64,000 nucleotides of DNA from Candidatus Latescibacterota bacterium (GTDB taxonomy: Bacteria; Latescibacterota; UBA2968). Location: the NCBI GenBank assembly GCA_965116885.1, contig OZ220741.1, positions 4,480,001 to 4,544,000 of the forward strand. The letters run 5' to 3'. Positions 1-64,000 of this stretch are shown here, piece by piece (position 1 is the stretch's first letter; every line of letters begins with the position of its first letter). A model generated the notes under the pieces. That model worked only from the letters and a program-made list of their open reading frames with translations. It was not told the origin of the DNA and made no database searches. The position numbers were made by a program, and so were the translations under genes.

Positions 1-250
1 CCACATGAGAAGATTTCGCGCTTTGGACCGGATTTTGCTTTCTCACGATGGCAATTCATTTGGATATGGCGACCGCCCCTTTAAGCCTTATAATGCCATC
101 TTTGACCAATTTATTCCGCTGATGCGAAAAGCGAACTTTACCGATGAAGAAATCCACCTGATCACAGTAAGAAATCCACAAGAAGCTTATGCCATTCGAG
201 TTCGGAAAAGTCAAGTGCAACCACAGATGAACACAGATGAACACAGATAA
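1..250 (+). CDS. Phosphotriesterase-family (amidohydrolase) protein, C-terminal fragment (5' truncated by window)
   Basis: RILLSHD...FIPLMRKANFTDEEIHLITVRNP resembles the C-terminus of PTE/PHP-type proteins. Confidence 0.7.
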   Translation, partial: HMRRFRALDRILLSHDGNSFGYGDRPFKPYNAIFDQFIPLMRKANFTDEEIHLITVRNPQEAYAIRVRKSQVQPQMNTDEHR

Positions 251-253
251 AAA
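221..253 (+). repeat. 10-nt tandem repeat x3 (CCACAGATGA ACACAGATGA ACACAGATAA)
   Basis: Read directly; related copy at 59500-59521 on the minus strand. Confidence 0.85.
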
Positions 254-283
254 GCAAAAGAGCGGGAGGTTGAGGAGCTGGGT

Positions 284-305
284 CTAATAGCTGACTGCTG
301 ATAGC
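284..305 (+). repeat. Heptamer tandem repeat CTAATAG-CTGACTG-CTGATAG
   Basis: Read directly in the intergenic region. Confidence 0.55.
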
Positions 306-349
306 CTGGGCTGCTGGGGGTTGGGCGGCCTAACCAACCGGAGATAATC

Positions 350-1792
350 ATGAACCGACGCGAATTTATCAAACAAACTGCCGTAGCCACCGTTGCAATG
401 CCATCGATACTTCGAGCACAGGCAGATGACCGCCCCAATATTGTATTGTTTTTGGCCGACGATATGACGTGGCGAGACTGTGGCGTATATGGCAATGCAG
501 AAGTACAAACGCCAAATCTGGATCGCTTGGCGCATGAAGGCATGCGTTTTGATAGCTGTTTTACCTCCACGTCCATTTGCGCGCCCACGCGGCAGCAGTT
601 ATATACGGGAATGTTTCCGATACGTAATGGCGCGTATCCCCAAGGGGGATTTGTGCATCCGGGTGTTAAGAGCATGGCGCATTATTTCAAAACACTGGGC
701 TATCGCATTGGCATCGTTGGAAAACAACACTACGGACCTTCCGAATCATTTCCCTTTGAAGTATTGAAGACAACCAGAACCAATGAATTGCTGGATTCCG
801 ATGCGTCTATCCGCGCTATTCAAGCCTTTATTGATCGGGAACCGGATCAGCCCTATTGTCTAGTACTCGCATCTCGCAATCCCCACCTGCCATATACAAA
901 GGGACCGCAGGATATGTACGATCTAGACAAAGTGACAATTCCACCGTATTTAATCGACACCCCAGAAACGCGAAAACGATTGGCGGCGTACTATGCCGAA
1001 ATTACCGCACTGGACGCCGAATTGGGGCGGTGTATGCAAATCGTCTCGGATAATACACTCGTGGTTTTCTCCACAGAACAGGGATCGGCATTCCCCTATG
1101 GCGGCAAGTGGACTTGTTATGAAAACGGGTTGCACACCGGATTGATCATGCGCTGGCCGGGCAAAATTGAAGCGGGATCTTCCTGCGATGCCCTCGTGCA
1201 ATATGTGGATATATTGCCAACGCTCCTACAAGTTGCAGGTGGCGATCCCACGCAAGTCGATACGGGCAGGGCAGGCGCGCCAGATGGGGGTTCTGGATTT
1301 GACGGGAAAAGTTTTTGGCATCTCGTCGCGGAAAATGGCAATCACCACCGGGATTACGTATATGGCGCTTATACAAATCGCGGTGTTCGGGACGGGACAG
1401 ACTACCCGATTCGCTCGGTGCGCTCCAACAGATATAAATATATCGCAAATCTCAATCACGAAGGCGTGTTTCAGTGCAATGTGACGCGATTTATGGACGA
1501 AATGGGATGGGCAGAAGCAGCCGAAAAAAACCCAGCACTCGCCCCTCGGGTACACGCCTTGCGGCATCGTCCGGCAGTGGAATTTTACGATTTGGAAAAC
1601 GATCCCTACGAGTTGAAAAATCTCTCTGAAGACGCTCAATACGCAGGTATCATGAAAGAGATGCGGACGGAACTCGATGCGTGGATGGCGCAACAAAATG
1701 ACCGCGGAATGGAGACAGAACTGGAAGCGTATGCCCATGTAAATCCAGCATCGGCAAAGTACAAGCAATATCGTGAATCCCAAGATAAATAA
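350..1792 (+). CDS. Tat-exported formylglycine-dependent sulfatase (N-sulfoglucosamine sulfohydrolase-like)
   Basis: MNRREFIK twin-arginine signal; PNIVLFLADD; CAPTR (CxPxR) motif; GKQH; EFYDLENDPYE. Confidence 0.93.
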   Translation: MNRREFIKQTAVATVAMPSILRAQADDRPNIVLFLADDMTWRDCGVYGNAEVQTPNLDRLAHEGMRFDSCFTSTSICAPTRQQLYTGMFPIRNGAYPQGGFVHPGVKSMAHYFKTLGYRIGIVGKQHYGPSESFPFEVLKTTRTNELLDSDASIRAIQAFIDREPDQPYCLVLASRNPHLPYTKGPQDMYDLDKVTIPPYLIDTPETRKRLAAYYAEITALDAELGRCMQIVSDNTLVVFSTEQGSAFPYGGKWTCYENGLHTGLIMRWPGKIEAGSSCDALVQYVDILPTLLQVAGGDPTQVDTGRAGAPDGGSGFDGKSFWHLVAENGNHHRDYVYGAYTNRGVRDGTDYPIRSVRSNRYKYIANLNHEGVFQCNVTRFMDEMGWAEAAEKNPALAPRVHALRHRPAVEFYDLENDPYELKNLSEDAQYAGIMKEMRTELDAWMAQQNDRGMETELEAYAHVNPASAKYKQYRESQDK

Positions 1793-1809
1793 AAAAACAG
1801 GAGTGTTTT

Positions 1810-3246
1810 GTGTCCACAGATAGAACAGATCAAAAAGCAGCACCTTGGGGCGAGGGCGAACCCATTGGACGTGAGTATCCATCGATACCACTCCTCGAAA
1901 AAATCGCTTATGGCGTCGGCGTCTTGCCGATGAACACAAGTGTCAATTCGATCAAAAAGCTCTCAGGCCCCATTTTTAATATTACGCTGGGCATGCATCC
2001 ATTTCGCGTGGGCAATGTGTTGTTGGCAGCCCGAATATGGGATGCGATTACCGATCCCTTTATGGGATGGCTTTCGGACAACACAAAATCTCGCTGGGGA
2101 CGGCGCAGACCCTATCTTCTTCTGGGCGCAATTTTGACGGCCATTGGCTACGCACTCATTTTGAACGTGCCCAAAGGACTGAGTCAAGACGCACTCTATG
2201 CGTATTTTATGTTTGCCAGTCTGGGCCTCTATACCTGCGTCACCATCTTGCAAGTATCCTACAACAGCCTGGGCTTTGAACTGAGCCACAACTATCACGA
2301 GCGGACAAATATTTTTGCGTACCGCTCGTTTTTTCAGCAAATCAGCACCATTCTCGTGAGCTATCTCTTTTATTTTTGCACGCTCGATATATTTGGCGAC
2401 ACCATGACAGGAGCCAAATACGTCGGCATTGGCGTTGGACTGGTCATTTTTATATTTTTGTTACCCACTGTTTTTTTCGTGCGCGAAGGCCACTCAGAAC
2501 AGGCGGTCAAACAGGAAAAAATACCCGTATGGTGGGCGATTAAAACAACCATGAAGACAAAACCATTTCTCATCCTGAGCAGCCTGACGGTCGTAACCAT
2601 TTTTGGTGGCAATTTCACCCTGGCATTGGGACCTTATGTCAACATCTATCACGTTGCTCAGGGCGATGTAAAATTTGGAGCCGAGATACAGGGACACGCG
2701 GTTTTTATCGGGACCGTCATATCCTTTGCCGCCATTCCCGTGTTGACCTATTTGTCCTCTCGAATCGGAAAGGTCAAAACCCTTGGTATTTCAATTACAT
2801 CCCTTCTCCTGGGCTCTATCTTAAAGTGGTTTTGCTACACGCCAGCGATGCCCTATTTGCAACTCATCGTCCAGCCTTTTGTCCGCATTGGCGAGATGGG
2901 CTTCTGGCTCATTATTACGTCGATGAAAGCCGATATCTGCGATTGGGACGAGTGGAAAACCGGCTTTCGGCGCGAAGGCATGTACGGCGCGGCAACGGGC
3001 TGGTTTCAAAAAGTGACACAGGCGACCACATTCGCGCTCGGGCAGGGATATATTCTGGCAATCATCGGATTTGACGCTACAAAAGGCGTGGCGCAGGATC
3101 CGGGCGTAATGTTCTGGATGCGCTTTCTCTTTGCCGTATTGCCCGCGGTCCTGGCCGTGGCGGGATTGATCTTATTGAAATTTTATGAAATCGACGACGA
3201 AAAAGCCACAGAGATTAAGGCAGATTTGGATAAACGAAATAACTAA
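1810..3246 (+). CDS. GPH-family (MelB-like) MFS sugar/glycoside:cation symporter
   Basis: RIWDAITDPFMGWLSDNTKSRWGRRRPY and ADICDWDEWKTGFRREG motifs; about 12 TM segments; GTG start after AGGAG. Confidence 0.92.
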   Translation: MSTDRTDQKAAPWGEGEPIGREYPSIPLLEKIAYGVGVLPMNTSVNSIKKLSGPIFNITLGMHPFRVGNVLLAARIWDAITDPFMGWLSDNTKSRWGRRRPYLLLGAILTAIGYALILNVPKGLSQDALYAYFMFASLGLYTCVTILQVSYNSLGFELSHNYHERTNIFAYRSFFQQISTILVSYLFYFCTLDIFGDTMTGAKYVGIGVGLVIFIFLLPTVFFVREGHSEQAVKQEKIPVWWAIKTTMKTKPFLILSSLTVVTIFGGNFTLALGPYVNIYHVAQGDVKFGAEIQGHAVFIGTVISFAAIPVLTYLSSRIGKVKTLGISITSLLLGSILKWFCYTPAMPYLQLIVQPFVRIGEMGFWLIITSMKADICDWDEWKTGFRREGMYGAATGWFQKVTQATTFALGQGYILAIIGFDATKGVAQDPGVMFWMRFLFAVLPAVLAVAGLILLKFYEIDDEKATEIKADLDKRNN

Positions 3247-5214
3247 GTGAAAATCATGGCAGAGCAATTAAAACAACTCTCGGAAACAACGCCCGTGCGA
3301 GCGGTGACAACGCGGTCGGTAATTGCATCGATAGTGGTGATTACTGCAAGCGTGCTGTGGAATGAGTGGATGCCGTACTATACGTCGGGATCGAACATCA
3401 GCCGCAGCCATTTCCCCCTGGCGTTTTTCTTCCCATTTTTGATCGCGTGTACTCTCAACCTGACATTGAATCACTTGCGAGCGGGATGGGGGCTTTCGCG
3501 TTCGGAATTGCTGGTGGTTCTGGGATCGGGTTTTGTGGGAATCGCGCTGGCTTACGACGGGTTGACCGGCCACTTCTTCGGCGTTCTGGCAGCCCCTTAT
3601 TATTTCGCATCTGTGGAAAATGGATGGGGTTTTATACACAACACCATCCCCGCCTGGCTCGCGCCTTCGAATGCCACCGGTGAAATGACGCGGTTTTTTG
3701 AAGGCGGAGGCGGGTCCCCTCCGTGGCGCGTGTGGGCAGTACCCGTTTTCTGGTGGATGTGCTTTTTCGGCGCAATGGGCTTTGGGGTATTTTGCCTGGT
3801 CGTGATTTTGCGAAAACAATGGGTGGATTACGAGCGTTTGGCATATCCACTTGTCGAAGTCGCACAATCACTGGCAGAGACGGAGAAAGGCGGCGGACTG
3901 GAGAAAATATTTCGCTCTCCCCTATTCTGGATCGCATTCTCCCTCGTCATGCTCTTGAAATTGTGGAATATCGCGTCTTATTTCACCCCGGCATTTCCGC
4001 ATATAGACATCGAAGAAACGTTGTGGCAACCGATTCCAGATTTTCCCTGGATGGTGAACCGCCTGAGTTTTTACGCCATTGGATTCGGGTATTTTGCGCG
4101 CCTGGATGTGCTGTTCAGCGTGTGGTTCTTCATTATTTTAACGGCGTTTCAGGTATATGTATTCAATATCTTTGGCTATCAAATCGGCGCAGCAACCCGA
4201 CACTGGACAAGCGATGCCCTGGGCTGGCAAAGCATTGGTGCCTTGATCTTTTTATCTGCCTGGGGGTTGTGGATGGCGCGAGCGCATTTGAAGGCCGTAG
4301 TGCGAAAAGCTCTGTATCCCAACTGCGAGGTGGATGATAGCGGCGAGTTATTGTCCTATCGCATGGCAGTATTCGGCTTATTGGGTGCATTCGCATTTGT
4401 CTCGGCGTGGCTATATACGGCGGGCATGCCCTTGTGGGTGGTATTCTCCTTTCTCATTTTGGCGATGTTGTTATTTTTGGGCCTTGCCCGCGCCATTGCG
4501 GAATTGGGACTGGTCTATGTGTATTATCGCATTCAGCCCCACGATGCAGTGGTGCAGGCATTTGGTTCGGGTATGGTTGGACTTTCCGGTGTGGTGGTGC
4601 TCGGCTTTATGCATGTGTTTAATCAGTGGCCCGATATTGGCAAAGGATTTTTAATGCCGCCGTTTACGCAAGCGGTAAAAGCGGTGGACAAAGTCGTCAG
4701 TCCGCGGCGAATTACACCCGTGCTGTGGCTGGCACTCGCACTGGGCTTCACCATCTCAATAGTAGATACCCTGTATTTGAGTTATGAATACGGAGCCTAT
4801 AATCTGGGCAATATGGGGATGAAGAAGACGGGACCCGTGGCGTTTGATTTCGTAATTACAGAAATAAGAAATCCCCTGGCGCCCGGCGGCAATGGCAGGG
4901 TCATGTGGGCATTTATCGGGATGGGACTGATGGCGGTTTTGACGACCATTCGCTACTGGGTGCCATGGTGGCCCCTGCACCCGATTGGCCTGGCTATGCA
5001 GGGGAATTACGGCGTGAGCAAGACGGTCTTTTCGATTTTTATTGTCTGGTCAATCAAAGCGGTCGTCATGAAAATGGGCGGCGTACAATTATACGAAAGG
5101 GGAAAACCATTTTTCATCGGCTTGCTCGCAGCACAGGCGGTGAGCACGGGCCTGGTATTTATCATAGATTGGTTCTGGTTCCCCCTGCAAGGGCATAATG
5201 TGCACAATTTTTAG
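3247..5214 (+). CDS. DUF6785/DUF6784-type polytopic membrane protein (putative OPT-like transporter)
   Basis: RKQWVDYERLAYPL and WWPLHPIG motifs; many TM helices; alternative ATG at 3256. Confidence 0.75.
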   Translation: MKIMAEQLKQLSETTPVRAVTTRSVIASIVVITASVLWNEWMPYYTSGSNISRSHFPLAFFFPFLIACTLNLTLNHLRAGWGLSRSELLVVLGSGFVGIALAYDGLTGHFFGVLAAPYYFASVENGWGFIHNTIPAWLAPSNATGEMTRFFEGGGGSPPWRVWAVPVFWWMCFFGAMGFGVFCLVVILRKQWVDYERLAYPLVEVAQSLAETEKGGGLEKIFRSPLFWIAFSLVMLLKLWNIASYFTPAFPHIDIEETLWQPIPDFPWMVNRLSFYAIGFGYFARLDVLFSVWFFIILTAFQVYVFNIFGYQIGAATRHWTSDALGWQSIGALIFLSAWGLWMARAHLKAVVRKALYPNCEVDDSGELLSYRMAVFGLLGAFAFVSAWLYTAGMPLWVVFSFLILAMLLFLGLARAIAELGLVYVYYRIQPHDAVVQAFGSGMVGLSGVVVLGFMHVFNQWPDIGKGFLMPPFTQAVKAVDKVVSPRRITPVLWLALALGFTISIVDTLYLSYEYGAYNLGNMGMKKTGPVAFDFVITEIRNPLAPGGNGRVMWAFIGMGLMAVLTTIRYWVPWWPLHPIGLAMQGNYGVSKTVFSIFIVWSIKAVVMKMGGVQLYERGKPFFIGLLAAQAVSTGLVFIIDWFWFPLQGHNVHNF

Positions 5215-5231
5215 AGAATGCCCGCACCGCC

Positions 5232-7754
5232 CTATAGCCACTCATCCATCCCCGCGTCTTGCAGGGAACCCAACAAATGGGGCACGCCAAAAAACAGCAG
5301 GCTCAAGTACATAGGGCTCATGCCCACTGCGCCGCGCCTTTTGGGATCGTCGCTCCAATCCTGCGATTCTGCCAGGCGGCGCAGCAGTTGTCGCCCCACC
5401 TCCAAATAGCCCCGCTCGCCTGTCAGCCTGTACGCATAGCTCAGGTGGCGACACAGCACCCCGCCGTAGCGCTGCTTCCATGCCATTTCGGGATCGAAAA
5501 CGCCAGGCCCACCGCAAAACCAATCCACGGCCCGCAGATAGCATTTTGCCACATCGGTCCGACCGGTCAGCCGGTGCAGCAATTCGAGACCAATCATTAA
5601 ATAGTGGGTCTGGTAGCCCTTTTGGTCGGCGTAGGACAACACATGCTTGCCCGCGGCAGAAGCCCCGCCCAGAGCCTTGTGCTCGGCCGGGGTAAAAGGT
5701 GCTGCGGTACCCATTTCCACGGCCAGGGTCGTGCCTTCGGTGGCCATGCCGTAGGGCGCCTGGTCCGGCAGCCGATCGGGGGTGGAAACCTGAAAGCGCT
5801 TGTGCCAACTGCCGTCGTCGTTCTGACCCCGGGCGATGACCTGAAAAATTTCTTCGGCGCGCTGTTTGAAACGCGCTTTGCCCGTTAGTTCCCACAAGTA
5901 CAGCAAACCGCGCAAGGTGTTGGCAATGCTGCGCAAACTAAAGGAGAAACGGGGATCTTCGCTCCAGCGATAGCGCAGGAAAAATTCGCCAGCTTCCCCG
6001 AGTACCTCCAATGTCCGGCGGTCGCCCGTCAAGTAGTAATAGTCGATCCAGTTGTCGATAAAGGTGTGCGAAGCGCAAGGCTCGTCGCCAAAGTGGTCGA
6101 TGCTGTGCCGGAAACAACCGCCGACCCAATACGGCCTGAGCGGGTGGTAGTGGCAGGTATCGACATCCATCGAGTGTCGGGTCATCGCCTCACCGAGACG
6201 GAACCAACGCCCTGACCCGCTGCGCAAATACTGGATCCACACCCCGTGGCGCGGGTCCCACTCGCTGTTGCACCAGCCCCACCGCCCCCGGAAGCGCCAG
6301 TCGCCGGTCGATTCCTCCCATGCTACGAGCACATCACCCCAGTCAAAAAAACCGCGCCAGCGGTTGACTTCAATGCTGCGCGCCATCCACTCGAGAAAGC
6401 CGTCGAGCATACGCTCGGAATGCGGGAAGGCATCTACCGCACGGACCGCAAAGCCGCCAGTAACCTGGCAGTGAGCCATCCAGCCGGGATCAACCGCGAC
6501 GTGTGGCCAATCGAGCAAAGCCGTCAGCCGTTGGGGGGCTTCTTCGCTGGTATTGCGTTGGAAATAATCGATAAAAAATTCCGAAGTTTTAGCCGTGCCC
6601 AGGCCATCGCTGTACACGCCTTCTCCCTCGTGCCAGGCCACTTCCTCGGCATAGCGCCTGAAATGCAGTCGCCCACCGTCCGGATCTTTCCACAAAAACA
6701 CGTCGATTCCCCCTCGATCCACACCTATGGCTTTGGGGTATTCCTCAGCCATATAGCGCAACGCCACCCCAACCCCGGCTTCCTCGCCCTCCAACACCGC
6801 CCACCCACCGGCCCGTTCGCCTTCTGCCACCCTCTCTGAGCGTCCGCCGCGCCGCCGTTCCAGGCGGAAGTGGCGATCCTGACGCTGGGCCAAAAGCAGG
6901 CCTTCGTCCTCACCCAAAACACCTTCCATCCATCGATTTCCACCCAGCCGGTAGCGCCGTTTTCCCTCCCACGCCACGGGAATCCGCACGGCCAATTCCC
7001 GCAATTCGGTCTGATTTGGATCGCAGGCCACCACTACGGTGTGCAGGACTCGCAAAAAGGCGTGGCCGGCAAAGGCGTATATCCGCGTCACGAAACGAAA
7101 GGGTTGGTAGCCGACGTAGTAGTGCATGGGCGCCTCGGATTCCAGGGCGCCTTCGCAGCGGATCACCGCCCGCAAAGGCCCGGATTCTTCCACCTGGACT
7201 CGGTACGCACTTTCCCCCAGCGATGCCCGGCACATCCCGCCCATGCCGTAAATTCGCCGCTGGGTCTCCCCGACTTCAAAAGCCTCGCAAATATCGGCCC
7301 AACTGTCACCGCCTTGCGAACTCACAGCGACTTCTTCGACAAAACCATCGGCCTCCTGCCTCCCCAATGATACCGCGTGTATCAATCCATAGCATCGCCG
7401 ACTCACGGCAAAGCGCAGGGGGCCGGTACACACGACAATGCGCTCGTCGCTCTCGCTTATTTGTAGTCGATTCGCCGGAGCAACGCGAGGGGCTTCACCG
7501 GCATAACACAAGTGGTAAACCGCCGATCCGACCACGTCGGCTTGAAAATCGACCAGGACCCACTTGATACTGCCGTCGGGCCAGTGACTCAGGGAACGAC
7601 TTTGCAGGGTTACAGCTCGTCCCCGAGCATCCTCTAACCACAAATCGGCGCATTCGGCTACATCCCCTTGTGGCAGGGGCACGCCCCGGGTCACAGGCCA
7701 CGCGCGGCGTTCGATCCCGCTCTCTTCCTGGACAGTCAATGCTATACGTTGCAT
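5232..7754 (-). CDS. PcRGLX/YetA-like (exo-rhamnogalacturonan lyase-like) protein
   Basis: N-terminal WPVTRGVPLPQG...HWPDGSIKWVLVDF; GFFDWGD, WCNSE and HSMDVD in an (alpha/alpha) barrel; ATG 7754 after GGAGG. Confidence 0.72.
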   Translation of the reverse strand: MQRIALTVQEESGIERRAWPVTRGVPLPQGDVAECADLWLEDARGRAVTLQSRSLSHWPDGSIKWVLVDFQADVVGSAVYHLCYAGEAPRVAPANRLQISESDERIVVCTGPLRFAVSRRCYGLIHAVSLGRQEADGFVEEVAVSSQGGDSWADICEAFEVGETQRRIYGMGGMCRASLGESAYRVQVEESGPLRAVIRCEGALESEAPMHYYVGYQPFRFVTRIYAFAGHAFLRVLHTVVVACDPNQTELRELAVRIPVAWEGKRRYRLGGNRWMEGVLGEDEGLLLAQRQDRHFRLERRRGGRSERVAEGERAGGWAVLEGEEAGVGVALRYMAEEYPKAIGVDRGGIDVFLWKDPDGGRLHFRRYAEEVAWHEGEGVYSDGLGTAKTSEFFIDYFQRNTSEEAPQRLTALLDWPHVAVDPGWMAHCQVTGGFAVRAVDAFPHSERMLDGFLEWMARSIEVNRWRGFFDWGDVLVAWEESTGDWRFRGRWGWCNSEWDPRHGVWIQYLRSGSGRWFRLGEAMTRHSMDVDTCHYHPLRPYWVGGCFRHSIDHFGDEPCASHTFIDNWIDYYYLTGDRRTLEVLGEAGEFFLRYRWSEDPRFSFSLRSIANTLRGLLYLWELTGKARFKQRAEEIFQVIARGQNDDGSWHKRFQVSTPDRLPDQAPYGMATEGTTLAVEMGTAAPFTPAEHKALGGASAAGKHVLSYADQKGYQTHYLMIGLELLHRLTGRTDVAKCYLRAVDWFCGGPGVFDPEMAWKQRYGGVLCRHLSYAYRLTGERGYLEVGRQLLRRLAESQDWSDDPKRRGAVGMSPMYLSLLFFGVPHLLGSLQDAGMDEWL

Positions 7755-7872
7755 ATCTTCCTCCGCTTGTGAACACACTGGATATTTTAAAACAGCTACT
7801 CAAAAAATGCCAACATTTTACGCACTGCATTTGGACAAATTGACAATGCACAAACGCAAACCTTTCTTGTAC

Positions 7873-7901
7873 TTGACTCACAGCCCAAAAGCTGGTATTG
7901 T
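7873..7901 (+). promoter_or_regulatory. Sigma70-type promoter for cyoE
   Basis: TTGACT-17 nt-TATTGT. Confidence 0.6.
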
Positions 7902-7960
7902 TATGGCTTCTGAAAATAAGTGGTGCTTTTGATCAAACCCTTTTTTTGAGAATATCCTTT

Positions 7961-8842
7961 ATGAACGCCGAACTGGTACATGCAAAAACATTTGTGAATG
8001 ACTTATTTGTTTTAATTAAATTTCGGATTGGACTAATGGTCGTGTTCAGCACTTCTGTGGGATATGTGCTGGGCATGGGATATGTTCCCGATCCAATTCA
8101 CATCTTCCATGTGCTATTCGCCACATTTTTGACCACTTCTGGCACGGGTGTTTTGAACCAGTTTATGGAGCGCGAGCGCGATGCGAGAATGGGACGCACG
8201 GCTGACCGACCACTGCCTGCGGGACGCATTGCGCCAGAATTGGCCTGTTGGTTCGGGCTAATTTTAAGTGGTATGGGCATTGTCTATCTGGGAGTACTCG
8301 TCAATGTTTTGACCGCGCTGATGGGCTTGTTAACCGTAGTGATATATTTGCTTCTCTATACGCCCTTAAAGCCCAAAACACCGCACAATACAGCTATTGG
8401 GGCCATCGCTGGTGCACTGCCGCCAGTGGGTGGATGGACCGCAGCAACAGGCGTTTTGAGTGGCGAAGCACTGGCACTGTTTGGCATTTTGTTTTTGTGG
8501 CAATTTCCCCATTTTTTGTCTATTGCCTGGCTTCACCGAGAAGATTACGCACGAGGTGGGTTTCGCATGCTGCCCATAGAAGACCCACAAGGCCATAGAA
8601 CCGCCCATCAAGTGGTGCTTTATACCCTGGTCTTGTTGTCGTGCAGCCTGATGCCAGCGCTATTGGGTATGGCTGGTGTGGCGTATTTTGGGGTTGCCAT
8701 ATTACTCGGCCTTGGCCTGTTGTACGCCAGTTTGACCTTCGCGCAGTCGCGCACAGATATGCAAGCACGCCGCCTGATGCGGGCAACGCTCATATATCTG
8801 CCGGTGTTGTGGACAGTAATGATGTTGGACAAAATTGCGTAA
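7961..8842 (+). CDS. cyoE: Protoheme IX farnesyltransferase (heme o synthase)
   Basis: NQFMERERDARMGRTADRPLPAG, YTPLK, GAIAGALPP, LWQFPHF. Confidence 0.95.
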   Translation: MNAELVHAKTFVNDLFVLIKFRIGLMVVFSTSVGYVLGMGYVPDPIHIFHVLFATFLTTSGTGVLNQFMERERDARMGRTADRPLPAGRIAPELACWFGLILSGMGIVYLGVLVNVLTALMGLLTVVIYLLLYTPLKPKTPHNTAIGAIAGALPPVGGWTAATGVLSGEALALFGILFLWQFPHFLSIAWLHREDYARGGFRMLPIEDPQGHRTAHQVVLYTLVLLSCSLMPALLGMAGVAYFGVAILLGLGLLYASLTFAQSRTDMQARRLMRATLIYLPVLWTVMMLDKIA

Positions 8843-8876
8843 CAAAAAAAATGTGTATCCGACCTGAAAAAAACAG

Positions 8877-8908
8877 GAGGTGATAGGCTGACCTATCACC
8901 TCTCTTTG
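8877..8908 (+). terminator. Perfect 11-bp hairpin between cyoE and the ABC ATPase (weak terminator or attenuator)
   Basis: GAGGTGATAGG-CTGA-CCTATCACCTC followed by TCTTTG. Confidence 0.5.
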
Positions 8909-8927
8909 TATGTGCAGGAGCGGTCAA

Positions 8928-9845
8928 GTGCAAGCAGCAATATATGTCGAAAATGTAAGCCACAAATTTGGCGAGCGCATTGCCTTAGATGACATTACGT
9001 TACAGGTAATGCCCGGAGAAATGTACGGCCTTTTAGGCCCAAATGGCAGTGGAAAAACCACCTTATTCCGCATGTTGTGTACGATGCTGCCCCCCGATCA
9101 TGGCAGGATTTGCCTGCTGGATAAAAACGCCAGTGCTGTACGCGCACACATAGGGGTGGTTTTTCAGCATCCCAGCTTAGACGCGCGTTTGACCGTATTG
9201 GAAAATCTACGCCATCAAGGTCATCTCTACGGTTTGAAAGGCCGCCCGCTCTCGCAACGCATCGAAGAAGTACTGGACATGATGGCTCTCACAGACCGCG
9301 CAAAAGACCGGGTGGAAGTACTGTCTGGCGGATTACAGCGGCGCGTTGAACTGTGCAAAAGTTTGTTGCACCATCCCGAAGTATTGATCTTTGATGAACC
9401 CGGCACCGGGCTTGATCCCGGCGCACGACGAAGGTTTTGGGATGATCTGGATATTTTGCGGCGAACCTACGGCACAACACTCGTGCTCACAACCCATTTT
9501 ATGGAAGAGGCCGAGCGCTGTGATCGCATTGGCATTTTAGATCGCGGACGGCTAATTGCCGAAGGCTCGCCCGAGGAATTGAAGCGTACAGTGGGACGCG
9601 AGGTGATCACCCTTGATACACGTGATCCCAAAGGCTTGCAATTGCAAATCGAAAAAATTGTACGCCGCGATATCCAGATCATTGACGGACAGGTGCGTAT
9701 TGCCTGCGATGAAGGACAGCAGTTGTTAGCGCAGCTGTATCCCCTTCTGCAAGAGAAAGTCCAGGCCCTGACCTTGAGTGTCCCCACACTTGAGGATGTT
9801 TTTGTGCAGCGAACAGGACACGGATTTCAAGTGGAGGACCTATAG
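8928..9845 (+). CDS. ABC-2/DrrA-type exporter ATP-binding subunit
   Basis: Walker A GPNGSGKT, LSGG signature, DEP, TTHFMEEAE, C-terminal PTLEDVF; GTG 8928 after AGGAG. Confidence 0.93.
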   Translation: MQAAIYVENVSHKFGERIALDDITLQVMPGEMYGLLGPNGSGKTTLFRMLCTMLPPDHGRICLLDKNASAVRAHIGVVFQHPSLDARLTVLENLRHQGHLYGLKGRPLSQRIEEVLDMMALTDRAKDRVEVLSGGLQRRVELCKSLLHHPEVLIFDEPGTGLDPGARRRFWDDLDILRRTYGTTLVLTTHFMEEAERCDRIGILDRGRLIAEGSPEELKRTVGREVITLDTRDPKGLQLQIEKIVRRDIQIIDGQVRIACDEGQQLLAQLYPLLQEKVQALTLSVPTLEDVFVQRTGHGFQVEDL

Positions 9846-10615
9846 TGCGAATGGCTTTCTGGTTGCCCGTCGTGTCGCTGTGGCGGCGCGAGTTGGTGCG
9901 CTTTGCTCGAGACCGCAATCGATTATTCGGTGCAATAGGCCAGCCTCTCGTGTTCTGGTTGCTATTGGGCGCTGGTTTTGAAAAGTCTTTCGCGCCCCAG
10001 GGGATTGCCAGTGGATATCTGGAATATATTTATCCGGGAATATTGTTGCTGATTCTATTATTTACAGCGATCTTTTCGACCATTTCTGTAATTGAAGACC
10101 GGCGCGAAGGATTTATGCAATCGGTGCTGGTCGCACCTGTATCGCGGATCGGATTGGTTCTCGGCAAGGTCCTGGGCGGGGGAACCCTGGCATTTTTGGA
10201 AAGCCTGATATTTCTGATATTTCTGGTATTTTTGGATATTCCCATCAGCATTGCGTCTTTGGGCCTGACCCTCATTTTTTTAGCTGTAATGGGCATTGCC
10301 CTCACAGCTTTGGGATTTGCGATAGCCTGGCAGGCTTCATCCACTGCGGGATTTCACGCGGTAATGAATTTGCTTTTATTCCCTATGTGGGTACTATCCG
10401 GCGCATTTTTTCCCGCAGAAGGCGCGGCGCGCTGGCTGGCATATCTGATGGCAATAAATCCATTGACTTATGGTATGGATGGTTTACGCCAATCTCTTTA
10501 TCTAACAACATCCGGTACCAATACCCATTTGTGGTTTTGTGTTATAATAAGTGTGGCATTTGCTGCCCTGACCCTCAGTGCAGCCGTATGGCAGGTATAT
10601 CGGAAAGAGAAATAA
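9845..10615 (+). CDS. ABC-2 type exporter permease
   Basis: DRREGFMQSVLVAPVSR, LSGAFFP, NPLTYG; 6 TM segments. Confidence 0.92.
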   Translation: MRMAFWLPVVSLWRRELVRFARDRNRLFGAIGQPLVFWLLLGAGFEKSFAPQGIASGYLEYIYPGILLLILLFTAIFSTISVIEDRREGFMQSVLVAPVSRIGLVLGKVLGGGTLAFLESLIFLIFLVFLDIPISIASLGLTLIFLAVMGIALTALGFAIAWQASSTAGFHAVMNLLLFPMWVLSGAFFPAEGAARWLAYLMAINPLTYGMDGLRQSLYLTTSGTNTHLWFCVIISVAFAALTLSAAVWQVYRKEK

Positions 10616-10714
10616 GTGAGGACTGGGAGAACTTCACAAATTTCTGGAACAGATACTTTATTTAGTTGTTGGATATTGTATTGACAAAATGAATCCTTTG
10701 CGTATGGTCTTGCC

Positions 10715-11449
10715 ATGCAAAAACTAACGCATCTATTATTTTTTACCTGTGTCTGTATGTCCTGCCTTGGTGGCTGTAGCTTACTCGACCGTCAACAAGG
10801 TCCCAAATTACTGGATTTGCGTACAGATCGCGGGTCCGACCCATCAGTGGGACGCGGGCAGGAAGTGCAAATTACCATCGTGACGGATGATCCAGACAAT
10901 GATGAGTTGGATTTTCGCTGGATTGCTACCGGAGGAGAATTTGCTGCCAGCCGTGCGGATACACTGATTGATCTGTTTCAAGATTCGATTACAGTAGTAT
11001 GGAAAGCACCTATCGAACCCGGCGTTTATGAGTTATTTTTAGAATTTGGGGACGGCCAATCTGAGACACTGGTGACCTCAGGGGTGCGTATTGCCGTAAC
11101 ACAAGCCCCCCCTATTGCTCTTGTCGGTCCAGATCGGGAATTAGATTTTCACGACGCGCTGCGCGTGGTCTTAGATGGCACTGGTAGTTCGGACCCAGAC
11201 CAGGACGCGCTGATGTATTTTTGGAAGCAGATCGCAGGACCGCGTGTGGGATTGCAAAATAGCAGTGGCCCATCTCCCGAGTTTCCGGTGCCTGCACCGG
11301 CGGACTACATTTTTGAATTGCGCGTAGCGGACTTGATACAAGGTGTGGGCGATACGAGCAATGTGGCAGTAACGCGTGTTCGCGTAACAGACCGCGGTGG
11401 GCGTGTGACCGAAACAGGCCTGACTCAGTTATTGGAGCGCGGGCAGTAA
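10715..11449 (+). CDS. Lipoprotein with Ig/PKD-like domains
   Basis: Lipobox LGGC; DDPDNDELDFRW and LDGTGSSDPDQDALMYFWKQIAGP; TTGACA at 10681. Confidence 0.7.
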   Translation: MQKLTHLLFFTCVCMSCLGGCSLLDRQQGPKLLDLRTDRGSDPSVGRGQEVQITIVTDDPDNDELDFRWIATGGEFAASRADTLIDLFQDSITVVWKAPIEPGVYELFLEFGDGQSETLVTSGVRIAVTQAPPIALVGPDRELDFHDALRVVLDGTGSSDPDQDALMYFWKQIAGPRVGLQNSSGPSPEFPVPAPADYIFELRVADLIQGVGDTSNVAVTRVRVTDRGGRVTETGLTQLLERGQ

Positions 11450-11482
11450 AAGAAAGCGCGAGCCTCTATCTCTACAGGGATT

Positions 11483-11512
11483 AAAGAGCAGGTAATTACC
11501 TGCTCTTTTTTA
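11483..11512. terminator. Bidirectional intrinsic terminator
   Basis: Palindrome AAAGAGCAGGT-AATT-ACCTGCTCTTT plus T tail between convergent genes. Confidence 0.85.
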
Positions 11513-11513
11513 T

Positions 11514-13640
11514 TTAAAACAGACGGAGTTGATCGCGTGCGATGGGTTGGATCAGGGGAAACAGACGGCGAAATTCGCCATCGGGAAATAGAACGCGAAA
11601 ACGCTCGGCCATATCGTGCAATCTGCGCAGTAAATAGCCCCGATCTTCGTCGTGAGTAAAAAATTCCGCGCGGGAAAGGGAGCCATCCTGACACTGGTAA
11701 ACCGCGATCCGATCGCCAATACGACAGCCTTTGGCAGCCGTGGCAAGCCGGCTCAAGTTCGGGTTTGAAAAGGTTTTTTTAGTAATGCGCTCAAACCGAC
11801 AAAAATCATCGGGATCAATCTTGCCGTCTTGTAACTTGCGCCCAAGGGATAGATATGCTCGATAAACAGCTTCTGTATCGCCATTGACGAGCAAGGGTGC
11901 GATCTGTGCAATAAATTGGCGAAAAATGCGTTCATCGCGACGGCTTCGCAGGCTACTGCCCACAAGCGATACACCGCCGTTGTAATTGACGAGAATATAA
12001 TTTTTTGCCTTGAGACTGATCATCCCCTTAAAGCGACCATCGTGCGAAAGATGAATGCCGCGGGGCAAAGTAGCTGAAATCTCTTCAATGAGCTGTTTCT
12101 CATCGGCCTCTGTTTTGACATGCGGGGGCGCGACAAAGTAAGCCCCATCGGTATCCACTTCTATAATTTCCCCACCGGCATCGCGCAACTCAGACACGAG
12201 TTGGCGGGCGATTTTCTGGCCGATTACAGTAACTTTTTCCGCGGCGTGGTAGTCATTAAAACACGCGCGTCCGTATCCCAGATATCCGTAAAAAGAATTG
12301 ATGAGAATTTTGTAGCTGCCCTGCAACCCATTCCAGTATGCGCGATCGGTTTCGTCACGCGCGCCTTGAAAATTGGTCTTGGCCTCAAGGCGTCGCTGCG
12401 TGAGATGTTCGAGCATGGGCAAAAAAGCATTTTCAGTGTCAGTCGCCGGGCGGATCTGTTGGGTTAACATAATCGATGGATAAAGACTTTCCACATCGGC
12501 TTTGACCACGCGCTTAAAAATGCCCGAAGCCACGAGTCGCGTATAGCCTCCGCTAAAGCCCTTTGAGGGGCGCGGTTTGGGAATGGCGAGATTGCGCCGC
12601 AAATAAAGCCCAACCATCAGGGCGTTGATTTTCTCTCCTGGCCCGCTGAGTGCGGCGTCTTGAAAGCCATAAGGCAAGATCTGTGTCTGATAAAATTCGG
12701 TGGGAACGACCACCTCGCTTAGTGCTTTGACATCGCGCACATCGTCGAGCGCGTAGTTGATGAGACGTTGCGGATTGGTGCGCCATGTGCGGGCAATATC
12801 TTCTCCATCGACAAACGTGCGCCCCGCCCGTTCAAGCCCGAGTGCGTGGATGACCTGCTTGAGGCCATAGCGCTCCAGCTTACCCCCGGTATCGTAACGC
12901 TGCACTTGCTGTAGAGTATCGATAATATGTCGCCCATGGACATAAGCCGGGCGAAAGCCCGGGATTTGTGCCCCAACTTTGAAGACGCGCTGTCCATGCC
13001 CCGCGCGCAATGCCGACCCGTCTCTCCCCCATGTGAGGGCAATACCATAGTGCTGGGCACGCGCGACGAGATAGGGCAAATCAAACTCAAAAATATTGTG
13101 TCCTTCAATCGTATCGGGGTTGCGCGCATCAATTACTTTGTTGAGGTTGCGGAGCAGATCTGCCTCACTCATATCCGTAGCACTCAATACAGTCTCATAT
13201 CCCTGAGAATCGGAAACTGAGATGAGAATGATTTGTGCATCGGGTGCCGCAGGATTGAGCGTGAGGGTCTCGATATCGAGTTGTAAGCGGTGGAGATCAC
13301 CGTAGCGCATCTCTCGAAAGAGGGTTTGTCCCGAAAGCGTCAGATGCTGCCGCACGGGATTGTTGAAGTTAAAATGCGGTATGCCATCCTGGGCGAGGCG
13401 GTCTCGTGCTGCGAGAAAATGGGACCAATTGTGGAAGTGTATCCGCGCGCGAAATTCGCCGCCTCCTTTGAGACGCACGCAATCCGAAACCCCGACAAGG
13501 CCAGACCGAGCGGACTCTTCGGGTGTCTCAACGAGCAACCACGGGGCAAAGGGTTGCAGGTGGCAATTATCGCGCGTGTAGAGCGCCATCTGGGTTCCGC
13601 CGACAAGTTCGGCAGCGAGAACACCGGGGAGATAAGCCAT
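11514..13640 (-). CDS. polB: Family B DNA polymerase with 3'-5' exonuclease
   Basis: ExoI DIET, ExoII HNIFEFDLPY, ExoIII YALDD; DVESLYPS, KILINSFYG, DTDG; C-terminal QLRLF. Confidence 0.92.
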   Translation of the reverse strand: MAYLPGVLAAELVGGTQMALYTRDNCHLQPFAPWLLVETPEESARSGLVGVSDCVRLKGGGEFRARIHFHNWSHFLAARDRLAQDGIPHFNFNNPVRQHLTLSGQTLFREMRYGDLHRLQLDIETLTLNPAAPDAQIILISVSDSQGYETVLSATDMSEADLLRNLNKVIDARNPDTIEGHNIFEFDLPYLVARAQHYGIALTWGRDGSALRAGHGQRVFKVGAQIPGFRPAYVHGRHIIDTLQQVQRYDTGGKLERYGLKQVIHALGLERAGRTFVDGEDIARTWRTNPQRLINYALDDVRDVKALSEVVVPTEFYQTQILPYGFQDAALSGPGEKINALMVGLYLRRNLAIPKPRPSKGFSGGYTRLVASGIFKRVVKADVESLYPSIMLTQQIRPATDTENAFLPMLEHLTQRRLEAKTNFQGARDETDRAYWNGLQGSYKILINSFYGYLGYGRACFNDYHAAEKVTVIGQKIARQLVSELRDAGGEIIEVDTDGAYFVAPPHVKTEADEKQLIEEISATLPRGIHLSHDGRFKGMISLKAKNYILVNYNGGVSLVGSSLRSRRDERIFRQFIAQIAPLLVNGDTEAVYRAYLSLGRKLQDGKIDPDDFCRFERITKKTFSNPNLSRLATAAKGCRIGDRIAVYQCQDGSLSRAEFFTHDEDRGYLLRRLHDMAERFRVLFPDGEFRRLFPLIQPIARDQLRLF

Positions 13641-13687
13641 TGTGTTGCTCCAATTTGTTGCGGGAGAAGGGGAAAGCAACTTGTTTT

Positions 13688-13716
13688 AATATAGCCAATT
13701 TTTACCCGCTCTGCAA
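13688..13716 (-). promoter_or_regulatory. Putative polB promoter
   Basis: TTGCAG-17 nt-TATATT on the minus strand. Confidence 0.45.
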
Positions 13717-13765
13717 TGTGGGGAGTTCTAAACCACGCAATCGCATATTCTGCCAGACCTTTTGA

Positions 13766-13794
13766 TTGACGTATAAATCTGTGAAGGCTATGTT
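13766..13794 (+). promoter_or_regulatory. Sigma70-type promoter for the TlpA lipoprotein
   Basis: TTGACG-17 nt-TATGTT. Confidence 0.55.
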
Positions 13795-13848
13795 ATATGG
13801 AACCTGGAAGACGCTATTGCGTAAAAAGTCCAGAAAAGGAGATTTCCC

Positions 13849-14820
13849 ATGAATAATATACTGTTCAACATCGCGGTGATGTTTATTGCAGGAACAGTGG
13901 CTATTGGCTGTAGTGCTAATAACCAAACACCTGCTGATCAAACCAAAGGTGGCATTACTATAACCGATACCAGCAAAGTGTCGGGCACGATCGTGCAGAT
14001 GAGCGATGGGCGCACAATCGCAATACGTAACCCTGGTCAAGCTCAGGTCCTGGTAATTGAAGGCCGCGACGTAACGCCGAATTCTGCTCCCCTGGGCGAT
14101 GCGCGAATAACCGGTGTTGCGACTCACAACGGACAGCCTGTTTCAGATGTTTATGTAAGTAGCCATATTTTAGCAGATGATCCTGATAATTTTGTTTCAC
14201 TAACCGGCGCTAAAACAGACAAAGAGGGACGGTTTGAGTTGCGCGATCTCCCTTCTGCGCTCATTTCCATCAGGTTTTACAAAATGTCCCCTTCCGGTTC
14301 TGGTGGAAAACGCTGCAAAATCGATACGGTCGATCTGACAAATAAAAAAGAATTGAGTTATATGGCGGAATTGGAAATGGAGGAACGCGCGACTTTGAGC
14401 GTGGGAGATATAGCCCCAGAATTTGAGGCCCAGCGACTGGATGACTCAACCTTCCGACTCGCAGATTATCGAGGCAAAAAAGCCGTGTTAATCGACTTTT
14501 GGGCAACGTGGTGTGGCCCGTGCATTGATGAAATTCCAATGATTAAAAGCATTGCCGAAACATATCGAGATCAGGGCCTGGAAGTCGTGGGCGTGAGTTT
14601 GGATTACGATGAGCAGGCACTGCGAGATTTTGTGAAAGAAGAAAAGCTGAGCTATGTGCAGGTATTTGACAAAGAAAAGGCGCAGACAATTTCAAAATCC
14701 TACGGTGTATGGGGAATTCCGTCGGTATTTCTTGTAGATAAAAATGGCGTCATTAACGCGATGAAGTTGCGCGGAAATCGCACAAAAGAGGCTGTGAAGA
14801 AGTTATTAGATGCAAACTAA
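13849..14820 (+). CDS. Lipoprotein with carboxypeptidase-regulatory-like domain and TlpA-family thioredoxin domain
   Basis: Lipobox AIGC; APEF...LIDFWATWCGPC...GIPSVFLVDKNG. Confidence 0.88.
   Translation: MNNILFNIAVMFIAGTVAIGCSANNQTPADQTKGGITITDTSKVSGTIVQMSDGRTIAIRNPGQAQVLVIEGRDVTPNSAPLGDARITGVATHNGQPVSDVYVSSHILADDPDNFVSLTGAKTDKEGRFELRDLPSALISIRFYKMSPSGSGGKRCKIDTVDLTNKKELSYMAELEMEERATLSVGDIAPEFEAQRLDDSTFRLADYRGKKAVLIDFWATWCGPCIDEIPMIKSIAETYRDQGLEVVGVSLDYDEQALRDFVKEEKLSYVQVFDKEKAQTISKSYGVWGIPSVFLVDKNGVINAMKLRGNRTKEAVKKLLDAN
14097..14810 (+). repeat. Copy 1 of a long diverged direct repeat (partner at 18741-19490)
   Basis: cgatgcgcgaataaccggtgttgc shared; 14401-14810 is colinear with 19081-19490 at a constant 4680-nt offset. 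Confidence 0.9.
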
Positions 14821-14856
14821 ATCTCCTGCTTCATTTTAAACTTCTAATACCCATTC

Positions 14857-14886
14857 AACCGCCCGGTAACAACGGGCGGTTTTTTA
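14857..14886 (+). terminator. Intrinsic terminator after the TlpA lipoprotein
   Basis: AACCGCCCG-GTAACAA-CGGGCGGTT-TTTT. Confidence 0.88.
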
Positions 14887-14911
14887 TACCTGCTGAATAT
14901 TTGAAAATTAT

Positions 14912-14994
14912 TGCTAATTATTTCGCTATTTGGACTTGACAATGGATTTTTAATCGGCTATTTTTCTGAAAACTGATATGCTAATTATTTCGCA
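14912..14994 (+). promoter_or_regulatory. blaI promoter (TTGACA-17-TATTTT, 14936-14964) flanked by two operator boxes
   Basis: Exact 15-nt repeat TGCTAATTATTTCGC at 14912 and 14979, itself a quasi-palindrome. Confidence 0.8.
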
Positions 14995-15028
14995 CAGTAT
15001 CATTCAGAGAAATAAAAAGGAGCTAAAA

Positions 15029-15412
15029 ATGGCAAGACTGCGACAAGAGGGATTGACTACCCGTGAAATAGAACTCATACAGGTACTCTGGCAACAGAAA
15101 GAAGCTACAGTCGAGATGATCCAGGCAAAATTACCCAACCGGTTAGAAGGCTCCACTATTCGCACACTCCTGCAAATCATGGAAGACAAAGGCTATGTGA
15201 CGCATGAAAAGCAAGGACGCGCCAATGTGTATCGCCCCGTGATCGAACAGCAAAGCGTCCAATCCTCTGCAATGAAACACATCATTCAAAAACTATTTGG
15301 CGGTTCAACCGAACTCTTACTGGCGCGGCTGGTTGAAGACGAAGAGATAGACATGGACGACGTAGCGCGATTGCGTGAGAAACTCAAGCAACGCAAAGGA
15401 GGCACATCATGA
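15029..15412 (+). CDS. BlaI/MecI/CopY family repressor
   Basis: LTTREIELIQVLW, STIRTLLQIMEDKGYV, KLFGGS; AAGGAG RBS. Confidence 0.93.
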   Translation: MARLRQEGLTTREIELIQVLWQQKEATVEMIQAKLPNRLEGSTIRTLLQIMEDKGYVTHEKQGRANVYRPVIEQQSVQSSAMKHIIQKLFGGSTELLLARLVEDEEIDMDDVARLREKLKQRKGGTS

Positions 15413-18400
15413 TCGACACAGCTATACTGGACCCCATTACCCTATTTCTCCTCGATGCGACTATCAAGACCACCCTCTTTATGGGTCTTGTCCTGTGTGT
15501 CGTATGGCTCCTGGGTACGCGCCAAGCGGCCAAACGCAGTTTGCTTTTGAGCTGGTGTCTTGTCGGCGTACTGATCATTCCTATCGCGTCATTGTGCATG
15601 CCTTCACTGCGATTTCAATTTCATGCGCCATCGCCCTCTTCAGAACCAACTCCTTCGACTGCCCAACCTGCTATTGTGCCCGATACACCTCTGGTGAAAT
15701 CCACACCTGCATTGCAGCAAAGAGTACCTGACAAGGCTCTGTCTCAGAACATTGAATTGTCTCAAGACTTCGCATCTCCCCCACCTGCACAGATTGTTTT
15801 TGAAAAAAATGCTGAGACAGAATCGGTCAATTGGACGACCTACATACTGAACAAAATCACTTCAGCGCATGCTTTGTATGGTGTAATGGCAGTCTATGTT
15901 ATTGGTGTGTTGATTTTACTAATTCGTATAATCTATTCCCTAATAATAGTTTGCACGTTTCGCCGATCTCTATCGCCCTGTGAAGATGAACAGCTACAGC
16001 ATGATTTGCAGATCCTGAAAAAACAACTGGGTATTCGACGATCTGTAGCACTCTCTATCAGTGACAAAATTAGCAGTCCAACCCAAGTCGGGCTCCTGAA
16101 ACCCATAGTCGTATTGCCCGCGCCTATGGTCGAATCGCGCGACCAGTTGGAATCGATTTTGATTCACGAACTCATTCATGTCAAACGATGGGATTGCCTG
16201 TATCGTCTGTTGGCAATGGTAGGCCTGGCGTTTTACTGGTTCAATCCCCTATACCACCGCGTCAAACATCTGCTTTTTGAAGTGCAAGAACAAGCCTGTG
16301 ATGATTGGACCGTGACAACAACAGGCAATTCTGAAAGCTACGCGGACACGCTTCTCAATGTGGCGACCCAACTACGTCCTCGTCCTGCGATGGTTCTGGG
16401 CATGGACATGGCGCGACCCACTCAGGTCATGGAGCGGGTCAATCGCATTATCACCCTGGGCGGCCATGTGTCTCCGCGCGTTGGTCGCGTATCGGCACTG
16501 GTGTTGGCAGTGGTATTTATCGGCGGGGCAACGACCATCGGCAGCCTGACCACTGCGAAGTTCGATAACAATGACAAAAAAATTGTGTTTGAAGATGGTG
16601 TTGCCGTAACCGATACCAGCGACGTATCGCAGCGAACGCTACCAATGAAAATGCGCGATGGTCGCCTGTGGTGGCGTGGCGAGAATGGCCTCTATCTGCA
16701 AGATGAGGACTCGTGGCAAAAGTTCACACTGCCAGAGGGTGGAGCATTTACGAGCATCAGAGCCTTCAAACAAGCTCGCAATAACTCAATATGGTTTGCT
16801 GGCATATATAAAAGTCGCCCGGTTATCGCGAACTTCGACGGAAAAACCTGGCGGATATGGGATTCAAAAACAACGGGCCTGGGAAAAATCACTGTTGGAT
16901 ATAAGTTTGCCGAAGATGATGATGGCGGTATCTGGATTGCTCAGGGCCACGAAAAAAGTGTTAGAACACGCGGTGGCAATGACCGTGTCCAGGGCGGAAA
17001 CGGGATTTTGCACTTTGATGGCGAAACATGGCACAACTATACTGTGGAAGATGGACTGATTCACAATCGGGTTTACAATGTAGAAGCCGATCCCAAAGGC
17101 GGCGTGTGGATCGCTACCTATCGCGGATTGAGCCATTACAAAGATGGGAAATGGACCTCTCATATTGTCGATAGCGTGCCCGTAGAAGGCGTGCGCAATG
17201 GCAATATATACGAGGGTCGCAAGACCTATAAGCTATTTTATGATCGAGAAGGCACGCTTTGGGCTACACGTGGATCGCTTTTCGGGCGCACCATAATGCG
17301 AAGCCGACCAACACTATCGAGCTTTGATGGCGAAACCTGGACACACTACGATGCCCATGTTGGATTGCCCATTCGCGCTTCTCGATATATCTGGCAAACG
17401 GAAAACGGCGATTTGTGGTTTGGTACACATCGAGATGACCAGAGAGATGTAGAGGCAAAAGGTCTGGTGCGTTATAAAGATGGAATGTGGCTGCGATTGA
17501 CGCGCAAACACGGCATTCCCGGCGATTTTGTATGGGGCCTGGTTGAAAAAGGCGATGGATCTTTTTATCTCGGTGTTTCCAGTATTATACCAGCCGGAAC
17601 GAGTATGTCAACAATATGGAAACTTTCAGGTACTGCATCGTATCGTCCCCCCACTGATCACCTGACAACAGTTTCGGGCAAGGTCATAGATCAGCGCGAT
17701 GGTAAACCCGTAGCAAATATGGGAATATGGGTTGAATACGGCGATGGCGAGGTACATGCGGGAACCACGACTGACGAAAATGGCCGCTACCGCGTCGAAG
17801 TCACACCTGGTGTATATCGCGTGCGAATCGCATCTAAGAATGCGGCTGAGCCCGTGAGTGTTGACGCCGAATCTGAGCGCGAAATCGATAAGGTTGATCT
17901 CCTCCTGCTCAACGCACGCCGCATATCCGGTCGCGTACTCGACACCTCTAATAATCCGGTTGCCAATGCAGTCGTGGTGATTTCTGATGATTCTTCAGAA
18001 GACCAACGGTTGTCCCCTCAAGTAGTCACAACAGATGCCGACGGAAAATTTGAAGGCTATCAGGTCGCAGGGCCACAAGCTACTTTTGACATCGCCGCAG
18101 AGGAGTATGCCCAAACCACAAGGGAAGTTAAAAATGCCATTGAAGGCCAGGTGGTAATTAATCTAAAAAAAGGAATGACACTGCGCGGGCGCGTTGTGGA
18201 TGATTTGGGCAACCCCATTGCTTGGGCGCGCATTGGCCTCGGTCCCGCACCCGATCCTACTGGGAAGAAAGTATATTTACTGCCCCCGTTGCCCTTTCAA
18301 CGCAACACTTATACGGATGCATCGGGTTTGTTCACTTTGAATGACGTAGAAGGCGGCCATATCTGGATAAATCATCCTGAGATTGGGATCGTGAGTCAAG

Positions 18401-19518
18401 AAGTTATGCCTGAAGATGGCGTAGTAGATATCCAGGTGGACCGTCCGCGTCTGTATTCTGTTTCGGGCGTGGTGTCGCTAACTGGTGTCCCCATAGAAAG
18501 GCTGACAGTCAGCTCCTTTGCCCTATTTATTGGATCGGAATCCAAAATTAAAACCAGCCGTACAGATGCAAATGGCGCGTATCGCCTGGAAGGTTTGGAG
18601 TCGGGTAAGCATCTCATCAGGGTGAACGCACTTGACCGGGTAAAAAGAGATGGGCGGATGGTCACAATGAACCGCTCTATTCTATCTCGGAGGCTGGCGA
18701 TTGAAGACCGCGATGTGACACTGAATTTTGAACCCTTGAACGATGCGCGAATAACCGGTGTTGCAACTTACAACGGACAGACTGTTTCAGATGTTTATGT
18801 AGGGGCCTATGTTTTAACAGATGATCTCAGGAACTACGCCTCTCTCAGGAGCACAAAAACAAACCAAAAAGGACAGTTTGAAGTCCGAGATCTGCCTTCT
18901 GCACGGATTGCCCTTTCTTTTACCAAATGGGATCGTCCCTTTGGTAGTATGCTCTGGAGCAAGGTCGATACGGTTGATCTGAGAAAAAAGAAAGAATTAA
19001 ATTATATGGAAAATTTGGCTATGCTGGCAGAACGGGATATGCAAAATCACCTGAACACACACGGGCTCGGGACGTTGCGCGTGTGGGATAAGGCACCCGA
19101 TTTTGAGGCTAAGCGACTGGATGGATCAACATTCCGATTATCAGATTATCGCGGTAAAAAAGCTGTGTTGATCGATTTTTGGGCAACGTGGTGTGGTCCG
19201 TGCATCAAGGAAATTCCGACGATCAAAAGAATTGCCGAAACCTACAGCGGTCAGGGATTGGAAGTTGTGGGCGTGAGTTTGGACCGGGATGAGAAGGCAC
19301 TGCGAGATTTTGTGCAAAAAGAAAAGCTGAGCTATATGCAGGTATATGGTCGGGAAAAATCACAGGAGATAACAAAATCCTACGGCGTATGGGGGATTCC
19401 GTCGGTATTTCTGGTAGATAAAAATGGCTTCATCAATGCGATAAATTTGCGTGGCGAACGCACAGAAGCGGCTGTGAAGGCATTATTGACCAATGGGCCT
19501 ATTCCAGCTAAAAACTGA
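15409..19518 (+). CDS. BlaR1-like M56 metallopeptidase fused to beta-propeller, carboxypeptidase-regulatory-like repeats and C-terminal TlpA thioredoxin
   Basis: HELIH zinc motif, WFNP, EQACDD; GLIHNRVYNVEADPKGGVWIAT propeller blade; SGRVLD/TTDADGKF repeats; DFWATWCGPC; ATGA overlap with blaI. Confidence 0.9.
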   Translation: MIDTAILDPITLFLLDATIKTTLFMGLVLCVVWLLGTRQAAKRSLLLSWCLVGVLIIPIASLCMPSLRFQFHAPSPSSEPTPSTAQPAIVPDTPLVKSTPALQQRVPDKALSQNIELSQDFASPPPAQIVFEKNAETESVNWTTYILNKITSAHALYGVMAVYVIGVLILLIRIIYSLIIVCTFRRSLSPCEDEQLQHDLQILKKQLGIRRSVALSISDKISSPTQVGLLKPIVVLPAPMVESRDQLESILIHELIHVKRWDCLYRLLAMVGLAFYWFNPLYHRVKHLLFEVQEQACDDWTVTTTGNSESYADTLLNVATQLRPRPAMVLGMDMARPTQVMERVNRIITLGGHVSPRVGRVSALVLAVVFIGGATTIGSLTTAKFDNNDKKIVFEDGVAVTDTSDVSQRTLPMKMRDGRLWWRGENGLYLQDEDSWQKFTLPEGGAFTSIRAFKQARNNSIWFAGIYKSRPVIANFDGKTWRIWDSKTTGLGKITVGYKFAEDDDGGIWIAQGHEKSVRTRGGNDRVQGGNGILHFDGETWHNYTVEDGLIHNRVYNVEADPKGGVWIATYRGLSHYKDGKWTSHIVDSVPVEGVRNGNIYEGRKTYKLFYDREGTLWATRGSLFGRTIMRSRPTLSSFDGETWTHYDAHVGLPIRASRYIWQTENGDLWFGTHRDDQRDVEAKGLVRYKDGMWLRLTRKHGIPGDFVWGLVEKGDGSFYLGVSSIIPAGTSMSTIWKLSGTASYRPPTDHLTTVSGKVIDQRDGKPVANMGIWVEYGDGEVHAGTTTDENGRYRVEVTPGVYRVRIASKNAAEPVSVDAESEREIDKVDLLLLNARRISGRVLDTSNNPVANAVVVISDDSSEDQRLSPQVVTTDADGKFEGYQVAGPQATFDIAAEEYAQTTREVKNAIEGQVVINLKKGMTLRGRVVDDLGNPIAWARIGLGPAPDPTGKKVYLLPPLPFQRNTYTDASGLFTLNDVEGGHIWINHPEIGIVSQEVMPEDGVVDIQVDRPRLYSVSGVVSLTGVPIERLTVSSFALFIGSESKIKTSRTDANGAYRLEGLESGKHLIRVNALDRVKRDGRMVTMNRSILSRRLAIEDRDVTLNFEPLNDARITGVATYNGQTVSDVYVGAYVLTDDLRNYASLRSTKTNQKGQFEVRDLPSARIALSFTKWDRPFGSMLWSKVDTVDLRKKKELNYMENLAMLAERDMQNHLNTHGLGTLRVWDKAPDFEAKRLDGSTFRLSDYRGKKAVLIDFWATWCGPCIKEIPTIKRIAETYSGQGLEVVGVSLDRDEKALRDFVQKEKLSYMQVYGREKSQEITKSYGVWGIPSVFLVDKNGFINAINLRGERTEAAVKALLTNGPIPAKN
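18741..19490 (+). repeat. Copy 2 of the long diverged direct repeat
   Basis: See 14097-14810. Confidence 0.9.
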
Positions 19519-19553
19519 ACTGACGCAAACCGTTCACTGTATTGGGAAAAAAG

Positions 19554-21941
19554 ATGAGAATGCGCTTCACCATTTATATCGGATTGATCGCGTTGATCAG
19601 TCTCTTTAGTGCCAACTCGTCCAGGGGCGCGACGACAATAGACTCGTTGTTTCACGCGGCAGAGCAGCAAGTCGGCAAGGTGAGTCTAAAGGAAAGCATT
19701 GCGACATTTCGCGACATTCTTTCACGCGATGATGCGTATGCCCCTGCGTACAACGCATTGGCTAACCTCTATTTACAAGCCAACACCGTGAATGACCGCC
19801 AGCGCGCAATGCGGATGATACAGCATGCGATCGCAAGTGATCCCGACAATACTGAATACCGGCTGACACGCGGAAAAATCTGGTGGGCACAGGGCTTTCA
19901 ATCACGGGCATTGAACCAATACGAAAATGTGAGCGAAAAACATCCGGACAATACAGAAGCCCTCAATAGTGCGGGTATGTATTGGATATATGATTTTCTG
20001 GCACAAACTGATAGAAGGAGCCAATATCATTCAAAAGATTTCAAGATATTTGCCCAAGAAGCCAAACGAGAAGCAGAAAAAACGCTGAGAAAAAGCATCC
20101 AATTGGATGCGATGAATCAGAAATCTTATTATTTGTTAGGCATACTCTACTTTGAAGATGAGGATTGGCGTTCCTTTCAAGCCTTGATGCAAGATCTCCA
20201 CGCCCAATATCCAGATGACAAAAATGTGTTGCTATTTTGCGGCCTTGCTCACTATCAGCTTGGTGAATACAATGAATCGCATGAATACTATCAGCACGCT
20301 TATGACTTGATGAGTGTTGAAGAGCGCGAGTTGCTCGAATCTATTGATCTGCTTGTCCTTAAAGAAGATCATGCACCCCGCGATACGATGCAGACGATTG
20401 ATGAGTTATTGGAACGCGAGATGTTTTGGAAGAGCCAGGACCCGCTCTATTTATCAGACTTTAACGAAAGGAAAATGGAACACTTTGGTCGCATGGCTTA
20501 TTCAAATCTGCGGTTTAAACGATTTTCTGCTAATGTCGAGGGGTGGCAGACGGACATGGGAAAGACCTATATCAAATTTGGAAGATATAGACGACGGATA
20601 TCCGGTTATGGCAATTGTGGAAAGACTGCTAATTTGATAGAAACCTGGTTTTACGAAACTTTCAAGATCGAATTTTGTGGTGATGGTACTGATCGTTGGA
20701 GTTTTGGTGGCGGTGATGAGGTCGGCGGTGTCAGTTTTATTCCCCCAGATGGTAGTCTCTTTGACTACTGGGACGAAGGACCTGAAAATGCTTTTAGACA
20801 GCGAACATTTTCTTCTCCCAGTACACCTCAAGAAGCCTCACATCACACCTTCCGAAAAATAGCCCAACGCTTTGTCGATCCGTATTTGAAACGAAAATAC
20901 ACCCTCCCCTATCAGGTCGCCGCCTTTGAAGAACGAGACAGCGTACGCGTGGAACTCAGTTATATGATTCCCAAAAACCGCTTAGAATCAAATTCCGAAA
21001 CTGGCGAAGTGAGCTTCTGGGATGGCGTATTCTTATTCGATGAACACTGGAATGACGTGTATAATTACCGCAAATCTGTGAGTTTCAAACGCAAACCCGA
21101 GAGTTACACAGTGTCGCCTCAGAAGCCGACCCAAAATGCCGCCGCGCAGCATCGCAATGATCACTTGCTGGTCTCGCGCATGTTATCCGTCTCTCAAGGC
21201 AACTATCATTTTTCAGTAGAATTATTGGATCAGACATCTGGCGCAATTGGTATCGCACGCGATAAAGAACAGTATGTCTATGACGATGAGACCTTTCATT
21301 TGAGTGATCTATTGGTCGGCAGCAATATTCAAGCAAGGCGTATGTTGCCAGAAGGTCGCGACGACCTGATCATCACACCTAACCCTGTCCGTACATTTTC
21401 AACATCTGAATCGGTCTTTATCTATCTGGAACTGTACGATCTCAAACGCGACAATTTTGGCAGCACGCAGTATGAGATTTCCTACACCATCGGCAAGCCA
21501 GAGGTGGATACACTATCGCCCACATTATTCGCGTCTCAAGATCTGATTGATACGATGGGTAAAACGGAGATTGATCTGCGGAGTGGACAAGGATACTACA
21601 TCGCTTCCGAGGGTTTGCTGACCGGGCAATCGCAGGATATCGATGAGACCGGTAGCGTATTCGCAGATAGCGATATATGGGGAGAGACGAAGGTTTATAC
21701 GAGTGGTGGGCAGGTCCATCACATCGCCGCTGAGGACTTGAAGATCGAGCGATCAAAAGATGGCGATTTGACGCGCACCGTGACAGCGGATTACGAAGGC
21801 AATCGAGAAAATGATTTCACGTATTTGCAGATTGATGTGAACCAGGTGCCCGAAGGGATTTATCAATTGACGGTGCTGGCGAAGGACAAGCGGACGGATC
21901 AGACGGACAGGAAATACGTCTATTTTCGCATTGTAGAGTAA
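19554..21941 (+). CDS. Secreted TPR plus GWxTD domain protein
   Basis: Signal peptide; TPR-like helices; FWKSQDP...NERKMEH...EGWQTDMGKTYIKFG. Confidence 0.88.
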   Translation: MRMRFTIYIGLIALISLFSANSSRGATTIDSLFHAAEQQVGKVSLKESIATFRDILSRDDAYAPAYNALANLYLQANTVNDRQRAMRMIQHAIASDPDNTEYRLTRGKIWWAQGFQSRALNQYENVSEKHPDNTEALNSAGMYWIYDFLAQTDRRSQYHSKDFKIFAQEAKREAEKTLRKSIQLDAMNQKSYYLLGILYFEDEDWRSFQALMQDLHAQYPDDKNVLLFCGLAHYQLGEYNESHEYYQHAYDLMSVEERELLESIDLLVLKEDHAPRDTMQTIDELLEREMFWKSQDPLYLSDFNERKMEHFGRMAYSNLRFKRFSANVEGWQTDMGKTYIKFGRYRRRISGYGNCGKTANLIETWFYETFKIEFCGDGTDRWSFGGGDEVGGVSFIPPDGSLFDYWDEGPENAFRQRTFSSPSTPQEASHHTFRKIAQRFVDPYLKRKYTLPYQVAAFEERDSVRVELSYMIPKNRLESNSETGEVSFWDGVFLFDEHWNDVYNYRKSVSFKRKPESYTVSPQKPTQNAAAQHRNDHLLVSRMLSVSQGNYHFSVELLDQTSGAIGIARDKEQYVYDDETFHLSDLLVGSNIQARRMLPEGRDDLIITPNPVRTFSTSESVFIYLELYDLKRDNFGSTQYEISYTIGKPEVDTLSPTLFASQDLIDTMGKTEIDLRSGQGYYIASEGLLTGQSQDIDETGSVFADSDIWGETKVYTSGGQVHHIAAEDLKIERSKDGDLTRTVTADYEGNRENDFTYLQIDVNQVPEGIYQLTVLAKDKRTDQTDRKYVYFRIVE

Positions 21942-21998
21942 ATGCATAACGCTTCTCGGTTCGACAAAAACGGATAATTTCACTCTCTTACTACCCGA

Positions 21999-22382
21999 TC
22001 AATATCTTGCTCTGAGAAATTTTAACGTTTGGATCTGTCGAAAATGCCTTTCATTTTTGCTAACAAGCGTCAGATCATGCTCAATGGCAGTAGCTGCGAT
22101 TAATGCATCCATAATCGTCAATCCATGAGATAACGCATGGTCTATTAAGAGATTGTACCCCCCGATACCAGTGCTTCTATGTAGCTCTCTGATTGTGTAG
22201 TGAGCAATAAAGTCTTCAATCGCAAGCTGATCTCGTTTATCTCTTGCTCCAACGATAAGTTCTGTCGCAGAAATCCGACTGATGGAAATTGTCCCTATGA
22301 GACCGGCGAGAAAATTAACAGCATTGGTGCTCCCTTTGGAAACATCAATCAAGACATCGGTATCAATCAGAAATTCACTCAT
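21999..22382 (-). CDS. vapC: VapC-family PIN-domain toxin
   Basis: LIDTDVLID, ISATEL, DALIAATA, SKNERHF. Confidence 0.9.
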   Translation of the reverse strand: MSEFLIDTDVLIDVSKGSTNAVNFLAGLIGTISISRISATELIVGARDKRDQLAIEDFIAHYTIRELHRSTGIGGYNLLIDHALSHGLTIMDALIAATAIEHDLTLVSKNERHFRQIQTLKFLRARY

Positions 22383-22603
22383 TTCTCATACCTGTGCTGA
22401 TCGCGAAGGTTACGAACATAAGAGATACCATCTGAAATGTCTTCTCGATCTTTCCAGAGACCAAAAAATGAAAATGACTTCATCGCTTCCACTTTGTCCG
22501 CTTCTTGAATATGGACCTCTCCTGTGACTCCTTCATCAATTTCTCTCAGTGTTTCAAGCGGTATGAAGACACCGTTTTCATATTTTACAGGAATTGATCG
22601 CAT
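22379..22603 (-). CDS. Putative antitoxin (DUF104/AF2212-like)
   Basis: VKYENGVFIPL; FFGLWKDRED...YVRNLR; 4-nt overlap with vapC; AGGAG RBS. Confidence 0.78.
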   Translation of the reverse strand: MRSIPVKYENGVFIPLETLREIDEGVTGEVHIQEADKVEAMKSFSFFGLWKDREDISDGISYVRNLRDQHRYEK

Positions 22604-22672
22604 AGTAAACGCTCCTCTTATTTTAATTGAAAACACCCCCATCGCTATCCAATTTACGCTATCCTTAAAAGA

Positions 22673-22701
22673 AATTTACTTAGCTTTGAGAAATAGGTCA
22701 A
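22673..22701 (-). promoter_or_regulatory. TA operon promoter
   Basis: TTGACC-17 nt-TAAATT; GGATAGCG direct repeat just downstream (22643-22664). Confidence 0.55.
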
Positions 22702-22710
22702 GGGCTTGCC

Positions 22711-23877
22711 TTACCCCACCCGCTCTGCGCCATTGACCGCTGAACAAACGTAAATCTCAGGCGTCAAACCAGTCGTTTTGGGATACCGCTCATTCACCGC
22801 ATCTGCCAGTGCTGGCACAGCATCCCGTTCAACGATATTCACAGTACATCCCCCAAAGCCCGCACCAGTCATCCGCGCACCGAGCACTCCCGGAATATTT
22901 AGAGCGATTTCGACCAGCAGATCGAGTTCTTTCCCGCTCACCTCGTAATCATCTCGCAAACTCTCGTGGGATGCGACCATCAACTGTCCAAATCCCGACA
23001 AATCCCCTTTTTTGAGCAATGCAACCGCCCGTTGCGTGCGTTCATTCTCCGTTATCACATGGCGACATCGCTTCAGAACAGTCTCCGATAGTGCATCACC
23101 GTAAACATCCAGCATCTCCGTCGACACATCGCGCAGTGCCCTTAAATCTGCTCCCATCGCTCCTGCGAGAAGCGAAACCCCACTTTCACACGCAGACCGC
23201 CGATCATTATATGCCGAATCCGTCAGCCCGCGCGTCACGCCCGAGTTGCAAATCACAATCTGAATATCGTCGCCAAAAAGAGGAACAAGCTCAAACGAAA
23301 GATCGCGGCAATCGAGAAACAGCGCGTGACCTGCCCGGCCATTTGCCGAGATAAACTGATCCATAATTCCGCAATTAACACCCACAAAATGATTCTCTGC
23401 GCGCTGTCCCAAAAGAGCCAGATCAGGCTCGCTTATTTCAATGCCATTTAACACAACGATCCCCTTCCCAACCGCCATCTCCACAGCAGCCGAACTGCTC
23501 AGTCCCGCCCCCATAGGCACATTGCCCACAATCGCCGCATCAAAACCACACAGCGAATACTCGAGCTTTTGAAACTCGCGCACCACGCCCTTTGGATAAT
23601 CTGCCCAATTGCCCTGTGCCTCCAACACATCATCGGCTCGAAACTCAGCCACCTCTTCGTGCATCGCCGAGTAAATCTGCACCCGCGAATCAACTCTCGA
23701 CCGTGCCACAACAACCACCCAGCGGTCAATCGCTGTGGGAAACACAAAGCCCGCATTGTAATCCGTGTGTTCCCCAATCAAATTGACGCGCCCAGGTGCC
23801 TGCACGGTGACATCCGCCTGCCCCTCAAAAACCGACGCAAAAGCATCTCGCGCCTGTGTAATAATCGAATACAACAT
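22711..23877 (-). CDS. galK: Galactokinase
   Basis: APGRVNLIGEHTDYN, GAGLSSSAA, CGIMDQ, GARMTGAGFGGC. Confidence 0.97.
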   Translation of the reverse strand: MLYSIITQARDAFASVFEGQADVTVQAPGRVNLIGEHTDYNAGFVFPTAIDRWVVVVARSRVDSRVQIYSAMHEEVAEFRADDVLEAQGNWADYPKGVVREFQKLEYSLCGFDAAIVGNVPMGAGLSSSAAVEMAVGKGIVVLNGIEISEPDLALLGQRAENHFVGVNCGIMDQFISANGRAGHALFLDCRDLSFELVPLFGDDIQIVICNSGVTRGLTDSAYNDRRSACESGVSLLAGAMGADLRALRDVSTEMLDVYGDALSETVLKRCRHVITENERTQRAVALLKKGDLSGFGQLMVASHESLRDDYEVSGKELDLLVEIALNIPGVLGARMTGAGFGGCTVNIVERDAVPALADAVNERYPKTTGLTPEIYVCSAVNGAERVG

Positions 23878-23882
23878 TGAAA

Positions 23883-26039
23883 TTACCCCTTCTCGACTTT
23901 CCGCATCGCCCACCGGATCTCCTCTGCAGTCATATCCGGATCTGAGGGATTGATGAGATTGCCAAAAATATCTGCCCCCACCACATGCTTTCGCAAATTA
24001 GGTCCCCGCAAAAGCGACGTAATGTGAATTTGCATGTGATAGCCGCGATCCACGCCATCTGTCGGTGCTTGCATCAATGCCAGACTATAGTGATACGGCG
24101 CACCAAACAACTCGTCTAACCCACCGAGAACATCGCGCAACCCCACTGCCAGATCGCGACGACCTTCCCTTTCCAAATCCAGCAAACTCGCAGCGTGTGT
24201 CTTTGGCACAATGACCACATCATAGGGAAATTGAGCGGCAAACGGAACATAAGCCAACACATGGGGGCGATCAATGAGAATCCGCCGTCCATCCCCAGTT
24301 TCGACGCGATTGGCATCGCACACAAAACAGCGTCCCGTTTTCTCGCGATGGGATTCAAACATAGCCAATTGTGGTTTCACCATCAAATCTGGAATCTCGC
24401 AATACGCATAAACCTGTCCGTGCGGATGCGGTTGAGAATTGCCCATCACCGTGCCCCGGTTCTCAAAAATGAGCGGATACACAATCTCAGGTACCTTACC
24501 CAACCGACCGTAAATCTCTGCCCAGGCGTCAATCACCTGAATGAACGCGTCCAAAGACAGCGTTGACAAACGCTGTGTGTGATTCGGTGTATAGACCACA
24601 ACTTCGCACACACCCCGAGATGTGCGCGAGAGATAGGGGCCCAGTTGCGCCTGCGTTTGATAGGCGTCCAATACCAGCGTGGGAAAATCGTTTTCGAATG
24701 TCCATACACCCTTGTAATTGGGATTTACATCGCCCGTCGCGCGCGTATTCCCGGGGCAGAGGTAGCATTCGGGATCATAAGCCTTATCAGCTACTCCCTC
24801 CATAAGCTGCGTTTCTCCGCGCCAGGGTCTGTCTGCGCGATGGGCGGCGATATTGACCCACCGATTCCAAAAAGGATTGAACCGCTCCTCCTGCACAACC
24901 CGATGCCCTTGAGGATGAAGGCGATGCCAGTGCCAGGCGGACTCTATGGTCTCGTGTAGCGATTCCTTCGCAACCCATCCCATATCGCGCTGAATGCGAC
25001 TCGCATCGGCAATAAGCGTTGCGGGATCGCCACTTCGTCGCGGTCCAATCGTTTCGGGAATCGCCTGGCCAGTCACCTCGCGCGCGACTTCCAAAATCTC
25101 ACGCACACTCACGCCCTGTCCGCTGCCGAGATTGTACGTCGCAGATCGGCCACCTGCCAACAACATATCCAGGCTCTTAATATGTGCATCGGCCAATTCC
25201 ACTACAGAAATATAATCTCGTACAGCCGTGCCATCGGGAGTTGCATAATCATCGCCAAATACTGTCATGTGTTCGCGCTGTCCCAAAGCCACTTGCAACA
25301 CAATGGGGATCAAATGCGTCTCGGGATCGTGATCTTCACCAATCAACCGCGAAGAATCGGCACCTGCGGCATTAAAATAGCGAAGAACAACATATCTTCT
25401 ACCAGCCTCTCGCTCGGCATGCCACAACATGCGTTCATCCATCATTTTCGTAATGCCATAAACATTCGTGGGAATTTTTAGTAGCGCGATATCTTCTTCG
25501 GAGAGTTTGAAAGCGATGTGTTTTTTATACCACCTCAAAAGTGTCTCAAAATCCACCGCAGCGGGCATTAACTGACTTTTCTCAAAGCCGCCATCAGCGA
25601 TCCAGTTCTGCTGATAATTTTCCTTCAAGGGAATGTGTTCTGCGCGGGGTTCCCCATACGTCGCCGCCGTAGATGATTTCACAATGGGCAATCCTTTGCC
25701 CACATTCAATAAATTCTGAAAAGCAATCACATTATTCTCAAAATATTTGAACGGCATATCTTGAGATTCTCCTACCAGCGTCCGAGCGGCAAAATCGATA
25801 ATGCCACAAAAATCGTGACCATCAAAAACAGAAGCCAGAGCACTGCGATCGAGCAAATTGACATGCTCGAAACAAAATTGCTCTGGCCCATACACCCGTT
25901 CAAACAGGGTGACAACTTCCCGGTGTCCCTTTGACAGGTCATCCAGCACCACAACCCGGCGGTGATCTTCCAACAAACGCCGCACCACATGACTGCCGAC
26001 ATAGCCTGCCCCTCCTGTCACCAAAACAGCATCCATCAT
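23883..26039 (-). CDS. galE-galT: Fused UDP-glucose 4-epimerase (GalE) and galactose-1-phosphate uridylyltransferase (GalT)
   Basis: TGGAGYVG, YGITK, LRYFNAAGA, RDYI, then HRADRPWRG, CYLCPGN, HPHGQ in one frame. Confidence 0.93.
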   Translation of the reverse strand: MMDAVLVTGGAGYVGSHVVRRLLEDHRRVVVLDDLSKGHREVVTLFERVYGPEQFCFEHVNLLDRSALASVFDGHDFCGIIDFAARTLVGESQDMPFKYFENNVIAFQNLLNVGKGLPIVKSSTAATYGEPRAEHIPLKENYQQNWIADGGFEKSQLMPAAVDFETLLRWYKKHIAFKLSEEDIALLKIPTNVYGITKMMDERMLWHAEREAGRRYVVLRYFNAAGADSSRLIGEDHDPETHLIPIVLQVALGQREHMTVFGDDYATPDGTAVRDYISVVELADAHIKSLDMLLAGGRSATYNLGSGQGVSVREILEVAREVTGQAIPETIGPRRSGDPATLIADASRIQRDMGWVAKESLHETIESAWHWHRLHPQGHRVVQEERFNPFWNRWVNIAAHRADRPWRGETQLMEGVADKAYDPECYLCPGNTRATGDVNPNYKGVWTFENDFPTLVLDAYQTQAQLGPYLSRTSRGVCEVVVYTPNHTQRLSTLSLDAFIQVIDAWAEIYGRLGKVPEIVYPLIFENRGTVMGNSQPHPHGQVYAYCEIPDLMVKPQLAMFESHREKTGRCFVCDANRVETGDGRRILIDRPHVLAYVPFAAQFPYDVVIVPKTHAASLLDLEREGRRDLAVGLRDVLGGLDELFGAPYHYSLALMQAPTDGVDRGYHMQIHITSLLRGPNLRKHVVGADIFGNLINPSDPDMTAEEIRWAMRKVEKG

Positions 26040-26154
26040 GCCTGCTCCTCTAAAAATCTGAGAAAACATCACCTTGTACACAAATATACACATTGAACAA
26101 GAAGAGACTGAACTATTTTCACAACGCGATATATACCTCGCATTTGTTTTGAAC

Positions 26155-26183
26155 TTGACATCTTGTCATAAAGGCCTTATTTT
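26155..26183 (+). promoter_or_regulatory. greA promoter
   Basis: TTGACA-17 nt-TATTTT. Confidence 0.7.
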
Positions 26184-26232
26184 CTACACATATAGACGAT
26201 ACATTGCCCTTTTATGTTAATGCTGTGTGTTA

Positions 26233-26284
26233 AAAAAGTCTATCTCGAAACCCAATATCGGCTTCCGAGATAGATTTTTCATTT
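26233..26284 (+). promoter_or_regulatory. greA leader hairpin/terminator (possible attenuator)
   Basis: AAAAGTCTATCTCG...CGAGATAGATTTTT between promoter and start codon. Confidence 0.6.
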
Positions 26285-26298
26285 CATGGGATAGTATT

Positions 26299-26772
26299 AT
26301 GAATCGCGTTTACCTGACCAAAAATGGGTATGAAAAAATCCGAACTGAGTTGATCCGTCTGCAAACCAAAGAACGACCAACTGTCATAGCGGCGATCAAA
26401 AAGGCACGCGAGTTTGGCGATCTGAGCGAAAACGCCGAATACCACGCAGCCAAAGAACGACAGGCATTCCTCGAAAAGAAAATTGTCGAATTGCAAGAAA
26501 AACTCACGAACTCGGAAATTATCGACGAAAGCCAAATCCCCAAAGACAAAGCCTATCTGGGTGCGACGGTCAAATTACAGGATAAAAAAAATGGCCGAGA
26601 AATGCAGTACACGCTGGTCACTGTAGAGGAAGCCGATTTTGATCAAAATAAAATATCGACAGCATCTCCCATTGGCAATGCTCTGTTGGGAAAACGCGTT
26701 GGCGAGGTTGTCGATGTACAGGTACCCGTTGGCGTACTCACTTACGAAATTCTCGATATTTCAAGAGACTGA
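26299..26772 (+). CDS. greA: Transcription elongation factor GreA
   Basis: AREFGDLSENAEYHAAKE; ISTASPIGNALLGK. Confidence 0.97.
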   Translation: MNRVYLTKNGYEKIRTELIRLQTKERPTVIAAIKKAREFGDLSENAEYHAAKERQAFLEKKIVELQEKLTNSEIIDESQIPKDKAYLGATVKLQDKKNGREMQYTLVTVEEADFDQNKISTASPIGNALLGKRVGEVVDVQVPVGVLTYEILDISRD

Positions 26773-26792
26773 ATTTTTCTTTTTTACAAATC

Positions 26793-26823
26793 AAAAGGCG
26801 ACATTATTAGTGTCGCCTTTTTT
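26793..26823 (+). terminator. greA terminator
   Basis: AAAAGGCGACA-TTATTAG-TGTCGCCTTTT-TT. Confidence 0.85.
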
Positions 26824-26836
26824 GTTTTTTAATAAC

Positions 26837-26876
26837 AAAAAAAAGGGCAAATCGACATCTGCCGATTTGCCCTTTT
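26837..26876 (-). terminator. Terminator of the ribosomal superoperon (after rplQ)
   Basis: AAAAGGGCAAATCG stem with 8-T tail on the minus strand. Confidence 0.85.
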
Positions 26877-26893
26877 AAAATGCATAGATACAG

Positions 26894-27337
26894 TCAAGCG
26901 TCTTTCTTTTCCTCTACACCTTCCTCTTCTTCAGCAGAAGTGTCAGACTCAGTTTCCACATCATCAGATTCGTTTATTGCATCATCGACCACCAGCTCAA
27001 TCAAACACAATTCGCAGCTATCACCTCGTCTGGAACCGAGCTTGAGAATGCGCGTATATCCGCCACTTCGGTCGGCAAATGAAGGGCCAATTTCTTCAAA
27101 TAACTTTGTGAGCACCACTTTATTCTGAATGCGTCGCAAAACTTGACGCCGCGCATGCAAGTCGCCACGCTTGGCAAAAGAGATCAATCGTTCAGCGACA
27201 CTGCGCAATTCTTTCGCCTTCGGCAGTGTAGTACGCACCTTGCCGTTGTCAAACAGAGATGTCGCCATATTGTTGAGCATGGCTTTTTTATGACTGGCCG
27301 TGCGACCCAGCTTTCTACCCCTTTTCCCGTGCCTCAT
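26894..27337 (-). CDS. rplQ: 50S ribosomal protein L17
   Basis: MRHGKRGRKLGRTASH; GGYTRILK. Confidence 0.98.
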   Translation of the reverse strand: MRHGKRGRKLGRTASHKKAMLNNMATSLFDNGKVRTTLPKAKELRSVAERLISFAKRGDLHARRQVLRRIQNKVVLTKLFEEIGPSFADRSGGYTRILKLGSRRGDSCELCLIELVVDDAINESDDVETESDTSAEEEEGVEEKKDA

Positions 27338-27348
27338 TGGTTTCCTCG

Positions 27349-28365
27349 TTAAAATTCGTCGTCCAAAATCGAGACATGCTCAGATTTGGCAGCGACTTCT
27401 TGATATTTGCTCACATCAATGCCAAATGCGATGCCCAAATTTTCGAGAATAGCTGTCAATTCATTAAGCGACTTGCGGCCAAAATTGCGGAATTTGAGCA
27501 TTTCATTTTCCGTTTTTTGGACGAGATCTTCAAGTGTTATAATATTGGCTGCTTTTAGACAATTAGCCGACCGCACTGACAATTCCAGCTCATCTACGGG
27601 CATCTTGAGCAGTGCTGCAATGCGGCGAGTTTCTTCATCGACAACTTCCTCCAATTCTTCTTCTGGCTCTTCTTCAAAGTTGATAAACAATTCGAGATGG
27701 TCTTTCAATATGCTCGCAGCATGAGCCACCGCATCATCCGGGCGCACAACGCTGTTTGTCCAAACAGCCAATGAAAGTTTATCGTAGTCGGTCTGCTGTC
27801 CCACTCGCGCATTATCGATTTCATAATGCACTTTGCGGATTGGCGAAAAAGCAGCATCCATCACAATAGTCCCCATGGGCTGGTCTGCCTGCTTGTTTGC
27901 CTCTGCCAGCACATAGCCCCGGCCTTTTCCAACGGTGATTTCCATGTCGAGCACACCGTCTTTGTCGAGTGTTGCAATATGCAAATCGGGATTCATCACT
28001 TCGACATCAGCATCGACTTGCAGATCGCCTGCCTTGAGTTCTCCCGGTCCTTCTTTTTTTACATATAGCAGTTTGTCTGCATCTGTATGCACGCGCAGAC
28101 AAATTTCCTTGAGATTTAGAACGATTTCCGTCACATCTTCCTCGACGCCCTCGACCACGGTAAACTCGTGCTGAATTCCTTCAATTTTCACGGCCTTAAC
28201 AGCCGCCCCCTCAATGGAGGAAAGCAAAACACGGCGTAGTGCATTCCCAATCGTAGCCCCAAATCCGCGCTCAAGAGGTTGAACACTAAACAGGCCGTAA
28301 TTGTCACTCAGGCTTTCTTCATCGATCTGTACAAATCGAGGCATTTGAAAATTTTTTGCATCCAT
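27349..28365 (-). CDS. rpoA: RNA polymerase alpha subunit
   Basis: PLERGFGATIGNALRRVLLSS; LELSVRSANCL; NFGRKSL. Confidence 0.98.
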   Translation of the reverse strand: MDAKNFQMPRFVQIDEESLSDNYGLFSVQPLERGFGATIGNALRRVLLSSIEGAAVKAVKIEGIQHEFTVVEGVEEDVTEIVLNLKEICLRVHTDADKLLYVKKEGPGELKAGDLQVDADVEVMNPDLHIATLDKDGVLDMEITVGKGRGYVLAEANKQADQPMGTIVMDAAFSPIRKVHYEIDNARVGQQTDYDKLSLAVWTNSVVRPDDAVAHAASILKDHLELFINFEEEPEEELEEVVDEETRRIAALLKMPVDELELSVRSANCLKAANIITLEDLVQKTENEMLKFRNFGRKSLNELTAILENLGIAFGIDVSKYQEVAAKSEHVSILDDEF

Positions 28366-28391
28366 AAACAAAAGCTCCTGGTGCGCGTCCA

Positions 28392-29021
28392 TTACTTGGA
28401 GTAAAGCTCAACAATGAGCTGCTCTTCAACAGGCGTCGGTATATCATCTCGCTTTGGATATTCTACAAGCGTACCACTCAAGTTCACTTTATCTACCGAA
28501 AGCCAAGACGATTGACCTCCATCACCTGTGCGCTTGAGTGCATCGTGAATAAGTTGCAATTGGCGACTTTTTTCTCGCACCTGCACAGTATCTCCCGGCG
28601 AAACCTGGAATGAGGGAATATCCACGGTTCGTCCATTGACAGCAATGTGGCGATGCCTCACGAGTTGCCGCGCTGATTTTCGAGATGGCGCAAAACCCAA
28701 ACGATATATCATGTTGTCCAGGCGACATTCGAGCATCTGCAAAAGCAACTCACCCGTCACACCCTTTCTGCGAGCGGCTTTTGAATAATACGTGCGAAAC
28801 TGGTTTTCCAGCACACCGTAGATACGCTTTGTTTTTTGTTTTTCTCGGAGTTGAAGTGCGTATTCCGATGGCTTCCGACGCATGTTTTGTCCATGCATGC
28901 CGGGCGCATAACTTCGTCGGTCAAATGAACATTTATCCATTTGACACCGCGCACCTTTGAGAAACAATTTCATACCTTCTCGTCGGCACAATTTACAACT
29001 TGAGCCAGTGTATCTCGCCAT
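28392..29021 (-). CDS. rpsD: 30S ribosomal protein S4 (Zn-binding type)
   Basis: MARYTGSSCKLCRRE; LIVELYSK. Confidence 0.98.
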   Translation of the reverse strand: MARYTGSSCKLCRREGMKLFLKGARCQMDKCSFDRRSYAPGMHGQNMRRKPSEYALQLREKQKTKRIYGVLENQFRTYYSKAARRKGVTGELLLQMLECRLDNMIYRLGFAPSRKSARQLVRHRHIAVNGRTVDIPSFQVSPGDTVQVREKSRQLQLIHDALKRTGDGGQSSWLSVDKVNLSGTLVEYPKRDDIPTPVEEQLIVELYSK

Positions 29022-29044
29022 TCAATATCTCCCTGTTTTCTGTG

Positions 29045-29428
29045 TTAAACGCGACGTCGCTTAGGAGGGCGGCACCCATTGTGTGGAATTGGCGTAACAT
29101 CTTTGATCGCTGAAATTTCCAATCCAGCCCCCTGTAGCGATCGCACGGCGGCTTCTCGTCCAACGCCAGGTCCTTTGACCCAGACTTCCACCCGACGCAA
29201 CCCCATTGCCATCGCCTCTCGCGCCGCATCCGTAGCAGCCAACTGAGCAGCATAGGGTGTACTTTTTCTCGATCCCTTAAACCCCACTTTTCCCGTTGAT
29301 GACCAGGAAATAACTCTGCCTTCACGATCACTCAGGGTGACAATAGTATTGTTAAAACTGGCATTGACATGTGCGACGCCATGAGCTTCAACGCGTCTAT
29401 TCCGTCGTCTCCCTCTTCTGACTGCCAA
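29045..29428 (-). CDS. rpsK: 30S ribosomal protein S11
   Basis: [23 protein letters not shown]. Confidence 0.98.
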
Positions 29429-29459
29429 ACGACTCCTCCTTTAATTGTCCTGCGTTTAG

Positions 29460-29834
29460 TTATACAGTTCGTCTTCGACTGCCAATACCGGGTTTCTTTC
29501 CCTTGCGCGTCCTGGCATTGGTGCGCGTCCGCTGGCCTCTCACCGGCAATCCCCGACGCCACCGCAAACCGCGATAGCATCCAATATCCATCAGTCGCTT
29601 GATGTTCATTGCAACTTCGCTTCGCAGGTTTCCTTCAACCTTGTATTCGCCTTCAACAACTGAGCGCAATTTAGCGACTTCCTCATCAGTCAAAGTATCT
29701 ACGCGCGTATCAGGCGAAATCTGCGTCTGTGTCAAAATTTTTTGTGACGTACTCAAACCAATGCCCAAAATATATGTCAACGCAACTTCCACGCGCTTTT
29801 CTCTGGGAATATCTACACCTGCAATTCGGGCCAT
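29460..29834 (-). CDS. rpsM: 30S ribosomal protein S13
   Basis: [24 protein letters not shown]. Confidence 0.98.
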
Positions 29835-29855
29835 GTGATTGCGTCTCCTATGAGG

Positions 29856-29972
29856 TTATCCCTGTCGCTGTTTATGTCGCGGATTGACTTTGCAAATCAC
29901 GCGTACAACACCGCGTCGGCGAATAATTTTGCAGTGATTGCAACGACGGCGAACAGATGATTGGACTTTCAT
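29856..29972 (-). CDS. rpmJ: 50S ribosomal protein L36 (below ORF-track cutoff)
   Basis: Hand translation [38 protein letters not shown]. Confidence 0.97.
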
Positions 29973-29998
29973 AAATAAATCTCCAGCATAAAAATAAA

Positions 29999-31342
29999 TC
30001 AGGCTCGGCGCCCTCGAATACGACCTTTTTTCATAAACCCATCGTAGTGGCGCATCAACAAATGCGATTCAACCTGCTGTAAAGTATCGAGTGCCACACC
30101 GACCATAATCAACAAACCCGTGCCGCCAAACACTTGCTCGAGACCAGGATGAACCCCCATAGAATTTATAATAAAGTATGGGCCAACGGCTATTGCAGCT
30201 AAGAAAATTGCACCTGGCATGTTGATCCGCGTAAGCACCCGGTCAATAAAGTCTGAGGTGCGTTTGCCCGGTCTGACGCCGGGAATAAATCCGCCTTGCC
30301 GTTTCATATTATCAGCCAGATCAATCGGATTAAACACAATGGCGGTATAAAAGTAAGCAAAGAAAATGACCAGCAATGAGTAAATCGACCAGTAGGGCAA
30401 TGACACCCAGGACATACTCGGCGTAAAAGCAGCCGCGAAATTTTGCATAAATTCATTATTAGGAGCAAATCCGGCCATTGTCGCAGGCAAAAACATAATG
30501 GCCTGAGCAAAAATAATAGGCATCACGCCAGAAGTATTGACTTTAAGCGGTATATGTGTGCTTTGCCCACCATATACCCGCCGCCCAACGACGCGTTTGG
30601 CGTATTGTACCGGAATTCTACGCGTACCCTGTGTGATGAGTACCACCAGGGCGGTCAATGCAACAACGATAACTAAAACAGCTATTTCGATCAAAATTGG
30701 TTTGTCATTGGTCACAAAATCCCGATATTCCTGCCGCACGACAAAGGGCAATGCCGCAATAATGCCAATAAAAATGAGTAGCGACATCCCATTGCCGATG
30801 CCGTGTGCATCAATCTGTTCGCCCAACCACATAATTAACACGGTTCCGGCAGTAATTGTCAATACAGTCAACAGACGGAAGCCCCACCCGGGATAGAGTA
30901 CAACCGAAAGGCCGGTTTCTGGCGACTGAAGGCTTTCCAGAAAAAAACTCACGCCCAGAGACTGCGCTGCTGCCAGTGCAACTGTGCCATACCGCGTATA
31001 TTGAATGATCTTTTTGCGCCCCGCTTCACCTTCTTTTTGCAACTTTTGGAGGGATGGCACCACAGCACCCATCAATTGAAAAATAATGGACGCACTAATA
31101 TAAGGCATAATACCCAGAGCAAATACCGTTGCACGGGTAAACGCCCCACCTACAAACATGTCGTAGAGGCCAAAGATCGTCTGGCTGGTGCCTGCAAAAA
31201 ATTCACCCAGGGCAACCCGGTCTATTCCGGGTATGGGAATCTGCCCACCCAGGCGATAAATCGCCAGAATACCCAGCGTAAATAATACCTTATTTCGCAA
31301 TTCCGGAATCTTAAAAACGCTCTTGACGCTCTCGAGCAACAC
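29999..31342 (-). CDS. secY: Preprotein translocase SecY
   Basis: [36 protein letters not shown]. Confidence 0.98.
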
Positions 31343-31361
31343 CGCCTCCTCTCAGCCGTGC

Positions 31362-31826
31362 TCAGTCGGTTTTGGCCGCGCCACCGATGTTGGCCTCAAC
31401 TTGTCCCCCAGCTGCAAGAACTTTTTTTGCTGCTGCAGCTGATATCGCCTGAACCCGAATCTGTAATGGTGCAGAAATTTCGCCTCGTCCCAAAATCTTC
31501 ACAGGGCGTTTTGTAGAGGCAATCAAACCTGCGGTTTTGAGCACTTCAGGGGTAATCTCACCCGAAAGTTCTCTTTTCGCCAGATCGTCGAGATTTACGA
31601 CCTGATAGGTCACCCGAAAAGGATTGTTAAACCCAACTTTCGGCAAGCGCTGCTGCAGGGGCATTTGTCCCCCTTCAAACCAAACTTTGCGCTTGGATCC
31701 CGAGCGCGCCCGCTGTCCTTTGTGCCCTTTACCCGCAGTTTTACCTGTTCCGGAGCCAGGACCAATGCCCAAACGTTTCTTCTTAAAAGTTGCCCCTTTG
31801 GGCGGAGAGAGATTCCCAAGTTTCAT
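31362..31826 (-). CDS. rplO: 50S ribosomal protein L15
   Basis: GKTAGKGHKGQRAR; FEGGQMPL. Confidence 0.97.
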   Translation of the reverse strand: MKLGNLSPPKGATFKKKRLGIGPGSGTGKTAGKGHKGQRARSGSKRKVWFEGGQMPLQQRLPKVGFNNPFRVTYQVVNLDDLAKRELSGEITPEVLKTAGLIASTKRPVKILGRGEISAPLQIRVQAISAAAAKKVLAAGGQVEANIGGAAKTD

Positions 31827-31842
31827 TCTCGCATCCCGCGTT

Positions 31843-32031
31843 TTATGTTTCTTCAACTTTGACCAGATGTGCAACAGTCGCCAACATGCCGCGCAATTGT
31901 GGAGAGTCAGCGTGTTCCACAGTATGCCGAATGCGGCGAATTCCCAACGCATCCAGAGTTTGTTGTTGTTTTTTTTGCCTCTTAATTGCACTGCGAATTT
32001 GTGTAATCCGCAGTATTTTTTGCTCGCCCAT
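31843..32031 (-). CDS. rpmD: 50S ribosomal protein L30
   Basis: RITQIRSAI...TLDALG...HLVKVEE. Confidence 0.95.
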   Translation of the reverse strand: MGEQKILRITQIRSAIKRQKKQQQTLDALGIRRIRHTVEHADSPQLRGMLATVAHLVKVEET

Positions 32032-32549
32032 CACTGCCCCCGTACAGAAACCAATTCGGATTCTTCTACACCGCGCAATAGTGCAAACATTCTCGCATCT
32101 TTCAACCGCGTCAATCCCTCCATCGCGGCTTTAACAGCATTCTGGGGGTTTTGCGACCCCAATGACTTTGTCAGCACATTTTGAACACCGGCCAGTTCCA
32201 AAACCGCACGCACACCGCCTCCTGCAATAATACCCGTGCCGGGCGCGGCGGGTTTGAGCAAAACGCGAGAAGCGCCAAACTTTCCAATAATCTCGTGCGG
32301 CAATGTACCATCAACGACTGGCACGCGCACCAGATTCTTTTTTGCATCGTCGGCAGCTTTGCGAATAGCTTCAGAGACTTCGCCCGCTTTCCCCATCCCA
32401 ATACCCACAATGCCTTTTTTATCCCCAATTACACAAAGCGCGTTAAAAGCAAAACGCCGTCCACCTTTGCGAACGTGAGAGACCCGCTTGATACTGTTGT
32501 TGATGACGATTTCCGTCAGATCTAAACCCGCAGCTTCAATCCTGCTCAA
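32031..32549 (-). CDS. rpsE: 30S ribosomal protein S5
   Basis: [18 protein letters not shown]. Confidence 0.97.
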
Positions 32550-32565
32550 AATCGACTCCTTAACA

Positions 32566-32940
32566 TTAAAATTTCAATCCGCCTTCGCGTGCACCCTCTG
32601 CCAATGCTTTGATACGGCCGTGATACAGATAACCGGCACGGTCAAAAACAACCTGCGAAATTCCAGCTTCCTGCGCTCTTATAGCCAAAGCTTTGCCCAC
32701 TTCGCGACTCCTACCGCATTTGCCTTCAACAGTTTTTAACTGATCTTTGAGTTGCGGAGTATTTGAGGATATCCCCATTAGAGAACGTCCATTCACATCA
32801 TCAATCAATTGCGCCTGAATATGTTTTAGGCTCCTGGAAATCGTCAGACGCGGGCGATCAGCCGTTCCCAGAAGTCTCTTTCTAATACGCATTTGACGAC
32901 GCTTGTGCATCTTTGTCTTTTTAATTTGCTTGTCTGCCAT
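32566..32940 (-). CDS. rplR: 50S ribosomal protein L18
   Basis: [24 protein letters not shown]. Confidence 0.97.
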
Positions 32941-32956
32941 TAAACAACCTCAAAGT

Positions 32957-33523
32957 TTAAGCTACTGCGGCCTTGCCGGCCTTGCGCCGCACGTATTCGC
33001 CGCTATAGCGGATACCTTTCCCCTTATAGGGTTCGGGAGGGCGAATATCTCGAATATTCGCCGCAGTGCGTCCCACGAGTTCTTTGTCGGCCCCACTGAC
33101 CTTGACCAGCGCCTGAGAATTTTCTATCTCAGCGGGAGGGGCATCGATACTAAATTCAATTCCCTGAGGCGCTTCAACCGTCACAGTATGGCTGAACCCC
33201 ACGTTGATGTCCAAATTTTTCCCTTTCATATCTGCGCGATATCCCACTCCAACAACGACCAGTTGCTTCTCAAAACCAGCCGTCACGCCCTGAACAGCAT
33301 TTGCCAACAAAGCACGCGTGAGGCCCCAGATAGATTTGTGATGCCGGTCTTCGGGATCTTGTACCGTAACAGAAAGGGATTCACCCTCTTGTACGACCTG
33401 AGTGAGCGGATGTAAAGGCACCTGTAAAGTCCCTTTAGGCCCTTTTATTTCCGCCTGTGTGTCCCCTAATTGCACATTGACGCCCCCTGGAACATCAATC
33501 GACTGTTGACCTATTCTCGACAC
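32957..33523 (-). CDS. rplF: 50S ribosomal protein L6
   Basis: SRIG start (GTG); RPPEPYKGKGIRY. Confidence 0.97.
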   Translation of the reverse strand: MSRIGQQSIDVPGGVNVQLGDTQAEIKGPKGTLQVPLHPLTQVVQEGESLSVTVQDPEDRHHKSIWGLTRALLANAVQGVTAGFEKQLVVVGVGYRADMKGKNLDINVGFSHTVTVEAPQGIEFSIDAPPAEIENSQALVKVSGADKELVGRTAANIRDIRPPEPYKGKGIRYSGEYVRRKAGKAAVA

Positions 33524-33543
33524 GATGCACTCCTTCCAGACCT

Positions 33544-33939
33544 TTACCAAACGCTGCAAATAACTTCACCACCAACACCTTCTCGACGCGCAGTACGATC
33601 AGTCAAAACACCTCGTGATGTCGATAAAATAGCGACACCCAATCCATTGAGTATTCGAGGAATTTCGTCTTTGCCCACATATTTTCGCAAACCGGGGCGA
33701 CTTTCGCGTTTCATCCCTTGAATCGCGCTTTCCTCGCCGGAACTGTATTTGAGATAAAGGCGTAAATACCCCTGTCGGTTGTCATCGATATACGCATAAT
33801 TGTGAACAAAACCGCTCTCTTTTAAAATACGGGCAATTTCGCGCTTCATCCTGGAACTCGGAATATCCACCTTGCGATGTCCTGCGCGACATGCATTGCG
33901 CACACGCGTCAACATATCGGCTATCGGATCCGTCATCAT
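33544..33939 (-). CDS. rpsH: 30S ribosomal protein S8
   Basis: TDPIADMLTRVRNA; SRPGLRKY. Confidence 0.98.
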   Translation of the reverse strand: MMTDPIADMLTRVRNACRAGHRKVDIPSSRMKREIARILKESGFVHNYAYIDDNRQGYLRLYLKYSSGEESAIQGMKRESRPGLRKYVGKDEIPRILNGLGVAILSTSRGVLTDRTARREGVGGEVICSVW

Positions 33940-33956
33940 GTGTGCTTCCCCCTCAA

Positions 33957-34142
33957 TTACCAACTTGCTTTTGTCACGCCGGGAATCTCACCAGCGAGGG
34001 CCAACTCGCGAAAACATATACGGCAAATCCCAAATTTGCGCAAATAACCACGCGGCCTACCGCACCTGTGACACCGGTTATAGCGTCGAACCGCAAATTT
34101 CTGTTTGCGCTTTGCTTTGGCAATCATAGACTTTTTAGCCAT
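33957..34142 (-). CDS. rpsN: 30S ribosomal protein S14 (type Z, Zn-binding)
   Basis: 61 aa; RCHRCGRP...CRICFR. Confidence 0.97.
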
Positions 34143-34172
34143 ATTAGACCTGACCTCATATTGATTTTTTAT

Positions 34173-34721
34173 TTAATCTTGATTTTGAAACGGCATGCCC
34201 ATTTCATTGAGCAGTTCATAAGCCTCTTCATCGGTAGCGGCTGTGGTGACCAGAGTCACATCAAGGCCGCGAATTTTATCGATCTGATCGTAGTCAATTT
34301 CGGGAAAAATAATCTGTTCTTGAATACCGACCGTATAGTTGCCTCGCCCATCAAATGAGCGCATTGAAAGGCCGCGAAAGTCGCGAATACGCGGCACAGA
34401 AAAATTAAAAAAACGATCGAGAAATTCGTACATATGAGTTCTGCGAAGCGTGACGGCACAGCCAATGGGTACACCCTGTCGCAGCTTAAAATTTGAAACG
34501 GCTTTTCGCGCCCTGCGAATGGAGGGCCGCTGTCCTGCAATGCGGGTCAAATCTTCAACAGCATTTTCGATGACCCTGGCATTGAGGACGGCTTCACCAA
34601 CACCCATGTTTAAGACAACCTTTTCCAATTTGGGCACCTGCATGCGATTTTTATACCCAAACCGCTGGATGAGCGCAGGTACAACTTCATTTTCGTAGTA
34701 TTCTTGTAATCGGGTTGCCAT
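34173..34721 (-). CDS. rplE: 50S ribosomal protein L5
   Basis: [21 protein letters not shown]. Confidence 0.98.
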
Positions 34722-34731
34722 GTCGTCCTCG

Positions 34732-35052
34732 TTATTCAGCTTCGGGAATTTGTTCACCACTTTTTTTTGCAATGCGCACACGCGCCCCGTCTTCAAGACG
34801 CTGTATGCGAATCCGGGTCCGCTCATCGGTTTGTGAATCGACAACCATGAGGTTCGACACATGCAAGGGTGCTTCCTTTTCCACAATGCCGCCTTGCTGG
34901 TTATTGGGATTGGGACGCGTATGGCGCTTGACATTGTTGATCCCTTCTACCAACACGCGTTCCTTCTTGGGCCACACATGCAAAACGCGCCCGCGTTGAC
35001 CAGTATAAACACCGCTTATCACCTCAACTTGATCACCCTTGCGAATCCTCAT
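34732..35052 (-). CDS. rplX: 50S ribosomal protein L24
   Basis: KOW motif [20 protein letters not shown]. Confidence 0.97.
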
Positions 35053-35075
35053 CTCAACACACTTGCCTTTCTTTT

Positions 35076-35444
35076 TTAAATCACTTCGGGCGCCAAAGAT
35101 ACAATGCGCATAAATCGTCTCTCGCGCAACTCGCGGGCGACAGGTCCAAATATGCGCGTCCCTCGGGGTTCGCCCTCCTCGCCGATCAAAACAGCGGCAT
35201 TGTCATCAAATCGAATATAGGACCCATCTGCTCTGCGCGTCTCTTTCTTTGTACGGACAATCACGGCGCGCGCAACATCACCGCGCTTCACGCCGCTGTT
35301 TGGCTGCGCATCTTTAACCGAAACCACAACGGTATCACCGAGTTTGGCATACTTGCGTTTGGTGCCCCCTAAAATGCGAAAGCACATCACTTTTCGGGCA
35401 CCTGTATTATCCGCGCAATTTAATACCGAATATTCCTGGACCAT
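35076..35444 (-). CDS. rplN: 50S ribosomal protein L14
   Basis: [19 protein letters not shown]. Confidence 0.98.
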
Positions 35445-35455
35445 GTTCTCTCCGC

Positions 35456-35716
35456 CTAATGCGCCTTTTTGATAATTTCCACCAACCGCCAACGTTTGGT
35501 CTTACTCAAAGGCCGCGTTTCAACAACCATCACTTCATCACCGATTCTGGCTTCATTGTTCTCATCATGTGCTGCCAATTTTGAACGTCTTTGCATAACT
35601 TTTCCATAAAGGGGGTGTGGCACCTGCCGCCGTACCTCAACGACAATTGTTTTATTAGATTTGTCGCTGACTACCAGTCCCACACGTGTTTTGCGATGCC
35701 TGCGAGTTTCCACCAT
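35456..35716 (-). CDS. rpsQ: 30S ribosomal protein S17
   Basis: [17 protein letters not shown]. Confidence 0.97.
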
Positions 35717-35736
35717 ACAGCAATTCTCCTTAAAAA

Positions 35737-35949
35737 TTACGCATTGGGAAGTTCGCGAATACCCAACTCGTGTTCGCGCAACACGGTTTTAAGCCGAGCG
35801 AGATCCCTACAAGCATCTCGAAACGCAATTGGATTATCGAGCTGACGCGTAGCCAACTGAATGCGAAGATTCACAAGTTCATCTTCCTGTTCAGCAATTC
35901 TTTCCCTTACATCGCTTGCGGTTAGATCTCGAATTTCATTTGGTTTCAT
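35737..35949 (-). CDS. rpmC: 50S ribosomal protein L29
   Basis: Synteny; LRIQLAT...DLARLKTV. Confidence 0.93.
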
Positions 35950-36365
35950 TCGTCGTGCCCCCCGCGTTCTACAAAGCGGACTTTAATGGGCAATTTCTGG
36001 CCGGCCAATTTGATCGCGCGTTGCGCGCTCTCGCGTGGCACACCCTCAATTTCAAACATGATCCGCCCGGGTTTGATGACTGCTACCCAGTATTCGGGAT
36101 TGCCTTTGCCTTTTCCCATACGGGTCTCTGCTGGCTTAACCGTAAGGGGTTTATCTGGAAAAACGCGAATCCAAATTTTCCCACCGCGTCTCAATGATTT
36201 GGAAATCGCCACGCGGGCAGCTTCGATCTGTCTGTTGGTAATCCATCCCGGTTCAAGGGCCTGCAAACCGTATTCGCCAAAAGAAATATTAGCTCCTCGA
36301 GAAGCCATACCTTTGCGACGGCCCCTCTGCTGCTTTCTCCATTTGACCCGTTTTGGCATTAACAT
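35946..36365 (-). CDS. rplP: 50S ribosomal protein L16
   Basis: [20 protein letters not shown]. Confidence 0.98.
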
Positions 36366-36387
36366 AATAGCGCTCCTGTCCCTACGC

Positions 36388-37035
36388 TTAAGTTGCCAGG
36401 ATGTCCTGGCCCATTTTTTCCCCGTGACAGATCCAAACTTTTACCCCTACAGTACCCGAGGTTGTATAAGCAGTAGATCTGGCATAGTCTATGTCAGCGC
36501 GAAGTGTATGGAGTGGAACACGCCCTGCAGGCTCTGATTTTTCAACGCGAGACATTTCCGCTCCGCCAAGACGGCCTCCACACACAACTTTAATCCCTTC
36601 AGCCCCCATGCGTACCGCCGAAGCAACGGCTTTTTTCATTGCACGGCGAAATGAGACGCGTTGCTCGAGTTGTCGAGAGATATTGTCGGCGACGAGTTGG
36701 GCGTTGAGTTCTGGCCGCTTAATTTCGTTAATGTTGATATAAATTTCTTTGCCTGTCAGATGCTTTAACTCATCTCGCAATTTATCGACCTCTGCGCCTT
36801 TGCGTCCAATCACAATGCCAGGACGAGCGGTGTGAATCGAAATCGTCACCCGCTTAGGCGCACGCTCAATATCTATTTGAGCAACGCTTGCCCGCTGCAG
36901 ACGACTGGTAATATATCGCCTGACCATAAGGTCTTCTTGAAGCAGGCTGGCAAAATCGCGATTGGCAAACCAGCGGGAACGCCAGTCTTTGACAATTCCC
37001 AACCTCACTCCAATTGGATGCGTTTTCTGGCCCAC
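36388..37035 (-). CDS. rpsC: 30S ribosomal protein S3
   Basis: [19 protein letters not shown]. Confidence 0.98.
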
Positions 37036-37045
37036 AGTGACTCTC

Positions 37046-37387
37046 CTATTCCTCGTCTGAAATAACCAGCGTGATGTGGCTATATCGCTTGCGAATCATG
37101 CCGGCAGCACCGCGCGGCTGAGGACGCAACCGCTTTAACGCAATGCCACCATCGACAAACGCTTCTTTCACAAAGAGCGCGTCTTCGACTGCGGATTCTT
37201 CTTCGCGGTTGACCGCATTGGCAACCGCGGATTGCAAGGTGCGCTCTACAATACGCGCGGCCTTTTTAGGTGTAAATTGCAGAATGTGGAAAGCTTCCTC
37301 CACATCTTTACCCCGCACGAGATCGACCACCTGTCGTACCTTGCGCGGTGAAATTCTTGAATAGCGCAATATCGCCCGAGCTTCCAT
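37046..37387 (-). CDS. rplV: 50S ribosomal protein L22
   Basis: [18 protein letters not shown]. Confidence 0.97.
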
Positions 37388-37409
37388 TTAAAATTCCCGT
37401 CTCAAAATA

Positions 37410-37697
37410 TCACTGTAAAGAAGTGGCCTGTTCAGTAGATCGCCCATGCACCCCCCGATGCGTGCGCGTGGGAGCAAATTCACCGAGTTTGTGTCCCACC
37501 ATGTTTTCTGTGATATAAACGGGGATAAACTTATTTCCATTGTGTACAGCAAGCGTATGCCCCACAAACTCTGGCGCGATTGTCGATCGTCGCGCCCAGG
37601 TCTGAATAACCCGCTTATTACCAGCCTTATTCATTTGCTCGATCTTGTTTAAGAGACTCGGCTCAATAAAAGGCCCTTTTTTAATAGACCGTGCCAT
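37410..37697 (-). CDS. rpsS: 30S ribosomal protein S19
   Basis: [21 protein letters not shown]. Confidence 0.98.
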
Positions 37698-37713
37698 AAA
37701 ATAATACCCCTGA

Positions 37714-38538
37714 TTACTTGCGCCGCTGAATGATCATCTGGTCAGTTTTATTTTTCTTTTTGCGCGTTTTATATCCTTTTGTGGGTTGTCCCCAGGGCGT
37801 CACCGGATGCCTGCCGCCTGTTGCTCGACCTTCTCCACCACCGTGAGGATGATCAACTGGGTTCATAGCAACACCACGCACTTTCGGACGTTTGCCCAAC
37901 CAGCGAGTCCGTCCTGCTTTTCCGACAACGACATTTTCATGCTCTAAATTGCCAACCTGCCCAATGGTCGCATAACACGATACCAGGACCAACCGACGCT
38001 CGCCTGAAGGCAGACGGAGAGTTGCAAAATTGCCTTCTTTAGCCATCACCTGAATTTCAGCACCTGCCGAACGACCAATTTGTCCACCTTTTCCTGGTTT
38101 GAGTTCAACATTATGCACATTGCTACCCAATGGAATATTTGCCAGAGGAAGCGCGTTGCCGGGGCGAATCTCTGCATCTGCACCTGAGGCAACCTCATCT
38201 CCAACTTTTAAACCAATCGGTGCCAGAATATAGCGTTTTTCGCCATCGGCATAATGCAGGAGTGCAATGCGCGCCGAACGATTTGGATCGTACTCAATGC
38301 TATGCACAATTGCAGGCACACCGATTTTATCGCGCTTAAAATCAATTCGGCGATACTGGCGCCGATGTCCGCCACCGCGACGACGGCTCGTGATACGTCC
38401 CCGATTATTGCGTCCCCCAGATTTTTTATTGGGTTCAACAAGTGATTTTTCAGGCGTATCTTTTGTAATCTCTTCAAAAGAAGAGACTGTCTTAAATCGC
38501 AACGAAGGCGTTATTGGGCGAAACTTCTTAACAGGCAT
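37714..38538 (-). CDS. rplB: 50S ribosomal protein L2
   Basis: [25 protein letters not shown]. Confidence 0.99.
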
Positions 38539-38541
38539 GAG

Positions 38542-38829
38542 TTATCCTTCAAAAAAGTCGATAATATGTCCATCGGCAAGGGTGACAACCGCCTTTTTCC
38601 AGTCAGAACGGCGGCCCTGAAACCGCCCAAGTCGTTTGATCTTACCGTGCACTGTGCTCGTATTGACCTTTACGACCTCGACCTCAAACATAGCTTCTAC
38701 CGCACGCTGAATATCGACTTTGTTTGCACTGCGGAGAACTTCAAATACATATTTATTCTGACTTTCTTGCAAATTAGAAGCCCGCTCTGTAATAACGGGA
38801 CGCCGAATGATCTGCATAGAATTTTTCAC
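38542..38829 (-). CDS. rplW: 50S ribosomal protein L23
   Basis: RPVITE; WKKAVVTL. Confidence 0.96.
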   Translation of the reverse strand: MKNSMQIIRRPVITERASNLQESQNKYVFEVLRSANKVDIQRAVEAMFEVEVVKVNTSTVHGKIKRLGRFQGRRSDWKKAVVTLADGHIIDFFEG

Positions 38830-39458
38830 GAGGCCCCCCACAGAGCACGAATGCGAGAAACTGCACCGCATGTGAGAACCAGAACATCGGCATTGACCAC
38901 GTCATAAGTGGAAACTTGCGAAACGGGTAATACGGAAAGTCTGGGGATATTCCGACAGGATTTGACGGTATTTTCAGCGACACTATCTGTCAAGAGCAAT
39001 ATCTTTTGTCCCTGAATTTCAAACATTTGTGTCATTTGTGCCATTCGCTTTGTTTTGGGCTCCTCAAGTTCAAAATCTTCCAGAACAGATATAGCTTTAC
39101 CGAGTGCTTTTTGCGAAAATGCCGAGCGTATAGCCAGTTTTTTGACTTTCTTGGGCACCCGTTCCCGAAAATTTCTCGGTCTGGGACCATGCGCCACTCC
39201 ACCGCCGATCAGAATAGGCGACCCAGCAGTGCCCTTACGGGCACGACCTGTACCTTTTTGTCGGTACATCTTCCGTTTTGTCCGATTGACTTCTGAGCGG
39301 GTTTTTGTCGAGGCATTGCCTTGCCGCTGATTGGTCAAATACGCTTTGACAACATAATAGATTGCGTCAGCTGATGGTTCAATTCCAAAAACTGTTTCGG
39401 GTAGCTCCATCGAGCCAACTTCTTCACCCTCAAGATTGCAAACATCAACAGATGCCAT
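38826..39458 (-). CDS. rplD: 50S ribosomal protein L4
   Basis: RQGNASTKTRSEV; QKGTGRAR. Confidence 0.97.
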   Translation of the reverse strand: MASVDVCNLEGEEVGSMELPETVFGIEPSADAIYYVVKAYLTNQRQGNASTKTRSEVNRTKRKMYRQKGTGRARKGTAGSPILIGGGVAHGPRPRNFRERVPKKVKKLAIRSAFSQKALGKAISVLEDFELEEPKTKRMAQMTQMFEIQGQKILLLTDSVAENTVKSCRNIPRLSVLPVSQVSTYDVVNADVLVLTCGAVSRIRALWGAS

Positions 39459-39475
39459 AATAGCCTTACCTCAAA

Positions 39476-40099
39476 TCAGTTGCGTTTCTCAATAACAACC
39501 GTAGCTCCCTTACCGCCTGGCACGGCACCTTTTAAGAGGAGCAAATTTTGATCGGTATCTACACTCACCACCTTTAAGCCCCGAACAGTTACCCGCTCGT
39601 CACCCATATGGCCTGCCATGCGCATACCCTTAAACACCCGTGAAGGATTCGAGCTTTGACCTATTGAGCCAGGCGCGCGATGCCGATCTGATTGTCCATG
39701 GGTTTTGGGGCCACCTCTAAATCCGTGACGCTTGACACCGCCCTGGAATCCACGACCTTTTGATCGGGCAGTAACATCGACTACCTCGCCTGCCTCAAAC
39801 ATGCTGACATTGAGTGTCTCGCCTATAGCATATTCGGAGACATCATCAACGCGAAATTCCGCAAGACCTCGATGGGGATTAACACCTGCCTTCTTGAAAA
39901 CCCCCTGATCCGCGCGGTTTAGCCGATTGGACCGAATCTCATCATACCCAATTCTCAAAGCCAAATACCCATCCGAATCCCTATTTTTAATCTGAACAAT
40001 AGGACATGGAACAACTTCGAGAACTGTGACAGGCGCCAGCATTTCCGCGTCATCAAATGCCTGAGTCATACCGATTTTTTTTCCAATCAATCCCAGCAC
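39476..40099 (-). CDS. rplC: 50S ribosomal protein L3
   Basis: GKKIGMTQ; KGRGFQG; HRAPGSIG. Confidence 0.98.
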   Translation of the reverse strand: MLGLIGKKIGMTQAFDDAEMLAPVTVLEVVPCPIVQIKNRDSDGYLALRIGYDEIRSNRLNRADQGVFKKAGVNPHRGLAEFRVDDVSEYAIGETLNVSMFEAGEVVDVTARSKGRGFQGGVKRHGFRGGPKTHGQSDRHRAPGSIGQSSNPSRVFKGMRMAGHMGDERVTVRGLKVVSVDTDQNLLLLKGAVPGGKGATVVIEKRN

Positions 40100-40101
40100 G
40101 A

Positions 40102-40410
40102 TTACACCTTGATTTCAATATCGATACCCGCAGGTAGATCCAGTTTCATCAGGGCATCTACCGTTTGGGGTGTTGAGTTGTGAATGTCGATAAGGCGTTT
40201 GTGTACGCGCATTTCAAACTGCTCACGCGATTTTTTATCGACATGTGGAGATCGCAATACCGTATAGAGCGAACGCCTCGTCGGCAGAGGAATGGGGCCT
40301 GATATAAGTGCCCCAGTCCGTTTTGCTGTCCGAACAATTTCTTCAGCGGAACGATCCAGTGCATTGTGGTTGTATGCTTTTAGTCTAATTCTAATTTTTT
40401 GTGCAGGCAC
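40102..40410 (-). CDS. rpsJ: 30S ribosomal protein S10
   Basis: [22 protein letters not shown]. Confidence 0.98.
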
Positions 40411-40430
40411 AAGGCTTCCCTTTGCGGTTC

Positions 40431-41624
40431 TTATTCAACAATTTCAGTAATCACACCCGAACCAATAGTTCGACCACCTTCCCGCACGGCAAATCGCAGT
40501 TCGGTTTCCATAGCGATTGGCGTAAGCAGTTCCACAGACATGGTCACATTGTCGCCAGGCATCACCATTTCCACGCCTTCGGGCAACTCTACTTTGCCAG
40601 TCACATCTGTTGTGCGAAAATAGAACTGAGGTTGATAGCCGGTAAAGAAAGGTTTACTCCGCCCCCCCTCTTTGTCCGTCAACACATAAACTTCGCCTTT
40701 AAACTTTCTGTGAGGTGTCACTGAGCCTGGCTTGGCAACCACCATGCCGCGTTCAATTTCTTCTTTGTCAACACCGCGAAGCAACAAACCGACATTGTCA
40801 CCAGCCCTGCCCTCATCGAGCAGCTTGCGGAACATTTCCACACCAGTAACTGTTGTCTTGCGACTCTCGCGAATGCCCACAATCTCAACTTCCTCACCGA
40901 CATTGACCACGCCGCGTTCAACGCGCCCAGTACCTACAGTACCTCGCCCAGTAATTGTAAACACATCCTCAACCGGCATCAAAAAATCTTTGTCAATCTC
41001 GCGCACAGGCTCTGGGATATTTTCATCTACTGCTTCCATCAGTTCCCAGATACAGGCACAATCTTCGGAATCGGGATCGTCAGACTCTAAAGCTTTAAGA
41101 GCAGATCCCTGAATCACTGGCACATCATCACCGGGAAAATCGTATTGATCCAGCAACTCGCGGACTTCCAGATCGACCAGTTCGAGCAATTCTTCATCAT
41201 CGACCATATCGACTTTATTCATAAATACCACGATAGAAGGCACATTGACCTGGCGTGAAAGCAGAATATGCTCACGGGTCTGAATCATGGGACCATCTGC
41301 AGCACTAACGACCAGAATCGCGCCATCCATCTGTGCGGCTCCCGTGATCATGTTCTTCACATAGTCAGCATGCCCGGGGCAATCTACGTGGGCATAGTGC
41401 CGGTTTTCCGTCTGATACTCCACATGGGCCGTATTAATGGTAATTCCACGCTCTTTTTCTTCGGGTGCTTTGTCAATGTCGTCAAAGGGCATAAAATCGG
41501 CAAGCCCCTTGGCTGCCAGCGTCTTGGTAATAGCGGCAGTAAGCGTGGTTTTGCCGTGATCGACATGCCCAATTGTACCGATGTTGACATGGGGTTTGTC
41601 CCGTTCAAATTTTTCCTTCGCCAT
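40431..41624 (-). CDS. tuf: Elongation factor Tu
   Basis: [25 protein letters not shown]. Confidence 0.99.
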
Positions 41625-41670
41625 ATTTTCCTCCTAAAAAGATCGAACGAAAGTAAAAAAACGCGTTCGC

Positions 41671-43764
41671 TTAAGTTGCAAATACATTGACTGAAGAGAG
41701 AATGTCTTCAGCGATGCTCTGCGGCATTTCCTCAAATTTGGAAAATTCCATTGAATAAATCGCGCGACCCTGTGTAATAGACCGCAACTTTGTTGCATAA
41801 CCAAACATTTCACTCAGTGGCACAGTAGCTGATATGACCTGTGCATCGGGGCGGTTGACAATGCCTACAATATGCCCTCGACGCGCATTCAAGTCACCCA
41901 TAACATCGCCCATATAGTCTTCGGGCACAACAACTTCCACATCAAAAACAGGTTCCATAAGATAAGTTTTTGCCCTTCTGGCGGCCTCTTGAAAAGCCAT
42001 TGAACCTGCTATCTTAAAGGCTATTTCAGAAGAATCAACATCGTGGTAAGAACCGTCAAACAATTCGACTTTGACGTCATCTATTGGATATCCCGCTAAG
42101 ACTCCCCCCATCATCGCTTCCTGAATTCCCGCACGTACGGCAGAAATATATTCAGACGGAATTGCACCACCTGTAATTTTGTTTTCAAAAACAAGTCCCT
42201 TACCAGATTCACCGGGTTCCAGATTGATAACAACATGACCGTATTGACCACGACCACCACTTTGGCGGACAAAGCGCCCGTGAATATTTTGAACAGCGTT
42301 GCGGATGGCCTCTTTGTAAGTGACCTGTGGTTTGCCAACATTGGCCTCAACCCTGAATTCGCGTTTGAGGCGATCTACAATGATCTCCAGATGCAATTCA
42401 CCCATTCCAGAAATAATGGTCTGTCCGGTGTCGGGATCAACAGCTACGTGAAAAGTCGGGTCTTCTTCGGTCAACTTGCTCAATGCGACGCCAAGCTGAT
42501 CCTGATCAGCCTTGGTTTTTGGCTCAATTGCCACAGAAATTACGGGCTTGGCAAACTCCATTGCTTCCAGTATCACAGGCTCTTTTTCATCGCACAGCGT
42601 CTCTCCTGTTGCCGTGTCTTTTAGCCCAACAACAGCTGCGATATCACCCGCGAACACCGCATCGATCTCTTCCCTCTTATCTGCGTGCATTTGCAACATA
42701 CGTCCGATGCGCTCGCGTTTGCCCTTATTGGCATTGAGAACATAAGAACCTTTATTTAGCTGACCTGAATATACGCGGAAGTAAGTCAACCGCCCAACAT
42801 AAGGATCTGTCATCACCTTAAAAGCCAAAGCCGCAAAAGGTACTCCATCGGAAACCGGACGAGAAACCCCAATGTCGAAATTTTTGAGATCGTGTCCCAC
42901 AATTTCAGGCACATCGTGAGGCGAGGGCAAATATGCGACAATAGCATCTAACAAGCGCTGTACACCTTTATTTTTAAAAGCTGACCCACAAAGCACAGGC
43001 ACAGCAGCACTGTTGATTACAGCCTGACGCAAAGCAGATCTAATCTCATCTTCGCTGATATCTTCACCTTCGAGAAATTTTTCCATCAAGGTATCGTCAA
43101 AATCTGACACAGCTTCCAGCAATTGCTCGCGACCTTCATAGGCGCGTTCTTTCAGATCGTTTGGAATACTATCTTCCGTAAACTTGGTGCCTAAAGAATC
43201 ATCCTCGTATGTCACGAGTTTCATCTTAATCAAATCAATCAAGCCCGTAAACATCTCCCCCGCCCCTACAGGCAACTGAACGGGAACAAAATTGGACACC
43301 AACCTTTCACGCATCATTTCTACTACGCGGTCAAAATCGGCACCCGTGCGATCCATTTTATTGACAAATGCAATCCGAGGAACGGAATATTTATCGGCCT
43401 GACGCCAGACAGTTTCCGATTGGGGTTCAACGCCCCCAACCGCGCAAAACAGCCCTACAGCACCATCTAAAACGCGCAATGACCGCTCGACTTCGGCAGT
43501 AAAATCAACATGCCCCGGCGTATCGATAATATTGATGCGGTGGTCATCCCAAAAACACGTTGTAGCCGCCGACGTAATGGTAATGCCACGCTCGCGCTCT
43601 TGAGCCATCCAATCCATGGTAGCTGCACCATCGTGCACCTCACCCATCCTGCGCAAAATGCCCGTATAATAGAGAATGCGCTCAGTTGTGGTGGTTTTGC
43701 CCGCGTCAATGTGCGCCATAATTCCGATATTTCGGGTGCGCTCTAAGTCGTATTTTTTTGCCAT
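41671..43764 (-). CDS. fusA: Elongation factor G
   Basis: [24 protein letters not shown]; alternative GTG start at 43773. Confidence 0.99.
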
Positions 43765-43773
43765 CTTATTCAC

Positions 43774-44241
43774 TTACCAGCGATAATGCGCAAATGCGCG
43801 ATTAGCTTCTGCCATGCGATGCGTTTCTTCTCGTCGCTGCATTGCACGTCCTTGTCCGTTTGCTGCATCCATAAATTCACCGGCCAAACGCTGTGCCATC
43901 GTCTTTTCGCTCCGTTCTCTAGCAAATAAAATCAACCAGCGAATAGACAGCGCAAGACGTTCATCGGGCCGGACTTCTTCTGGCACCTGGTAAGTCGCAC
44001 CACCGACGCGGCGCGACCTCACCTTGACAACCGGTTTGACATTGTCAAGTGCTTTTTCAAAAGTCTCTAAACCGGAATCTCCACTTCGCGCTTCAACCAG
44101 ATCAAGCGCTTCGTAAAAAATTCGTTCTCCTACACTCTTTTTGCCCTTGCGAAACAAGCAGTTGACAAAACGCGTCACCAACAGACTGCTGTATTTGGGA
44201 TCTGGAGCCAGATGTCGTTTTTCCGCTCGCCGTTTTCGCAT
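43774..44241 (-). CDS. rpsG: 30S ribosomal protein S7
   Basis: [27 protein letters not shown]. Confidence 0.98.
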
Positions 44242-44268
44242 ATCCGGATATACCTTCTTTACAATAAA

Positions 44269-44296
44269 GGGGATACACCACCAAGGTGGTATCCCC
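44269..44296 (-). promoter_or_regulatory. Hairpin in the rpsL-rpsG intercistronic region
   Basis: GGGGATAC...GTATCCCC stem with inner CACC/GGTG. Confidence 0.45.
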
Positions 44297-44325
44297 CATG
44301 TTTATCGAATAATAGGCACTTGGGA

Positions 44326-44697
44326 TTAACCCGCTTTTTTTGTGCCGTATTTGGAACGACCCTGTTTGCGGTCTTCCACGCCAGTTGTGTCGAGTACGCC
44401 CCGAAGAATGTGATACCGAACCGAAGGAAGGTCCTTGACGCGACCGCCTCGGATGAGTACCACAGAGTGCTCCATGAGATTGTGTCCTTCACCCGGAATA
44501 TAGGCTGTGACTTCAAGACCATTCGTCAACCTGACACGCGCTACTTTGCGCAGAGCTGAATTGGGCTTTTTGGGCGTTGTGGTATAGACGCGTGTACAAA
44601 CACCGCGTTTTTGAGGACACGCTCTCAGAGCGGGTGCAGAAGAACGCTTGCGCTTGGCTTTTCGCCCCTTCCGAACCAGTTGATTAATTGTGGGCAA
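44326..44697 (-). CDS. rpsL: 30S ribosomal protein S12
   Basis: [25 protein letters not shown] start after GGAGG. Confidence 0.99.
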
Positions 44698-44751
44698 CTC
44701 AACCTCCTTAATTATGGGAGACTTGTAATATACCTGGTGTAATGGTAGCTG

Positions 44752-47700
44752 TCAAGCATTAATTGGAGGTAAACCAATGCTTTCAGTGGTCTCTTCTGCG
44801 AGGGCTTCAAAGACCTGTGATTCTTCCACCACATCTGTATCCAAATCGCGATATTTCAAAGCACCTGTACCGGCGGGAATGAGGTGCCCGATGATCACAT
44901 TTTCCTTTAATCCCAACAGCGCGTCAACTTTACCCTGTACTGCTGCTTCGGTAAGCACGCGGGTAGTTTCCTGGAAAGACGCTGCCGAAATGAAACTCTC
45001 GGTCAAAAGAGAGGCTCGGGTAATCCCCAACAAGATGGGATTGTTAGTTGCAGGATCGCCCCCTTCATCGCCTCCTTCAGCGAGGACCTTTTCATTTTCC
45101 TCGAGGAAGCGGAACCGGTCAACGAGTTCGTCTTCGAGAAAATTGGTATCTCCAGGATCTGTCACCTGTACTTTCTGCAACATCTGCCGGACTATGGTTT
45201 CAATATGCTTGTCATTGATTTTCACACCCTGGAGCCGATAAACCTGCTGAATTTCGTCAAGGAGATATTCCTGAACTTTCCGATCCCCCAGAATAGCCAG
45301 AATATCGTGTGGATTTACCGACCCTTCTGAGAGACGATCACCAGCAGTCACGCGATCACCTTCTTGCACGCGCAGATGTCGCCCGTAGGGAATGGTGTAT
45401 TTTTTTTCTTCTCCCTCATCAGCCGTGACCAGGACAACACGCGAGCCTCTCACCATACCACCAAAGCGCACCGAGCCGTTGATTTCTGTTACCACAGAAG
45501 CCTCTTTGGGGCGACGCGCCTCAAAAAGCTCAGCAACACGCGGCAAACCACCTGTAATATCTCGTGTTTTGCTGCGTTCTCGCGAAATTTTAGCCAGTGT
45601 ATCGCCATCTGCTACCTGATCGCCATCGTGTACCACCAGCCGCGCTCCCAGGGGAATGATATAATGCCCCAACTCTGCGCCGTCTTCATCAACAACCTTA
45701 ATGTGCGGAGATAAAGTGCGGTCTCGGTGCTCAATCACGACCAGTCCAGCAATGCTGGTAGTTTCATCGATTTCTTCGCGATATGTCATCCCTTCTACGA
45801 GATCCCCAAACTGAACCCTACCAGCTTTGGGCGATACAATCACATTATTATAGGGATCCCATTCGTAGAGTGCCTGGTCCTCTTCCACATCTTGTCCGTC
45901 CTCCACCCGCAACACGGCTCCATGCGGTACATGGTAGTGCCCCCCTCTTACACGTCCCTGATCATCCTGTACTTCGATCTCACCATTTCGACCGACCACA
46001 ACCCACGAATTTTCATCGCGCTGGACAGACTCGAGATGCTTAAAGATGACTTTTCCCGCACGCTTTGCACCAATCTCGGCCTGCTCGGCAATGCGGTTGG
46101 TAGTACCACCAATATGAAAAGTGCGCAATGTCAGTTGCGTTCCCGGTTCACCCACACTCTGAGCCGCGATAACACCCACAGCCTCTCCAATATCAACAGG
46201 TAGCCCGGTGGCGGGATTGCGACCATAACAGGCCATACAGACCCCTCGCCGAGTTTCACACGTCAGTACAGACCGCACAAAGACGCCTTCAATACCTGCA
46301 TCGGCAATTTTGTCAGCCAATTCTTCATCCAATAAAACGCCTGCGTCAACAATGCGGTCGCCTGTAATGGGGTCTTCCACATCCTCTAGCACTGTGCGTC
46401 CTACAATGCGGTCAGACAGCGATTCAACAACTTCTTCGCCTTCTTTCAAGGCTTCCATTTCAATGCCTAATATCGTTCCACAATCGGCTTCAGAAATAAC
46501 CACATCTTGCGACACATCCACCATGCGACGCGTCAAGTATCCCGCTTCAGCGGTCTTCAAGGCCGTATCGGCCAGACCCTTGCGACTGCCGTGCGTCGAA
46601 ATAAAATACTCAAGTACTGTCAGGCCTTCTTTAAGTGACGAAATAATAGGTGTTTCAATAATTTCGCCTATCGCTCCCGTCAATTTCTTTTGCGGTTTAT
46701 TCATCAGCCCGCGCATACCACCGAGTTGCTTGATCTGATCGTCGTTGCCTCGCGCGCCTGAATCCTTCATAATCCAGATCGAATTGAAGCCATTTTCGGC
46801 TTTTTCAAATGCACCAATCATGGCCTGGGCAATGTGATTAGTCGTATGCTGCCACACATCAATTACTTTGTTGTAGCGTTCGCCCTCAGTAATAGCCCCG
46901 ATCGCGTGTTGTTCAATAATTTTTTCTACTTCGTCCATAGCACCGGTAATCAACTCTTCCTTTTCAGGAGGCACGACCACATCGCTCACAGCAATCGAAA
47001 TACCCGACCGCGTCGCATAATCGTATCCCAATTTCTTCAAGCCATCGAGAAAATCTGTCGTAATGCGGTTGCCATACCGACTGTGGACTTCAGAAGAAAC
47101 TTTGCGGATACCTTTGTCATCGATCAACTCATTGATAAAGGGCATCGTTTCAGGGATAATTTCATTAAAAATGACGCGCCCAACTGTAGTTATCAAAAGT
47201 TTGCCATCAATGCGAACGCGCACGGCTTCGTGCAAGCCAATGCGTTCAAAATCATACGCCATGCGAGCTTCACCGGTACTGCTGAAGGTTTTGAGGTCCT
47301 CTTCCTTACCGTGAACGATTTTTGTCAGATAATACAGACCCAATGCTATTTCCTGAGGTTTATCGACCACAACAGGAGACCCATCGGCGGGTTTGAGCAA
47401 ATTGTTTGAAGACAACATCAATACCCGCGCTTCAATCTGGGCCTCGAAAGAAAGCGGCAGATGCACGGCCATTTGATCACCGTCAAAATCGGCATTAAAT
47501 GCCGCACAGACCAGAGGGTGAATGCGAATGGCTTTGCCTTCTACGAGCACGGGTAAAAACGCCTGAATCCCCAGGCGATGCAATGTCGGGGCGCGATTGA
47601 GTAAAACGCAGTGATCCTGGATAATTTCTTCGAGGATATCCCATACTTCGACGCGTTCGCGTTCGACCAATTTCTTTGCACTTTTAACGGTTTGAACAAG

Positions 47701-48855
47701 CCCCTTTTCTTCGAGCCGCCGAATAATAAATGGCTTGAATAATTCCAGAGCCATATGTTTGGGCAGACCGCATTGATAAAGCCTCAAATGGGGATCGACC
47801 ACAATCACAGAACGGCCCGAATAATCGACGCGTTTACCCAAAAGATTCTGGCGGAACCGGCCTTGTTTACCCTTGAGCAGATCGGAGAGCGACTTGAGAG
47901 AACGGTTGCCATCACCGCGAACAGCACGGGACCGACGGCCATTGTCAAACAGAGCGTCTACAGCCTCTTGAAGCATGCGTTTTTCATTGCGTAAAATGAC
48001 TTCGGGTGCTTTGATTTCAATCAGTTTTTTGAGCCGATTATTCCTATTGATCACGCGGCGATACAAATCATTGAGATCCGAAGTTGCAAACCGCCCGCCC
48101 TCTAAGGGTACAAGAGGACGCAAGTCGGGCGGGATGACGGGAATCACATCGAGAATCATCCAATCGGGCTGATTATCAGATTGGCGGAACGCCTCAACGA
48201 CCTTGAGGCGTTTGAGTGCATCCTGTTTGCGCTGCACCGAAGTCTCGAAACGAGCTTGTGTTCGCAGTTCAGCAGACAAGTCCTCAATATCGATTGCAGA
48301 CAGCAGTTTTTTGATTGCGCCAGCCCCCATATCGACATCAAATGAATACCCCTCATCTTCGAGATCAATCACCTCATCTTCAGTGAGCAAATCCTTGAAT
48401 TTGAGATCTGGAGCATCACCGGGATCCAGCACCACATACGATTCGTAGTAAATGATCCGCTCGAGATTGCGAACGGAAAGATTGAGCAAATACCCCATGC
48501 GAGATGGGAGCGACTTAAAAAACCAGATATGTGTCACCGGAACCGCCAATTCGATATGCCCCAGCCGTTCTCGTCTAACTTTCGATTGGGTCACTTCTAC
48601 CCCACACCGGTCACACACCACCCCCCGATATCGAATGCGCTTGTATTTACCACAATGGCACTCCCAGTCTTTAACAGGCCCAAAAATGCATTCGCAAAAT
48701 AAACCATCGCGCTCGGGCTTAAAAGACCGATAATTGATGGTTTCCGGTTTGGTGACCTCGCCGCGAGACCACCCGCGGATGGTTTCTGGCGAAGCCAGTT
48801 GAATGCGAATTGAATTAAAATCTAAGGGTTGATTGGCAAAATTGGCATCGGCCAC
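44752..48855 (-). CDS. rpoC: RNA polymerase beta' subunit
   Basis: [10 protein letters not shown]; Zn ribbon; RTFHIGG with SI3-type insert; SFQETT. Confidence 0.99.
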
Positions 48856-48894
48856 GAGAGAACCCCCTTTTCAAATCTTATGTAGTCAGTCTAT

Positions 48895-51800
48895 CTACGC
48901 GCTTTCGAGCACCACGTCCAAACACAGACTTTGCAATTCTTTAACCAGAACATTAAATGATTCCGGCACACCGGGTTCGGGTGGATTTTCTCCCTTTACA
49001 ATGGTCTCGTAAATTTTGGATCTGCCCGCCACATCGTCGGACTTGACAGTGAGCATTTCCTGTAACATGTGTGCAGCACCATAAGCTTCGAGCGCCCAAA
49101 CTTCCATTTCCCCAAAGCGCTGCCCGCCAAATTGGGCTTTGCCGCCCAAAGGTTGCTGGGTGACCAGTGAATAGGGTCCAATCGAACGCGCGTGAATCTT
49201 ATCACTGACCAAATGCGATAGTTTCAACATATAAATGATGCCGACCATCACTTCTTTATCAAATGGTTCCCCTGTTTGACCATCGTAAAGGAGTGTTTTT
49301 CCGTTTTCGGGCAAACCAGCTTCTCGCAACATATCCTGGACATCGTCCATGCTCGCGCCATCAAACACAGGGGTCGCAAAGTGGAGATCCAGTTTGTGGG
49401 CTGCCCAACCCAAATGGGTTTCGAGGATTTGGCCGAGATTCATGCGAGATGGTACACCGAGCGGATTCAAAACCAGGTCAATAGGTGTACCATCGGGCAA
49501 ATAGGGCATATCTTCTTCGGGCACGATAATCGAAATCACACCCTTATTGCCGTGCCTACCAGCCATTTTATCCCCTACCATCAGCTTTCTTTTTCGGGCG
49601 ACATACACCTTGACCAGTTGCACAATGCCCGGCGGAAGTTCATCTCCGCGCGCGATTTTTTCAAGCTCTCGCTCGAGTTCTTCTTCAGCCTGCTGCATCA
49701 CGTAAGCGGCCAGTTCAATCAATCGATCCACTTTTTGGGTTATCGCTGGACTATCACACCAATCCCCGTCGGGTGTTACAGCGCCCAGGTCAAATTTTTC
49801 CAGCGACCTTTCATTCAGCACCGTGCCTGCCTTTGCAACCACCTTGCCGTCTTCATCGCGCAGGGTATTGACTTTGCGGTTTTTGAGAAGAGTCAAAACC
49901 TGCTGATCGCGGCTTTGTTTCAATGACTCAATCTTGTCAGAAATGCGTTTTCTGGCAGCTTGGGTCTTTTCTTTATCTTCATTTCGCGTCTTTTCATCGC
50001 GCTCTTTACGAGAAAAAACTTTGCGATCCATGACCACGCCATCCATTCCCGGAGGAGCTTTGAGCGATGCATCGCGCACATCGCCGGCCTTTTCGCCAAA
50101 AATCGCACGCAACAAACGCTCTTCGGGCGACAATTCGGTTTCGCCCTTTGGGGTCACCTTCCCAACGAGAATATCACCCTGATTGACCTCTGCCCCCACG
50201 CGAATGATGCCGTGCTCATCGAGGTTGCGAACAGCCTGCTCACTCACGTTGGGAATTTCACGCGTAATTTCTTCTGTGCCGCGTTTGGTATCGCGGACCT
50301 GGAGTTCAAATTCTTCAATGCTAATTGACGTGAAAATATCCTTTTTAATGAGCCGTTCAGAAACAATAATGGCATCTTCAAAGTTGTATCCATGCCACGA
50401 CATAAACGCCACGAGCACATTGGAACCAAGCGCGAGATCCCCTCTATCTGTGGCACAACCATCAGCCAATAACTGACCTTTTTCAACTTTATCACCAACC
50501 TGTACGGCCGGACGCTGGTTGATACAAAAATCTTGATTGGATCGCTTGAATTTGGTCAAATCGTAAATGTCTTCATCAGACAGCGAAATGGTTTCAATAC
50601 TGCGGCTTTTTCTGCGCTTGACGACAATTTTGTTGGCACTGACATACGTCACAACACCAGCGTTTTTCGCAATGATCACAGCTTTTGAATCAACGGCAAC
50701 TTTGCGCTCGAGGCCCGTTCCAACACGCGGGGCATCCGTGATTAAGAGAGGCACACCTTGCCGCTGCATATTAGATCCCATCAATGCGCGGTTGGCCTCA
50801 TCGTGCTCGAGAAAAGGAATGAGTCCGGCGGCGGCACTCACAAGCTGGAAGGGTGAAACGTCCATATAGTCAATCACTTCGGGATCAACCACGGGAAAAT
50901 CGCCTCGCCGCCTCGCCTGCACGACATTATTTTCAAATTCGCCCTTGTCGTCAAGCGCCAGATTGGCCTGTGCAATGGTATGGCGATCTTCTTCGTCGGC
51001 AGGCAAATATGCAATATCCTGTGAAACTTTGCCACTTTTGACCTTCCGATAGGGCGTCTCGAGAAAGCCAAAGGGATTGACCTTGGCATACGTAGCCACA
51101 GACACAATCAGGCCAATATTTGGGCCTTCTGGCGTTTCGATAGGACAAATGCGGCCGTAGTGCGTGTGATGCACATCGCGCACCTCAAACCCCGCTCGAT
51201 CGCGCGTTAATCCCCCAGGTCCTAATGCCGACAAACGGCGTTTGTGGGTCAATTCGTCAAGCGGATTGATCTGCTGCAAAAACTGCGATAATTGGCTGCT
51301 GCCAAAAAAGGCCTGAACCACAGTAGATACAGTCCGCGCGTTGACCAGATCGTGGGGAGTAAGTTGCTCGGAATCGCGCAAACTCATGCGCTCCCTAATC
51401 GTGCGCGCCATGCGTGCCAAACCAATACTAAATTGCTTGGAGAGCAACTCGCCAACAGAGCGCACCCGCCGATTGCCCAAATGATCGATATCATCGGTAA
51501 ATCCCTCCCCCATAGCCAGAGTGAGTAGATAGTCGATGACTTTGATAAAGTCATCAATACACAGCATGGTGAAGTCAAGCGGAATATTATCGATCATATC
51601 CAAACGCTGGTTAATGCGATAGCGCCCAACAGTACCCAAATTATAACGCCGAGGACTGAAAAAATGTCGCTCGAGCAATCCGCGCGCAGTTTCAATATTG
51701 GGTGGATCGCCAGGGCGCAGCAGGCTATAAATCCGCGCGAGTGCTTCTTCCTCGTTGTCACACGGATCTTTGTCCAGCGTATTGTTAATAATCCCGCCAT

Positions 51801-52659
51801 CGTTTTCTGGATCGATATCCATCACAGTGATTTTGACAATCGCATTTTCCTTAAGGGCTAAGAGATGTTCCTCCATCAATGTGGTATAGGCTTCGACAAT
51901 CACTTCTCCCGTCTTTTTATTAACCACATCTTCGGTAACAATGCAATCGACGAGTTCTTCAGTAACTCTGACTGTGGTATCACCGTGAAAAATGCCCAGA
52001 ATTTCCTCGGACTTGTCAAATCCCAAAGCTCTCAACAAAGTCGTAACCGGCAATTTGCGTTTACGGTCGATATGAACGTACATAATATCGTTGATATCGA
52101 GGCTAAATTCGAGCCAGGCTCCGTTGTCGGGAATGATTCTGGCTGAAAATAAACGCTTGCCATTAGGATGAATGGAGTCGTCAAAAAATACGCCAGGAGA
52201 ACGGTGTAATTGGCTGACGATCACACGCTCTGAACCATTGATGACAAATGTACCTTCATCGGTCATCAACGGCAGTTCGCCTAAAAACACTGTCTGCTCG
52301 ACGATATCTTTAACGCGAAATTCGCTATTTCCCTGCTTTTCTCGGGAAACCAGACGGAGTGTCGAACGCAGAGGTACGGCATGAGTCGTACCGCGTTCGA
52401 GACATTCTTGTACATCGTATTTAGGAGTTCCAACGGAATAATCTACAAACTCTAAAGAATAGAGATTGTGGGCGTCTGTGATCGGGAAGATACCCTGGAA
52501 GACCGCCTGTAGTCCTTGCTTTTCGCGTGCTACAGGCGGTATATCCTTCTGTAAAAACCAGTCATAAGAATCGAGCTGGATATCCAGCAGATTCGGCATT
52601 TCGATTGCAGACGTGAGAGTTCCATACGATTTCCGGTCAATAAATCCTCTATCTGCCAA
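48895..52659 (-). CDS. rpoB: RNA polymerase beta subunit
   Basis: [30 protein letters not shown]. Confidence 0.99.
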
Positions 52660-52732
52660 GGGCTCACGCTCCTGTGCTGGAAGGCTAACGGTCAGTTACG
52701 GATTTGTATTGCTGCACAAACTTACGACAACC

Positions 52733-53101
52733 CTACTTGAGTTCCACCACCGCACCGGCTTCTTCCAGTTCTGCCTTGATCTGTTCGGCTTCTTCTTTTT
52801 CCACGCCTTCTCTTACGGTATTGGGAGCCCCATCAACCAGAGCTTTGGCTTCTTTAAGGCCCAATGAGGTAAGGCCGCGCACAACCTTGATCACCTGGAT
52901 CTTTTTATCCCCAGGAGACGACAAAACCACATCAAACTCTGTCTGCTCTTCTGCAACAGGAGCAGCATCGCCGCCATCGGGTGCTGCAACAACAGCTGCC
53001 TGTGCAGTCACACCAAACTTTTCCTCAAGAGCTTTGACCAATTCGGCCAACTCGAGCACTGAGAGTTTTTCAATTTCGCTAATAATGGATTCAACAGCCA
53101 T
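52733..53101 (-). CDS. rplL: 50S ribosomal protein L7/L12
   Basis: [21 protein letters not shown]. Confidence 0.98.
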
Positions 53102-53146
53102 GAACATGCCTCCGTCCAACAATGAATTGGGTGTGTGATAAGCGGT

Positions 53147-53680
53147 CTATTCGCCGCTTTCTTCCTCTTTTTTTTCTGCAACAGCTTGAAGTGTACCAAC
53201 GAGTTTTTGCAAAATGCCATTCAGCGTAAAGGCGAGGCCACTGATCGGACTTTGCATTGCAGATACCATCTGGCCCAGCAGAACATCGCGCGAAGGTATT
53301 TGGGCCAGCCTCTCTATCTGGTCTGCGACAAATATATCACCATCGATATACCCGGCTTTAATCGCGGGCTTGCCTTCGGTATCTTCAGCGAATTTGGACA
53401 GCACACGGGCCGGTGCTACTGGATCTTCATCGGCGCAAACAAGCCCAGTGGGACCGCGAAACACATCATCGAGCCCCTCAACTCCGGCTTGTTTAAGTGC
53501 CAATTTAGCCAACCGATTTTTTATTACGCGGTAAGAAACCGATTCCTCGCGGAGTTGCTTTCGCAACAGGGTGAATGAAGGAACGTCTAACCCCGTAAAA
53601 TCAGTTAGATACACCCCCTTGGCCCGTTTTAAGATATCTGTCAATTCTGCGACAGTAGCCTCTTTTTCAGCAGTTGGCAT
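53147..53680 (-). CDS. rplJ: 50S ribosomal protein L10
   Basis: DFTGLDV...LRKQLR...VIKNRL; synteny. Confidence 0.96.
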
Positions 53681-53697
53681 TTCTGTACCTTCCTTGT

Positions 53698-54399
53698 TCA
53701 ATTGGCCGCCAGCGCCGTGCGGTCCAGGCGGATGCCCGGCCCCATTGTAGTAGATAATGTGACCGAGCGCATGTACTGCCCTTTTGTAGCAGCTGGACGC
53801 GCTCTAATAATTGCATCGACCAATACCTGGGCATTTTCCCGAAGGCGCTGTGCATCAAAAGACGCTTTGCCCACAGGCGTATGCACATTGGCCGTTCTAT
53901 CGACTCGATATTCTACACGCCCCGCTTTGGCTTCCTGTACCGCACGCGCCGCATCGGGCGTCACCGTACCACTCTTGGGATTGGGCATCAGACCTCGAGG
54001 TCCAAGAATGCGTCCCAATCGTCCGACCTGTCCCATCATATCGGGCGTAGCAATAGCCACATCGAAATCTGTCCAGCCACCATTGATCTTTTCTACCAGA
54101 TCTTCGGCTCCTACAAAATCTGCCCCCGCCGCTTCGGCAGCAGTAGCAGGCTCCCCTTTGGCAAAAACTGCAACGCGTACGGATTTGCCCAGCCCGTGTG
54201 GCAAGACGACTGTGCCGCGCACGAGTTGATCGGCTTGCCGAGGATCAACGCCCAGCCGAAACGAAATCTCAACCGTTTCGTCAAATTTCCGAGTGGGCAT
54301 TTTTTTTAAGATGTCAATGGCGTCGGCCAGACTGTAATGCGTTTGGCGGTCAAAAAGCGCAGCCGCTTGTTTATAGCGTTTGGATTGCCCTCGTGCCAT
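53698..54399 (-). CDS. rplA: 50S ribosomal protein L1
   Basis: [21 protein letters not shown]. Confidence 0.98.
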
Positions 54400-54411
54400 A
54401 CATACCTCCGG

Positions 54412-54837
54412 TCAATTGTTGACGGTCAGGCCCATACTGCGAGCCGTCCCTGCAATCATGCGCTTGGCAGCCTCGACGCTGCCCGCGTTGAGGTCTTGAA
54501 CTTTCATTTCTGCAATTTCCTGTAGTTGGGCATCGGTCACGGCCCCCACTTTTTCTCGGTTGGATTCCGGCGATCCTTTGGCTATCCCCGCTGCCCTTTT
54601 GAGCAATACGGATGCAGGTGGGCTTTTCAATTCAAAAGAAAAACTCCTATCTGCGTAAACCGTGATAATCGCGGGAATGATCAAACCCTGTTTGTCCTGA
54701 GTTTGTGCATTAAAAGCTTTGCAAAACTCCATAATATTGACGCCGTGCTGTCCCAAAGCCGGACCAACCGGTGGGGTGGGAGTCGCCTGCCCAGCGGGGA
54801 TTTGCAACTTGATTGTCGTGAGAATTTTTTTCGCCAT
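54412..54837 (-). CDS. rplK: 50S ribosomal protein L11
   Basis: [26 protein letters not shown]. Confidence 0.98.
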
Positions 54838-54849
54838 TGGTGCCTCTCA

Positions 54850-55386
54850 TTATCGCGATTCGACAGCTTCTTCAACCTGCAAAACATCTAATTCTACAGG
54901 TGTATTGCGTCCAAAGATACTAACCATTACTTTGATCTTGCTCTTTTCTGGATTGATGTCGTCAACCAGGCCAATAAAATCGCTGAAAGGCCCATCTATC
55001 ACCTTGACGCGATCACCTACTTGATATGGAACATCAGAGGTTTCCTCGACCGGACGACGCTCAATTTGCCCCAAAATGCGGTTCACCTCTTCCTCGCGCA
55101 AAGGTTGTGGTCTCCGACCTGGACCGACAAAGCTCGTCACGCCCGGCACACTGGTGACAAAGTAGAGGGACTCTTTGTCCATATCCAGTTCAACCAAAAG
55201 GTAACTGGGCAAAAATTTCTTGAGGGAGGTCGTTTTCCGTCCATCCTTCATCTCCACGACTTCTTCAGTTGGCACAATCACCCGACCAATTTTGTCGCCA
55301 ACATCGATGTTCTCTTTGGCGGCCTCAATATAGCTCTTGACCTTATTTTCGTGCCCAGAATAAGTGTGGACAACGTACCATTTCAT
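54850..55386 (-). CDS. nusG: Transcription termination/antitermination factor NusG
   Basis: KWYVVHTYSGHENKV; KOW; SIFGRNTPVEL. Confidence 0.97.
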   Translation of the reverse strand: MKWYVVHTYSGHENKVKSYIEAAKENIDVGDKIGRVIVPTEEVVEMKDGRKTTSLKKFLPSYLLVELDMDKESLYFVTSVPGVTSFVGPGRRPQPLREEEVNRILGQIERRPVEETSDVPYQVGDRVKVIDGPFSDFIGLVDDINPEKSKIKVMVSIFGRNTPVELDVLQVEEAVESR

Positions 55387-55416
55387 CAGTCGAAAACTCC
55401 CTGACAAAAAATCCCG

Positions 55417-55602
55417 TTAAATCAGGATAAACTCCATAATACTCGCCAAAAAAGTATCTACAATATAAATGAACCCAGCCAGTGCAAGTGACAATATAAG
55501 TACTATTGTGGTTGATGATTTGAGTTCGTCACGAGTAGGCCAGGTGACCTTTCCCATTTCAACGCGCACTTCGCTGAGAAATTGACTGATTTTGCCAAAC
55601 AT
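55417..55602 (-). CDS. secE: Preprotein translocase SecE
   Basis: EMGKVTWPTRDEL plus one TM helix; upstream of nusG. Confidence 0.96.
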   Translation of the reverse strand: MFGKISQFLSEVRVEMGKVTWPTRDELKSSTTIVLILSLALAGFIYIVDTFLASIMEFILI

Positions 55603-55618
55603 AAGAAAATAAAAAAAA

Positions 55619-55694
55619 TGGCAGGCCAGGCAGGACTTGAACCCGCAACCGTCGGTTTTGGAGACCGATGCTCTACCAGTTGAGCTACTGACCT
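55619..55694 (-). tRNA. tRNA-Trp (CCA)
   Basis: AGGTCAGTAGCTCAACTGGTAGAGC...CT-CCA-AA...GGTTCAAGTCC...GCCA. Confidence 0.97.
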
Positions 55695-55706
55695 ACCCAA
55701 AAACAA

Positions 55707-55782
<76 letters not shown>

Positions 55783-55807
55783 GTTGGGCAATCCCCACTT
55801 GAGATTC

Positions 55808-55884
55808 TGGAGCGGGAAACGGGACTCGAACCCGCGACCCTCAGCTTGGAAGGCTGACGCTCTGGCCAACTGAGCTATTCCCGC
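55808..55884 (-). tRNA. tRNA-Gly (TCC)
   Basis: GCGGGAATAGCTCAG...CT-TCC-AA...GGTTCGAGTCC...TCCA. Confidence 0.97.
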
Positions 55885-55958
55885 CCGGCTATGTATAAAA
55901 AACAACCCTTTTCTACAAAAGGGATCGGTATTGCCAAAAAAATTTTCCGAGAATTGAC

Positions 55959-55987
55959 AAGATATGAAAAAGGCAGTCTCAGGTCAA
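55959..55987 (-). promoter_or_regulatory. Internal promoter upstream of tRNA-Gly
   Basis: TTGACC-17 nt-TATCTT on the minus strand. Confidence 0.6.
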
Positions 55988-56100
55988 GAGAATTTTGTAT
56001 AAACCCAAACCTGTGATAGATCAAAAAAGGTAAGTCGATATTTTGTGTAATGCGAGCTTGGCACATTCGCATTGTTTTGGGGGGAAACAGTTGGAATTTT

Positions 56101-56186
56101 TGGTGGGGGGTGGCGGATTCGAACCACCGAAGGCATAAGCCAGCAGATTTACAGTCTGCCCCAGTTGGCCGCTTTGGTAACCCCCC
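56101..56186 (-). tRNA. tRNA-Tyr (GTA)
   Basis: GGGGGGTTACCAAAGCGGCC...CT-GTA-AA; long variable arm; GGTTCGAATCC...ACCA. Confidence 0.97.
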
Positions 56187-56204
56187 AAATTGTACAGGCT
56201 TCAA

Positions 56205-56233
56205 AAAATACCAGAAGATATTTCGATAGTCAA
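56205..56233 (-). promoter_or_regulatory. Promoter of tRNA-Tyr and the superoperon
   Basis: TTGACT-17 nt-TATTTT. Confidence 0.7.
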
Positions 56234-56262
56234 GACCAAAATCGCTCAACTTCAATTGCAGA

Positions 56263-56291
56263 TTGACAAATCGGCCTACCTTTGCTATTTT
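56263..56291 (+). promoter_or_regulatory. Divergent promoter for the TIM-barrel gene
   Basis: TTGACA-17 nt-TATTTT with TGn extension. Confidence 0.7.
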
Positions 56292-56352
56292 CCGGGTTCA
56301 ATTTTCCGCAGTTAATCTTCTCTTGTCAGATGCCTGTTGTGAAAGGAGCAAA

Positions 56353-57267
56353 ATGACCGACCCTATTCAAAATTATGCGCGTATTGGTATTGTTCACTTT
56401 ATGGCCTATAAAGCCTGCATTGGTGGCGAAGGCCCCATTTTGGAAACCCTGGAAAAAATTGCCCTTGATCCCTATTTCCAGGTCGTAGAAGTCTCCCACA
56501 TGAAAGATCCGCAAGTGCGCGCACAAGCACGCGACTTGCTCACCGCTGCCCACATGGATGTGGCTTTTGGAGCGCAACCCATTCTGCTGGGCAATCAGCT
56601 CAATATCAATGCCCCCGATGTCGCCCACCGTCAAAGTGCTGTTGACGCCGTCAAAGCGGGGATTGACCAGGCTGAAGAACTCGGTGCGCCTGGCTGTGCC
56701 CTGCTTTCAGGTGTAGATCCGGGTCCCGAGGGCCGCGAAGAAGGTCTCGACCTGCTGGTAGATTCACTGAGCCGACTCTGCGAGTATGCCGGCGAAAAAA
56801 ATATGGACATTGTACTTGAAACCTTTGATCGCGTACCTTACGGCAAAAATTGTATTGTGGGGCCTAATGCCCTCGCGGTTGAAATATCAAACCGCCTCAG
56901 ACGTCAGTATCCCAATTTTGGCCTGATGCTCGATTTGAGCCATTTCCCTCTCCAGGGTGAAGACACAGTTTACGCCATCAACATCGCTCGGGATCACATC
57001 GTCCACATGCACGTTGGCAATTGCGTGATGTCCAACCCCAATCACCCGGCCTATGGCGATAACCACCCTCGCTTTGGCTGCGAAGATGGCGAAAACGATG
57101 TACCCGAAGTTGTAGAATGTCTCCGCGAACTGCTCAATATCGGTTATCTCGACCCCGATAAGCGTCCCATCCTGAGCTTTGAGGTCGCCCCAATGGAAGG
57201 GGAATCCTCGGAAATCATTATCGCCAATGCCAAGCGCGTGCTCGACGAGGCCTGGGCGCAAGTCTAA
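56353..57267 (+). CDS. Sugar phosphate isomerase/epimerase (xylose-isomerase-like TIM barrel)
   Basis: IVLETFD, LMLDLSH, HMHVGN, LSFEV metal-binding pattern; AAGGAG RBS. Confidence 0.82.
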   Translation: MTDPIQNYARIGIVHFMAYKACIGGEGPILETLEKIALDPYFQVVEVSHMKDPQVRAQARDLLTAAHMDVAFGAQPILLGNQLNINAPDVAHRQSAVDAVKAGIDQAEELGAPGCALLSGVDPGPEGREEGLDLLVDSLSRLCEYAGEKNMDIVLETFDRVPYGKNCIVGPNALAVEISNRLRRQYPNFGLMLDLSHFPLQGEDTVYAINIARDHIVHMHVGNCVMSNPNHPAYGDNHPRFGCEDGENDVPEVVECLRELLNIGYLDPDKRPILSFEVAPMEGESSEIIIANAKRVLDEAWAQV

Positions 57268-57282
57268 ACGCGCACCCAAACT

Positions 57283-57327
57283 AAAAAAGCTGGACTTTCC
57301 CGAAAGAGAAGGTCCGGCTATTTTTTT
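57283..57327. terminator. Bidirectional terminator
   Basis: A6-GCTGGACTTTC...GAAGGTCCGGC-TA-T7 between convergent genes. Confidence 0.75.
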
Positions 57328-57340
57328 ACTCGCGAAATAC

Positions 57341-58099
57341 TCAATTCCAATATTCACTTTGTGCAGGAGGTCCAGACTTTAATGCCCTGTGAATCAACAG
57401 GCCCAAAACACGCGTAAAAACCACCAGTAAAAAAAAATTAAACACCGAAGTCAGCACCAAACCCACCCAGGCCAACTGTCCCAATATCAAACTGCCGAGC
57501 AGAGATATCCCAAACAGACCAAAACACGCTTGAATGTAGTCGGATCGAACAATCTGGCGCAAATCCCTCCAAACAGGCCCCGGCTCAAATACCATCCACA
57601 CACGTCCCTTAGCGGCAAATCGCGTAAATACAACGGGAAAAAAAATATAAAAAAAGACGACCATAAGTGTAACCAACAGCAACAGAGGCCCGGCTTCTTC
57701 TACAGAACTCGGTATCAAACCGAATACCGAAATTACCATTGCAAAACTCGCAAATCCAATGACGCTATATCCCAGGACAATGAGGAACAACCAGAAGCCC
57801 GCTAATCCATAAGCCCACCAATTGCTCCACGAGGGCAAGGTCAGCGATTCAGTACCGTTGAGCGCATCGACAAAAATCCGATATAAGTAGCCCCAGGCAA
57901 TGAACAATAATCCAAAGGTTACCACCGCCAACACGCCCCCCATCCAGAGCCTTATTTGTCCGGTGAAAATCAGCGCCAGCACCAGCGCGGACAGCAAATT
58001 TAATGCGCCGCCAGGGACAATTTTTTGCCACCATCCAGGCGTCTGAAACACAGCGCGGAGTGTATTAAATAAAATAATGCCAAACATAGCTTTCCACAT
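57341..58099 (-). CDS. DUF4013-like membrane protein
   Basis: WWQKIVPGG, WGYLYRIF, LPSWSNW; multiple TM segments; start may be 58087. Confidence 0.65.
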   Translation of the reverse strand: MWKAMFGIILFNTLRAVFQTPGWWQKIVPGGALNLLSALVLALIFTGQIRLWMGGVLAVVTFGLLFIAWGYLYRIFVDALNGTESLTLPSWSNWWAYGLAGFWLFLIVLGYSVIGFASFAMVISVFGLIPSSVEEAGPLLLLVTLMVVFFYIFFPVVFTRFAAKGRVWMVFEPGPVWRDLRQIVRSDYIQACFGLFGISLLGSLILGQLAWVGLVLTSVFNFFLLVVFTRVLGLLIHRALKSGPPAQSEYWN

Positions 58100-58100
58100 G

Positions 58101-59294
58101 TCAGACTGCGTCAAGTGCCCGTCTAACATCGGCAATAATATCCTCGGCGTCTTCAATGCCCACGGCATAGCGCACCAACTCATCGGCAATGCCAATTGCC
58201 AATCGGTCTTCGCGTGCCAATTCGTAATACGAAATAGATGCGGGATGCGAAACAAGACTCTCCACACCACCCAGACTGGCCCCGATACACGGGATTTTCA
58301 AACGGTCAATAAAATCCAGCGTACCTGCCTCATCCGCATCTAAATCAAAACTCACCAGCCCACCAAATCCACGCATCTGCGCTTTGGCAACATCGTGGTG
58401 TGGGTGGCTTTCCAAACCGGGATAATACACGCGCTTTACCCGATCGTGCTTTTCCAAAAACCGCGCCAACATCAGTGCCGTTTCATTTTGCTTACCCATT
58501 CGCAGTGGAAAAGTCTTGATCCCCCGGATCAGCAAATAAGCGCAATGAGGATCGATCACCCCTCCCAAAATACCTCGATAGTCTCGAATCGCACCAATCA
58601 GGGGCGCATTGCCCAGCACAGCACCAGCCATCAAATCGTTGTGCCCCCCCAAATACTTGGTCGCTGAGTGAATGACCAGATCGATGCCAAATTCGAGCGG
58701 GCACTGGTTTAAGGGCGTTGCAAATGTGCTGTCAATAATCGTTTTGACCCGATGCCTTTTTCCAATGTCAACCAGCTTTTCCAGATCGATTACATTGAGA
58801 TGGGGATTTGTCGGAGATTCGGAAATAATCACGCGCGTGTTATCCCTGATCGCGCCTTCCAATTCGGCGTAATCACCCGCGTGTACAAATGTGGTTTCAA
58901 TGCCAAATTTTTTTAACACCATCTGGCAAAATTGCGCGGTTTTGCGATAGCAATCATCCATAATCACCGCGTGGTGCCCGGTTGAGAGCATGCCCAGCAG
59001 CGTGGTTGTTACAGCACTCATACCCGAGGAAAATAAAATAGCAGCCTCTGCGCCTTCCAATTCTGCCAGCTTGGATTCTGCTGCATGCTGTGTTGGATTG
59101 CCATAGCGTCCGTAGTCAATCTGTGGATTTTTGCCCGCCACAAATGCTTTAACCGCATGTGTATCTTCAAATACATAAGTCGATGTTTGCGCAATGGGCA
59201 CTGTCAGAGAATTTCCCCAGTGTCCCCTTTCTTCACCTGCATGTACAGCCCGTGTCCCCGAACAGGGCACAGGCGTTTCGCACTTTTCAGACAT
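58101..59294 (-). CDS. metB: Cystathionine gamma-synthase, plant-type (Cys/Met metabolism PLP enzyme)
   Basis: YGRYGNPT, DCYRKT, ESPTNP, TFATPLNQ, HSATKYLGGHND (PLP lysine). Confidence 0.85.
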   Translation of the reverse strand: MSEKCETPVPCSGTRAVHAGEERGHWGNSLTVPIAQTSTYVFEDTHAVKAFVAGKNPQIDYGRYGNPTQHAAESKLAELEGAEAAILFSSGMSAVTTTLLGMLSTGHHAVIMDDCYRKTAQFCQMVLKKFGIETTFVHAGDYAELEGAIRDNTRVIISESPTNPHLNVIDLEKLVDIGKRHRVKTIIDSTFATPLNQCPLEFGIDLVIHSATKYLGGHNDLMAGAVLGNAPLIGAIRDYRGILGGVIDPHCAYLLIRGIKTFPLRMGKQNETALMLARFLEKHDRVKRVYYPGLESHPHHDVAKAQMRGFGGLVSFDLDADEAGTLDFIDRLKIPCIGASLGGVESLVSHPASISYYELAREDRLAIGIADELVRYAVGIEDAEDIIADVRRALDAV

Positions 59295-59305
59295 GCGCCA
59301 TCTCC

Positions 59306-59335
59306 AAAAAAAAAGCGGAGCCACAAAAGCCCCGC
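59306..59335 (-). terminator. Second leader terminator directly before the metB RBS
   Basis: GCGGGGC-TTTTGTG-GCTCCGC-T9, then GGAGA...ATG. Confidence 0.7.
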
Positions 59336-59344
59336 GCAGTACGC

Positions 59345-59372
59345 AAAAAACCGGACTAAAAAGCCCGGTTTT
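59345..59372 (-). terminator. Riboswitch expression-platform terminator
   Basis: AAAACCGGGC-TTTTTA-GTCCGGTTTTTT. Confidence 0.8.
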
Positions 59373-59381
59373 GGGAATAAC

Positions 59382-59430
59382 TTTTTAGCGACTTGTTTAA
59401 AGTGGCTGCAATATGCCGCAAATCACCACT
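59382..59430 (-). ncRNA. SAM-II (SAM-alpha) riboswitch aptamer
   Basis: AGTGGTGATTTG-CGGCATA-TTGCA-GCCACT-TTAAA-CAAGTC-GCTAAAAA matches the SAM-II pseudoknot pattern; upstream of a Met biosynthesis gene. Confidence 0.88.
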
Positions 59431-59450
59431 CGCCATAGCTGTATTTTGAC

Positions 59451-59479
59451 AATGTAATCAAAACCCTCAACCCTGTCAA
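59451..59479 (-). promoter_or_regulatory. metB promoter
   Basis: TTGACA-17 nt-TACATT, about 20 nt upstream of the aptamer. Confidence 0.75.
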
Positions 59480-59499
59480 CTCCCGCATTGAGTATCTGA

Positions 59500-59521
59500 T
59501 TTTATCTGCGTCCATCTGCGG
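59500..59521 (-). repeat. 10-nt tandem repeat x2 (CCGCAGATGG ACGCAGATAA AA)
   Basis: Same family as 221-253. Confidence 0.65.
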
Positions 59522-59532
59522 ATGTCTGTCAA

Positions 59533-60882
59533 CTATCTGTTGGCTTCAATCCGGTCGAGAATCGCCTTTTTTACTGCATCGATTTCAGGGGGCAACACAA
59601 CGGGTTCATTGCGGTAATGCGGGCTTACCTCCCAATCCCGTAACTGATCCCGATGATATCCGAGCTTAAACTCACTAAACTTCAACCCGTGAGCCGTTGA
59701 AATCACGATCACGCGATCGCTTTTCTGAATTACGCCCCTGTCAATCAACTTGAACAATACGGCGAAAGCCACCCCGGTGTGCGGGCATGCAAACAAGCCC
59801 GTACGGTCGGCACGCGCAGCCGCATCGGCCAATTCCTCCTCGCTGGCTTGTTCTACGACACCACCGAAGATTTTGAGCGTTTGAATCGCTTTTTCTCGAC
59901 TCACCGGATTGCCGATCTGAATCGCACTGGCCAATGTCGGCTGTGCCTGAATCGGTTCAAAACTATCAAAATTCTTTTCAAAACTTCGGTAGAGCGGATT
60001 TGCCCTGTCGGCCTGGGCAACCGCAATGCGCGGCAACCGGTCAATTAAACCGAGGGCTTTCATTTCGAGAAATCCCTTACCGAGCGCACTCACATTGCCC
60101 AGATTTCCGCCGGGAATCACAACCCAGTCGGGCACTTCCCAATCAAATTGCTGCACCAACTCGATGCTGATTGTTTTTTGCCCCTCTACCCTCAGTGAAT
60201 TCATCGAATTGGCCAAATAGATATTTTCCTCGCGGCAAATCTCCTGCACGAGCCTCATACATCCATCAAAGTCGGTCTCTAAACTCAGCACCAGCGCACC
60301 ATTGGCCAGGGGCTGCAAAAGTTGTGCAGTCGAAATCTTATCCCTCGGCAAAAAGACCACCGATTGTATGCCCGCCGCTGCACAATACGCAGCCAACGCC
60401 GCCGAGGTATCCCCAGTAGATGCACACGCAACCGCCGGAATACGAGCCCCTTCAAATAGCATCTGTTTCACCATGGATACCAGCACCGTCATGCCCAAAT
60501 CTTTGAACGATCCCGTATGGCTGTTACCGCATTGCTTAACCCACAAATCCTCAATACCAATTTCTCGGCCCAAACGCTCGGCCCAAAACAGATTGCTACC
60601 CCCTTCGTACATCGACACCACATTGTCTTCGTGAACCACGGGACAGACCAGTTCTTTTTTTCCCCACACCGAACTGCCATAAGGCCATGTGGTAGTCATA
60701 TAACGCTTATCAAACAATTCGCGCCAATAACTACCCGACTTGCGCTTGAGCATCTCCATATCGTGCGCCACTTCGAGCAACCCTCCGCACGTTGGACATG
60801 CGTAAATCACATCCGTCAACGCATATCGACCTTCGCATCCGCGAAAACACCGAAACCACGCATTATAAGTTGTATCGTTCAT
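59533..60882 (-). CDS. thrC: Threonine synthase, plant-type
   Basis: [16 protein letters not shown] (PLP lysine), [31 protein letters not shown]. Confidence 0.95.
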
Positions 60883-60907
60883 AATCGCCGCCAATATAGA
60901 TAATTTC

Positions 60908-61675
60908 TCAAATCCGCTCCAGCGCACGCGCCTCAATCCAGCCGCCGAGACCCGACCGCAGGCGCACCAGCAACCACCCACCTTCAACGCGCTCAATCTC
61001 GACCTTGGTGCCTTCGTGGAGCGTGAACACCTGTAAAAAATCGGAGCCAGGCCCGCTGCGGCCAATAGCCTCATCCACCAAAATGATAGCTTTGGGAATG
61101 CTGTGTTGATGCGCCTTAAACGCAAGCATCGCCGCACTGCCCAAAAATCCGACCACAAAAACCACCAGCAACCCACTCCACAGCAAACGACGGACTGGCA
61201 CAAAAATCCAACACACCGCCACACCGCCTATCAAAAAAACAAATACACAAACCATAACTGCCAGCGCGTCGAGGGCAAAAAACGCAAAAACCGCTTGCAA
61301 AAGCCGCGTCAAAATATTGACCTCATCCTCGCTTTCTCGATCAATCTTCTGGGCATTGGCAAACTGCAAATTCGCCAGAACATCCCGATCGCCTGGCATC
61401 AATTTCAAAGCGCGTTCATAAGATAAAATCGCACGTCCGAGCCGCGCGTTTTTAAAATACGCATTGCCCAGATTATAATACACCTCACCGTTGTTCAGCC
61501 CCTGTGCAATTACGCGTTCATAAGCCGAAATCGCCGCATCAAAATCCCCGGCGCGGTAGTGTTCATTGCCCCGATTGTACAGCGCGACAAGAGCTTCTGA
61601 GGCGAATACCGCATCCACGCCAAGTATCGCAACTGCGACAACGGGGTATAACAGCCGTTCTATCACCGTCCTCAT
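60908..61675 (-). CDS. batE: BatE-like TPR/TM/SH3 protein
   Basis: [10 protein letters not shown]...[20 protein letters not shown]...GWI. Confidence 0.88.
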
Positions 61676-61677
61676 AA

Positions 61678-63516
61678 CTAAATACACCGCTCCAGCGCAC
61701 CGATCAAATCTTCGGTCTGCGCGAACAACGCCTGCATCTGCTCTGCCGAAATCTGTCCCGGCGCAAACCGCGCCTGATCGCATTGACCAAATACGTCTTG
61801 AACGCCCGAAATTACCTGTGTATCTACACCGTGACCCACCAGCACAGCACCAATCTGGTCCGCCGTTAAACCCGCCGCAGCGCGATTGGTTCGATCTGCG
61901 ACAAACTGCGCCAAAGACCTGTGAACTTCACCGTGAAAACCCGCACTATCTCCCGCCTCCATTAACCCTTTGGCCTTGCCCAACCGCCGCTGTGCTTCCG
62001 AGCGCGAACGCCTTCTGCGCGCATAAGCGACATCACCTTCCAGACGCGCGCGATGACGCCGATAAGCATACGCGCCAACCACCCCCAAAAAGGGAACCAA
62101 CTGCAAAAGCCAAAACCCACTGCGCTGATAGAGTAACAGACTCTGATCGACCAAATGCATTCGATCGGGCTTGATATACCGAATATCGCTGCCCAGCGCG
62201 CGCACTTCTTCACCCCGCAACCCGTCAACTGGCTGCGGTGCCAATTCACCTGGCGTCACATGCAACGTAATGGGTTTGGTCTGTACGGTTTTATACCGCC
62301 TCTGCACAGGATCAAAATAGGCCAGGGTAAAAGGCGGTAATATCACCTGCCCCGCTTTTTGCGGGATCGCCACATATTCAAAAGTTTTTTTTCCGCTTAT
62401 ACCCTGCTTTTGTGTTTCCAAATTCGTCTTGGGATCATAAAACTTAAACCGCGCCCGGTCAGGACGAATCGGCTCGCCAATCGCGTGCAAGTTTCCCGCT
62501 CCCTGTACCACCACCTTCACAGCAACGGGATCGCCAGCTTTTACCTTATCAGGAATCGCCTCAGCGCGCATCTCAAATTGCCCAACAGCACCGCCAAAAC
62601 CCTTCGGCGCACCAGCAGGCAACGGTTTCACCTCAATTTCAATATCGCCTGACCGCACTGTCACCTGCTGCGTATCAAACGCACCAAATGGATCAAAATC
62701 GAACAGACCGCGCGACCGTCGCCCCGCAACAATTTCGCAATTCACCTCAAGTTGCTCCAGGGTGTGCTTACCCGCCGTTGTCGGAAACAGTGCCAAACGC
62801 TTAAGCAATGCCGTATTAAACGCGCGCCCATCGACAACCTCTCGCTGCATATTCAAACGCTGAGCATCAAACACAGTCTCTGCCCAAAATCCCGTAAATG
62901 TCGGCACATGGCCGTATTGCACATTTCGCAAATCATAACGCGTAAACAATTTATAGGTCACTCCCACTTGTTCCCCCACATAAACCACTCGCTTTTCGGG
63001 AATCGCCTGCAAAAACAAATTTTGTTCAATTTCCCGAATCTCTGACCGTCCCATTGACCGTCCCGTTGATGGCGCGGGGCGCGTCTGCGGACGACCACTC
63101 CTTTTCACTACCTCAACGCGCACCTGGTCAGACCGAATTGTCTTACCATCATGAGCCAACTGCGCCGGACCGAGCACATAAGTGCCTTGTCTCTGTGCGC
63201 GAAAAGAAAAAACATACGCTGTCGTGCGCTTTGTTGTCATCTCGCCATTGGCAATATTGACGGACATTGACGTAGAAGACGTACTACCCGTCAATTGCAA
63301 CCCATCAGGTGTGGGAACCTGGGGTGCAGACACACTACCCATCTGTGCAGCCTCAACCTCCACAGTGAACTGGATCAAATCGCCAACTTCTACCCGAGTG
63401 CGATCTACTGACGCCTGCACCGTCACATCCTGTGCATCAATCCCCTGTGCCCACAACAGAGCAAACAAAACACCGCACAAAAATATCCACCTTTTCCTAC
63501 CATGCATTGCCATCAT
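61678..63516 (-). CDS. batD: BatD family protein
   Basis: ASVDRTRVEVG, VYVGEQ, GAVGQF, YFDP, DIRYIK. Confidence 0.9.
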   Translation of the reverse strand: MMAMHGRKRWIFLCGVLFALLWAQGIDAQDVTVQASVDRTRVEVGDLIQFTVEVEAAQMGSVSAPQVPTPDGLQLTGSTSSTSMSVNIANGEMTTKRTTAYVFSFRAQRQGTYVLGPAQLAHDGKTIRSDQVRVEVVKRSGRPQTRPAPSTGRSMGRSEIREIEQNLFLQAIPEKRVVYVGEQVGVTYKLFTRYDLRNVQYGHVPTFTGFWAETVFDAQRLNMQREVVDGRAFNTALLKRLALFPTTAGKHTLEQLEVNCEIVAGRRSRGLFDFDPFGAFDTQQVTVRSGDIEIEVKPLPAGAPKGFGGAVGQFEMRAEAIPDKVKAGDPVAVKVVVQGAGNLHAIGEPIRPDRARFKFYDPKTNLETQKQGISGKKTFEYVAIPQKAGQVILPPFTLAYFDPVQRRYKTVQTKPITLHVTPGELAPQPVDGLRGEEVRALGSDIRYIKPDRMHLVDQSLLLYQRSGFWLLQLVPFLGVVGAYAYRRHRARLEGDVAYARRRRSRSEAQRRLGKAKGLMEAGDSAGFHGEVHRSLAQFVADRTNRAAAGLTADQIGAVLVGHGVDTQVISGVQDVFGQCDQARFAPGQISAEQMQALFAQTEDLIGALERCI

Positions 63517-64000
63517 ATCGCCTGCCCCGCAACTTCAATTTGCGTCGCTTCTGGGATTCTTCTTCTCGCGCCTTCATCGCATTGAGAATCCGCGCCGCCT
63601 CCTCGGGCGTCATCTCTCTGGGATCGGGCTGTTGCCCCTGCTGTTGATCCTGTTGATCCTGTTGATCCTGTTGATCCTGATTCTGATCTTGCTGATTCTG
63701 GTCTTGCTGATTCTGGTCTTGATTTTGACTTTGGTCCTGCTGATCCCGGTTTTGATCTTGATTTTTATCCTGTTCATCCTGTTGATTTTTATCCTGCCTA
63801 TCCTGATCCAGTTTTTCCAATGCCAATTCCAAATTAATTTTGGCGTCTATATCATCCGGCTTTATCTCGAGTGATTTTTTATAAGCGCCCACAGCTTCCT
63901 GAAACTTCTCCTGCCGAAACAGCGCATTGCCCAAATTGTAATGTGCAGCAGCAGACATATCCGGATGCGTGCCTTCGGTGGCACGCCCCATCTCCTGCAG
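63497..64000 (-). CDS. batC: BatC-like TPR protein with Q/D/N-rich linker (5' truncated by window)
   Basis: HYNLGNALF...DAKINLELAL; EEAARILNAM; terminal W; frame open to the window edge. Confidence 0.82.
   Translation of the reverse strand: MQEMGRATEGTHPDMSAAAHYNLGNALFRQEKFQEAVGAYKKSLEIKPDDIDAKINLELALEKLDQDRQDKNQQDEQDKNQDQNRDQQDQSQNQDQNQQDQNQQDQNQDQQDQQDQQDQQQGQQPDPREMTPEEAARILNAMKAREEESQKRRKLKLRGRRYDGNAW
63642..63795 (-). repeat. Coding low-complexity repeats (QDQ/QNQQD; 9-nt unit CAGGATCAA)
   Basis: tgttgatcc x4 and related 15-nt units. Confidence 0.85.

Follow-up and report, generated by a model that had tools for sequence, protein, structure and literature searches.

The stretch of DNA analysed here (the window; 64,000 nucleotides) carries on its minus strand an rpoB gene embedded in an array of housekeeping genes. 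The array, the gene, its rifampicin-resistance cluster I and four codons within this cluster are as follows:

43774..55407, minus strand: housekeeping array nusG-rplK-rplA-rplJ-rplL-rpoB-rpoC-rpsL-rpsG (from the ORFs and the Pfam names of eight neighbours)
48895..52659, minus strand: rpoB, RNA polymerase beta subunit (1254-aa ORF; Pfam domains; genome self-search)
51226..51300, minus strand: rifampicin-resistance cluster I (translation; E. coli numbering by alignment)
51274..51276, minus strand: codon CAG, Gln516 in E. coli numbering, protein residue 462 (codon read and alignment)
51256..51258, minus strand: codon GAC, Asp522 in E. coli numbering, protein residue 468 (codon read and alignment)
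51244..51246, minus strand: codon CAC, His526, kept (codon read and alignment)
51229..51231, minus strand: codon TCG, Ser531, kept; Asn in rifamycin producers (codon read and alignment)

The Pfam domains Rpb2_1, Rpb2_2, Rpb2_3, Rpb2_45, Rpb2_6 and Rpb2_7 are all found in the encoded protein, where they span residues 23-1251, and its top matches among solved structures are bacterial beta chains. Its closest relatives belong to Candidatus Latescibacterota (97% identity over 300 residues), to our knowledge a phylum without cultured members. A search of the window's own genome (5.56 Mb, single contig, 98% complete) returned one full-length copy of rpoB; a fused beta/beta'-like protein of 1069 aa was the other match and shows no match to cluster I. 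A resistant-paralogue arrangement of the rpoB(R)/rpoB2 type, with a second full-length rpoB, is absent from this genome. At the locus itself, the neighbouring genes that were examined include no antibiotic or ansamycin biosynthetic cluster adjoining rpoB. Furthermore, the rifampicin ADP-ribosyltransferase Arr (PF12120) was not found in the window's genome, and the control search found Arr in Corynebacterium glutamicum.

The numbering of cluster I is based on the translation of positions 51196-51315 (minus strand) into 40 amino acids, residues 2-40 of which correspond, in a gap-free alignment, to residues 504-542 of the E. coli beta chain (1342 residues). The rifampicin pocket was further compared with an enterobacterial RpoB (Tatumella) at 43 positions, namely 143, 146, 148, 508-534, 540, 563-572, 574 and 687. 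The window RpoB differs from this reference at five of the 43 positions only, which are 515 (Leu), 516 (Gln), 518 (Ile), 524 (Leu) and 530 (Leu); the Tatumella reference itself has Asp522. The two proteins do not differ in cluster II, in the N-terminal cluster or at position 687. The original prediction had read cluster I as Leu515, Gln516, Ile518 and Asp522 with His526 and Ser531 kept, and this reading, including the coordinates of its codons, agrees with the codons, the E. coli numbering and the pocket alignment.

That 516 and 522 are established positions of rifamycin resistance, as had also been proposed, is supported by two recent studies. In E. coli, nearly every substitution at 516, 526 and 572 causes high-level resistance, and mutations of S522 and H526, which are located on the same helix, do so as well (Yang et al., 2023, PMC10550828, in the sections available to us). 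In the accessible parts of the study by Bolourchi et al. (2025, PMC12337354), 522D is among 57 panel resistance substitutions and is found 33 times, mostly in actinomycetes, in Dataset S3 of a survey of 18,127 species; where a 516 state is recorded beside 522D, it is Ala, Gly or Asn. The substitution 516Q appears there among the axis labels of a supplementary figure and, by the main text, would be one predicted as resistant by the E. coli screen of Yang et al., outside the panel and absent or present in less than 0.2% of species. Cluster I of the window thus contains a reported resistance residue, as Asp522 corresponds to panel 522D and position 516 is occupied not by Asp but by the screen-predicted Gln. 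The names Latescibacterota, Poribacteria, Dehalococcoidia, Anaerolinea, Izemoplasma and Gemmatimonas are absent from the supplementary files of this study, as far as these were accessible.

Within the phylum, a DNA pattern for Gln516 to Asp522 was searched in 168 genomes, and the reversed pattern served as control. The pattern was found in 126 of the 168 genomes, with one match per genome, and the reversed control gave 0 matches. In the window's class it is present in 122 of 132 genomes (121/131 and the window's own genome; 29/30, 19/22, 3/3 and 70/76 in four families of the class), compared to 4 of 36 genomes of the phylum outside this class. The canonical Asp516 pattern matches 22 of the 168 genomes, all outside the window's class and none also with Gln516/Asp522, and it was found in 0 of 131 genomes within the class. 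Hence, Gln516/Asp522 is a cluster I variant fixed in this lineage. Ten genomes of the class do not show the pattern, and five of these were inspected. Two contain an rpoB segment, in both cases with Gln516/Asp522, and were missed owing to a neighbouring change (Arg520 in one, Ala523 in the other); no rpoB segment was found in the other three. Among five out-of-class genomes with neither pattern, three have Ala516 with Asp522 and one has Asp516 with Asn526; nothing was found in the fifth.

In a FastTree tree of 87 RpoB segments, in which residues 515-523 were masked and the supports are local only and thus weaker, the window is placed in a clade of 13 Gln516/Asp522 rows (starred in the tree) beside rows with Ala516/Asp522. 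On this tree, acidic 522 requires two changes and Gln516 three. The class-wide pattern and the placement on the masked tree identify Gln516/Asp522 as a deep inherited trait, which goes back to an early ancestor of the class and predates the window's genus.

The pair is not confined to this phylum. Gln516/Asp522 is present in 158 of 176 genomes of Poribacteria, and a scan for Gln516 in cluster I context in one genome per species (185,579 species) yielded at least 120 loci. Among the 120 matches listed, 32 are from Chloroflexota, 22 from Latescibacterota, 20 from Actinomycetota, 16 from Poribacteria, 16 from Bacillota, Izemoplasmatales or Tenericutes and three from Patescibacteria, five are labelled Gemmatimonadota, one is labelled Planctomycetota and five are unlabelled, where the labels are those of the NCBI record titles, some of which conflict with the GTDB placement. 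At least one of the five loci labelled Gemmatimonadota comes from a genome assigned here to the window's phylum. The titles of Gln516 loci name habitats as different as deep water of Lake Baikal (a Latescibacterota MAG), soil (Chloroflexi), a bioreactor (Anaerolineae) and horse faeces (a Clostridia MAG). Sediment lineages are also among the carriers of Gln516/Asp522, as is the cultured Actinokineospora spheciospongiae. Cultured organisms that have the pair but not Asn531 include Actinokineospora spp., Actinophytocola glycyrrhizae, Actinomadura formosensis, Kutzneria, Kibdelosporangium and Hujiaoplasma nucleasis. Thus, several phyla, as well as rifamycin-producing Amycolatopsis, have fixed Gln516/Asp522 independently of each other.

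Across bacteria, Gln516 occurs only together with an acidic residue at 522. In the 120 matches listed, Gln516 is accompanied by Asp522 in 119 and by Glu522 in one. Scans of the whole collection for Gln516 with a 522 codon that does not start with G, and for Gln516 with an Ala, Gly or Val codon at 522, each returned 0 stretches; the same scan pattern with GAY at 522, used as positive control, matches 136 of 264 loci, the window's included. The association is less strict in the opposite direction. A scan, run to completion, for stretches that combine Asp522 with Asn, Lys, Asp or Glu at position 516 found 33, three of which are not rpoB. Asn516 accompanies Asp522 at 16 loci, which are from Nonomuraea, Sphaerisporangium, one Acidimicrobiales MAG, one Anaerolineae MAG and four Patescibacteria, and Asp516 accompanies it at 14 loci, eleven of them in one uncultured group and the others in Tatumella morbirosei and two Saccharibacteria. 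Because Asp522 coexists with Asp516 at these 14 loci and Gln516 never occurs without an acidic 522, Asp522 probably arose before Gln516.

Among the matches listed, all 13 Amycolatopsis loci combine Gln516 and Asp522 with Asn531, and the same three residues are present in Prauserella halophila. Asn531 occurs in 14 of the 120 Gln516 matches listed, all of them from Amycolatopsis or Prauserella. The window has Ser531 and therefore does not show the producer-type combination of Asn531 beside Gln516/Asp522. In the accessible part of Dataset S3 (PMC12337354), 522D is listed together with 531N for A. mediterranei, A. rifamycinica, A. tolypomycina, A. vancoresmycina and A. kentuckyensis. The suggestion of the original prediction that Gln516 and Asp522 are found in rifamycin producers thus holds both for the Amycolatopsis loci listed and, with respect to 522D, for A. 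mediterranei. In the producer, rpoB closes the rifamycin cluster and is described as the main self-resistance determinant, and three residues are reported to be sufficient (PMC6804068, PMC7283461, in the sections available). A literature search for S531N with Amycolatopsis found nothing. The three residues of the producer, attributed to Floss and Yu (2005), are not named in the accessible sections of secondary papers (PMC6804068 and PMC7283461 among them).

Amide residues at 516 are also found in species with two rpoB genes. Actinomadura macra has one copy with Gln516/Asp522 and one with Asp516/Ala522. In Nonomuraea cavernae, a further Nonomuraea and Sphaerisporangium corydalis, an Asp516/Ala522 copy is joined by one with Asn516/Asp522. 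A second rpoB reported from Nonomuraea has been termed rifamycin-resistant (PMC6985074, in the part available). The literature search found no rifamycin phenotype for organisms that have the pair but lack Asn531, and a search for the named substitutions returned nothing but two reports on tuberculosis, where the change at 516 belongs to a complex indel. According to a preprint, most cultured Chloroflexi tolerate 50 ug/mL rifampicin. A link from this tolerance to Gln516/Asp522 was considered and found no support; eight cultured Chloroflexota genus names that were sought in Dataset S3 of predicted-resistant species are not present in its accessible part (PMC12337354).

We propose that the sole housekeeping RpoB of this organism carries an alternative rifampicin pocket that is old and shared by the lineage. 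In this form, Gln replaces Asp516 and the negative charge returns six residues further on as Asp522. Asp522 was probably acquired first, and Asp516, by then redundant or clashing, would have been lost afterwards; epistasis that serves RNA polymerase function would maintain the pair no less than any antibiotic does. Rifamycins contact Asp516, and the helix formed by residues 520-528 shapes the pocket. Considering these two roles, the pair most likely lowers the affinity for rifamycins, and we assign a probability of roughly 0.6 to a reduced rifamycin affinity or sensitivity of the window's polymerase, as judged from sequence. The class would then most likely possess an intrinsic target-site tolerance to rifamycins, which is probably partial. 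Producers have a third change (Asn531) and three residues are reported to be sufficient, so that the pair alone may provide little resistance. In a far-reaching version of this reading, Gln516/Asp522 would be a convergent, epistatically locked and rifamycin-insensitive state that has been fixed repeatedly in lineages living with ansamycin producers (sponge holobionts, actinomycete-rich soils and sediments), and most Latescibacterota and nearly all Poribacteria would be intrinsically resistant. We consider this version rather improbable.

The absolute coupling of the two positions points to strong epistasis, and we hypothesize that it has a structural reason. Through the second change, the pocket could regain its electrostatics and thereby its binding of the drug. 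The most serious alternative builds on this point: Asp522 would replace the charge lost at 516, rifamycin binding would be near normal and no useful resistance would result, and the pair would be kept for polymerase function (initial transcription, speed or termination) or because neither residue can revert alone. The complete association of Gln516 with acidic 522 in all matches listed, with 0 exceptions in both scans of the collection, is in line with such a compensated pocket, as are the carriage of the pair by whole phyla of very different habitats and the need of producers for Asn531 in addition. Moreover, variants of the binding site with altered polymerase properties are often found in nature, and 524L, which is present in the window RpoB, behaves as a fast polymerase (PMC10550828, in the accessible sections). 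Failures of prediction by epistasis are also on record, with Francisella carrying 518D and Bifidobacterium as cases in which panel substitutions do not predict the phenotype (PMC12337354, in the part available). However, either change alone has been tied to resistance in published screens and panels (accessible parts of PMC12337354 and PMC10550828), rifamycin-producing Amycolatopsis and the additional rpoB copies of Streptosporangiales show an enrichment of the pair, and Gln is unable to bear the charge of Asp516 at the drug contact. Such compensation is a possibility to which we give some weight but which we think doubtful.

The original prediction further offered selection by rifamycins of co-resident actinomycetes on an organism living as a sponge symbiont. 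Poribacteria are known mostly from sponges, and the pair in 158 of their 176 genomes would fit this idea, as would a cultured carrier named Actinokineospora spheciospongiae and the presence of the same pair in rifamycin producers. Yet the pair is class-wide (122/132) with no Asp516 form in the class, and thus older than the genus, and it extends to the Lake Baikal deep-water Latescibacterota MAG, soil Chloroflexota, bioreactor Anaerolineae, the horse-faeces Clostridia MAG and Izemoplasmatales. Nor does the genome give a hint of rifamycin exposure in the form of an Arr gene, which was not found. As the trait goes far back, spans the class and shows no tie to habitat, the prediction's argument for selection in sponges is unsupported; it had itself named residues ancestral whatever the habitat as the finding that would remove it. 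We regard such an adaptation of the organism as very unlikely. A sequencing or assembly artefact, or a meaningless chance pair, was also considered and has practically no probability, since 126 genomes of the phylum and 158 genomes of Poribacteria each contain the same codon pair once, with silent-site variation around it and 0 matches of the reversed control, which refutes this reading. A lowered rifamycin affinity of an inherited, alternative pocket hence remains our preferred interpretation.

Variants of cluster I serve the genome-based prediction of intrinsic rifampicin resistance. That such variants can be clade-wide and predict intrinsic resistance is already known, as is 522D in Amycolatopsis (PMC12337354, in the accessible part). 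Our literature search found no published account of the pair as the normal state of most Latescibacterota and Poribacteria, nor of the restriction of Gln516 to proteins with an acidic 522; we regard this coupling rule as a new, if modest, observation. In a collection rich in MAGs, one Latescibacterota class and Poribacteria have the pair as their normal state, and it is common in Chloroflexota, compared to only 33 occurrences of 522D in the available dataset of the 2025 survey (PMC12337354). The rule represents a clean case of natural epistasis inside a drug pocket and cautions against assessing each resistance position in isolation. If the pair lowers drug binding, rifampicin might be a selective agent for enriching or culturing never-cultured phyla, as reported for deep-sea Chloroflexi. 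If it does not, 522D deserves less weight as a predictor where 516 is also changed.

Several known systems resemble the window in part. The E. coli single substitutions described by Yang et al. (2023, in the sections available) concern the same positions, 516 and 522. They are, however, single changes in an E. coli background, whereas the window carries a locked double change together with Leu515, Ile518, Leu524 and Leu530. Clade-wide target-site resistance has been described with Asn531 in Spirochaetia and Asn526 in Mollicutes (PMC12337354, in the part available). As in the window, a resistance position of cluster I is changed and fixed across a clade of high rank, but the positions differ, a single change stands against a coupled pair, and for those clades a resistance phenotype is available in the literature cited there.

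The rpoB duplicates of Streptosporangiales (merodiploidy of the Nonomuraea rpoB(R) type) are similar to the window in that the extra copy, as read from the genomes, combines Asp522 with Asn or Gln, thus an amide, at 516. In Streptosporangiales, a canonical copy is present beside the variant, whereas the variant is the sole full-length rpoB in the window's genome. The RpoB of the Amycolatopsis producers shares Gln516, Asp522 and the kept His526 with the window, where Gln516 was read in congeners of A. mediterranei. It differs from the window in having Asn531 instead of Ser531, and the producer rpoB ends the rifamycin cluster, whereas the window rpoB is part of an ordinary rplKAJL-rpoBC operon.

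Besides its rpoB, the genome of the window encodes a fused beta/beta'-like polymerase protein, which was found by an own-genome search with Pfam domain assignment and lies outside the window on the following stretch:

L265:8215-11424 (G000:C1:4866214-4869423 in the window's genome), minus strand, fused polymerase gene with a 1069-aa product
L265:11467-15405, minus strand (that of the polymerase), upstream genes, from open reading frames and domains

The 1069-aa protein combines in one chain the beta-subunit domains Rpb2_3 and Rpb2_6 and a beta'-type Rpb1_2 domain, within which the motif DFDGDQ is found. The upstream set comprises a 381-aa ORF, an ECF sigma factor, a 315-aa ORF and a 344-aa DksA/TraR zinc-finger protein; the downstream side holds two tandem pairs, each of a BlaI-type repressor and a BlaR1-TonB_C sensor. 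In the window's genome, 1.2 kb separates the ECF-type sigma gene from the fused polymerase gene downstream of it, with both on the minus strand. In three other Latescibacterota genomes, which belong to two other families, such a sigma gene overlaps the fused polymerase gene or lies directly upstream of it (41-45% identity for the polymerase, 55-58% for the sigma factor). Judged from sequence, ECF sigma and fused mini RNA polymerase look like a conserved module in Latescibacterota, of which the literature accessible to our search contained no obvious description.

Cluster I of RpoB also varies within the phylum. In G043 (L254, G043:C70:13840-17733), the conserved Pro520 beside the Gln516/Asp522 pair is replaced by Arg. 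Another genome, G006 (L261/L262), carries Asp516, Gly517, Ala522 and Asn526, and its second, divergent rpoB-like match, with 33% identity, lies within a 1474-aa open frame. Locus L144, titled 'uncultured Gemmatimonadaceae', is identical in contig number, coordinates and letters to G131:C4:38107-38139, and G131 was assigned to the window's phylum by genome search. Hence, some NCBI 'Gemmatimonadota' carriers are GTDB Latescibacterota.

Four loci with record titles Gemmatimonadota/Gemmatimonadetes (L048, L062, L073 and L076) have Gly522 with Asn526, the latter one of the panel resistance substitutions, and form one starred clade in the FastTree tree of RpoB segments. Thr529 accompanies Gln516/Asp522 in 8 of the 120 Gln516 loci (at least 120, one genome per species), all Anaerolineae/Chloroflexota MAGs (L104, L111, L112, L160, L177, L180, L185, L195); position 529 is another rifampicin-contact position. 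The single rpoB copy found in the enterobacterial Tatumella morbirosei (L244, G177:C6:257443-261330) encodes Asp522 alone, with Asp516 kept and the rest of cluster I canonical.

Two rpoB copies are present in several actinomycetes:

Actinomadura macra, L208 and L210
Nonomuraea, L246/L250 and L247/L252
Sphaerisporangium corydalis, L249/L245

In each, one copy has Gln or Asn516 with Asp522 and the other Asp516 with Ala522. Cluster I of the two copies differs at exactly 516 and 522.

Follow-up and report, generated by a model that had tools for sequence, protein, structure and literature searches.

The window is the 64,000-nt stretch of DNA analyzed here. It comes from a Candidatus Latescibacterota MAG with a genome of 5.56 Mb in a single contig. 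Candidatus Latescibacterota belongs to the FCB group in the NCBI taxonomy. The stretch is represented in runs labelled sponge metagenome, and the host is an uncultured, sponge-associated Latescibacterota bacterium. The locus contains the following features, given in the direction of transcription.

59533-61224, minus strand: upstream gene, threonine-synthase-like; the riboswitch leader lies between it and the Cys/Met PLP gene
59474-59479, minus strand: predicted -35 hexamer TTGACA, from a consensus scan
59451-59456, minus strand: predicted -10 hexamer TACATT, from a consensus scan; kept in genera g1, g5, g6, g7, and g9
59364-59439, minus strand: SAM-II aptamer (Rfam RF00521, SAM_alpha), 44.0 bits over model positions 1-79
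59425-59430, minus strand: P1 5' strand AGUGGU, pairing with GCCACU
59419-59424, minus strand: GAUUUG, a helix strand of the earlier note, pairing with CAAGUC
59408-59417, minus strand: pseudoknot P2 5' strand in the P1 loop (GGC...UUGC), pairing with the tail
59401-59406, minus strand: P1 3' strand GCCACU, pairing with AGUGGU
59390-59395, minus strand: CAAGUC, the other strand of the earlier note's helix, pairing with GAUUUG
59379-59389, minus strand: 3' tail GCUAAAAAGUU, the P2 3' strand and proposed switching strand, from P2 pairing and the duplex with the T1 apex
59380-59389, minus strand: tail core GCUAAAAAGU, read from the sequence
59347-59372, with U's to 59345, minus strand: terminator T1, AAAACCGGGCU-UUUU-AGUCCGGUUUU, with an 11-bp stem, a UUUU loop, and U6, predicted at -14.8 kcal/mol
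59355-59365, minus strand: T1 apex GGCUUUUUAGU, the proposed antiterminator partner of the tail, with 11 pairs and a duplex of -10.0 kcal/mol
59355-59364, minus strand: T1 apex core GCUUUUUAGU, with 10 to 11 pairs to the tail (8 Watson-Crick pairs and G-U ends)
59306-59335, minus strand: terminator T2, GCGGGGC-UUUUGUG-GCUCCGC plus U9, with 8 pairs (6 G-C) at -13.4 kcal/mol, directly 5' of the ribosome-binding site
59301-59305, minus strand: Shine-Dalgarno GGAGA, read from the sequence, 6 nt 5' of the ATG (59294)
58101-59294, minus strand: putatively regulated gene, a Cys/Met-metabolism PLP enzyme of the cystathionine gamma-synthase family, 397 aa (PF01053, 441 bits)

The best NCBIfam matches of the regulated enzyme were the cystathionine gamma-synthase family, methionine gamma-lyase, and O-succinylhomoserine sulfhydrylase, all under their equivalog cut-offs. 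Its best relatives are encoded in Candidatus Latescibacterota MAGs, the top one at 97% identity and the next five at 77 to 68%. A DUF4013-family ORF of 309 aa with a GTG start (57341-58270, minus strand) overlaps the 3' end of the gene by 170 nt. The ORF probably begins downstream of the listed GTG, and it may share an operon with the regulated gene. The upstream threonine-synthase-like protein matches TIGR00260 with 222.7 bits over residues 193 to 517, and its N-terminal extension of about 190 residues has no family match. The window also contains a three-tRNA cluster at 55622-55884 (minus strand; 67.8 to 72.2 bits). At 60908-63516 (minus strand), a TPR/SH3 protein weakly similar to BatC and a BatD-domain protein are part of an upstream Bat (aerotolerance-type) operon.

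The predicted promoter is TTGACA-N17-TACATT. It has a 17-nt spacer and 10 of 12 consensus matches. The promoter scan alone was not significant, with 2 sites against 1.3 expected in shuffles, and for this reason the call rests on conservation and not on the scan. A TTGACA-N16-18-TnnnWT promoter is present within 60 nt upstream in 55 of the 73 SAM-II copies of the phylum, at the same distance and between diverged flanks. The promoter that the earlier note had placed ahead of the aptamer on the minus strand is thus present, at 59479-59451. Transcription from this sigma-70-type promoter would start about 12 nt 5' of P1.

The search with the Rfam SAM_alpha model, which the earlier note had proposed as a check, gave a match at 59439-59364 on the minus strand that exceeds the gathering score (36) with an E value of 1.3e-6. 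The same score was obtained genome-wide, where it was the only RF00521 match in the 5.56 Mb. The element is the sole SAM riboswitch found in the genome among SAM-I, SAM-II, and SAM-V. SAM-I had no match in the genome, and SAM-V had none either, in a search whose own controls were likewise unmatched. A second RF00521 copy, as expected of tandem aptamers, was absent from the window and the genome.

The aptamer was aligned with its relatives, giving 43 distinct sequences. P1 was 98.8% paired among them, with both-side changes at three of the six pairs, and none of 500 shuffles reached its score. P1 therefore stands where it had been drawn before. The pairing GAUUUG:CAAGUC of the same note is present in the sequence and is weakly supported in relatives. 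It was 80.7% paired, with one pair failing in 16 of 43 aptamers and compensatory change at one of six pairs. As the pseudoknot, this poorly kept helix was replaced by a pairing of the tail with the P1 loop. The proximal part of P2 joins UUGC to the tail GC-AA in four invariant pairs (100% paired). The distal part, GGC:GUU, consists of three pairs that were 91.5% paired with both-side changes at all three. These P2 values are somewhat inflated because the structure was drawn partly from the same aligned sequences and partly after the crystal structure (2QWY, as cited in the literature). In the metX SAM-II model, as described in the structural report, SAM binding draws the equivalent A-rich 3' strand into P2b (PMC5352136), and the loop-to-tail pairing in the window agrees with that account. 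The switching logic is stronger for this change, since the strand that engages the 3' half of the P1 loop is the tail itself. With the Rfam score and covariation in both P1 and P2, there is hardly any doubt that the element is a SAM-II riboswitch, as first read.

The region between the aptamer and the start codon contains two G+C-rich hairpins with U-tracts, T1 and T2. T1 is the intrinsic terminator that had been recognized behind the aptamer before. The interval then described ended ahead of T2, which was missed. A 26-codon ORF (59356-59436, minus strand) runs from ATG 59436, in the aptamer 5' flank, to a TAG in the T1 loop. It was rejected as a leader peptide because several congeners, among them G045, G067, and G007, lack the ATG. 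The full-length minimum-energy fold also pairs the P1 3' strand with the Shine-Dalgarno and ATG region, and this was treated as a folding artefact.

The placement of T1 and T2 bears on translational control of the kind known from metX, in which SAM binding would hide the ribosome-binding site. The RNA that serves as the structural model works this way (PMC5352136, PMC9373788), and one copy in the phylum has a compatible layout. This copy is the second aptamer of L087, where a small hairpin and GGGAG-ATG come right after the tail. In the window, the GGAGA at 59305-59301 lies 74 nt past the tail with both terminators in between, and no conserved anti-Shine-Dalgarno pairing was seen. The Shine-Dalgarno of the metX type lies in the P2b 3' strand, whereas the tail in the window is followed by UUAUUCCC. 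We consider translational control very improbable here.

The tail is common to two helices, P2 (59389-59379) and a helix with the T1 apex (59365-59355). In the T1 apex, the loop is flanked by the final three pairs of the 5' strand and by the first three nucleotides of the 3' strand. The tail/apex helix and the T1 stem are mutually exclusive because they are crossing helices without linker nucleotides. When the nascent RNA was folded, the antiterminator was the minimum-energy structure at 3' end 59353, and T1 had taken its place at 59349. It was the minimum at just one of the sampled nascent lengths. As a hairpin, the antiterminator is predicted at -6.9 to -9.8 kcal/mol. This is much weaker than T1 (-14.8 kcal/mol), so a switch built on it must be kinetic.

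The aptamer could also be real and the tail/apex complementarity incidental, with control exerted through another antiterminator, Rho, or RNA stability. The thermodynamic weakness of the antiterminator fits this account. So does the geometry of the hairpin, since a GCU/AGC stem top closing a U-rich loop will of necessity be reverse-complementary to GCUAAAAAGC. We scanned the whole genome with one fixed rule and found 5,096 terminator-like hairpins, or 5,094 after removal of the leader's own two. U-rich is the commonest loop type among them (TTTT in 35 and TTT in 30 of 5,096), which also favors coincidence. Against this background, which is drawn from one genome, the energy of the tail/T1 duplex was reached by 0.18% of the 5,094 hairpins (p = 0.0018). 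The apex motif CTTTTT[AG]G occurs in 17 of the 5,096 hairpins (0.33%), and it lies within 130 nt of the tail in 50 of the 73 SAM-II leaders of the phylum, a contrast that speaks against coincidence. Outside the window, at about 1,684,500-1,685,150 of G000:C1, five terminator-like hairpins are clustered with repeated GCTTTTT[AG]GCTGTTTTTTTAG-like units. This cluster supplies 5 of the 17 hairpins with the motif.

RF00521 was found in 60 of 151 sampled genomes of the phylum. These include 29 of 29 in the family of the window, 18 of 19 in its sister family, and 10 of 64 in a third family. There were 73 matches in the phylum, 66 of them over the cut-off. SAM-II lies 5' of the orthologous gene in all six close Latescibacterota loci (L001 to L006), and most of the 73 copies have a Cys/Met enzyme gene downstream. 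At least one terminator-like hairpin was present within 260 nt of the aptamer in 66 of 73 copies, and at least two in 30; none was detected in the other 7. The tail duplex with the best hairpin had a p of 0.01 or less in 10 of 15 genera. Weaker genera are g3 (0.067), g4 (0.27), g11 (0.12), g15 (0.022), and g16 (0.033). The lack of strong complementarity in g3, g4, and g11 counts in favor of coincidence.

Between the copies, the spacer from tail to hairpin varies from 8 to 90 nt without recognizable similarity. The stems differ as well (CCGGG/UCCGG, CUGGGG/CUUCAG, CCCGCG/CGCGGG, and CAACG/CGUUG), and the apex is constant. In G093 and G076, tails with AAAGAG in place of AAAAAG stand opposite apexes with four or three U's, so the U-run of the apex tracks the A-run of the tail. 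Both observations argue against incidental complementarity, as does the recurrence of the apex design in one Gemmatimonadales group (GUCUUUUUGGC) and in a Calditrichaceae copy (GGCUUUUAGC, p 0.0079). Conservation of the apex is not fully independent between genera because the leaders are homologous. Rhizobial SAM-II leaders use another partner for the terminator, which shows that the apex design is not obligatory and leaves some room for coincidence. On balance we regard coincidence as improbable. The antiterminator of tail and terminator apex, which the earlier note had read from this one leader, is supported by the genome background and is kept across genera while the stems change.

Two further arrangements were observed in the phylum. 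Several genomes carry another SAM-II copy, of like terminator design, 5' of L-threonine 3-dehydrogenase, at L088:1660-2799 (plus strand) and L145:2-661 (minus strand) and in L144, L112, L139, and L113. The L088 dehydrogenase matches NF003808 with 399.7 bits (cut-off, 380). SAM-II upstream of tdh ties threonine-to-glycine (one-carbon) catabolism to the SAM level. This tdh-linked copy is absent from the window's own genome. G076 contains a true SAM-II doublet at L087:1501-1760 (plus strand). Its first aptamer has a terminator, and the tail of the second is directly followed by a small hairpin, GGGAG, and ATG. The doublet resembles the bi-mechanism doublets described by Sherlock et al. 2022 (PMC9481103).

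The apex of T2, GGCUUUUGUGGC, forms 11 pairs with the tail, with one bulge, at -8.4 kcal/mol. This duplex energy was reached by 0.71% of the 5,094 genome hairpins (p = 0.0071). The scanner found a second hairpin in 19 of 20 genomes of the window's genus, and the leader of G007 has one hairpin. In the sister family, a single terminator stands where T2 does, and its apex is fully complementary to the tail (duplex of -14.7 to -15.0 kcal/mol, p 0.0004 to 0.0008). The T2 apexes are complementary to the tail in g1 (p 0.002 to 0.014) and in g5 (GACUUGCUUAGC, p 0.0024). Tandem hairpins are also present in g5, g9, and g13. Both hairpins are complementary to the tail in g5 where the scanner detected both (G117), and both carry CUUUUURG, the tail complement, in g9. 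In g13, the upstream hairpin is weakly complementary, and the downstream hairpin has a p of 0.001 to 0.008.

T2 still forms in folding when the T1 antiterminator is enforced, and tail/T1 pairing alone therefore leaves read-through into the gene unexplained. A hairpin that could hold the T2 5' strand, UUUUGCG-UAC-UGCGCGGGG at 59348-59330, rests on four G-U pairs and was set aside as an anti-T2 structure. T2 may serve either as constitutive trimming of read-through or as a second check by the same tail. The terminator behind the metA riboswitch of S. meliloti is described as constitutive trimming (PMC9373788). For the second check, once polymerase escapes T1, the more stable T1 hairpin would displace the tail. 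The freed tail could then be captured by SAM in the pseudoknot or could pair with the T2 apex about 36 nt further on. One aptamer would thus pass two sequential checkpoints, and SAM occupancy would be sampled twice per transcript. If true, the response would be steeper and tighter than with a single terminator and would need no second aptamer. We put this forward tentatively, as a possibility with the odds against it.

RNA-library contigs span the aptamer, T1, T2, and the ORF in three of four runs (X1, 59028-59542; X3, 58802-59427; X5, 58603-59516). The X5 contig is from a diverged strain. In X2, the riboswitch coincides with a gap at 59330-59438, and contig ends fall at 59329 and 59427. The runs were available as assembled contigs, from which starts, ends, strand, and level are not readable and in which DNA may be present. 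They place the region in those libraries and nothing more, and they are weak support for expression.

We propose that the element is a transcriptional OFF switch for a transsulfuration/sulfhydrylation gene, and we give this full mechanism a probability of about 0.78. With SAM bound, the A-rich tail (59389-59379) would be held in an H-type pseudoknot by the P1 loop, leaving the T1 hairpin (59372-59347) to form and RNA polymerase to terminate in the U-tract near 59345. Without SAM, the free tail would pair with the T1 apex over 10 to 11 bp as the apex emerges. This helix would exclude the T1 stem, and polymerase would read on. The decision would be kinetic, the antiterminator being the weaker structure.

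The main product may instead be the short leader RNA (about 100 or 140 nt) left by termination, acting in trans or as a SAM sponge, with control in cis secondary. Such an RNA would be like the S. meliloti sRNAs RZ and RA, and its production is compatible with an OFF switch. Two strong terminators in series would yield abundant short RNAs, and terminated SAM-II RNAs of S. meliloti are reported to accumulate and to be stabilized at high SAM (PMC9373788). The element is, however, always directly 5' of a methionine-related or tdh gene where the gene was callable, and this constant place fits control in cis. A short RNA as the main product thus seems unlikely to us, and we retain the OFF switch as the preferred reading.

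The SAM-II class, the type of mechanism, and the presence of SAM-II beyond Proteobacteria were known before. What is new is the host phylum, comparative support for an antiterminator that targets the terminator apex, a platform that contrasts with the rhizobial one, and terminators in tandem that are complementary to the tail. The wiring is unusual but not revolutionary, and the expression platform is lineage-specific. The findings annotate the regulation of methionine and SAM supply in an uncultured phylum and widen the documented range of SAM-II to further FCB-group phyla. Short and readable from end to end, the leader lends itself as a natural template to studies of how a pseudoknot riboswitch exerts kinetic control, and to a direct test of whether one aptamer can gate two terminators. 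None of these findings overturns current understanding.

The founding paper reported the metA element from alpha-proteobacteria, from a small number of other proteobacteria, and from the Bacteroides group, many copies having a terminator behind them (Corbino et al. 2005, PMC1273637). Barrick and Breaker 2007 list Bacteroidetes among SAM-II hosts (PMC2258182). Their account couples SAM-II to expression platforms via the distal pseudoknot and names it as the aptamer most often tied to regulatory terminators. A transcriptional platform is thus the norm and not the exception, and the earlier note's presentation of it as a departure from usual SAM-II does not hold. The host, in the Latescibacterota of the FCB group, does lie outside Proteobacteria as that note had said. 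The novelty claimed on this account is overstated, given the Bacteroides copies reported since 2005 (PMC1273637). The papers found on Latescibacter and riboswitches did not concern SAM-II by their titles or the openings of their abstracts.

Among 80 loci with relatives of the regulated enzyme, SAM-II lies 5' of the gene in six, all from Latescibacterota. SAM-I lies 5' of the gene in 13 others, including loci labelled Anaerolineae, Chloroflexales, Caldilineaceae, and Myxococcales. A pattern scan for the A5 tail gave, among the matches listed, Rhizobiaceae, other alpha-proteobacteria, many Gemmatimonadales, a Calditrichaceae MAG, and Latescibacterota. RF00521 confirmed 13 of 15 pattern-scan loci tested, and by the scan and the model together SAM-II is also present in Gemmatimonadota and Calditrichota. 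L159 (Campylobacterales) and L205 matched the DNA pattern and did not match RF00521 at gathering, and both were dropped. A SAM-II-like string in L070 (Pirellulaceae) was also dropped, as Rfam had no match at an E value of 1 or less in L070:1000-1520. L195, a record titled Leptospira interrogans (JBNOAI010000002.1), carries a rhizobial-type SAM-II at 81.6 bits, which is unexpected for a spirochaete. It may be a mis-binned or contaminant contig.

The element shares with the SAM-II class (RF00521) P1, the loop-to-tail pseudoknot, and the invariant UUGC and GCUAAA. It also shares a promoter few nucleotides 5' of P1, a methionine-pathway gene, and an intrinsic terminator. It differs in its host phylum and in its A5 tail, where the consensus has AAAGAG; A5 is common to Rhizobiaceae and Gemmatimonadales. 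Its score is modest beside that of a Rhizobium copy (44 against 82.7 bits).

The SAM-II of S. meliloti metZ is predicted to terminate, and a short RNA is produced (Scheuer et al. 2022, PMC9373788). The window resembles the rhizobial metZ-like leaders (S. meliloti metZ; Rhizobium L153, L155, L172, and others) in having one aptamer that would turn expression OFF by intrinsic termination. In both, the tail region is common to the pseudoknot and the antiterminator. In the Rhizobiaceae leaders, as read from their sequences, AGACCGG right after the A-run complements the terminator 5' strand CCGGUCU, and the duplex of tail and hairpin is unremarkable (p 0.046 to 0.93). In the window, by contrast, it is the A-run that pairs with the U-rich apex, and the leader has two terminators. 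The apex-targeted platform looks like a trait common to FCB-group SAM-II copies (Latescibacterota, some Gemmatimonadales, and Calditrichaceae), unlike the rhizobial platform.

Two sequential decision points in one leader of sulfur or SAM genes are also known from the tandem SAM-II/SAM-II and SAM-II/SAM-V arrangements of Sherlock et al. 2022 (PMC9481103). Two aptamers are used there and one in the window. The wordings "two terminator" and "tandem terminator" had no occurrences in the tandem-riboswitch review. A similar layout is that of the c-di-GMP-I riboswitch Bc1 of the Bacillus cereus group, reported to have a dual terminator in which the ligand acts on T1 alone, an effect that T2 masks (Liu et al. 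2024, PMC11218506). Each of the two leaders has a single aptamer and, behind it, a pair of rho-independent terminators spaced by a few tens of nucleotides. Bc1 has another ligand and aptamer, and the complementarity of both apexes to the switching strand, as seen in the window, is not reported for Bc1 in the available text of that study.
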